The notes: generated by a model from the sequence alone, not told the origin. A stretch of 64,000 nt of DNA from the human T2T-CHM13v2.0 reference genome, Homo sapiens (GCF_009914755.1 NC_060931.1); one strand, 5' to 3'; shown: positions 1 through 64,000, numbered from the stretch's first letter. Numbers and translations: made by a program.

Positions 1-2640
<2,640 letters not shown>

Positions 2641-2671
2641 TTTAAGAATGTTTGCCACATAATACATAACA

Positions 2672-2995
2672 CAGTCAGCCCTCCACATCCATGGGTTCCA
2701 GTTGCTGCAGATTCAAACAACAGCAGATAGAAAATATTTGAAATAATAATAATACAACAGTTTAAAAAGTACAAATGAAAAAACAATACAGTATACAACT
2801 ATTTGCATAGTATTTATATTGCATTAGACGTTATAAGTAATCTAGAGATGATTTAAAGTATATAGGAAGAGTGCATAGATTATATGCAAATAACACACCA
2901 TTTTATATAAGAAACTTGAACATCTGCAGATTTTAGTATCCACAGGGGTTGGGGGTGTCCTGGAATCAATCCCTGCAGACACGAAGGGGACATTG
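2672..2995 (-). mobile_element. MER2 (TcMar-Tigger MITE)
   Basis: TIR-like ends cagtcagccctcc...gaaggggacattg; core ataagtaatctagagatgatttaaagtat. Confidence 0.8.
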
Positions 2996-4110
2996 TACTC
3001 ATCAGTATTAGCCAGCTCTAAGTCAGCACACAAAACATTTGCTTTATGCAGTTTTATCTGTACTATATTTCAAAATAAAAAAGTTTTCATTAAAAGAGGT
3101 AGATGAGCACACTATTAGGAGTCCTCTACTCTGTAATGGTGAAATAGTTTGACAAAATGTTGGAAAGAAAGAGCATTTTTTCTGGGAGAGAAAGAGGAGG
3201 GATTACTATGAGGGAAAAAGGATATGGAAAGCAAAAATGTTAAAACATAAGGGCAATCCCAAAAGATTAAATCACTGCACCATACATGGAAAAGTGCTAT
3301 ATTTTGGCATTACCGTAGTTGGTATCATTTCTGATCAGTGTGGAGATGGGAGGTACAGGACAATATTCTAGGTTCTGGCTTATAGATATCAGAAGTATAA
3401 CTACAATGTAATAGAACTGATTTACTAAACCACCCTTCCAAACACATATCCAAAAGAGTGTCATTCCATGTAGTTCCCATGAAGAGACTGCACATTTATT
3501 CTAATTATCTTGCCATCGCTCAAAGTAGTTTGGAACTACACTTTCTAAACTGCCTTCAGAAATAATTTAGTTATAGGTGCAAAATAATCGGTCTTATGAC
3601 TTTACTGTCACACCATCGTTTCAGCAAGATCTGTATTACCCAGCCCAATCACACAAAATATTCAGAAAATTTTGGTCATTTCCAAAGATCAAACCCACTC
3701 TTGAAAGGCAAGACATACTAAAGAATGTGCCATAGTCTGTGAAGGAAACTCAGAGAAGTTCCAAAAATGTTCTGGGCAATGGCAGTGTCACTGCAATGAG
3801 TACTTAACATCCTCAAGTGACTTAGGAGAAAAGAAGTCATTTTTGTCATAAAATGGGATATGATTAAAGTAAGTCTTATTACTTTATGATCATTTTTAAA
3901 TATTTACTTGGGCACTGTCTTAAAAAGAAAAACTTCCTACTATAATATTTTTCAAGGATAAGATAGATAAAAAGCTTTGCTTGGGAAGAATTTTGTCATG
4001 TTGAGTGATAATCAGGAAAGGGCCTATTTATTCTCTTATACCTGTTTTAGACAGGAAAACATGCTATTTGGCAGGTTAAAAAAACCCAACTTTATGAACT
4101 AAACACTTAC

Positions 4111-4197
4111 CCACGTCATTAACAAAGATGAAGAATAAGAAGAAGATAAGTACATTGAATTTCCAAACATCAAAATGAAACTAAGGGTAACTGAAAT
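4111..4197 (-). pseudogene. DPY19L2P1: Exon 11 (ISVTLSFILMFGNSMYLSSSYSSSLLMTW)
   Basis: ttcag|...|gtaagt; 87 nt. Confidence 0.92.
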
Positions 4198-4959
4198 CTG
4201 AAAAAAAAGAAAAAAATACATTTTATGGTTATTACATATATTGGCATAATGCATATTTTGTAGGTATATAGCCATTTCTAATGCAAATTTATTTGCATAA
4301 AGATGAACGACTCTTGGCCAAATGATAATAGAATTTCAAGTCACTGCTAGATTCTAAGTATTAAAATTCAAGACCATAAACTCTATCTGGCAGAATTTAA
4401 CTTTTTCTCCATCTGCTACTTGGAACAATGAAAAATAAGTCTATGATTTCTATTGTTTTAACAATGGAGTAATATAATAAGAAAGACTTAGTTATAAATA
4501 CCAGTTTTACTAATCATATTTTTGTTAGACTTCAGGACTTCTATTATTTATGAAGCTTTACTAACTTTTTATGTTTTTAAGGAAGCTATGTTTGGGACCT
4601 AAGCCCAAAACAAAATTGCAAGAATATAAAATTTCAGTTAGAGTGTCATATTCAGGCAAAATGCTAAAAATCTCATGTCTGAGAAAGAAAAGGCAGTTTT
4701 AAAAGTAGTAATAATAATAAGTAAAACATAAAAATAAAAGTTCTAGAGAATAAAACACATCTACAGTCCAGTTGAAAGTATAATCTGTTATAATATGTCA
4801 TCTATAATATACATTTCCAGTTTTCCTTCGGGATATCACCAATACCATATGTATTAAATATTACCAAAGAGGAGGTACCCTATAAAACAGAATCACTTCG
4901 ATTTTATAAACTCTGAGAACCTATCTTAATATTTGACTTATATATATTAAAAATGTTAC

Positions 4960-5037
4960 CATGTTCATATAAATGATCTTCTGAAATTTGCTTGGTTCAA
5001 TGTATCCCACAACATACATGGGAAATAATGATGCTAT
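4960..5037 (-). pseudogene. DPY19L2P1: Exon 10 (IASLFPMYVVGYIEPSKFQKIIYMNM)
   Basis: ttcag|...|gtaaca; 78 nt; in ORF track 4921..5106. Confidence 0.92.
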
Positions 5038-5707
5038 CTGAAATAATATAAAAAAGCAAAAGTGAAAAAAAGTATAGAAAACTAACACTTTACTATTCAC
5101 AGGCAAAGTAAATATAAGAGGAGGGCTACAGTTCTAATAATGGTAAGCAAAGGAATTTGAACCAACCTTCCCACTAAGAACTAGAATGGCTAGGAAAAAT
5201 ATAAATATATAAATAAAAATATTTTAAAAATATGTATAAAAGCCACAGACTATTAACAAAGCAAATGAGGAATTAAAAAGATAGATGGCAATCTATACCG
5301 ATGAGCATGACATTTTGGGCCACTTTTCTCCCAGAGGTATCTGCCAATTTCAACAGAGGCAGATGCCTGCCAGCTGAGAGGCAGTTGGGAGACCAACAAG
5401 CTGAGCAGGCATTTCAGCAGATTCAGCAGTCAGAGTGCACCAAGAAGGGTGCTTTAGTTTGGAGTTTCAAAAGTCCATACTATAATAGTGAACCAGAAAT
5501 CAAGCAGCCCTCAGAAAGACTGAAACCCATCTATGGATCATCTCAATCTGATTGCATAAAAGTGGTTCAAGATTTATTAGTGCTTTTTACTCGCCTCTCC
5601 AATTTTTCATGTATAATGTCCAGCACCACATCAAAAATAACCCAGCATAGATGGAGATAAGACACTATCACTAACACAATAGAAATAGATCCACAAAAGA
5701 TTTAGAT

Positions 5708-5860
5708 CAGGGATCAGCACACTTGTTATATAAAAGGCCAGATAATAAATATGTTATGCTTTGTTGGTCACATACAGTCTCTTGTATGTATATTCTTTTT
5801 CTACTTTTGTTCTATAACCCTTTAAATATATAAAAACTATTCTTAGCTTGGAGATCACTC
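5708..5860 (+). mobile_element. MER58-like hAT MITE fragment
   Basis: cagggatcagc...taaaaggccagataataaatat. Confidence 0.6.
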
Positions 5861-5961
5861 AAACACTTCTCTGGCATAATCAGATATATCTTTAAACTAT
5901 GCTTCAAATGTTCAAGGAAGTAACTGATAGGATTGAAAATTCCAGGAGAGCACAGAAGTCA

Positions 5962-6127
<166 letters not shown>

Positions 6128-6345
6128 AATGAACTAATTTTAACCTTAATCTATGAAAAACACAATTAAGAATAAAATCTTAAAGTACTCCCAGAAAATA
6201 ACATTGAATTATCCCTCTGTAAGCATGAAACACACACATACAAACAAAACTATATACACTAGTAAAGAAAAATAAAAGACTAGTATATATCCAGAGAATG
6301 ACTAGAAAATCATTAACAGCAATATCAAACTTACCCAATAACTTC

Positions 6346-6647
<302 letters not shown>

Positions 6648-7544
6648 TAGTTTCATCAGTATCACTGGATTAATAAATTTGCTTGCAATGAAATGATGCT
6701 CATTAAAAATCTATTCTACTCTGTTGGCATGTGCAAATAATGAAAACCATAGAATAATGTCTGTGTTATAACCTGAAAGGGGCCAACTATTATGAAGTAA
6801 AACAGAGGGAATACTTTAAACATGAAGCACCAATTGAGCTGGGGTTATAATTTCATTCTTTGTAGGCTATTGGCAGCATGAGACTTCTTGGCAGAATTTC
6901 TCACTTCCAATATAGAATATTATTATTATCATCAGCATTTGTTATGTAGGAAGGAGCTCTGATGGAAAATCTTAGTATCATGAAATGTCATCAAAATTCT
7001 CCATTTACTCTCTGCTTCCCCAGTTCAGTTTTTTGTTACTAGTTATGTAGTTGCTTTAGAAACAGGATATGGGCTCAGCTCACTTAAGCAATGATGAGCT
7101 TTATGATTAAAGCTCGCAGAAATGGTTCCAGGTAAAATTCTGCTCTACAGACAAAACAGCCAACATTTAGCTGAATTAGAAGCAGAACGTCCTGCTGTGA
7201 AGAGTAGGATTGGCCCTTAGCATGCTGCGTAGCTTGGCACCCAGAATGATTCTCAGGACAAAAGGAAAATCTATAGGTAGATATATACAGATATTATCTC
7301 AAACACCAAAAATAACATTTGTGAATAAAAATAATAGAAAAAGTCTTTCACATGTCGAGCCTTAAAATCTGTCAAACTAACCAATACAGTAAAAGAATGT
7401 GGAATTATATTATTTCATAAAAATCATACCTTTAAGTAAACTTTATTCCCTATTTTGAAAATCTTTTAGGGCGTAAATGTAACCATATTTAAAAATTTCT
7501 ATGGAAACAACCAAGTACATCTTGCATTCAACTTAATTAATATA

Positions 7545-8059
7545 CACAAACGAATATAAATCATTCTATTACAAAGACACGTGCACCCATGTCTTCACTG
7601 CAGCACTATTCACAATAGCAAAGACATGGAATTAACCCAAATGCCCATCAGTGATAGACTGGATAAAGAAAATGTGGTACATATATACCATGGAATACTA
7701 TGCAGCCATAAAAAGGAACAAGATCAGGTCCTTTGCAGGGACATGAATGGAGCTGGAGGCCATTATCCTCAGCAACAGGAGCAGAAAACCAAACACCACA
7801 TGTTCTCACTTATAAGTGGGAGCTGAACAATGAGAATACATGGACACAGGGAGAGGAACAACACACACTGGGGCCTGTCAAGGGATGGGGTGGGGAAAAC
7901 ATTAGGAAAACCAGCTAATGCATGCTGGGCTTAATACCTAGGTGATGGGTTGATAGATGCAAAAACCACCATGGCATACATTTACCTATGTAACAAACCT
8001 GTACATCCCGCACATGTACCCCAGAACTTAAAATAAAAATAAAAATTAATTTAAAAAAA
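7545..8059 (+). mobile_element. L1PA 3' fragment
   Basis: ORF2 C-terminus (KHHMFSLISGS), 3'UTR and A-tail. Confidence 0.88.
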
Positions 8060-8068
8060 TCATCTTAC

Positions 8069-8168
8069 CTGTGTAAAAAGTATAAACTGAGCAAATTGCC
8101 AGGGAAGCATAAAAGCAACATTGGAAAGACAGAGTGCAATGAAGGGCCTTCTATCATTGCTTGAGGTC
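8069..8168 (-). pseudogene. DPY19L2P1: Exon 9 (TSSNDRRPFIALCLSNVAFMLPWQFAQFILFTQ)
   Basis: taag|...|gtaaga; 100 nt. Confidence 0.92.
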
Positions 8169-9473
8169 CTTAATAGAGAGAATTGATACCAGTAAGTTTC
8201 ACCCTAAAAATGGGCTGTCACTGAAAAGAAAGACTAATTGCAAAATGATAAAATCTACATTATTCCATTACCTTTACTATAATACAACAAAATATAGTTA
8301 ACTTTTTAAAGTATACTAAAAAGAACTTGAAATACTTCATTCCTTGCATGAAACAATCAAAATTAGAGTTTTAAAATTAACATTGTAACTTACCATTAAA
8401 TATTTTAAATACAAAAGCTCTTTTTCCTCTACATATGCATGACATTAGAAATTTATTACTCCAGCAAGGAGGTCAGAAAATAGGATGCGGCGCTACCCCT
8501 GCACACCTCAACATGCTTCTCCTGTATGTGTAGCAACAACTTTTGTATACCACCACTTTTGTGCTTCAAAAAACATTGAAGAGAAATATAAGTGCTGACA
8601 AAGTAATAAGTTAAAAACTATGGGAAAAATTTAAGGAAAAGGAATCTTAAAAAATTAAAAAATCATTCTAGAATTCAGCTGAAGCATGTGGAAGTTTAAA
8701 TTGTCCATTCTGCATTACTGAGATGTATTGGGAACCAATACCTTTTACCACAGAGAATTACAGTAACTTTTAGATATGAAAAAAGAAACACAAACATTTT
8801 ACATAAATAATAAAACTGTAACTCTTCCTTTTATAAATTCTGTATTGGATTTTGATGAATCTTTGTACAATCATATATAAATTTTCAAAAACAAAATTCT
8901 AAATGTTCATATTGTTTACAATATTATCATAAAATACTCATTATGTACTTTGTAATCTTATATTTTTCAGACAAAAATTACTTTTGACTAAGACACAGAG
9001 TATAGCACATGCCCTCAATGATACAACCCTAAATGTTCTCATTAAGACATTTTATTCCATGAAACCCCTGACTGACCAGACTGATATCACTTCAAAAAAA
9101 TAAAAATAACCCACCTTCGTAGGAATTAAACTGGGAATGAATAGCAAGGGGTGATGAAGAATGGGCAGCTTCCATCACCTAATCTTTGAGAGAAGGCAAA
9201 GTGCCGAGCAAAGCTATAGAAATCTGAATGAGGAGAGGTTCCTAAATCCAAATTCAACCCCAGAATATACTTGTCAGGTTGGTAAGAAATCAGAAGTTAG
9301 CCTGCTCCATTCTCAAGGTTTGTGCCACCCCAGTACACTACTATTTACCACTCTTCAATTAGCTTTATCTGAATGCCACAAATATTTGCATGGACGTGTG
9401 CAGTGTTCTGTGGTTAAAGAGATAAATATGGCATGGTCCCTGTTTCCAGTAGTACTTTTAAATACATATAATT

Positions 9474-9799
<326 letters not shown>

Positions 9800-10531
9800 T
9801 TACTGTTTTAAAAAACAAGGAAGACAAACAAATGATTTTTATATAAGGCAGAATCTGCCAGGGACTAGTAGGTGAAGAATGGGGTCCTCTGGGAGTTTGG
9901 AGGAGATAGTGATCATTATTTCATTCAGTGAGAGTTCTCATTAGTATTCTATCAAACTTATTTCTCTGATAAGGTTATTTATACTATTCTACCACTTATG
10001 GGGTTTTTTGTTCATTTCTCAGACCTCTTAAATATCTAAAGTGCTTATAAATGTAATCCCTACAAAAAAAGTGTATCCAAAAAAAAAGTTTGAAATGAAA
10101 CTGGTTGTCCTGTTAGAAACATTGGTTGTTCAGAAATGCTTCATAAATATGTGAACATATGTACTCCTTATCCATCTAACTCTGCATTTCCCAAATTCAT
10201 TTGCCCAGAGAACATTTTTTTCATGGCACAGTTATCAAAACCACAGGTTAGAAAACAATGTCAGAGTACTTAGACTGTGAAGAGAAAATGTAATTGTTTC
10301 TCAAAAACTTTTGAATCTTGGCAAACTATATACAAACACATACCTTTTGGTTTATTAAAACATAATGTAGTTATCTAAAACCTGTAGCCTACACTCTTAA
10401 ATGGAGAGCAATTTTTACATAGCAATTTTGAATTATTTTCTTAACTCTATACTCAATTTACTTTTAAAATAACTAAAAAGTGGTCTAAATTTGGTAATTA
10501 CAACTTCATAGATTGAAGTATATATATGTAA

Positions 10532-10960
<429 letters not shown>

Positions 10961-11943
10961 CTGCAATCAACAAAATGCCCACTTTACATCCTGTTTACTA
11001 CAACAAACATATTAAAAAACCAGGGGTGAGTTTGTTTTAGTAATTTTAATACTAGGCTCACTAGATCCCATTTCTGAGTGTCTGGCATAGCTTCTCAGTT
11101 TTTGAAGCTCTCTTAACTCATGAGGCCATTATGTAGAGAGCAATTAACTACCATGTCCAGAAACCAGCAACAGATATATCAGACCGAGCAAAAGGAAACC
11201 CAAGGGACAAATAAGATTGTACGTATAAGAGTTGTGAGAATTCTGGGACTGACCAACTAGATCCACAGCCCAGCCCCGCAGTATGATCCTGGCATATGAT
11301 TCTTGGCATCCCAGGCTTTGGGATATATGCATGCCAAGACAAATAGCTAAACAAATGTCACCTAGGTCATTTGCAAGCACTGAGAGAGTTTCTACATAAC
11401 AAGTATGAATGAATATAAATACACACTTCGAATAGCTATGATTGCCTCAGAATTTGTAAAATGTACCTTAAAAAAGGTTAAGTATATATTTTAAAAACAA
11501 CTAGAAGTATTTGGGAACTACAAATGTGATGCATGTAATGAAAGTATTAAATTTTCATACAAACTTTAAAATTACTTCTAAGACATATGGGTCAGAGTAT
11601 TGGAAAAATTTTCCATCAAAAATTCTGAAATTCTAGAAAGAATGTGAACTCTTATTATTTTGCAAGAGTCTTAAAAGTTATTGCTTCTCTTCCAAGATAC
11701 CAAAATTGTAAATGTTGGAAGAGGAATTATGATACATATAAGAAAGTCAACTTATACCAACAGTTGTCTGGAACACTCAGAGAAAAACCTTTGTCTTTAT
11801 GACAGCACATTGTTGAGTGACAATGCATTTGTTTGCTTTAAAATAATATATATAAGGCTTTTATGTATAATTTTTATGATTCCTTTACCTAACTGATTTT
11901 TAAAAATTAACCCAAAAGCAATGGATAAAAGTACTTCTACCCT

Positions 11944-12263
<320 letters not shown>

Positions 12264-13294
12264 TTATAACATATTAAATGTTTTGCTCCCAAGAGCTAGT
12301 AGTCAGAATCTCTCTCTTTTTCATTGCCATATCCTCAGCATCTAGCAGAGCATGGACATGCTATGTACTCAATAATTTGTTGAATGAATCCATTGTATTT
12401 GAAATAAGCTTCTATGAGCTCTTTTTTAGGTGGACTATGTTTCATTGGGCTGAATTAGTAAGTTAATGTCTATTTTGAATTCAGCATTTTGCATTACTGA
12501 ACAGACAGCATGATGTAACAGAAAGCAGTGAGGGAGCAGGTGGCAGTGTCTTAACTGTATCCCTGCTGTCAGGCCTGAGGCCTCTTTCATTGTTGTTAAG
12601 GGGAGTGCAATGTATACAAAGTTTCAGTTAGGCAAGATGAATAAGTTCTGGAGATCTGCTATACAACTTTGTGTTAATACTATATTGTACACTTAAAAAT
12701 CTGTTAAGAGGGCAGATCATATGTTACTTATTCTGACCACAATAAAAAAGTTGAATATATATGTTATATATATAATATATAAGTTTTTATAAAATATAAC
12801 TATAATTTTATAATTTATAAAATATAAATTAATATATATGTGAGGTTTTAGAGGCAGACAGACATAGAATGGGAAATCCAGTTTCATCATGTAGTAAATG
12901 TGGAATGTGGATAAGTAACTTAACTTTCTCTAAATTCAAATTTCATAACTTGTATGGTGAGGCTACCACCACCCACAAAAAAAGTTTAGTGGGAATAAAT
13001 CAGATAATGTGCATAATATGATTCAACTCAACAAGTACAATATTTCCTTTTCTCTACAGAATATATGTATATGTACATATTTACTAAAATTAAGGCAAGA
13101 GATTTCATGTTTGAAATTCTAGCTATTTAAACATTTCAATCAACATGATTAAAATATCAACTTACAACACGAGGGTCTTTAAAATATTGTGAAGTCATAA
13201 GTAGTATACAATTAAATATTGTTTTGATGAGTATATTTCCTTGTTCCTCTACAGCCTCTTCTATTTCTTAAAAATTGCTTTCTAGAAAACAAAC

Positions 13295-13352
13295 CTCTCC
13301 ATGGTTGAAAAAGAAGCACAGTACTGTAATAAGACCTCCCAGTTGAGTCCCA
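13295..13352 (-). pseudogene. DPY19L2P1: Exon 7 (GTQLGGLITVLCFFFNHGE)
   Basis: aacag|T GGG...GAG|gtttgt; 58 nt; phase-2 start. Confidence 0.92.
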
Positions 13353-13609
13353 CTGTTAAAAAAAAAAAAATAGAGTATACAATCAAAATTCATGTAAAAT
13401 ACAGTGAATTTTTCACAAAATTAACTCAGAATTTAAAATCACAGTTTTCTATATTTAAAACATAATAGTACTAAACCATACCCATGTGGTTGAAGTTTAA
13501 ATTCTGAATGTACAATTCTAAAAAGTGTATGTATAAATTAATCTCAATTGTATAATTTATTATAGCTAAAATACTTTCTAAATAAAATACATAAGGTGTG
13601 AACATAATC

Positions 13610-13897
13610 TTTTTTTTGAGACGGGGTCTTGCTCTGTTGCCCAGGCTGGAATGCAGTGGCGAAATCTCGGCTCACAGCAACCTCCGCCTCCTGGGTTCCA
13701 ACGATTCTCCTGCCTCAGGCTCCTGAGTAGCTCGGATTATAGGCGCATGCTGCCACGCCCGGCTAATTTTTTTACTTTTAGCCGAGACAGGGTTTCACCG
13801 TGTTGGCTAAGCTAGTCTCGAACTCTTGACCTCGTGATCCACCCGCCTCGGCCTCCCAAAGTGCTGAGATTACAATTGTGAGCCAACGCGCCCGGCC
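13610..13897 (-). mobile_element. AluS
   Basis: Antisense Alu. Confidence 0.95.
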
Positions 13898-14142
13898 ACA
13901 TAAAATCATTTTTAAGAAGCAGGCTAGCACTTTAGAGTCTAGATCACATCCTTTGAATACTCTGAATAAAAGCAAATTTTATCTTTTGAAATTGGATTTA
14001 AGGGACTGAGAGATGAAGACAAGATTCTAACAGTTTCACGTAGCATTAACTTAGAACTGTCTAAACTACTGCAAATATTCTTTACTTGAGTCCCAGAGAA
14101 GCAATAACGCAGAATACAAAATTCAGATGAAAGATAAAAACC

Positions 14143-14459
14143 TTTGTTGTTGTTGTTGTTGTTTTGTTTTGTTTTGAGACAGACTCTCGCTCTGTCACCC
14201 AGGCTGGAGTGCAGTGGCGCGATCTCGGCTCACTGCAACCTCTGCCTCCCTGGTTCAAGCCGATTCTTCTGCCTCAGCCTCCCGAGTAGCTGGGATTACA
14301 GGCACATGCCACCACACCTGGCTGATTTTTGTATTTTTTAGTAGAGACGGTGTTTCGCCATGTTGGCCAGGCTGGTCTCAAACTCCTGACTTCAAGTGAT
14401 CCGGCCACCTCAGCCTCCCAAAGTGCTGGGATTACAGGCATGAGCCACCGCACCTGGCC
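14143..14459 (-). mobile_element. AluS with (TTG)n tail
   Basis: Antisense Alu. Confidence 0.95.
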
Positions 14460-14894
14460 AAAAACCATTTCTTAAATTGCCTTTTTGTGATCATGTCTGT
14501 GTATGAGAATGCAGATGCTCAATCCCACATCTGTGTAGTGTTTCTATGCTTCCATTTATCTTCCCTCCATACACCACTTCCCTAGTCTAACACATTCTAA
14601 GCACCATGAGGACAGGGACAGGTTCTTTATCTGTCTTGTTCATTACTATATCCCCAGCTTCACACTTGGAAGATTAATAAATATTGGTTGAATTAATGAA
14701 GAAAGAAAGGAAGGAAACAGCAGAGGAAAGCTCATGGGAAATGATTTACCATTTAATAAAGTTTCACAGAGAAAATACAAAGGATGAACTTCAAAGAGGA
14801 AGAAATTGAAAGAAAGAATGGGTGAGCAGCAAGGACCAGTTGTACATTGAGGAACTGGGGAAATGTGGATAAATCAAAGTAAGATGAGTTGGTT

Positions 14895-21031
<6,137 letters not shown>

Positions 21032-21480
21032 GATACAAGAGGATGTTTTGAAGAAAAGCATTCCAAGATTCCTTGTTTGATTGGAAGAAGGGGAAAGATA
21101 TCAATGTATTTTATACTTGAACAAATCATATCTGTATGTTAAAATTTTATGGTTAGCCACCAAAAGAATAGAAGTAGCATATCTACCTTCCCAGTTAGTG
21201 TCAGTGGGGAGGGTAGCCATGGTAACAAATACAAAAGTTTTCCCCAAATTTCTATTTATTTTGCTCCTCGAATGCCAGTTTCCAATCTCCTCACAGTTTT
21301 GATGACACCTCTTCAGTCAATATTCGTTGACTCTGTATATCCTTATTAAAGCCTAGATAGAGCCTAATATTGTATTTTATATTCCAGGACTATATAACCA
21401 ATTTAGAGAGACTAGCACCTCTTCGGTAGCCCTCCTAATGAAATATACTGATTTTTAAAGTTTTAGTCATTGTTGTGTAA

Positions 21481-21874
<394 letters not shown>

Positions 21875-21979
21875 CAAAAACAGAACTTTTTTTAAAAAAA
21901 GAACATTTTTAAAGCTGCCCACACAATCTCAAAGCAATCCTTTTCCCTCAAAATACTTTAATGAGCTTATATTTTTTCT

Positions 21980-23960
21980 ATATGGCATATAGAAAAGTGC
22001 ATAACATTTCTAGCTTATAGAACTATTGTAAAAGGAACGTCCATGTAGTCACCATATAATTAACTGAAATAGAGAAATTATTATACTGAGTCTCCACTTG
22101 CCAGCCTCCAAGATAAGAATCAGCTACTGACCTGATTTTTGAGATCATCAACATAACCATTTCTATATACATATCAAACTATGATTTACTTTAATCTGTT
22201 TTTAAACAACATACAAATGGAAGTATGGAGTATTTTTTTTAATTTCGTACCTGGATTCATTCATTCAAAATTATATTTGTAAGATTCCACCATGTTGTGT
22301 GTAGCTGCATAGTTCATTCATTCTCATTATTGTATACTGTTCCACCATGTTAATAAACCAAAATGTATTCATTTCTCTGTTAATGGATATTTGGGTTGTT
22401 TCCAGTTTGAAGCTATTGCAAATAATGCTACTATATTATTGCATGTACTTCCCAGTACACATGTGCAACACTTTTTTGGGAATATATACTTTAAATTAGA
22501 ATTACTGAGTTACAAGGTATCTATATCTTGAACGTTATCAGATAATGTACACTGTTTACCAAAATAGTTGTACCAATTTATATGTCCACCTGTGGTGGAT
22601 GAAAGCTCCTTTATCAATCTATTAGATGTGAGCTGGTATTTCACTGTGGTTGAATTTGTATTTTCTTTATGACTAATGATGGTGGTCAACTTTACATATG
22701 TTTATTGACCATTTGGTATTCTTCTGGGAAATATCAGTTCATAAACAATTTGTCCATTTTTCTATCAGGTTGTCTTTCTTCCTTATCTTCCCACTCTAAT
22801 ATAAACTTCACAAGGACAGAGATTTCTGTCCTGTATTCCAAGCACCTAGAACAGTGCTCCTGGTCACAACAGTCTTTCAATAAATATTTATCAAATTAAT
22901 GAATGAAATTTCTGGATAGTAGGTGGGGTATACACTTTGTAAATATCTTCACTCACTTTGCAGTTTATTTTTTATCCTACAGTTCTTTTGAGGAACTGAA
23001 GTTCCTTTCATCAAATTTATCAGTTTTTCTTCATGACTGGATTTTTCTATCTTGTTTATGAAATCATTTCTTATTCTAAGTGACTTTTTCTATATTATAT
23101 GCTGAACACTTTATAAATTTGTCTTTCATATTTGAGTGTTTAATCCAACTTGGATTTATTACTTATATAGTTCCAATTTCTCCTTGTTCCATATGATCTC
23201 CCAATTATTTCAGCACTATTTATTAAAATGCCTGTCCTTACTCACCAATCTGCGATACCCACTCTTCCATATATCAAATGCCTTTAAATGTACATTTCTG
23301 CTTCTGGGCTCTACTCTATTGCAGTTATCTATTTGTCTATTGCTATGCCAATATCATAGTGTCTTTTTACATTAGCTTTATAATACAGCAACAATTGATA
23401 GTGCAAATCCTCCTTTTTCAAGAATACCTTGACTGTATTTCTCCCTTTGCATTTCTGAATAACTTTTAAATCAGCTCATCAAAGTCAACAAAAAATATGT
23501 TGGAATTTTGACTTGTAGAGCACTGAATCTATAAAGCTTTTTAATATCGAGTCTTCAATCAATGAATGTGGAATATCTCTCCACTTAGATTTTCCTAGAC
23601 ATATCTCAGGAATGTTTTAATCATTTTCCCATAGCTGTCATATGTATCTTTTGTTGGGTTTATTCTGAGGAATATCGTGCTTTTAATGCTATTCTAAATA
23701 GCATCCTTTCAAAATTTCATTTTCTATTTGATGCTAAAGTATAAAATTTATAATTTTGAATTTTAATATTAATGCTTACATCTAGTAACATTGTAAATTT
23801 TCTTATTATTGCAAATACTGTATCCATAAACTTTTAACATTTTTCTAGATACATGATGTAATCTACTTTTAAGAACACATTTCTTTTTTTTCAAGTTTTC
23901 CAATCCTTATACTTATTACTACTTTTCTTTTTATGTACCATGCTGGATAGTATCCCTGGC
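21980..23960 (-). mobile_element. Ancient L1M(E) fragments
   Basis: Degenerate antisense L1 ORF2/3' sequence. Confidence 0.65.
23285..23548 (+). repeat. Arm 1 of 264-bp inverted duplication
   Basis: Reverse complement of 28237-28500, 7 mismatches by hand. Confidence 0.95.
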
Positions 23961-25072
23961 ACAATACTGACTATGTCACTAGTTTTCATTGATTCTATGC
24001 TAGTCTTTTTTTATGCTGAAAACTTCCTAAAACAAAGAGTGTGTATATTTACTAATCTCTATATTGACATAAGCCCCATGAAAACTCAATAAATATTTGT
24101 TGAAAGAGTAAAGCTATCAATTAATTTTAATTTTAATTTTAAATATTTTGCACGATAAGAATAACATTGTAAAGAAATCTGATGATTCAGCTAGGAATAT
24201 GCTCCACTGAAAGAAACAGAAAACCTAACAAAAGTGGCTTACACAATATGGATGTTGTTTACTGTATCATCCAACAAGAAAATGAAAGATAAGTATCTGT
24301 TGGCATTGGTTCAGCAGCAGAAGGATGGTAGGCCAGATATATCTGCTATTTTTATGACCTTTCCCTTATGGTCACAAGATGACTGCTACAGTTCTGGGCA
24401 TGACATCCTAGTGCAATAAAAGCAGGAAGAAACAGAGAAGGGGCAGCTAAGTCTGTCCTTTTGTGAGAAAGGCAGATACTTTATTAGATGTAACCAAAAC
24501 TGACTTCAACTTAGTTTTCATTGGCAAAAACTAGCTGATATGGCTATCTCAGGGAGCAATTAAGTGTGGGGGCAAAACACATGACCATTGAGATTAATTT
24601 CAACTTATCACCTGAGACCGGTCTCACTGCTGCTTCATCGTGGTACTCTTATCAAGATAGACATGCTAGCAGATGTAAGTGCCTGCCACATGTGATTCAC
24701 AGTTTTTCCTACTGCTTTCTTAATTTCATCCTTAGAGAATACAATTAGAAATAAGCTGCTACTACTGCTAACCAAAGATCTCCTCCAATGTTTTATTAAT
24801 TTTACACATGAACTAGGAGATATTCCATTAAAGACTTTGTTAGGAAATCTGTTTAAACAACAGAATAAAAGGGACGACTTTGAGATAGAATTTTAGTGAC
24901 ATCTCCAGTTTCTGGTTACATGATATTGGTTAAGCTTCTGAAAAATCAAGTAAATCCACAAACTTTCCTGATATGAATCAATCTCATTAATTTTCCTTTT
25001 CATTTAATCAACGAATATCAGCCAGTCTGTAAAAGCCCACTGAAAGGTCCCTTAATTCAGTAGTAGTCTTAC

Positions 25073-25166
25073 CTCAGGTATGCTCCATACATGAAGAACA
25101 ATCCCATCATTAGTCCATTTAAAATAAAGATTACACCAACATAAAAGCAAGCAGGATCTCCCAATC
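25073..25166 (-). pseudogene. DPY19L2P1: Exon 6; carries premature TAA (25131-25133) in the shifted frame
   Basis: Ancestral frame LGDPACFYVGVIFILNGLMMGLFFMYGAYL; shifted frame DWEILLAFMLV*; aag|...|gtaaga; 94 nt. Confidence 0.92.
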
Positions 25167-25326
25167 CTTTGAAAAGATACAGATAATCAGTGTTTAATGA
25201 ATATATGACTCTAAAGCAATTGGGCATAATTATCTCAGTGCTTTGCAATCAAGAGCTCATGAATTTGCTGAAAGCATTTGCTTTCCAGATTGCCACTGTG
25301 TTTAATTCTTTACCCTTATAACAGTT

Positions 25327-25407
25327 TGTGTGTGTGTGTGCTTGCAGACACATATATATGTGTGTGTGTATATATATGTGTGTGTATATATACACATACA
25401 CATATGT
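25327..25407. repeat. Compound (TG)/(TA)/(CA) microsatellite
   Basis: Alternating purine-pyrimidine run. Confidence 0.85.
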
Positions 25408-26019
25408 AAGCTCACCCTAATGAGCAATTATATAGTTACACTTATACTTTATACTTTTTATAATTGCATTTATACTTTCCTCTAATGAATTACTATTATA
25501 CTGTAATGATTTGTTGGGGATTCACATTTATTTAGGTGATGCTGCTAGTGTTCAGTGTCTGGAACTGTCTGTAGAACCACTTAATGAATACAAAAGAAAA
25601 TCCATTACATTATTTTTATCTTTTTCTAGGTTCTAGGAAGAGTTAAGATATGGTTTTGACTTTAGGGTACAGCTTTAGTCTATATGAAATGATCCAGTCA
25701 TTTGATCCATTATTATGTATAGCTAGAATCTTAGTATATTCCATATAGAAGATCGTGTGTGTGTGTGTGTGGCAATATGTACTTAACAATCATCCCACAT
25801 TTTTCTCCGAACAAGTTTATGATATTAGCTGGTATAAAAATACTTTTCTTACGGTTGAGAAAACAGAACATAAGATATTCAACTTGTCAAAGGTTATTTC
25901 ACTTTAACTGGCTGGAGCCAAGGTCTGAAAGCTGGCCTTCTGATTCCCCCTGCCTCTCTGATCACTCCTTTCAGTCAGTTCTAGTAACTTCTCTTGTTTT
26001 ATGTACCACTCTTTAATAT

Positions 26020-26920
26020 TGGAACACCTTAGGCTCTGTCATATCCCCCCTTCATTTCTCCATCTGCATATTCTCCATAAGGAAATTCTTCTACATCCGT
26101 GGCTCCAATGATCTATATACAGATGACTCCAACTCTACATTTAATCCAGAACTTTCTCCTTATTCTTATACCCAGATAGCCACTTGATGTCCCCACTCTG
26201 AGGTCTCTCAAGTACCTCAAATTCATGAATACACAATGAAACATAACAATACAAACCTGCTGCTGTTCAAATGTTTCCTATCACTCAAAGGAGCTCAGTT
26301 ACTTAAGCTAGAAACCAAACTGTGTTTCACATGATTCTTCATTCACCTTCTCCTCTCTTACCAAACAATTACCAAGTCTTGTCCATTCTGCTTCCAAAAT
26401 CTCTCTCACATCCAGGCATTTCCACATTATCTTTCCTGCAATCACTTGCTGAGAATATAATTGTCTCCTACCTGGCCTCCCTTAACCTACTTTTGTTCCT
26501 TTACTAATATTTTTTCCATACCATTGACTAAATAATGTTTTAAAATGGAACTCTGTTAAAATTCTTCAATGGATAAAGTATAAAATCCTTCACCAGTGCA
26601 CCCCTTTCATGATCTGATCCTTGCTTATATTCCCAGCACCATTTCACATCATTTTTCTTCTCCATCGCTTCTAGGATTTCTAGCCTTTTTTCAGTTCTCT
26701 CTTGCTTCAGCATATTTGAATACATTATTCCCTATTCTTAAAATACTTATCCTCTCTTACTCCTAGTGTCGGTAACCTTATTTTCTTATTTGTAATATCC
26801 ATCACAATTGTAACTGCTAACAGCCCCCTTACAGCATAAACTCTATGAGGATAAGGCCCCACGTCTAGCTGGTTCATCTCTGTGTCCAAAGTGCCAAACA
26901 CTAACCTATCACTTATTGGG
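26020..26920 (+). mobile_element. L2 remnant
   Basis: Pyrimidine-rich L2-like sequence. Confidence 0.55.
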
Positions 26921-27911
26921 AATGTAACTAATACCATACTTAGGTGATCATTTTCACCACTCAGACAGGGTCACACCTTCTAGCTGACTGAATCATTGCA
27001 AAGTCTTTCATTTTATGAGGCATTTTCTCCAAACCTTTACATTGTACACAAAAAAGTGTAATTGCCCCTCAAACATCCTCATCAATTCTATTTTACTGAG
27101 GGAATCAGTAAAAAATGTAAGGAAAATAGATTTAGTTTATGTCCCAAGAGTTGAATGTTGTTACAAACAAGTCTAAAAATTTATTCATAAAATATAGTAA
27201 GTCATGTTGTTAAGAATTTGAAGAAATAAAGAAAAAACAACAGTGTTAGTGTTATGAAAATAGATACAAGTGGCTCTGAACGGGAGTCTCAAGGGACAGC
27301 ACCATACTTGAATTGTAAAAGTACTGAAATGCAAACATCTTAAATGGAAGTGACCACTATGTATCCTGGAAAGCTGTTAGATGATTCCAAAAGCGGTTCT
27401 TTGACAAAGAAACCAACGTAGAAGATAAATAGGAAGAGTTTTATTAATACTACTCATGGACTATGAGCATATATAAAAAAGTAATATTTCTAAATCAATC
27501 TATTATGGCATATCCAATTTTCAAATATGTATGCATAATTAAATTTATACATTAGCTATTACAAATAGATATTTGACTATTTAATGTATCCTCAAAATTT
27601 ATATATTGAAGCTACCCCAAAAAACATCTTTCTGTATCTTCTCATTCTGAAATAGAAGACTAACTTATAGTCAAGATTGCCTTACAATGGGATACGTTAA
27701 TACTCAAATTCCAAAATTTATACTCAAATTTTTAAGTACACAGCCTTCTCAGAAAACTACTTTAAAATGTAAAAATACTCATTGAGGTGAGTCAGTTCTA
27801 ATGTTTTTTAAATCAACAACAGAATTTTACAATAATTCTTAAAAGTGAATCATAATATTATTAAATGTTTATGAATGTTTACAAATGACAGCATTTTTGG
27901 AGGAAACATGC

Positions 27912-28031
27912 CTTCACAGCTTTGAACTCATTAAGAGGTTCTATTCTGGTGACATTCCAGCAGGTCTTAGTTTCTAGTCCAAATAAATTCATTATTCCTA
28001 TGAATGTGCGATACCAGGCAGCTATGATTAC
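27912..28031 (-). pseudogene. DPY19L2P1: Exon 5 with 1-nt frameshift deletion and GC donor
   Basis: [35 protein letters not shown] then shifted FKAVK; another frame reads VQSCE; 120 nt; ends AAG|gcatgt. Confidence 0.9.
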
Positions 28032-28081
28032 CTTAAAAAAGATAAAAACAAAGAGATAATTGAGGTAAATACATTCTCTTC

Positions 28082-28104
28082 ATAATAATAATAATAATAA
28101 TAAT
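28082..28104. repeat. (AAT)n microsatellite
   Basis: About 7-8 units. Confidence 0.85.
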
Positions 28105-28234
28105 ATATACCATGGAATACTATGCAGCCATAAAAAAGGATGAGTTCATGTCCTTTGTAGGGACGTGGATGAAGCTGGAAACCATCATTCTTGGCAAACT
28201 ATCGCAAGGACAAAAAAACCAAACACCGCATGTT
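28105..28234 (+). mobile_element. L1PA internal ORF2-end fragment, no tail or TSD
   Basis: Translates [27 protein letters not shown]. Confidence 0.85.
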
Positions 28235-28236
28235 TT

Positions 28237-28500
28237 GATATTAAAAAGCTTTATAGATTCAATGCTCTACCAGTCAAAATTCCAACATATTTTTTGTTGA
28301 CTTTGATGAGCTGATTTAAAAGTTATTCAGAAATGCAAAGGGCCAAATATAGTCAAGGTATTCTTGAAAAAGGAGGATTTGCACTATCAATTGTTGCTGT
28401 ATTATAAAGCTAATGTAAAAAGACACTATGATATTGGCATAGCAATAGTCGAATAGATAACTGCAATAGAGTAGAGCCCAGAAGCAGAAATGTACATTTA
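28237..28500 (-). repeat. Arm 2 of 264-bp inverted duplication
   Basis: ORFs 23278..23469(+) and 28316..28519(-) are nearly identical. Confidence 0.95.
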
Positions 28501-28609
28501 GAAATGTACCATAACTCATATGGTTATGAGTTCCGTGGGCTCTCTTTGTGCCTCATTTTCTCAGATTTGGAGTTAAAGAGGCTGGCAATCCAGAAATGCC
28601 AATGGGCAC

Positions 28610-28994
28610 TGCTATAGTTTGAATGTGTCCCATCCAAAATTCAGGTATTGAAACTTAATGGCCAATGTGATAGTATTAACAGATGGGACCTGCAAGAGGT
28701 GATTAGACCATGAAGATTCCCCCCTCATGAGTGAGATTAAAGCTGTCTTACTCTCCTACTGTCTGCCATGTGAGGACACAGTGTTCCTCTCCTTCAGAAG
28801 ATGCAACATCAAGGCACCATCTTGGAAGCGGAGAGCAGCCTTCACCAGACACCAAATCTGCTGGTGCCTTGATCTTGGACTTCCTTGGACTCCAGAATTC
28901 TTAGACTCCATAATTGTGAGATATAAATTTCTATTCTTTATAAATTACCTAGTCTCAGATACTTTGTTCAAACAGCACAAAACAGACTAAGACA
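28610..28994 (+). mobile_element. MaLR solo LTR (MST-type)
   Basis: tgctatagtttgaatgtgtcc ... aacagactaagaca. Confidence 0.85.
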
Positions 28995-29101
28995 AATATA
29001 CAAAAAGTACCCAAAAAGTCAAAAGTAAAAAAAATGTGGCTCTACCCCTACCGTATAAACAAAGGCCAAGTGGGGAAGCTAGACTTCCACCTTCCCTGGG
29101 C

Positions 29102-29345
29102 TTTTTTTTTTTTTCTGGGGATGGAGTCTCACTCTTTTCACTCAGGCTGGAGTGCAGTGGCGTGATCTTGGCTCACTGCAACCTCTTCCTCCTGGGTTCA
29201 AGCCAATTCTCCCGCCTCAGCCTCCCAAGTGGCTGGGATTACAAGTGCCCACTACCATGCCTGGCTAATTTTTGTATATTTAGTAGAGACAGGGTTTCAC
29301 CATGTTGGCCAGGCTGGTCTCAAACTCCTGACCTCAGGTGATCCT
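29102..29345 (-). mobile_element. AluS, truncated
   Basis: Antisense Alu lacking its 5' about 55 nt. Confidence 0.92.
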
Positions 29346-29664
29346 GAAAGCAACAAGATGGTGCCTTCCCCCTTTTCCCCTTCCTTTGCTTGAGTGATAC
29401 CAGAGGTATCTAGTTAAAATAGCAGGTTTAAATAAAATCCAGTCTCATAACATAATACTCAAAATGTCTAGGTTTCAAGTGAAAATCACTCATCAGGAAC
29501 CAGAAAGATCTCAAACTGAATGAGAAATAAATGGATTCCAATACTGAGATGAAAGAAATATTAGCATTATCAAGGATTTTAAAGCAACAATCATAAATAT
29601 ACTCTAATGAGCATGCTTAAAACAAAGGGAAAAATTGAAAAGTTTACCAGAGAAATAGTCTCAG

Positions 29665-32600
29665 CAAAAAAACAGAAATCAATACTAAGAACATCTCTCA
29701 AAACACATAAGTACATGGAATTTAAACAACCTGCTCCTGAATGACTTTTTGAGTCAACAAAGAAATTAAGGTAGAAATCAAGAAATTCTTTGAAACTAAT
29801 GAAAATAAAGATACAACATACCAGGATCGCTGGAACACAGCTAAAGCAGTGTTAAGAGGCAAATTTACAGAGCTAAATGCCCACTTCAAAAAGTTAGAAA
29901 GATCTCAAATTAACAACCTAACATCACACCTAGAGGAACCAGAAAAATAAGAGCAAAACAACCCAAAATCTAGCAGAAGACAAGAAATAACCAAATCAGA
30001 GATGAACTGAATGAAATTGAGACACAAAACACCATACAAAAGATCAACAAAACCACAAGTTGGTTCTTTGAAAGAATAAATTTAATAGACCACCAGCTAG
30101 ACTAATAAAGAAAAAGAGAGAGAAGACCCAAATAAACACAATCAGAAATGACAAAAGAGATATTACCATTGACCCTGTAGAAAAGCAAAAAACTCTGAGA
30201 GACTATTACGAACAACTCTATGGACACAAACTGGAAAACCTAGAAGAAATGGCTAAATTCCTGGAAATATATAACCTCCAAAGATTTAACCAAGAAGAAA
30301 TGAAAACCCTGAATAGACCAATAACAAGTTCCAAGACTGAATCACCAATAAAAAGCCTACCAGCCAGAAAAAGCCCTGGAACAGATGACTTCACAGCCAA
30401 ATTCTACCAGACATATAAGGAGAGCGGATACCAATCATACTGAAACTATTCCAAAAACTTGAGGGATTTCTCCCTTACTCATTCTATAAGGCTAACATCA
30501 TTCTGATGCCAAAATGTGGCAAAGCCACAATGTAAAAAAGAAAACTTCAGGCCAATATCTCTGATGAACATAGATGCAAAATCCTCAACAAAATACTAGC
30601 ATACTGAATCCATCAGCACATCAAAAAGCTAATCCACCACAATCAAGTAGGCTTTATTCCTAGGATGCAAGGGTGGTTCAACACAGGCAAATCAATAATT
30701 ATGATTGATCACATAAAAGAACTAAAAAAAAACCCCACATGATTATCTAAATAGATGCAGAAAAGGCTTTTGATAAAATTCAACATCCTTTCATTTTAAA
30801 AGCCTTCAACAAAGTAGGCATTGAAGGAACATACCTCAAAATTATAAGAGCCATCTATGAAAAACCCATAGCCAACACCATACTGAACAGGCAAAAGCTA
30901 GAAGCATTTGCCTTGAGAACTGGAACAACAAAAGGATGTTTACTCTCCCCATTCCTATTCAACATAGTACTGGAGGTCCCAGCCAGAGCAATCAGGCAAA
31001 AGAAAGAAAGAAAATAAATCCACATAGGAAGACAGGAATTCACACTATCTTTTTTGTAAACAATACAATTTTATACCTAGAAAGCCCCACAGTCTCTGAC
31101 TAAAAGCTCCTAGATGTGTCTTTTTAAAACTTCAGCAAACTTTCCGGATGTAAAATCAATGTACCAAAGTCAGTAGTATTTCTATGCACCAACAATGTCC
31201 AAGCTGGGAGCCAAATCAAGAATGCAATCTCATTCACAATAGCCACAGAAAAGTAATAAAAAACTTATAAAAGAATACCTAGGAATACAGCTAATTAGAG
31301 AGGAGAAAAATCTCTACAATGAGAATTACAAAACACTGCTGAAAGAAATCAGAGGCAATAAAAACAAATGGAAAAACATTCTATGCTCATGAATAGGAAG
31401 ATTCAATATTGTTAAAATCACCATATTACCAAAAGCAATTTACAGATTCAATGCTATTCCTATCAAACTACCAATGACATTTTTCACATAATTAGAAAAA
31501 CTATTCTAAAACTTATATGGATACTCCTTCAACGTAAATAAGGTTAAAATAAATAAATAAGTAAATAAAATAAAACACATATGAAACCAAAAAATAGTTC
31601 AAATAGCCAAAGCAATCCTAAGCAAAAAGGACAAAGCCAGAGGCATCATACTACCCAACTTCAAGCTATATTTCAAGGCTACAATAACCAAAACAGCATG
31701 GTGCTAGCACAAAAACACACACATAGACCAATGGAACAGAATAGAGAGCCCAGAAATAAAGTCACACACCTAGAACCATCTGATTTTCAACAAACCTGAT
31801 AACACAAGTCAATAGGAAAAAGGACTTCTTATTCAATAAATGATGCTGGGATAACTGGCTAGCCATATGCAGAAGACTGAAACTTCACCTTTCTTTTCCC
31901 CATACACAAAAATCAACTCAAGATGAATTAAAGACTGAAATGTAAAACCTAAAACAATGAAAACCCTAGAAGAAAACATAGAAAATACCATTTTGGACAT
32001 AGACCCTGGCAAAAATTTCATGACGAAGATGCCAAAAGCAATTGTAACAAAACAAAGATTGACAAATGCAACCTAATTAAATTAAAGAGCTTCTGCATAG
32101 CAAAAGAAACTACCAAGAGAGTAAACAGACAACCTACAGAAAGGGAGAAAATATTTGCAAACTGTTCATCTGACAAAGGTCTAATATCCAGAATCCATAA
32201 GGAACAAATCGAAAGTAAAAAAAAAAACCCCATTAAAAAATGGGTACTCCGTGCCACTCCCAGTCACAGCCTCCCATGCCTTGCTCAGCTCCAACATGGC
32301 AAAAATCTCCAGCCCTACAGAGACTGTGCGGTGCATTCAGTCCCTGATTGCTGTTTTCCAGAAGTATGCTGGAAAGGATGGTTACAACTGCAATCTCTCC
32401 AAGACGGAGTTCCTAAGCTTCATGAATACAGAGCTGGCTGCCTTTACAAAGAACCAGAAGGACCCCGGTGTCCTTGACCGCATGAAGAAACTGGATGTCA
32501 GCAGCGATGGGCAGTTAGATTTCCCAAAATTTCTTAATCTGATTGGTGGCCTAGCTGTGGCTTGCCATGACTCCTTCCTCAAGGCTGTCCCTTCCCAGAA

Positions 32601-33620
32601 GTGGACCTGAGGACCCCTTGGGCCTGGCCTTCAAACCCACCCCCTTTCCTTCCAGCCTTTCTGTCATCATCTCCTCCTCACAGCCCACATGTCCCCTGAG
32701 CCCAGCATACCTACCACATCATGCAGGCCCCACCTGTGGATAGTAATAATACAATGTCACTTTTTTAAAACATGAAAAAAAAAGTGGGTGAAGGACATAA
32801 ACACAAATTTCTCAAAATTAGATATTTATGTGGCCATCAATCATATGAAAAAGTGTTCAACATCACTGATCATTACAGAAATGCAAATCAAAACCACACT
32901 AACCCAATAGGAATGGCTATTATTAAAAAGTCAAAAAATAACAGATGCTGGTGAGGTTGTGGAGAAAAGGGGATGCTTATACACTGCTGGTGGGAACGTA
33001 AACTAGTTCAAACACTGTGGAAAGCAGTTTGGAAATTTCTCAGAGAACTTAAAACTGAACTACCATTTGACCCAGCAACCCCATTACTAGGTATATACCC
33101 AAAGGAATATAAATTAGCCTACCATAAAGACACATGCACATGTATGTTCACTGCAGCACTATTCACAATAGCAAATAGCAAAGACATGGAATCAACCTAA
33201 ATGCCATCAATAGTGGAACGGATAAAGAAAATGTGTTGGTACATATACCCCATGAATATTATGCAGCCATTATAAAGAACAAGATAATGTCCTTTGCAGC
33301 AACATGGAAGGAGTTAGAGGCCAGTATGCTAAGTGAATTAATGCAGGAACGGAAAACTAAATACTGTGTGTTCTCACTTATAAGCGAAGCTAAACACTGA
33401 GTACACATGGACACAAAGAAGGGAACAACAGACACTGGGGCCTACTTGAGGGTGAAGGGTATGAGGAGGGTGAAGACTGAATAACTGCGTATTGAGTACT
33501 ATGCTTATTACCTGGGTGCCAAAATACTCCATACACCAAACCCCCACTGCATGCAATTTACCTATACAGCAAACCCACACATGTATCCCATGAACCTAAA
33601 ATAGAAGTTGGAAGAAGAAA
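29665..33620 (+). mobile_element. 5'-truncated L1 (L1PA15/16-like), host of the S100A11 retrocopy
   Basis: Degenerate ORF2 and 3'UTR; probable TSD aaa(t/a)agt(c/g)tcagca. Confidence 0.88.
32246..32778 (+). pseudogene. S100A11P2: S100A11 (calgizzarin) processed pseudogene; open 104-aa ORF at 32296-32610
   Basis: Intronless [10 protein letters not shown]...KAVPSQKWT with 5'/3' UTR and A-tail. TSD aaaaa(a/g)tgggt at 32235-32245 and 32779-32789. The pseudogene number is from recall and less certain than the S100A11 origin. Confidence 0.9.
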
Positions 33621-33950
33621 AAGTGTCAGCAGAAAAATAGAACACATAAAGAAAAGTCAAAATTTTCAGAGCTCAAAAATAAAATAATCAAAATAAAAAA
33701 CCTTAATGGATGGCACAAGAGGAGAATGGCAGAGATAGAAGAAAATAACCAGTAAACTAGAAGACAGAAAAATAGAAATTACTCAATCTGAGCAAAAGAG
33801 AAAAATCAGATGCTAACAGAATAAACAAACAAAACAGCCCTAGGGACCTGTGGAACTTTAACAAAGGATCCTACATTCATGTCACTGGAGTCTTGGAAGG
33901 AGACGGGAAAGAGGCAGGGCTGAAAAAGAATTCAAGGAAATAATTACTGA

Positions 33951-34266
33951 GGCTGGTCCCGGTGGTTCATGCCTGTAATCCCAGCAGTTTGGGTGGCCAG
34001 GGCAGGCAGATTGCTTGAGCCCAGGAGTTCGAGACCAGCCTGAGCAACATAGTAAAACCCCATGTCTACAAAAAATTAAGAAAAATTAGCCAGGTATGGT
34101 GGTTGCGCATCTCAGGAGGCTGAGGTGGGCAGATCCCTTGATTCCAGGAGTCAGAGGTTGCAGTGAGCTGAGATTTCACCACTGCACTCCAGCCTGGGCG
34201 ACAGAGTGAGATCCTGTCTCAAAATAAATAAATAAATACATACATAAATAAATAAAAAAAGAAAGA
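33951..34266 (+). mobile_element. AluJ
   Basis: gattgcttgagcccagg; (TAAA)n tail; TSD gaaataat(t/g)actg. Confidence 0.92.
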
Positions 34267-34713
34267 AAAAGAAATAATGACTGGACTTCCTATATATGGC
34301 AAAAGATATAAACCTAAATATTCAAGGAGCTGAGCAAATCTCAAACAGAAAAAATCTAAACAAATCCACACTAAAACACAACATACTTTAGAAAACATTT
34401 GAACTTTGAACATTATACTTTGATACACTTTTGAAGACTAAATTTAAAAAAATACTGAAACCAACAAGAGAGAAACAAAACCTTACCTAAAGGAGAAAAA
34501 GAATTCAACTAACAGCAGATTTATCATTAGAAACTATGGAGGGCCAGAACAAAATGGCACAACACTTGCTGAATGCTGAAAGAAAGGAACTATCGACCCA
34601 GAATCCTATCTCCAGCAAAAATATCCTTCAGTAATGAAAAGCAACTGCATTCTCTGAGTTAAGAAAAACTAAAAAAAATTTTAAAAAAATTTAAAAATTA
34701 AACAAAAAATGCA

Positions 34714-34752
34714 CAATGTGCACATGTACCCTAAAACTTAAAGTATAATAAA
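34714..34752 (+). mobile_element. Ultra-short young L1 3'-end insertion
   Basis: caatgtgcacatgtaccctaaaacttaaagtataataaa flanked by TSD aaaaaatgca. Confidence 0.8.
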
Positions 34753-37189
34753 AAAAAATGCAGCCAGCAGAACTTTTACAACAGACATCTATTCTAAAAG
34801 TGTAGCTAAAGAAAATCCCCTAAACCGAAATGAAATGATAAAAGAAGGAATGTTGGAACATCAAAGAGGAAGAAATAAAAAACATGGATAAAATAAAACA
34901 GGCTTTCACTTTCTTCCTGAGTTTATAAAATGTGTGTAAAACTTGAGTTTAAAATAAGTTTGATGATTAAAACATACAGTAAAATGACAGCAGCAACAGA
35001 TTGTAATAAATTGTGTTAATACAATCGCTAGAACCACTAAAAAAAGCTTTGTAAAGTGATATATTTAAAAAATAGATAAATCAAAATATAACTCTAAACA
35101 ATGTTCAAATGAAATGTTCTGCCACAAGAAGGTTAAAATAAAAGCAAACAGAAATTGAAAACCAAGAATAGAAACCACAAAATAAAATCACAGACTTAAA
35201 CTCTAACATATTAATAACTATATTAGATGTAAGTGGTCAATTGGTAAACATACCAATTAAGAGATACACTGACAAATTGGATTTAAAAATATTACCCAAC
35301 CGTTTACAAGGAACTTGCTTCAAATATAATAATAAAGTCAGGCTGAAAGTGAAAGGATGGACAATGATGAATTTATCATACATACAGTAATGAAAAGAAA
35401 GCAGAAGTGACGATGTCATTATCAGAAAAAAGCACACTTCAGAGGAAGCAAAATTATCAGAGAAGGAAGAAAAAGTCATCGTTAAATTATTTTTTAAAAA
35501 ATTCAACAAGAAGACCCTGCAATCCTAAATGCATATGCGCCAAACATAGAGCTACAAAATATGTGAAGAAAAACAGATAGGTGTCAATGGAGAAATGTAC
35601 ATATACCTAATTTTACTAGCAGACTTCAGAATCCCTCTGCCAAAAAACTAGAATTAGTATTTTCAACTAATTCTTTTAGTTGATAGAAGAACTAGACAGA
35701 AATTCCCCCAAAATTGAGACAAACTCAACAACACTATACAAAAGACCCTGTTTAAGAGAATGAAAAGGCAAGCTACAGACTGGGAAAATATATTTGCAAG
35801 CCATATATATGAAAAATAATTAGCATCTATAATATGTAAGGAACATCCTAAGATCCAAAATTCATAAAACAAACAATTCAAATAGAAATGGAGCAAAATA
35901 CATAAAGACACGTTTCACATACGGATGGCAAATAAGCACAAAAAGATGTACACCATCATTAGCCAATAGGGAAATGCAAATTAAAACCATAATGATACAT
36001 CACTACATATGTGTAAGAATAAGTAAAATAAAAAATAGTGACAATACCAAATGCAGGTAAGGATACAGATAAACCTAATTTTGGTTGTGCTTAGGTTGTA
36101 TCTATTGACTACTGAGTATGTAGCACAAGGAAATTTGCATAGTTTCATTCATTCAACAAATATGATATTGAATCAACTCCATATTCCAGGAAGTAGGCAC
36201 CTGGGATACAGCTAGGAAATACATAATAGGCCCGGGAAAACAGTAGAAAACAAGGTCATTTGCTGAGAGTGAAAGGGGGACAGGAGGTTTGGGATAACTG
36301 GAGAGAGAAGATATGGAAACGGGCATCAAGGGGTTAGCAAAAGGCTCAAGGACCATATCAGGGCCTGTGGCCTATTTTTGTACCAGTAATGTGAAAAGGA
36401 CATTGTTACCTTCCCCCCAGCAGTTTAAGATAATAGAGTGTAAGACTTATAGGGGAGATAAGGAAGAGGGGGGTGGGTGGGTTTCCTGCCTTTCTTTAAG
36501 TGGCTCCTGTTCTCCCAGGCTTTACCATGGAGGATGCTTTCTGAGCACTCTTGCTAATCTTTTGTCAGCACCTTATGAGGTCTGTGTAAAAATGTCTGTA
36601 AGCAATTGCAAATACCCTTGCTAACCCACACTAGGCATTTACCGACTGACTGGTGAACAATTTGAGCTGAATTCTTTACCATTGTGTCTAGTGGCATGAC
36701 CCATGTAATTAAATGCTTGTTTCTGTTCTCCTTGCACATGCTTTATCTTTTTAATTTATTTTGGGTTATTTGATTGCCCTGTGACCTCAGCTCCCTGACT
36801 GCTTCAGGAAAAGTTGTAAATTTGAAGACTGTCTGGCTTTTGTTGTTGTTGCTGCTGACATTGCTGGAAGGCCACGAGCAATGTTCTTTTTGGCTTTCTA
36901 CATCCAAGGGAAAGCTGACCTGACATGATTAAATCCAACTCTCCATTTTCTCCATGTTTATACTTGGGAATCTGATTATAGCTGGAGGAACACAATTCTG
37001 TTGGCTGGTTTTGTTCTCAATTCAAGACCATCCACCTCAAATGAAGCCCTTGGTGCTGCCCAAGAAACTCACATTATATCCCTAGTCTATTCATTCTGTT
37101 AGATAAGAGGTCAGCAAGCTTTTCCTATAAAGAGCCAGACGATAAGTATTTTAGGCTTTGTGAGATAGTCTCTGTCTCATACTCTTTAA

Positions 37190-38860
37190 TGTGTTTACAT
37201 TTACCCCTAGGTTTGCATATGCATGTTTGGTTTGTTTATCTATTCATTCATGCATTTGTTTGATATTTATCCTTTTTGATGTTCTCTGAGTTTCTTGGAT
37301 CTGTGGTTTGGTATCTGTCACTAATTTTGGAAAATTCTCAGTCACTTATTTTTCAAATGTTTATTCTTCCTCATCCTTTCCTCTCCCACTGAGATTCTAA
37401 TTATGCATATATTAGAATATTTGATATGGTGTCACAGCTCTTAGATGTTCTATCATTTCCTTCCTCCACTTTTTTTTCTCTTTGCATTCCTATTGACCTA
37501 TCTTCAAACTCATTGATTATTTCTTCTGCTGTGCTGTGTCTGCTGATGAGCTCATGTAAGGCAATTTTTACTTCATTTTTTTTTATTTCTATCATTTCCC
37601 TTTGATTCTTACAGTGTCCAACTCTGCTAAAATTATCTATCTGCTCTTGCATATCATCTGTCTTTTCCATTTGGGTGTTTAAAATATTAATCATAGTTAC
37701 TTAAATCTCCTGTCCAGTTGTTCCAGTATCTGTATCTTCTTTGGGTCCGCCTGATGACTGCTCTGTCTCTTTGGACTGTGCTTTTTCTTACCTTTAGGTA
37801 TGCCTCATAATTTTTGCTGAAAGTTAGACATGTTGTATAAGACAGTAGACATAGAGGTCAGTATTTTTATGCTTGAAATTAAGAACATCTTTCTTACCGT
37901 TAGGTCTTTATTGTAGGGATTTGTGTTAATCTAGTTAGGGTGGGCTGGATTTGAAGTTTGTAATTGCTATAGTTAGCAAAGCTGGAGTTTGTTGCCGCTA
38001 TGGACGCTAGTGATTTCAAATTCCTCTAGTGGTACCTTGTTTTGAACTTGGTTTTGGGTTTTCCTTTTTGCTGCTCCCTAGAAAGAAAATGCCTTGCAAA
38101 ACTCACTCAGTCACATTCCACTGTGATTTTTACCAAAGGCTTGTTAATGTAATGGGGGAAGAGTGACAGGTTTTCTGATGTTCCAATTAAGCCTCAATCT
38201 TAGACAGGTACTGTGAATTTGTTATTTGGGGGCTGTACCCTTCATAAGTGTTCCCTCCTCAAGGAATGTGACTGTTTTTTAACATTTAGGTTTTTTTTTT
38301 TCCTGCCTGTTCTCTTTCACCAGCTTCACTGGATACCCACCAGTGTCCTCAGACAATGGGTTTGATACCGTTCTCCCTGCAGATCATGGCTTTCTTTTCC
38401 TTAGGAGAGATTTCACAACATGGGTGTGAGTAGAGTCCGAGCAATGATTGCTTTTCCTGTCCCCTAGCCAGCACCATAGGGAAAGCTTTCTCTAAATACT
38501 TCCCCAATCTTCCCTGACAGAGTCTGCTCACCTTCACATTTCATACCAGCTCACAATAAGCCTGTAGCAGTTCATTAAAAAAATTTCTGGTTTAATCTTT
38601 GTACCAGCTTATATGGCATTCAAAAGCATCTATCTCAGTCAAGCAGTTCCTATTCCAGAATGCTCAGTTCTTTGTGCTTTCTGCAGGCAACTGTCCTTCT
38701 TGAAATTTTGCGTTGGTTGTCCTCTGACCTCAGTTTTCTGAAGGGTTCAAGAATAGGTGTTATATTGCAGTTTGTCCAGCTATTTTCCTTGTTGTAGGAA
38801 TGAGAGTGCCATCATTCCAGCTCTCTTCATCACCAAATTGACACCTGAAGCCTCCAGAAG
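37190..38860 (-). mobile_element. Ancient L1M 5'/ORF1 region
   Basis: ORF 37401..37694 resembles the L1 ORF1 coiled coil. Confidence 0.65.
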
Positions 38861-38914
38861 CTAAATATATAAAGAATTAAGAGTTCTTTATATATTAGGT
38901 GTATTAGCCCTTTA

Positions 38915-39307
<393 letters not shown>

Positions 39308-39519
39308 TTAAACTCTGCCCGGTTTTGCCTTTCCCATAGAAACCCCAATAAAAGTGATGGTCTAGGCTTTACCCTCAGTCCTGCTTCTGCCTGACCAAAC
39401 TGTCTTTCTCCTGTGGCTCTGTGTGATGTGACTTGTCCTCTTCTCCAAGAAATTATTACTCATAAATTCTTCTTTAGCGGCACTGATCTATCTGTGTCAT
39501 CACTCAGTCAACTGCATAC

Positions 39520-41400
39520 ATTAAGACCTAGGCACAGAACAACTCTGTTTCTATTTCTATAAAATTCTAGAAAATGCAAACTAAACCATAATGACAAAAA
39601 GAATATTAGTGGTTTCCTAGGGATGGGATGTGGGCAAAGAGAGATGAAGGAAGGAGGGATTACCAAGGAGCACAGGGAAACTTTGGGATGAGGGATATGC
39701 TCATTGTCTTGACTGGTGATGGTGTTACAGGTGGGCCAAAACTAATCAAACTTTACACTTCATCTATATGACCAGCTATCATATGTCAATTATACCTCAA
39801 TAAAGCTGTTTAAAAACATTTAGGGTATATCTACTGGAAAGTAAAACTGCTTTTAATTACAGAATATATCATCACGTGCATAGAAAAATCCAAAGGATTC
39901 TACAAAAAAGCTACTAGAACCACTGACTTCATCGAGATGCAGGTACAAAGTTAATATTCAAAATCAACTATATTTCTATTCAAAAGCAACAAAAAATGGA
40001 AAAATAAAAATTTTAAAATAATACCATTTATAATAAAAGAGTACTGGGGAAGACTGTACATTGAAAAAATACGAAACATTGCTGAGACAAATTAAAAATA
40101 ATCAACAAAATGGAGATCTATACCGTGATCGTGGATTGGAAAATTCAATATTGTTAAGATGTCAATTCTTCCCAAATACATGTACAAATCCAACATAATC
40201 CCAATCAAAATCACAGCAGGTTTTTTTTGAGAAATTAATAAGCTGACCCTAATATTTAGATAGAAATGCAATTTTAAAAAGGAAAAAGTTGGAGAACTAT
40301 CTACTTTCAAGATTTATTCTAAAGTTACAGTAATCAAGACAGTGTGGTATTGGCATAATTATAGATCAAGAGAATAACAGAGTCCAGAAACAGATTCACA
40401 TATAATGTGGTCAACCAATTTTCAACGATTGTACCGAGACAATTAATTCAATGGGGGAAAAGACAGTTACCACAATGGAGCATTTTTTGGCATTCCGAAA
40501 ATGTTTTGTAACTCAATTGTGGTCATGGATATATAGCTTCATACATTTGTCAAAACTCAGAGAATGGTACACTCAAAATTGGCACATTTTATTACATGTA
40601 AGTCATACCTCAAAAAAGCTGATTTGGTGACAAAGATTTATATATGTTGTTGCTAGAAGAACAAATCCAAATGTTTATTAAACATGGAAATATATTTATC
40701 CCCATAAATAATAAGGGAGGTACAAATTAAAACAAAAAAGCATATCACAGCCATCATAAGAGTAAAAATCACAGGGTCTGACAACTCAAAATCTAATAAG
40801 GATATGAGAAAATTCTAGACAGCAGTGTGAACTGCCACATTTGCTTCAGACAGCAATTTACCAATATCTGGTAAAGCTGAAAAAGCACACACTGTATAAC
40901 AACAATTCCATTTCTAGGTATATATCCTAGACAAAATATTGCACATATACAGAAGAAAACCATACAAAAATGTACATTTTAGATTACATTGCTTGTAATC
41001 AAAAATTTGGAAATAATATATTAAGATGGGGAAATACATAAACTTTACAATTCATAAAACGGTTAAAATTAAAGAAATATATATATACAGAAAGTTCAAA
41101 AATGCAATTTTGAAGAAAAAAATCCTACAGTGACACATTCAGTATGAGATCATTTATGTGGACTTAAAAGCATATAATAAAACAATCTCTGAAAACAGAG
41201 ATTGGATGGATACACACACCAAATTTTAATAAAGGTATAAGTTGGACTAGGAGCAGAACAAAGGTGATTTTAACTGTATTTATAATATTTTAATTATTTT
41301 AAAATAGCTGATGCAAAAATGACAAAGATTAGCATTTATTTATTTTAAATGGTTGATCACACATATTTGAATATTATTTTCTAAGTCTGTAGCTTTAAGC
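39520..41400 (+). mobile_element. Ancient L1ME fragments
   Basis: Degenerate ORF2 and L1M 3'-end motifs. Confidence 0.6.
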
Positions 41401-42089
41401 ATTTCAAAATCTAAAGAATAATAATTTTTAAAAGCTATAAAAATATGAATAAAGGACTAGAAAGCAGTAACTTTTCATTAATATGCTGGATTCTGAGACA
41501 ACTTTAAACTCAACAGTAGTATTTACTATGGTGTCAAATTTAGCATTTATCTTGAGTTCACAAACTGAGTTCACTAATTTTGTCTCCGTTTTTCAAATTT
41601 CTAGCATTTATAGACTACTATAACAACCATACTCTTTTAGGCTAAGTGTTGGAAAATAGTAATAGATTTCTGGCTGTGTGACTAAATAAATCTTACTTTA
41701 CTAACGTAACTCCAAGATCACTATTCAAGCTCATCACTCTCACTGTCCCTTCACGTGGTCATCGTGCTCACCCATGAGGTGTCCAAAGCCAAAAGCCCAT
41801 CCCTATTTAGAACTTTTTGGCTCCCATGACTCTCTTTTCCATTTGGCTTGTCTATTACCCTGGCCATTATTTACACACTAAGTTTCATTCTTTGAGTTCA
41901 TGAGAGAACAGTTTCTGGGGTCTTTAAATTTTAAGAGAGGAACTTATGATACTCTACTCAACTATAAGGATACATACAATTAGTAAACCTGAAACGTCCC
42001 CTCCCTTTCTTAACAAGATTGTGCTTACTATTTTTATCTGACAAAGAGGATCACTCTACAAATATTATTTGTCTCAAATTATGACTCAC

Positions 42090-42227
42090 CTCTGGATAAA
42101 GATGGAAGCGTTTTACTGTATTAATTACAAGAGGATATTCAGTAAGCCTGTCATTCATAATCATCCACAGTCCTTCCAAAAATGAAGGTGCTTCAATGAT
42201 GGTCTTGAAGTAGGAATAATAAAGTCC
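42090..42227 (-). pseudogene. DPY19L2P1: Exon 4 ([16 protein letters not shown]...FHLYPE)
   Basis: aag|...|gtgagt; 138 nt; visible in ORF track 42051..42260. Confidence 0.93.
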
Positions 42228-44486
42228 CTTTTTAAAAAAAAAAAAGGCACATATTGTCAATGGAATTAAAACTTTAAAATATTTATTTTTATCACTTCTT
42301 TAGAACTTTTTTTCTGAAAAAAAAAGTTAATAATAAGACTTCTTAATCACTCCTCGCTATTTTGCATTCTTGGACTTTAAAGAACACGTATTTTCAGGTG
42401 ATCACTGTACTATTCTTTCAAATTTTCTATAGGCTTTCAAACTAAAGAGTTGGAGGGATGGTCAAACAATTTAAAGAGTTTCTCTAATAATGTCTTAAAA
42501 TGTGTAGACAGTATATGTTTGATTTTCCCAAATCTGGTTTTATCCCCCACATTTGAGATGCTTGAAGGTTGATATCTGATTAATTCTATCATAAACAGGG
42601 ATGCCTTCATGCCTCTGTACAACTTTGCATATAGAAAATTACTTTTTTTCCCATGCTCTTAGGAAATAAAATATAATGACCATAAGCATCACGAGCAAGG
42701 AATCCAGTGCTTCTAGCTTAATTCATAGCTCCATCTAATCCTCTGTGCAAAGTGAAAGCTCAATGTCAATTGACTATTGTTGCTCACAAATGCTATGTAC
42801 TAAAAAGCAGCTTATTTTAGTGTCTTATACTTCAGCATATAAAATAAAGGCTTCATTGGGATAGTAAAAGTGCTGTTGAGTTAAAATTCATGGATTAACA
42901 ACAGCATGTTGTGTCTTATTTCCCCAACAATTTCTTGCTTTCACTCCTAAAATCTAAAAGCAAAAAAGGGCCACATTGTTTAAAATGCATTCTCCCTAAA
43001 AAATGCTATATGCTATAATCATATCTGCCTCATCCAACACGAGTAACTACTAAATTACAGGTCTGTTTTAGCTGATGTCTGAAAGGCCATTACCTCATAG
43101 TTGATTGGCAAAATATGAATTCATAAAGAATTTTCCTTTCTGCTTAGGAGGATAACAAAGCAATACAACAATTAAAGGATATCTAATATGCAAAAGACTA
43201 TATTTAGGGAAATATTAAATATATAAATAAGTTACTAATAACAGCTATTGTTTTGTGTTAAGTATTCTGCTATGTGTTGCCATTCATTATCTCCCTTCAT
43301 TTTCCCTAAACCCCTCTAAGGTTGGCATTATTTCTATTGAGCAGACGAGATTACTGAGAATCTGAGAGGTGACCTGACTAGCCATCATACAATAAAGCAC
43401 AGAACTGCTATTAGAATCCAGCGATCTGTCACCAAAGTCCAGACTCTGCCACAGTTACGCTCTTTATTTAATAATATTTTATATTCTGTCTTTGGAAATA
43501 CCTTTAAAATGTTCAAATGTCATACATATGTTAATGTATCCAATGCTTTGAAACTTTATAGGGGCAATATAGGGATGAAAATTAAAAAGCAGTGACTGAG
43601 GGGCCTGGCATAGGCAAAATCATAGAGACAGAAAATAGAGCTGGGTGTGATTAGTGTTTAGTGGGTAGAGTTTCTGTTTGGGATAGCAAAAAGTTCCGGA
43701 TGTGGACAGTGGTAATAGTTGCAAGACAACATAAATGTACTTAATCTCACTGAATTGTATGCTTAAAGGATAAACATTGAAATTTTTTATTACAAATTTA
43801 AATCTAAGTTTTACCATAATTTAAACAAAAAGCAATGGCTAGACTGAGGAGAGCCAGTTTCAATGCTTCACTAGGCGCCCGACCAGCTGTGAGCAGATCT
43901 GGAAGATGGACGGTTGTGGTGTCTTCTAAATGTAAAATTGCGCAATTTTGGCATTTGCTATCCCACTTACTCCTCACAATAATTATGTGAGATATGTACG
44001 GCAGAAAACTCCATTTTAAAGATTAAGTATTGAAAAACAGAAAATTATTTAAAAATTATATCAAAAGTTATCTCTTAGAAGAGATTATCTTGAAATCAAA
44101 AGAGAGCCAAATAATAATCGTCATCATTAAAAGGCCCAGGTAAAACATGGGATCTCCTAACTGTAGCCAAAGAGAAAGCAATTTCTGATAACATCTCATT
44201 TCATTCCCCTTTATCACTTCTTCAGTGCTTTCTTTGTCCTCCTTCCTCAGCTATTATAATTCATCTTTATTATCTTAAAAAGAAGTCTGCATTAGGAAAG
44301 GGTGAGAGATAATGAAGTAAAAGAAAAATAATCTCAAACACTTTACTATTTAAATAATAAACCTGGGTTATAGCTTATGAAACAGTGCAATTCACCAAAA
44401 GTTCATTTCAATTCCTAATACATTTCTACCTCATAGTCTCGCTATTCTTAAACCACAAATTAATTCGTTAGAAGAAGAAATCTAAC

Positions 44487-44574
44487 CATTTTAGTGCGAA
44501 AAGTCATCTCCCATTCCAAAGATGAGAGGTGAGAGAAATGACGATCATTTTCAAAAAGTGTTACTAAATGTAAC
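44487..44574 (-). pseudogene. DPY19L2P1: Exon 3 ([29 protein letters not shown])
   Basis: ttctag|...|gttaga; 88 nt; DPY19-family motif. Confidence 0.92.
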
Positions 44575-44786
44575 CTAGAAAAAAATTAAGTATCATATTA
44601 CAATAAGAACAAGTTTCAAAACTAACAGTAAAATAAGCAATAAGAAAGCCATAAAAAAGAAAACAATAAATTATTATAATATTAATTTTATAATTTGCCT
44701 ACTAACTTGTATGTTTTTAGGCATTTATAATCCAGTATGGCACACACCTGAAACTCCTTAACTCAGTGGTTTTTAAGCTTAATTGT

Positions 44787-45099
<313 letters not shown>

Positions 45100-45919
45100 C
45101 ACCTTAATTGTATATCTAAAATTCTTGTGGCTTTTTTCACCCTTCCTTCCATCCCAGGCCTCTAAATCAGAACAGAGGCAGGTTAGTGTTTGTTTTTTAA
45201 GTTTCAAGTGATTCTAATGTACCAGCCTTGGGAAATACCTCCGTAACTGTTGAAAAGGGTTCAGAATATAATTTTAAATAAAATTACCTTAGATCAAAGC
45301 AGACTTACAATAAGTATAATATCACATAAGGGATCAACTTTCAAGTGCCAAAGAATACAGGTGTGTACTTGAAGACCTTTTAGTAGTGAAACTCAACAGC
45401 TGTCGGCAGTGAAGAAAGGAGCATATGTGATAAACAAAATTAGCTGTGGCCAACAATTATGCTATAGCTAACTTATGTAGTCAGTACTTTCCAGTGAAGT
45501 TGAAAATAAAGCAAAGTTCCATATATTAACCCTGTTTTCCACTAACCCTTCTTTACATGTAGGCTATATGCCAGGTTACCAAAAACTGCAGGAATATTCC
45601 CTACCATTGCAGCCTCAGTTCTAACATCAAAAGCTCCCTGCAGACTAAATGTCTAGAGCAGCACTGTGTCAACAGAACATAGGAGCAGATCTCATACCTT
45701 CCAAGGGTAGAAATCACTGAGCACAGGTAAAAAGAAAATATTCCAGAAGGAAGTATTATTTTACAAATTTTTATAAACATTTTTGTAAAATAATGTACAC
45801 AGACTTGCACACTGAAAGACTCAGAGCCATTTAACCATATAACCACTGCAGAATCTTTATCTTCTTTTTTACCTGATTTCCAATTGGCAGGTGTTACTAA
45901 AACTTTATCACCAAAGTTA

Positions 45920-46226
<307 letters not shown>

Positions 46227-46572
46227 TTATTTCACTAGCAACATATAATTACCATAAAATAAAGGAAGGTTTTAAATGAACTACACATGCAAAATACACT
46301 AGAGAAGCCAGATATTTAAAGAAACGTGTGGTGAATTATTTGGTAAAGCAAAAATATTTTAATTCGTAAGTTACTATTCCCCTAATGCATCTATTTTGTA
46401 AATGCTGTTTCACATATGAGGTTTGTAAAAAAGCAAAATACATGTATAAATTGGTGCACATAAAGATGTTCTACAAATATAGCCAGAAGTTATTGTTTTA
46501 CTGTATGCAAAGAGTGATGGCGATTTTTAATTCAAAAGTTTTTAAATATTTCAAACTGAAACTAAATCTTAC

Positions 46573-46597
46573 CAATGTAGAATTGCCACAAAGATGG
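46573..46597 (-). pseudogene. DPY19L2P1: Exon 2 (25-nt microexon, AIFVAILHW)
   Basis: polypyrimidine...cag|CCATCTTTGTGGCAATTCTACATTG|gtaaga. Confidence 0.9.
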
Positions 46598-48739
46598 CTG
46601 GAATAAAAAAAAAAGGAAAGTTATTAATAGCTGCTTTATTATAAAATACCATTAAAACAAGTATTTCAAATGTATTATTTTACATGTCTAGAAAGATAGC
46701 ACACAAAGCAAGACAGCCAGCTAATCCTGTCTCTATGAGCATAGGAAAAAATCCAGGACACAAAGCAAATTCTGAACAGAGCTTACCTCTCTGCAGCAGG
46801 GCTCGACAAGTAAAGGGAGAAACTTGAGAGGGTTTTTTTACTTCAGGTAATTGGTAAGAGTGATGGAATTATGGAAGATTGTGACCTTTTTTGTTTTTTT
46901 TTCAGTATTATTTTCTATTCCTTTATAAGAAATTTTTAAAAGAAGTAAGTATATACAGTATGCTTCAGCTAGTTCTAACCAAGAGGAGCCACTCTAGATC
47001 AGTTTCTCTACCATTCATCAGAAGATGATTAAACGCAGGAAATCACTTCCTCAGCAGCACATCTAAAAGCCCCAATGTGCAGCTCAACCCTTGATGAATT
47101 GCAAGCTCTTTGCAAGAGCCCAGACCTAGAAGCTACTAGATGGCCTAGGAGACTAGTCTGGAGTCACGTGGGCCAACGCCCCATGTATACATAAGACTTC
47201 ACCTGGGAGCTGGGAGACACTGCTCTGGGTATGGAGCTTTTACAGGAGCTGCAAACGCAGCCTGTGCCCCTGTTTGGTTGGGGAATTGCTTGTTTTCAAT
47301 TCCCCTGGAGAGAGAAGAGTGGGGAATAGAACAAGTTAAAACACCACAAACTCTGCTGTTCTTATAGAGGTTCAGCAGCTTTTCTTGAATTAATGCCCTT
47401 TAGATTGTTGTAAACCTTTGGTTAATTTCCAAAGTTTGAAGAAAATGATTTTGATAATTTTCCAAGTATTTTCATTGTCGTCATGGAGGAGTGCATTTTC
47501 TTGGCTATTCCAGAAGTCCTACCTCCCTTCTGAGATTTTATAATAGTATTTCTTATGGTTATCCCAAATATACTTGGCAAGTCATCTTATAAACCACCAA
47601 TAATAGCCTCTTAAAAATTCAAAAATTACTTCACTTGGCTAACAAAATAAATGCAAATTAATTCAATAATTATTGAAGAAATTAAATTTTTAAAAATTAA
47701 AAAATTGCAATGTTGAAATTCTCAACCATGCTTACCCAGATCTTTTCCTATATTACTAACTGTCCTGGGCTTATCTTAAACACTTCCCGGAAGATTTACT
47801 TGTTTTATACCAGGATAAGCAAAGTATGGCCCATGGTGTATTTTTGGACTGTCTGCAAGCACGGTTGCTATAATTTTTAAAAGGTTGAAAACTTTAAATG
47901 GTTGTAAAGATGCTCATAACTGTTTATTAGGCTTCATTAATTTTAAAATATACAGAGACTATCCTGTTCAACTATATTTGTATCCTATTTCTAATTCTCC
48001 TAACAATTATATACACTGAAAAAACTCTTCAGATGATATATAAGGAAAAGGTCAAATATAGTACCAAATTCATCTAGCTTTCCAAAGATGCTCAAAATCT
48101 TTCTGTGTCTCTCACTCCCTCCCTTAACCCACATACCACATCTGAAAAAAATGATATGGTGTAACGATGCCAGTATTCTAAATGCTTGAAGGGCTTATCA
48201 CATGCCCTTTCCAAGCTGTGACAGAAGCATGTCCCCCGGACCCCGGCATCCTATCAATCTCACCTCTGAAGGTGACCCAGCCTCATACTTCACTGAAACA
48301 AAGACCATTAGACGCCAGCACTCCCAACTTCTTTTATCTCCACTTTAACATTTCTCCATATAGTAATTCTCGCTTTTCTACTCCCTGCCATCTCAGAAAA
48401 GGAAGTCTCTCTCCTCTTTTCCACAGTTAGCTTATCAAATTTGTGCCCTTAACTCTACCCCTCCAAATATTCCAAGACTTGCTCCACTAATTATTTCCTC
48501 TCTTGGAATCTTAATCTCATCCTCTTCCCTTGATCCTTGCCCCCAGCCTTTAAAACTCCTAGACCTTAAAACACTCTCTGCGATCTGACAGCCCTTCAAA
48601 CCAATATACTCCCTATCTCTCTCTCTCCTCTGGTTCAATGACAAGATTTTTGGCCAACTTCTTTCTACTCAGACCTTGCTATTATTTCCTACTAGGCACC
48701 CACAAACCCTTGCTTGTTAAACTGATCTCCTTCAAGACT

Positions 48740-50260
48740 CAAGAAAAGCGCCATGCGGCTCCCTCCTAGGGCTCTCCTGCCCTCTCCTTACCGATGCTGA
48801 GAGTGGTTCTGCTGGGGAACCACCGCGCCTGCAGTTCGTGCACCTCTTCCCGGAGCTGCGCCAGGGAATTACGGACGAACTGGAAGGGGTCGAGAAGGGT
48901 CTTGGCCACCACCTTTAGCTCCAAGCCTTTTCGCTTTTTCAGATTTGGGATCCTCCCCGGGGAGGACCTCCTGGCGCCCCCTGGCAGTTTCCCGCCGCCT
49001 AGGGCCGACTTTTCCACCTCCAGCTCCCGGGCGGGGGAGGCCCCGTACGGCCGCTTAGACGGGCTGGGGCGGGAAGATTGCAGCGGCTTTGGGTTTACTC
49101 CTTGTTTCTTCATAATCCCTAGTGGAGCTGGGTCAATTTCAGGCACAGCCCATCCGAGTCAGGCGAGGTCCAGAAAGGCCTGACTCGCCTGGCAGCCTCA
49201 ACGGACTTGTCCCCGCAGCCGTTGACTAGCCGTTGACGAGCGGACCTCCCGGTCGTCATGGCGACTGTGAAATGTAGGGTGGAGCGCATGCGTTCGAAGC
49301 CATTCGCGCGGGCAGTCCCTGCGTGTCCCCCTGCGTGTCCCCCCACGTGCTCCCCAGCGCGCGCAGCACCCCGCCTCTGCGCTTCCCCGAGCGTGCAGCT
49401 TCCGGTGAGGGCAGCCCCACGCACAGCCCCCAACACCCTCCCCAGCGCCTGCAGCCTTCGGTGCGCGCAGTCCCCAAGCCCACATGCGCAGTTCTCACCT
49501 TGCGCGCAGCCCCACGTACAGCCCCCAACACGCTCCCAGCCCCACTGGCGCAGAACCCATCACCGCTTGCCCTTCACGCGCTTCATTGGGAGTGCAGCTC
49601 CCACCCCGAGCGCGCAGCTCCACGCAGCCTCTCCACACTCTCCCCAGCGCTTGCAGCACCCCCCAGTGCGCACAGCTCTGCCAGTAGCTTCCCGGCGCGC
49701 CGCCCCTGCACCGCTTCGGGCCATAACCTTGCTGGCGACTAAGTCTGAAGAACTTCCTGTGGTTTCATTCTTTTCTTCAGGTTTAGTCTTAGCTCTGACA
49801 TTTTAACCAAAAGGTTACACGTTAATTAACGAGGTATTAAAGGGGAAGATCTCAGCTGAAAGAAATGACTGTAGGAAGTGTGTCAGGGAAGCCAACGGAA
49901 CCGCTGGCCCGCCGGTGGTGCGCCCGGCATTAGGAAAGTCTCTACGATCGCTGAGGTATCGGGCAGTCAGTGCCCGTTGCCAACGCGGAGGGAACGGGCG
50001 GAGACTGCGGGCAACACGTGGCAGAGCCGGCGTGAGTCCGGTGGGTCTGATCCCAGAGCCTCAGGTTGACGCCACTTCCTTGGCACGGAACAGCGTTTAC
50101 TGAATCTTAGAGCAAAATGCTTTTCCAATGAGGTTCCTCAGAAGTCATCGGCCCTAGGAGCGGTGTGCTCAAGCGCTTTCAGCACCAGCCAGGACCAACT
50201 AAGAGGGGAGCGCTTACCTCCCAGTCACCGCGCAGCCCTACAAGAGGCCAAAGCGGCTGG
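48740..50260. promoter_or_regulatory. CpG-island promoter of the pseudogene
   Basis: Only GC- and CpG-dense stretch outside repeats; spans exon 1 and upstream; MYB, RFX and NRF1-like motifs at 49199-49292. Confidence 0.85.
48792..49113 (-). pseudogene. DPY19L2P1: Exon 1 coding part (MKKQGVNP...RTTLSI)
   Basis: ATG at 49113; donor ATCG|gtaagg; 322 nt, phase 1. Confidence 0.92.
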
Positions 50261-51767
50261 CACAGATGCACTGGGGCCACTGACATTTTCCATGTCCTCT
50301 GTCACGGGCCACATGCTGGAGCCCACACCGCTTCACTTGCCATCTGTTTGATGATGGATCACATTGAACTCCCATATCCTAACTCACCAGTCTAAAGCAT
50401 GGCTCATTGTGGCCAGGTTAATTTTTCCTGATGCAACACAGCACAAAAATGTTCGTGGCCCACAAATCAAGTCCTAGGCTTGCTCACCAATGCCTTCAAT
50501 ATTTGCCCAATATACCTTTTCAACTTTAATTTCCCACTTCCTCGGGCACAAAATCTTCCATCTCAGTCATTTCAGGTGAAGTCCACAGCCTGAGACATCA
50601 TAACTGCTGAATTCCTTTATTCATGTGGAAAAGCCATCCCTTGGCTTTTACATCCTTTTCTCCCTGCCCATCTGAAAGCTGTCACCTTCCAAGCCCCAGC
50701 CCATTTCTCCAGCCCATATTAATTATGCTTTTTCTGAAGGTCTAGAGCACTTAACCGACAGTACTATTTATCTTGTCACTCAGTTAAATTCAGTAAGTGC
50801 TACTACTGCTCATTTTTTGTTTTGGGAGATTTTTTTCAAGGAGCATTTCTACATTCCTGGCATTGTGTTTGGTGCTCAAAATGTTTTCTCAATTCATGCA
50901 ATAACTGTATGCAAATTTTAAATCAAGCATCAGGATGTAGTTATTTGCCCAAGTTTTAACAGCTAATAAATTCTATCTGTCCAATACTGCATTTAAAATA
51001 CAAAGTATTTACTGTGGTTGATGAGAATATATTCTTGAATGGCTAGGCAAACTCAAAATAAAGCACCTTATTTTAAAATATGACTGTTTTAATGTTTTTT
51101 GGAACAATAAGTGAAGTGGAGCTATTGTTTTTCTTTTTGGTCAGTTTGTTTTTTCTGGAGTTTCCAATTGCCTTTTGCATCACTTGGTGTCCTGGTGGGA
51201 TACAAAATGCTCTTACCCATGGTCTAGCCCATGAAAGTACAAATCTGGTCATTTTTATCATTTAAAAAATTAATCTTTTTATAAGAATGTTCATTGTGCT
51301 ATTATTTATATCGTTAAAAAATAGAAGTGGCCTCAGTATCAAACACTAAGTTATGAAACATTCATATAGTGAAGCATTACAGCCACCAAAGTCATTTTGC
51401 ATGGATATTTAATGATATAGGAAAATAGTCATGATATAATGTTAAAGGAAAAAAGAAGCAGGATATATTTTATGATTCATATGTTTAGTAAACACACAAA
51501 ATTAACTGTGTGCCATGTGCTGCTCTAAATCTTTTACACAGGGGACTCATATAGGAAGATTACCAATGTATGACCTTGAGCTGGTAATTTAGCCACTCTA
51601 GGATTAATTTCCTCATCTGAAAAATGAAGACAGTTATATTTGTCTTACTGATGGTATGATTGAATGAATTAATGCTTGTAAAGCATCAAAAACACACCAC
51701 ATGCTTAAACAAATGTTCCTTTATTATGTTCTAGACCGGCCATCCTATAGTGCACTCGTGAGTATTT

Positions 51768-51809
51768 TTAGGTTGGTGCAAAAGTAATTGCTATTTTTGC
51801 CAATACTTC
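51768..51809 (+). mobile_element. Half MADE1 (Hsmar1 mariner MITE)
   Basis: ttaggttggtgcaaaagtaattgc matches the Hsmar1 TIR. Confidence 0.85.
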
Positions 51810-52259
51810 CAATTAATATTTTGCTCACTTGGTTTCTTTGTCATCAAGTGATATGTTAGTAATTATTAAACAGTAATACATGTTTTAGGTTCATTAGTTA
51901 ACTGAGAGATAGTTGCCTAAATCATTATGTATCTACTCCTACTAAGGAGAGGAGTAGATTTGTATATAAGAGGGAAATCATGACACTTAGTTTTATGTGC
52001 AGTTGAATAGAATCATGGATGTTTTCATGTTTTTACAGCTTCTGTAACAGTGGTCACTTATTTTGACCTCATTATTTTGAATGGTTATTTGAGTCACATT
52101 TTAGCTGTATACTAACCAATGACAATAACTTAAAGCAGTTAGGTTGATAATTTAATCTATGATTAATTGACAATTAAAATAGCACATTATAATTAGATAA
52201 GATGCAATATATTCTTGCATTATCTTATCATCTTTGAAACAGAGATGCCTCATGATTTA

Positions 52260-53065
52260 TATATATATATGTTTTTTTATATATGTTTTTATTATACTTT
52301 AAGTTCTAGGGTACACGTGCACAACATGCAGGTTTGTTACATATGTATACATGTGCCATGTTGGTGTGCTGCACCCATTAACTCATCATTTACATTAGGT
52401 ATGTCTCCTAATGCTATCCCTCCCCCTCCCCCCACCCCACGACAGGCCCCAGTGTGTGATGTTCCCCTTCCTGTGTCCAGGTGTTCTCATTGTTCAATTC
52501 CCACCTGTGAGTGAGAACATGCGGTGTTTGATTTTTTGTCCTTGTGATAGTTTGCTGAGAATGCTGGTTTCCAGCTTCATCCATGTCCCTACAAAGGACA
52601 TGAACTCATCATTTTTTATGGCTGCAGAGTATTCCATGGTGTATATGTGCCACATTTTCTTAATCCAGTCTATCATTGTTGGACATTTGGGTTGGTTCCA
52701 AGTCTTTGCTATTGTGAATAGTGCCGCAATAAACATATGTGTGTATGTGTCTTTATAGCAGCATGATTTATAATCCTCTGGGTATATACCTAGTAATGGG
52801 ATGGCTGGGTCAAATGGTATTTCTACTTCTAGATCCCTGAGGAATCGCCACACTGTCTTCCACAATGGTTGAACTAGTTTACAGTCCCACCAACAGTGTA
52901 AAAGTGTTCCTATTTCTCCACATCCTCTCCAGCACCTGTTGCTTCCTGACTTTTTAATGATCGCCATTCTAACTGGTGTGAGATGGTATCTCATTGTGGT
53001 TTTGATTTGCATTTCTCTAATGGCCAGGGATGATGAGCATTTTTTCATGTGTCTGTTGGCTGCAA
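52260..53065 (-). mobile_element. 5'-truncated L1PA (about L1PA4)
   Basis: ORF2 C-terminus in ORF 52494..53198; probable TSD atgattta. Confidence 0.92.
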
Positions 53066-53075
53066 ATGATTTAGC

Positions 53076-53362
53076 TTTTTTTTTTTTTTTCTCAAGATAG
53101 GGTCTCACTGTCACACAGGCTAAAGTGTGATGGTGCTCACTGAAACCTTGAACTCCTGGGCTCAAGGGATCCTCCTGCCTCAGTCTCCTGAGTAGCAAGG
53201 ACTACAGGTGCAGGCCACCACACACAGCTAATTTGTTTATTTTTGTAGAGATGGGGTATCACTATGTTGCCCAGGCTGGTCTAAAACTCCTAGCCTCAAA
53301 CACTCCTGCCGCCTCTGCCTCCCAAAGTATTGAGATTACAGGTATGAGCCACTGCACCTGGC
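53076..53362 (-). mobile_element. AluJ
   Basis: Antisense diverged Alu. Confidence 0.92.
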
Positions 53363-54772
53363 TGCAAATTATCTGTCTTACATAGAAATCTCTAATCCGG
53401 TTATGGATATCTAAAACTTGCCTCAGTTTTTCCTTTGTCTTTTAGTAAAACAATTGGGAATTTTAAAAAATGCAATTAAACTATGTAACCAGCAGATGGC
53501 AATAATGATCTGTAAATCAAAATTTCAAAACTTAGTTACTTATTAAATTCATTCTTTAAAAAAAATCACTGTTCTTATAATAAATCCATTTACTAAATAT
53601 GAAATGTAGGAAAATTCCAAATGTAACCCCACATAAAAATTACATTGCATATTTCATATGTCAAAATAATTAACATATTCATCATGGCCAAGATTTAGTT
53701 TTCCAAATAATAATGACTTTGTTTTAATTGATTCGAATAATTTATTAGATTTAAAGTTTTAACTTTGCACAAATACATAGATATAATTTAAGTGGATAGT
53801 TAAGTTCCATCTCTAGCCTCCAGGCTAGATAGAGGTGGTTTAGCGAAGACCATTTTGAAAACATTACAAACTTTTCCGGTTATAATTTCGTAATTTAAAA
53901 TATGAATTTCACTTTAATTGAAACTTTCTGCATAAAAGATTGGTTTTTATTTGTGCTGTCTCATAATTTCTTATGCATTAAGATACTTTTCCCCCTTTGT
54001 ACCGTGCAAGGAGTTGGAATTGGCACCAAAGTATTAGTTTGTACTTTATCAGCATTAGTTATTCCCAAAGATGGTGGCAAAATTCTTAGGATCTCATAGT
54101 TATTTTATTTAGTAATTTTATTTATTTTCATTATACCTTTCTAAGACTTTTTCTACAAATTCAAACATGAAATACATCCTTTGTTTAATTTTGTAGCTCC
54201 ATTTTTGCCTTCAAAAATAGGATAGCCATAGGTATGTTCTTCTTGGAGCTTACTTATTCTCTAGGTAATTTCAAATTGGTCTGCTTATAAATGTTAAAAG
54301 ATCCTTTCAAATTCTTCTTCAGCAAGTTGCCTCCACTAAAAAAAGTGTCTTTGGACGTGTGTATTTTATAAAACAACTGCTTCAGTCTAAAACCTTTCTT
54401 GGATTTACATATCTTGGATTGACTCATTTTTAAATAGCATATTTGCTGCTGTCGAATTACTTTACAGAGCCTCTTTAAATTCATATTGGATGCAGGTCTT
54501 CATCAAGGAGAAAGTGGAAAGACACCAACTTGCCGTGAAGCATACAGCAAGCTTAGATGTAAATGCATCTGTAAGTGATACTTTGCATAATGCTGTCTTT
54601 TGGACTATGGAAGAAAGGCATCTGTAATAACAAGTTGGAATTTCCAAGAGTTCCAATCTATTTTCTGTGTCCATGAGGGGGCTATCCACTCCCCACTCCT
54701 AACCCCCCAAAAAAAACCCCAAAACCAAAAAACTAGAGCTCTGTAAGCCACCCATGCCCCGGTCGTGTAGTG

Positions 54773-54858
54773 CTCCAGGCCTATGTCAGATACGACATAC
54801 CTTATAAACAACTCCAGGCCTTTATCAGATAAGACATGCCTATAAAGGCGTGTCTTAT
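54773..54858. repeat. 39-bp tandem duplication ending in a 13-bp hairpin
   Basis: ctccaggcct..tcagata.gacat.cct at 54773 and 54812. Confidence 0.75.
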
Positions 54859-55190
54859 TCAAAGGGAGGGAGGTGATCCATAAATTAACTGGGAGATTCT
54901 TTCAGCTCCAAGTAGAGAGACTGCACAATTCAATAGTATATGCACATTCATTTGAACCAGATTGGTACTCAGTTATCACTGTTAAATGACTTAACCAACA
55001 TATACACAACAATACTTATATACATGTACCACATCCCCAAATCTACAAAATCCATTTTTCCCTGGATTTGATGGTAATATACCATGTACAAACTCCATCA
55101 TATTGAGATTATTTTTATTTACCACCAAAGTAACTAATGTAAGAATTACTACATTCAATATTAATAAGCAAAAGCCTCTACTATGTTAGT

Positions 55191-55433
55191 CCATTTTCCC
55201 CATTTAGTAAAAAAAAAAAGTGCAGCTTGCTGCCAGTGCTCATTTAATTTTACATAAACACTTTGAGGCTGAAGCAAATCTGACTGATTTTCAACATGAA
55301 AATAAAATATAAAAACTGTTCTTAGAGTTATTTATAAACAGAATTTGTCTCTAATCCTAATGTAACAGAAATGTAGATGATGATGTTACAGTAGGATTAG
55401 AGATGAGTATTTTTGGGGCAAACAGGAAATGAT
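55191..55433 (-). mobile_element. MER75B-like piggyBac MITE with internal 20-bp stem
   Basis: Ends ccattttcccc / ggggcaaacaggaaatg; stem 55348-55367 pairs with 55384-55403. Confidence 0.7.
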
Positions 55434-56389
55434 TTAAAGAATGAGTTTCAGAATATTTATGGGCAGATTAAATGCAAAACATAGTAAAAGTGCCAATGAT
55501 ACATAATGAATCTGTGTGCTGTATTTTACATAATATAATATTTTAGGTTGATTTAAGATTGAACTTTGATTATAATATAGAGTTGAAGATATATCACTAG
55601 ACTAGGCCCAGTATGCTTTGGCCAATTTACTTTGTTTCTCTAGTTCTGATTTCCTCAACTATAAAATACTTTGGATGACATGGCCTAAATAAGGTCTTTT
55701 AAACTTACTTGATTCTAGTTGGTATTTGTACAAATATTTAGGTAGATGCACCTGCTAAGTCATACAGTGGCCTGTACTAAGATCTCTTTTTACCACTTTT
55801 TTCCTTCCCTCCTCCTCTGCCTCCAGCTATGTGTTCAGACTCCACCCTGAGGGTCTTACTCTGCAATCTATCCCACAGTTTGTCCTCTAGTACCTACACT
55901 TGTCATTGCCCACCCAGAGGGCTGAGCTCATCTCTCTCTCATCTCTTCGGCCCAGCCCCAACCTGGCCTCCCCTTATCCCTGAACTTTATTCCTCTGATT
56001 CCTTCTCACCTGCACTGCCCAGTCTCTAAGTAGGGTGGGCCTCCTTGTTCCTATTTTCTAATTACTTCTATCTACTAGTAGCCTAAATGGCAACTAGAGA
56101 ATAAGGAGGAGAGTGAGACAGCCCTAAATAAATAATAAGTGTTTACATCAAGACCACCAGACTTGTTGGGGGCAGCAGAGCTCTGCTTTCGCATAAGTAT
56201 GGACCCATCCCCTAAAGATAAATATGAAACTTTAAAATGCTCTCATCTTTGGTACCATCCGTTGAAACCCTTTTTGAGATACTTATTAGTGAGAATTTAT
56301 AATCCATTAGTAGAAAAACCATCGAGTTTTGCAGCTTTCATATTTCTTAATTAAGGCTGTATGCCTGGGTTCAAAAAAAGCAAGGTAGA

Positions 56390-59300
56390 CTTTTTTTTAA
56401 AAAATTAAAATTTGGAAATATTTAAAGGGCTAGTGCAGTGTCTTAGTTATAAGTGTTAACAGAATTTAAATCTTCACTATTCCTAAAAGAAACCCCATAC
56501 CTACTTGCAGTCATTTCCATTCCTCCCTCCTTCCAGCCTCTGGCATGCACTAATCCATTTTCCATCTCTATGGATATTTCTATGCTGGACATTTCACATG
56601 CATGGGATCATATAACATGTAATCCTTTTTGACCAGCTTCTCTTAGCATCCTGTTTTCAAGGTTCATCCATGCTGTAACATTTATCATACTTCATTTTTT
56701 ATAGCTGAATAATCTTCCATTATATGGATATGCCACATTTTATTTATCCATTTGTCAGTTGATGGGCATTTGGGTTGTCTCCACTTTTTGCCTATCATGA
56801 ATGATGCTGCTATGAACATTCGTGTACGGGTTTTTGTGTGGACATACCTCTTCATTTTTCCTGGGTGTACACCTAGGAGTGGAATTGCTGGGTCATATAG
56901 TAAGTAACCTTTTTTTATCCTTTTCACGAATGGCCAGACTACATCATTTTATATTCTTACCGACAATATATAAGGGTTCCAATTTCTCCGCATCCTTGCC
57001 AACTTGTTATTGTAATTATAATTATAGCCATCACAGTGGTTCTTACGCGGTATCTCATTGTTGTTGTTGTTTTACTAAGAGGCTATTTTTAGAGCAGTTT
57101 TAGGTTTACAGAACAATCGAGTAGAAAATCTAGAAGTCCCATATATCCCCTCTCCCCCACACTGGCAGTCTCCCCTATTATTAAACTACTGCATTATTGT
57201 AGTGCATTAGTTACAATTGATGAACCAATATTGGTGCATTATTGACCAAAAAGTCCATTGTTTACATTACAGCTTACTCTGAGTTGCACAGTAGTATGAG
57301 TTTTGACAAATGCATGATTTCATGTATCTACTACTACAGTAGCATCACAGAGTTATTTCACTGGCCTAAGTATCACCTGTGCGCCATCCCTTCATTTCTC
57401 CCTCTTTCCCCCCAAACCGTGGAAACCACCAATCTTTTTACCATCTCTGTAATTTTGCCTTTTCCAGAATGTCATATAATTAGAACCGCCCAGTGTATAG
57501 CTCATTTTTCACTAGCAATATGTATTTGAGATTCCTCCAAGTCTTTTCACAGCTTGATAGTGCATTTCTTTTTATTGCTGAAAAATATTCCATTGTATGG
57601 ATAATGGATGTACCACAGACTGTTCATCCATTACCTATTGAAGGACATCTTAGTTCTAAGTTTTGGCAATTATGAATAAAGCTGCTGTCAAGAGTCATGT
57701 GCAGATTTTTAAGTGGACATAAAATTTTAACTCACTTGGGTACATACCCGGGAACATACTTGCTAGATCATATGATAAGACTTTGTTAGTTTTGAAAGGA
57801 ATTGACAAACTTTCTTTTTAAATGGCTGTACCATTTTGCATTCCACCAGCAATGAATGAGAGTTCCTATTGCCCCACATCCTCACCAGCATTAGCATTGC
57901 TAGTGTTTTGAATTTTAGCTCTTCTAATAGGTATGTAGTTGTAGCTCATGTTTTAATTTGCAACTCCCTAATCACATGTGATGTTGAGCACCTTTTCATA
58001 TGCTTATTTGCCATCTGTATATCTTTAAGTATCTGTTCAGAGAGATCCTTTGCCCATAATTTGTCTTTTCCTTACTGTTGAGTTTTAAGAGCTCTTTGTA
58101 TATTTGAAATACGAATCCTTTATCAGATATGTTTTTGCAAATATTTACTCCCAGAGTGTGGCTAGTCATTTTATTCTCTTAACAATGTTTTTCACAGAAG
58201 TTTTTAATTTTCATGCAGTCCATCATGTTAATTTTTTTGTTAATGGATTGTACTTTTGGTGTTGTACCTAAAAAACCAAAACTACCTAGATTTTCTCCTG
58301 TTACTTTCTAGAAATTTTATAGTTTTGCATTTTGTATTTAAGTCTATGATCCATTTAAGTTAATTTTGCAAAAGATTTAAAGTCTGTGTTTAGACTTATT
58401 ATTTTGCATGTGGATATTCAGTTGTTCTAGTACCATTTGTTGAAAAGGTTATTATTTCTCCACTGAATTGCCTTTGTTCCATTGTCAAAGATCATTTAAC
58501 CATATTTATGTGGGCTTAGTTCTGGGCTCTCTGTTCCATTTATCTAATTGTCTATTCTCTTGCCAATAGTACACTCTTTATTACTATAGTTCTGTAGTAA
58601 GTTTTGAAGTTGGGTAGTGTAAGTCCTCTGACTGCTTATCTTCTTTAATACTGTGTTGGCTATTTTGGGTATTTTGCCTTTAAATAAACTTTAGAATCAG
58701 TTTGTTCTTAGCCACAAGTAACTGGCTGGAATTTTGGTTGTGTTTGCACTGAATATATAGATCAAGTTGGGAAGAACAGACATCCTCACAATATTGAGTC
58801 TACCTATTCATGAACATGGACTATCTCTCCATTTATTTAGATCTTCTTTGATTTATTTCATCAAAGTTTTGTAGTTTACCTTATATAGCTTTTGTGAATA
58901 TTTTGTTTATATCTATTTGTTGTTTTTTCCTTCTTTAGTGATGATATAACTGTTGATTTCAAATTCCAACAGTTCATTTCTGGTATATAGGAAAGCAACG
59001 GTCTTTTAAAGTATTAATCTTGTATCCTCTAACCTTGCTATAATTCAACCTTGCCATAATCACTTATTAGATCTATGAGTTTGTTGAAAGCACATTATTT
59101 TCTATTTTTTAAAAATATCAATAAAAATAGGAAGGAAAAGATCCATTAAAACTCCAAACAAACCGAACAAATAAACCCACTTGTATTGCGCATGAGTAAC
59201 ATAACTATCCAGGAGGACAAAAAATGAATTAATCAAAGTAACTGCTGAACATATCATTTGGCTATATACTGTTAGTTGAGTAGCACGGAAACAACGCAAA

Positions 59301-60060
59301 CAAACCCTGACCTCTTTTTAGAAGGTTTGTGTATTGTAGTTGTACAGGTGAAGCAATCTGAAATTAGTTTTAAGTGTATGGTAGAGTTGAGTAAATAAAT
59401 ACGTTGAGGTAATTGTTGAGCCTTCTTCCACTGTATTCCATACAGATATCGAATGGGGCAAAGCAAGAAAAGAGGACTCTGTGGGAGTGCATTGGAATTG
59501 GAGGTATCAGTATGAATTCATGATTTCTAATACAATAGGAATCCTTTTGCCATGAAAGACAAAGACAGGCTGAAGAGCTATACTATATTTAAGGAGACTA
59601 AAGTAGCATGAAGACTAAATGCAATATGTGATCTTGAAGTGGATCTGTACTGAAGAAAAGATATGCTACAAATGACATTACTGGGTAATTTGACAAATCT
59701 GGAATACAGATGATACGTCAAAGTACTGCATCATTGTTAAATCTCCTGAAGTTGCTAACCCTACTGTGATTATTTAGTGGAATCTTTTTTTTAGGAAATA
59801 CACTTTCAATTATTTAGAGATAATGGGGCATGACATGCTACTTACTCTCAAGGGGTTCAGAAAAATAATTTGTATATATTACACATGCATGTGCATGTGT
59901 GTTTATGCACACACTACTCACTGTAAATGCACATGATAAAGTAAATAGGGCAAAAGGTTAACAATTGTGAATCTGCATAAAGGGTGTACAGAGTTTCTTT
60001 ATGGTCTTCTTGCAACTCTTCCTTAAGCATGAAATCCTTCCAAATAAAAGATTTCTAAAA
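56390..60060. mobile_element. Cluster of L1MB/L1MC fragments (minus to about 59090, then plus)
   Basis: ORF 56685..56927 is the L1 ORF2 C-terminus; L1MC-type 3' ends. Confidence 0.75.
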
Positions 60061-62249
60061 GGTTGGTGTTAGGCATGCACAAAAAAATTAAGGGTAATAG
60101 AGTAGACTTTTGAAAGCAGGGGGTAATGATAACATCAAATATTTTGAAGGACTGTCATGTGGAAGGAGGATTAAGACTTATAATTTGGCTAATCTTATTT
60201 GGTGTCATTCTGCTTTGTGTAATATCATCACAGCATATCCAAGTGCTCATGGCTGAAATGAGATACAGGCGTTTTTAAGTTTTATGGAGTCTTCAGTATA
60301 ATTCAGTACAGAGAGGTGCAAAATCATGTGATTCTGAGGGTTCATTGGGTAGCATACACGAATGAAGGGGACTGGGTGCAGAAAATGGAAAATAGTGGGA
60401 ACTTGAGAGCAATGTCTTTTCCAAGGCTTTCAAATGCAACTAAAGACAAACTCAAAATACTATGCAGTAATCCCGGGCTGTGTCCAGCCTGTGAGTGGCC
60501 AGCTGGGACCCACAATCTTATCTAATCCTTTTTGTCAGGTGAGGAAACAGGTACCAAACATCATAAAACAGTGTCAGTGAATGAAAGGTGTAAATGGGTG
60601 CAAATGTATTTTTAAAAAAACACCACTTTTAATGAAAGAAACTAATATCCACACATTTGTACTTATGTACAATTGGGGTAATATATAATTTTAAGCTGTT
60701 TACAAATAATATGTAATGCTTCAAATATTACATAAGGTTGATAATATATTTCTAGCAGAAATAAATATATTGCACTTAAAAAGAACTGCATTAGATGTTA
60801 CTTCATAGTATTAGGCTTATAACTTTTTTTCATAAAACATTTCCCATGCCCTTCCCCCCACCCCCAGCACACATATTTCATTACAGTGACTGTTCTCACG
60901 CAATTCATTAAGCAAATGAACACAGCAAACAACAGAACTGTGATAGTGTCTACTAAAGAGGCTATATCCAATTTTATCCTTTAGGAAATAAAACAATTTC
61001 TTTTATGTTTCTGAAAATAAAGGAGGAAAAAATCCAACTAAACACAATATTTTAATGAACCAGAAGTAAAATACAACTTGTATTTTTTGTCCATATGTAT
61101 TATTTCACAAAAAAATGATTTTGTTTTCTTATTATCAAGATATTTCGTTTAAAAAGGAGAGGGTAATGAAGTTATTTGAGGGAGGGACAGAGAAAGACGG
61201 GCTAGAAAATACATATGGAATATTTACCTATCAAATATTTATAAATAAACCTTTCCATATGTAAGCATTCTGAAGAAAGGTAAGTCTTGGAATATTATAA
61301 TTGGCATAGAATATAAGTAGCAAAGAAAGGATTTATGGTTTTTTAAAGTTTAAGGAGTTTGTAACCTTCCCTTTGCATGTTTACAAAAAAATCTGTACAT
61401 TGGCACAGCTCTTTAAAGGAGAAAGCTGAAAATCTTATCATCTGTCCAGTGATTTGTCTAGATTTAGGGTAGAGTATTGCTTTGTTTGTAATAATTATCA
61501 ATTTCCTACATGTTTAATAGTGACAACAGTTTTTCTTACTTAGTCACTGGAAGATTAAGTTGTTTTTCTTGCAATTTGTTACTCTGCACATTACATAACT
61601 GGATTTTTTGAACTTTTTAGTTACTGAGTCATGGCTAAGCTTGACTGAGTATTTAATGGGGTGTAAAGTCATTTCATCCTCTTTATTCAAAAGTGATTTT
61701 TCTCAATATAAATCAGCTTATATATAAGCAGGACAGCCTGAAAAGCTACTGTGAAATACAGAAATAGGATAAATATCCTAACACCTCTTTGAAAAAGGCA
61801 GCATGGGATGAAGATAATTTACTTCTAAGAATATTTATTCCTTTGCCTTTTAGAGGGTCTTCTTTTTTGGTGGGGAGGGAGCAGTTGGAGAGGAAAGTGT
61901 GTTGTCGTGGCTGGAGAAGCAAAATGACAGAGATATGGATAAGAGGGGAGACCTTTGAATGCCCCAGAAGTCAATGTAACTCCTATAATATAGCCCTACA
62001 CAGGGCCTTCGCTAGATGATGACTCATCAGGAAGCTTCTTAATATCTCTTACTCTGTGCCCACCTACTAGGAATGATGATAGGCCTTCTGGACAAGTTAC
62101 CATTGTTATTAACTCAAAAGATCCAGCAATACAATATAAGCTCATTAATCTACACCTTGTTAACTAATAATCTGTGATGTGTTAGACAAGCTGGATATGT
62201 TTACCTATATATTGCTAAGGGTAGACAGAGGAGAGGAGAAGACTAAGTT

Positions 62250-62613
<364 letters not shown>

Positions 62614-64000
62614 TCAGAATTATTGATATTTTAAAAACAAACCACAACTGCAAAACCTATTAAGTTCTGAATTAATTCCTCAGGATTAGATAAAGCAGGT
62701 CTGGCAGGACCTCTTTTTAGCAGCACTTCCCATTAGCCATGCTTTTTGACACTATAATATACTCGGGGGGCGGGGGGAGTCGTGGGAGGAACCCTGAATA
62801 TATTCTAAATATATTATAATTCATGGCCTTTATTATTCAATTGGCTTTCCCATTAAATAGGTAGTTCTTGAAATTACTTTTGCCAGAATGGGCTTTGGAA
62901 TTTTAAATACTAAACTCCCAAGGGTTTAATAAGAATCAATGACCAGGATACCTCAGAAAGGCCCAGGGAGGGGAAATTTCTACCCCTTGGTTTCCATGGA
63001 TCAAGTGACTCTGATGAGGTTAAGCTCTATTTCACTTGTGCTTCTTTTCTCTGGTTCGAATAATACTTAAAAATATAGACCCAATTTAGAATTTTAGGTC
63101 TGACTAGTCTTTGTTTTCTCTAAGCACTCTTATTTATAGTCTTATATTGCTTAATTACAAAATAAAATTATGAAGTCAGGAAATACTAGGTAAAACCATA
63201 TTCAACAAAAACACACAAATCTCTTTGAGACACACAGATTGGTAGAAATGTCAAAACAGTATGTATTAAAACAATCTTTTCATCCTCTTTGAAAATAAAA
63301 TTCAGATACAGATTCACCTTAGTAGACCAGTAATTTATCAGGGTATTGAGTAGCCTTATGTAAAACAGCATCTTTTGTTATTCCTGCTTTAAGCAGCAGT
63401 ACTCTATATTCAAAGGAGCACTGGCAACAGGCCAGCTATTAAATAGTAAACCCCTATCCTAGCTCTATGGATAGTTTAAACATTACTCATAACTGCTTTT
63501 TTAAAGAAATGCACACCTGTACTTTGTTTGAAAACAAACTACCTATGGATACTACAGCATAACATGCAACAAGTTAAAAATTGGCCCACAGTGTTTGCTG
63601 TAGGATCGTGAGATGCTTTGTTAACGCAGCCCATGCTTTTCTGTAAGTAAACTTTGGAGTACAGTGGAGAATAGCAAGGGCAAAATCCAACAACAGCATC
63701 ACCTAGACAGGCTGTGCCATGATGCCTTGTTTCACAAGCTGGAAGTGCCCAGAAAGGCATGTGATATGAAAAAGGCTAACATTAAAACCACCAAATAAAA
63801 TCCCACGGGAGTCTGATGTGATAAGTATATTGCATTTCCCCCCAAATACACTTCTACTGTCAGTAGAAATATTTCCCATCCCTTTTAACAGATTCAATAC
63901 TTTTGTAGCAAGAAGAGTAGAATGAATATTACATACAAAAATTAAATTAGAGTTTTGGAGAAATTTTCTAAGACGACAGGTTGCATCCTGTAGTTGAAGT

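What the first reader, a model, noticed from the sequence alone, without database searches (positions are those of the whole stretch)
23285..28500. Recent 264-bp inverted duplication brackets exons 5-6, which carry the frameshift and stop
Seen: 23285-23548 and 28237-28500 are reverse complements with 7/264 mismatches (about 97%). The source is a highly degenerate L1M, so this is a local copy rather than two independent insertions. In pre-mRNA the arms could form a long duplex looping out exons 5 and 6; one arm lies only about 205 nt from the exon-5 acceptor. Inference: this could promote a 214-nt exon 5-6 circRNA, exon skipping, A-to-I editing or a 4.7-kb inversion polymorphism. Skipping exons 5-7 would restore the frame.
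Basis: partly seen in the sequence, partly recalled or inferred. Interest (0 to 1): 0.7.

Follow-up and report, generated by a model that had tools for sequence, protein, structure and literature searches.

The report
Old inverted repeat flanking circular-RNA exons
The inverted repeat is real, but it also sits in the working gene DPY19L2 and in a second pseudogene, where it flanks the two exons of an already catalogued circular RNA, so it is an ordinary example of a known mechanism.

Summary
In detail: 23285-23548 and 28237-28500 are reverse complements with 7 of 264 mismatches and sharp ends. Arm 1 lies inside a continuous old L1. Arm 2 is a copy joined to a 132-bp young L1 fragment.

The repeat is not private to this pseudogene. 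Both arms and the L1 fragment sit at the same places in DPY19L2 (chr12) and DPY19L2P2 (7q22). None of 30 variable columns separates the arm 1 copies from the arm 2 copies, and all P1 arm differences are P1-private. The arms were therefore identical when the three paralogues split, at about 2.4% divergence.

The link to the frameshift is coincidental. The frameshift is a P1-only 1-nt deletion in exon 5.

The predicted exon 5-6 circle exists for DPY19L2. It is circBase hsa_circ_0007104, and its array probe equals the exon 6 end joined to the exon 5 start. In DPY19L2 the arm pair is the best and nearest inverted repeat across those exons.

No data exist for a circle from DPY19L2P1 itself. Editing, exon skipping and inversion polymorphism were not tested. 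This is a new member of a known kind, of modest interest.

The parts
23285..23548 (-). Arm 1, the source copy. It is a piece of an old L1 ORF2 region lying in intron 6 of DPY19L2P1, 1524 nt downstream of the exon 6 donor. Ancestrally it reached 23550.
   Evidence: pair, 7/264; independent L1 copies align through both ends (23086-23655 to 58291-58907; 22948-23806 to 20079-19158, reversed); the element at 15758-21042 is an L1 in sense on the + strand, so arm 1 is L1-sense on the - strand; 266-bp ancestral extent.
28237..28500 (-). Arm 2, the derived inverted copy, in intron 4, 205 nt upstream of the exon 5 acceptor. Ancestrally it started at 28235.
   Evidence: its flanks are unrelated to L1M; the same copy with the same junctions is present in DPY19L2 and DPY19L2P2.
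28103..28234 (+). 132-bp internal fragment of a young primate L1 (3' part of ORF2, sense on +, without the L1 3' end or a poly-A tail), directly abutting arm 2.
   Evidence: 92.4% to 20660-20790 and 52516-52646; orientation of the reference L1; 96-97% identity to many dispersed L1 copies (40 of 2466 candidates scored) and 98% to the DPY19L2P2 copy.
28082..28104 (.). (ATA)n microsatellite at the exon-proximal edge of the L1-fragment-plus-arm-2 block. It is also the point (28092) where two older partial copies of the locus stop being homologous.
   Evidence: sequence at the junctions. (homology of the 7p copies ends at 28092).
27912..28031 (-). Exon 5 (120 nt) with AG acceptor and GC donor. It carries the P1-private 1-nt deletion that shifts the frame.
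   Evidence: exon 5 is 121 nt in DPY19L2 and DPY19L2P2 (GAAGTT versus GAGTT in P1), and the GC donor is shared by all three.
25073..25166 (-). Exon 6 (94 nt), identical to DPY19L2 exon 6. It holds the first stop in the shifted frame. Its GT donor is the back-splice donor of the catalogued circle in DPY19L2.
   Evidence: 100% identity; probe match.
23286..23297 (.). 12-nt perfect palindrome AAATGTACATTT, 1 nt inside the outer end of arm 1. Its copy lies at 28488-28499 in arm 2.
   Evidence: 40 such palindromes in 64 kb; these two are the only ones within 23000-23700 or 28000-28700.
28501..28532 (.). Outer flank of arm 2. It holds a 9-nt direct repeat of the arm's GAAATGTAC, 5 nt from the junction, and an 8-bp-stem hairpin starting at 28513.
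   Evidence: sequence; 37 such hairpins in 64 kb; 9-mers repeated within 30 nt occur at 2.2 per kb.

Best explanation
A 266-bp piece of an old L1 in intron 6 of the ancestral DPY19L2 locus was copied once, in inverted orientation, into intron 4 about 4.7 kb away. It landed next to, or together with, a 132-bp fragment of a then-young L1, at an (ATA)n tract 50 nt upstream of exon 5. I infer that this was a filler insertion at a repaired chromosome break.

The insertion happened after two older partial copies of the locus had branched off. It happened shortly before the locus was duplicated to give DPY19L2 (chr12), DPY19L2P2 (7q22) and the copy left behind, DPY19L2P1. All three inherited it.

In the pre-mRNA the two arms can form a duplex of about 260 bp that brings the exon 6 donor close to the exon 5 acceptor. 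I infer that this favours back-splicing into an exon 5-6 circle. That circle is catalogued for DPY19L2. DPY19L2P1 has the same layout and should make a 214-nt circle wherever it is transcribed.

The frameshift and stops of DPY19L2P1 are later, unrelated, private mutations.
For: Shown:
- The pair is real and arm 1 is the source.
- Both arms and the L1 fragment are co-linear in DPY19L2 (97.0% over 9031 columns) and DPY19L2P2 (97.1%).
- Genome-wide there are 8 high-identity copies: 3 loci with two arms and 2 loci with arm 1 only.
- 0 of 30 variable columns in the 266-bp arm alignment separate the arm 1 copies from the arm 2 copies. All 8 P1 arm differences are P1-private, 5 in arm 1 and 3 in arm 2.
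- Within-locus arm differences are 8 (P1), 3 (L2) and 6 (P2). The regional paralogue divergence of 2.3-2.4% over 6233 ungapped columns predicts about 6.3.
- All six arms share 8 states that differ from the two older copies, which stand at 5.4%.
- circBase hsa_circ_0007104 is hg19 chr12:64038182-64041145, minus strand, exonic, DPY19L2. Its 60-nt junction probe equals the last 36 nt of DPY19L2 exon 6 plus the first 24 nt of exon 5 (PMC5667857 supplement row; locus sequence).
- In DPY19L2 the arm pair (266 bp, 98.9%) has the highest score of 45 inverted pairs in 56 kb. It lies 215 nt and 1524 nt from the two splice sites. The 6 other intron 4 x intron 6 pairs are 74-85% identical and at least 5.9 kb from exon 5.
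- In P1 the arm pair is the best pair inside the transcribed region.
- Predicted duplex energies are -427 (P1), -456 (L2) and -437 (P2) kcal/mol.

Established knowledge: pairing of reverse-complementary matches in flanking introns facilitates back-splicing (abstract of PMC8938519 and title of PMC8330042, search listing).
Against: - No experiment or read data link the arms to the circle. The association is positional only.
- No circle from DPY19L2P1 was found in text searches or in the readable supplements of 4 circRNA surveys. One further supplement could not be read. In Salzman 2013 the gene has linear RPKM of 0.05 or less and circle count NA.
- An Alu pair across the same introns has an even lower computed duplex energy (-491 kcal/mol), although it lies more than 10 kb from the exons.
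- The RefSeq transcript includes exons 5 and 6, so linear splicing is not blocked.
- The repair mechanism is inferred only. No empty site is available, because the older copies end exactly at the insertion edge.
- Column 60 (A in both P1 arms and in P2 arm 1) hints at some gene conversion. Conversion would allow an older origin than the arm identity suggests.
Confidence: 0.6

Rival explanations
1. The repeat is a neutral repair scar with no measurable effect on RNA processing. The exon 5-6 circle of DPY19L2 arises from splice-site context, Alu pairs or RNA-binding proteins, and the flanking position of the arms is incidental.
For: Several Alu pairs also bridge introns 4 and 6, and one has a lower computed duplex energy than the arms. 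Cattle DPY19L2 also yields a validated circle (PMC6083711, passages and supplement row). The arms drift at the neutral rate after the split, with 8, 3 and 6 differences against about 6.3 expected, so there is no sign of selection to keep them paired.
Against: The arms are by far the closest and most identical complementary pair around exactly the two exons that circularise. The cattle circle is a different one: its reverse primer maps to exon 4 (42155-42177, 2 mismatches), and its forward primer did not map to the window. Neutral drift of 1-3% does not yet weaken a 260-bp duplex.
Confidence: 0.3
2. The inverted copy is much older, made at the same break that produced the two older partial copies ending at the same (ATA)n. 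Gene conversion between the arms then kept them identical until the three-way duplication.
For: The homology of the two older copies ends at window 28092, within about 11 bp of the edge of the inserted block. That is unlikely by chance in a region of more than 6.5 kb. Column 60 shows one pattern compatible with arm-to-arm conversion.
Against: With a clock, the time between the older split (5.4%) and the three-way split (2.36%) predicts about 8 fixed arm-specific differences; 0 are seen (hand calculation, Poisson P about 3e-4). After the split the arms diverged at the full neutral rate in all three loci, so conversion was weak then. The L1 fragment is 96-97% identical to many dispersed copies, which suggests a young fragment.
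Confidence: 0.08
3. The pair is two independent L1M insertions, or an assembly artefact of this genome.
For: None beyond the fact that both arms are L1-derived.
Against: Other L1 copies match at 69% or less over comparable length. Arm 2 has sharp ends and no L1M in its flanks. The same structure is assembled at three separate loci with locus-specific substitutions.
Confidence: 0.01

Closest known systems
Back-splicing promoted by reverse-complementary matches in flanking introns (usually inverted Alu pairs in primates)
   Same: The complementary arms lie in the intron upstream of the first and downstream of the last circularised exon. They are close to the splice sites. The back-splice sites are canonical (AG acceptor of exon 5, GT donor of exon 6). 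A catalogued circle has exactly these ends in DPY19L2.
   Different: The arms are not Alus. They are a one-off local inverted duplication of an old L1 piece: AT-rich (31% GC), 97-99% identical, and present as only 8 copies in the genome. Whether the circle depends on the arms has not been shown.
circBase hsa_circ_0007104 (DPY19L2 exons 5-6)
   Same: It comprises the same two exons and the same flanking repeat as in the window. Exon 6 is 100% identical, and exon 5 is 95.9% identical with one 1-nt gap.
   Different: It is recorded for chr12, not for this chr7 pseudogene. The P1 junction would differ at 3 of the first 24 nt of exon 5. No P1 entry was found.
Templated or filler insertions at repaired double-strand breaks, including endonuclease-independent L1 insertions (recalled from the literature; no paper was read here)
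   Same: A short copy of nearby sequence is placed in inverted orientation, joined to an internal L1 fragment that lacks the L1 3' end and poly-A. The junctions have 0-2 nt of ambiguity. Small palindromes and a hairpin lie at the junction.
   Different: No empty site, target-site duplication or deletion could be assessed. The L1 fragment may instead be the remnant of an earlier ordinary insertion.
DPY19L2 low-copy-repeat family (Carson et al. 2006, PMC1475853, passages read)
   Same: The window is the ancestral locus that became DPY19L2P1. The paper reports paralogue identities of 94-98% and stops in exons 6 and 7. The frame analysis and divergences measured here are consistent with this.
   Different: In the passages I read, the paper does not mention this inverted repeat or the shared (ATA)n breakpoint. 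I did not read its additional files.

Membership tests
Exons circularised with the help of flanking intronic inverted repeats | Reverse-complementary sequences, one in the intron upstream and one in the intron downstream of the circularised exons | tested here: met
   P1: intron 4 and intron 6 arms, 264 bp at 97.3%. DPY19L2: 266 bp at 98.9%, top of 45 inverted pairs.
Exons circularised with the help of flanking intronic inverted repeats | Canonical splice signals at the back-splice acceptor and donor | tested here: met
   Exon 5 acceptor ...TTTTTTAAG| and exon 6 donor |GTAAGA, in P1, DPY19L2 and DPY19L2P2.
Exons circularised with the help of flanking intronic inverted repeats | An observed back-splice junction joining the downstream donor to the upstream acceptor | tested here: inconclusive
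   Met for DPY19L2: the hsa_circ_0007104 coordinates and junction probe equal exon 6 end plus exon 5 start. For DPY19L2P1, the gene in the window, no record was found, and no read data were available.
Exons circularised with the help of flanking intronic inverted repeats | Circle formation depends on the repeats (lost when an arm is removed) | not testable with these tools
   This needs a minigene or genome edit, or circle data from species without arm 2.
Feature inherited through segmental duplication (not locus-specific) | The same feature, with the same junctions, at the co-linear position in paralogous copies | tested here: met
   both arms, the L1 fragment and both junction sequences are present in DPY19L2 and DPY19L2P2. 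There are no arm-specific columns.
Templated (filler) insertion at a repaired break | An empty pre-insertion site in an outgroup or older copy | tested here: inconclusive
   The only older copies (7p, 5.4% diverged) stop being homologous at 28092, the edge of the block, so they show neither an empty nor a filled site.
Templated (filler) insertion at a repaired break | The insert is a copy of nearby sequence with sharp, low-homology junctions | tested here: met
   The source lies 4.7 kb away in inverted orientation. Identity drops at once at both ends, with at most 2 nt (AA) of ambiguity at the L1 side.
Ordinary L1 retrotransposition (target-primed) | L1 3' end with poly-A tail and flanking target-site duplication | tested here: not met
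   The fragment matches 20660-20790 of an L1 whose masked block reaches 21042 (gene table) and whose pair alignment reaches 21021. So it stops more than 200 bp short of that element's 3' end and is followed by arm 2, not by poly-A. No duplication of 7 nt or more was found between the block's two outer junction neighbourhoods.

The most novel reading that the evidence does not exclude
A single composite repair insertion, made of a young L1 fragment plus an inverted copy of 266 bp of intron, arose in an ape ancestor. It created a near-perfect intronic duplex that gave birth to a lineage-specific circular RNA (exons 5-6) in DPY19L2, a gene needed for sperm head formation. The three-way segmental duplication then spread the same circle-making cassette to two transcribed pseudogenes.

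The (ATA)n tract at its edge would be a recurrent breakpoint, because it also bounds an older duplication. On this reading the repeat is necessary for the circle, and species without it lack the circle.
Probability: 0.35. Interest if true: 0.45.

Novelty: new member of a known kind. Interest (0 to 1): 0.3.

Why it matters
It gives a clean, datable case in which a one-off local inverted duplication, not an Alu pair, flanks exactly the exons of a catalogued circular RNA. It comes with three natural replicates (DPY19L2, DPY19L2P1, DPY19L2P2), whose arms now differ at 3, 8 and 6 positions. That makes the dependence of a circle on its flanking duplex testable by comparison across paralogues and across primates.

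The repeat has nothing specific to do with how this pseudogene was inactivated. Anyone counting back-splice reads at DPY19L2 should separate the three paralogues, which differ at only a few bases at the junction. For human biology at large the finding is minor.

Tried and rejected
1. Whole-genome DNA search with the arm failed twice (no usable answer). A pattern search then worked, and a later DNA search also worked.

3. A scan of bacterial and archaeal genome contigs for human contamination carrying the arm found nothing.

4. Searches for a DPY19L2P1 circle:
- Full text: 'DPY19L2P1' with 'circRNA' gave 2 papers, listing only, neither opened.
- 'circDPY19L' anywhere gave 4 papers, all about DPY19L1 or DPY19L1P1.
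- Supplements of PMC5153637, PMC5660143, PMC4165365 and PMC8938519 had no occurrence. These files may be truncated or incomplete.
- The PMC6626923 supplement was unreadable.
- PMC3764148 lists the gene with circle count NA at very low expression.

5. Microhomology models for the outer junction. A primer ending in GTACATTTC annealing inside arm 1 predicts a product without the extra 14 nt that is seen. I therefore rejected simple microhomology-primed copying, whether DNA- or RNA-templated. The 9-nt repeat, the palindrome and the hairpin remain unexplained.

6. The local L1 at 15758-21042 as source of the L1 fragment. Rejected: identity is 92.4% where about 97% would be expected, while many dispersed copies are 96-97% identical.

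7. An 8-nt match (ATATCAAA) between the arm 1 left flank and the arm 2 inner junction. Judged compatible with chance.

8. An endless reading frame on the 214-nt circle. Rejected: 16 stops in each frame over three turns.

9. Pfam on short frames across arm 1 gave no family (4 of 4 frames without a hit). L1 identity rests on DNA alignment to the L1 whose ORF1, endonuclease and reverse-transcriptase domains were found (3 of 11 translated stretches with hits).


Full report
**1. The observation**

The repeat finder on 22500-29500 returns a single inverted pair: 23285-23548 and 28237-28500, 264 nt, 97% complementary, 4688 nt apart. A direct comparison gives 7 of 264 mismatches, and similarity is lost immediately on both sides. 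The perfect runs are 49, 1, 98, 5, 0, 71, 8 and 25 nt long.

The pair is not a chance match or a family resemblance:
- Other L1 copies in the window match arm 1 at 63-68%.
- A 30-mer from the arms occurs twice in the window and never in 100 shuffles.
- In the whole genome there are eight full-length matches at 94-100%. The next best are 69% over 232 nt or 83% over 71 nt, with 40 of 80 candidates scored.

**2. Which arm is the source**

The block at 15758-21042 is an L1 in sense on the + strand. Pfam finds the L1 ORF1 domains in 16311-16934, the endonuclease in 16977-17675 and the reverse transcriptase in 18663-19250. That is 3 of 11 translated stretches with hits; the four short frames across arm 1 gave none.

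Window 22948-23806 aligns to this L1 in reverse (to 20079-19158), and 23086-23655 aligns to a third L1 at 58291-58907. Both alignments run through both ends of arm 1. Arm 1 is therefore part of a continuous, very diverged L1, in sense on the gene's strand.

Arm 2 has unrelated flanks. On one side is a 132-bp L1 fragment (28103-28234, sense on +, 92.4% to two L1 copies in the window). On the other side is sequence found nowhere else in the window. Arm 2 is the copy.

**3. The repeat is shared with the working gene**

A 30-mer from the arms, allowing up to 3 mismatches, hits eight places in the window's own genome:
- the two window arms;
- a + / - pair on chr12 (63621102 and 63626178);
- a + / - pair at chr7:104.57 Mb;
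- two single hits at chr7:29.83 Mb and chr7:32.86 Mb.

Window 21500-30500 aligns co-linearly to the chr12 locus (97.0% over 9031 columns) and to the 7q22 locus (97.1%). Each of those holds both arms and the L1 fragment, with the same junctions. The exons show that these loci are DPY19L2 and a full-length paralogue. The circBase row names the chr12 gene. The name DPY19L2P2 for the 7q22 copy follows Carson et al. (PMC1475853, passages) and my recollection of its map position.

In the alignment of the eight arm copies, 30 of 266 columns vary:
- None separates the three arm 1 copies from the three arm 2 copies.
- All eight differences between the P1 arms are private to P1: five in arm 1 (offsets 156, 157, 229, 238, 264) and three in arm 2 (49, 51, 150).
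- DPY19L2 arm 1 has no private change.

The arms were therefore identical when the three loci separated. A hand calculation bounds the earlier independent history at about 0.56% per lineage (zero events in 2 x 266 sites gives a 95% upper bound of 3 events).

Over 6233 ungapped columns (alignment ends and gapped columns dropped from 6603), the three paralogues differ by 2.28-2.36% from one another. They form a near-star: 57-60 private and 6-8 pairwise-shared derived sites. Within-locus arm differences of 8, 3 and 6 fit the roughly 6.3 expected at that rate.

With recalled primate substitution rates of 0.5-1.2e-9 per site per year this is roughly 11-27 million years, with a wide Poisson interval.

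**4. Older copies and the breakpoint**

The two single-arm loci on 7p are 97.4% identical to each other over 19.5 kb and 5.4% diverged from the three full copies. They carry exons 5 onward and arm 1.

Their homology to the window ends at 28092, inside the (ATA)n tract. There they continue with sequence that matches only Alu-like stretches elsewhere in the window, and whose first 31 nt occur only at these two loci. In the three full copies the L1 fragment starts at the other end of the same short tract.

Two independent breakpoints thus fall within about 11 bp of each other. If the arm copy had been made at the older event, about 8 arm-specific differences should have been fixed before the three-way split, and none is seen. 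I therefore prefer recurrent breakage at the microsatellite over a single event. Arm-to-arm conversion could hide an older origin: column 60 shows A in both P1 arms and in P2 arm 1.

**5. How the copy arose (inferred)**

The insert is a nearby sequence in inverted orientation with sharp ends. At the inner end at most 2 nt (AA) are ambiguous between the arm and the L1 fragment.

Three features mark the outer end:
- The outer end of the arm lies 1 nt from a 12-nt perfect palindrome (40 such in 64 kb).
- The outer flank repeats 9 nt of the arm, 5 nt from the junction.
- The outer flank has an 8-bp hairpin 13 nt away (37 such in 64 kb).

The L1 fragment lacks the L1 3' end and poly-A. It is 96-97% identical to many dispersed L1 copies (40 of 2466 candidates scored), so it was young at about the time of the event. 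It was not copied from the local L1, which is only 92.4% identical.

Both pieces are RNA-sense on the + strand. This is compatible with a cDNA patch, but it has a one-in-two chance of occurring anyway.

My best reading is a filler insertion at a repaired break in or beside the (ATA)n tract. Whether it was DNA- or RNA-templated, and whether the L1 fragment was already there, cannot be settled without an empty site. Simple microhomology-primed models do not reproduce the outer junction.

**6. What it does (inferred, with one piece of outside evidence)**

In the pre-mRNA, arm 2 lies 205 nt upstream of the exon 5 acceptor and arm 1 lies 1524 nt downstream of the exon 6 donor. The arms can form about 258 pairs with a computed energy of -426 kcal/mol. 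For the 266-bp ancestral arms the energies are -427, -456 and -437 kcal/mol in P1, DPY19L2 and P2.

Among the 66 inverted pairs in the window with E of 1e-10 or better, only a 780-bp L1 pair scores higher, and one of its arms lies upstream of exon 1. The other intron 4 x intron 6 pairs are Alu-like (77-84% identical) and more than 10 kb from the exons, except for arms at 33960-34284 and 21541-21863. One Alu pair has a lower computed energy (-491 kcal/mol) because of its GC content.

In DPY19L2 the arm pair is first of 45 inverted pairs in 56 kb. The six other intron 4 x intron 6 pairs are 74-85% identical and at least 5.9 kb from exon 5.

The Arraystar table in the supplement of PMC5667857 lists hsa_circ_0007104: circBase, chr12, minus strand, hg19 64038182-64041145, exonic, NM_173812, DPY19L2. 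Its probe is letter for letter the last 36 nt of DPY19L2 exon 6 followed by the first 24 nt of exon 5. The main-text table reports it as up-regulated in infantile haemangioma. The genomic span is 2961 bp in this genome, against 2963 in hg19.

This fits the established rule that complementary intronic matches facilitate back-splicing (abstract of PMC8938519 and title of PMC8330042, listing only). It does not show dependence on the arms.

A validated cattle DPY19L2 circle (PMC6083711) involves exon 4: its reverse primer maps to 42155-42177 with 2 mismatches. It is therefore a different circle.

For DPY19L2P1 itself I found nothing. Carson et al. report its expression in brain, heart, placenta and testis.

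**7. The frameshift and stops**

- The open frame from the start codon runs through exons 1-5 and changes frame in the last 20 nt of exon 5.
- DPY19L2 and P2 have a 121-nt exon 5 (…GAAGTT…), while P1 has 120 nt (…GAGTT…). This is a private 1-nt deletion.
- The first stop follows in exon 6, which is otherwise identical to DPY19L2 exon 6.
- A second stop lies in a 129-nt extension of exon 7. P1 has GTAAGT at the downstream donor where DPY19L2 has ATAAGT.
- These results agree with 'stops in exons 6 and 7'.
- Skipping exons 5-7 (401 nt) or exons 6-7 (281 nt) leaves no stop in exons 1-11. The arithmetic is right, but nothing suggests it matters.
- The GC donor of exon 5 is shared by all three paralogues, so it is not a defect.

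Because the intact gene has the same repeat, the repeat did not cause these lesions and has no special relation to them.

**8. Not tested**

Exon skipping, A-to-I editing and inversion polymorphism could not be examined. In this one genome the segment between the arms has the same orientation at all three loci. The longest perfect run between the P1 arms is 98 nt.

**9. Verdict**

This is an ancestral local inverted duplication, inherited by three paralogues, that flanks the exons of a known circular RNA. It is a new member of a known kind, of modest interest.

Noticed in passing
window 28082-28104; G000 C7:32866148 and C7:29825042: Two older partial copies of the locus on 7p (5.4% diverged from the window, 97.4% identical to each other over 19.5 kb) stop being homologous at 28092. 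That is inside the same (ATA)n tract that borders the L1-fragment-plus-arm-2 block. It suggests a recurrent breakpoint at this microsatellite.
   Followed up: partly
window 13160-13294 (exon 7 extension and its donor): The 187-nt exon 7 of the RefSeq transcript is a 58-nt exon followed by a 129-nt extension that holds an in-frame stop. P1 has GTAAGT at the downstream donor where DPY19L2 has ATAAGT, so a P1-private change seems to have created the donor that is used.
   Followed up: partly
window 27904-27911: The donor of exon 5 is GC (GCATGT), not GT. It is the same in DPY19L2 and DPY19L2P2, so this is a natural GC-AG intron of the family.
   Followed up: yes
window 18041-21023 versus G000 C12:63612646-63618780: Intron 6 of DPY19L2 is about 6.1 kb longer than in the window. 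The 3' 3 kb of the window's L1 aligns twice in DPY19L2, with about 3.1 kb between the two matches. This is either a second L1 in DPY19L2 or an L1-L1 deletion in P1.
   Followed up: no
window 14466-21556: This 7.1-kb stretch, including the L1 at 15758-21042, is missing from the two older 7p copies. It was therefore inserted after they branched off, or was deleted in them.
   Followed up: no
window 23345 and 28440 (arm offset 60): Both P1 arms and P2 arm 1 carry A where the other five copies carry G. This is one column compatible with arm-to-arm or inter-locus gene conversion, or with parallel change.
   Followed up: partly
window 20249-21021 and 52286-53064: A 780-bp inverted pair of L1 3' ends (92.8%) is the highest-scoring inverted repeat in the window. 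One arm is in intron 6 and the other lies about 3 kb upstream of exon 1.
   Followed up: no
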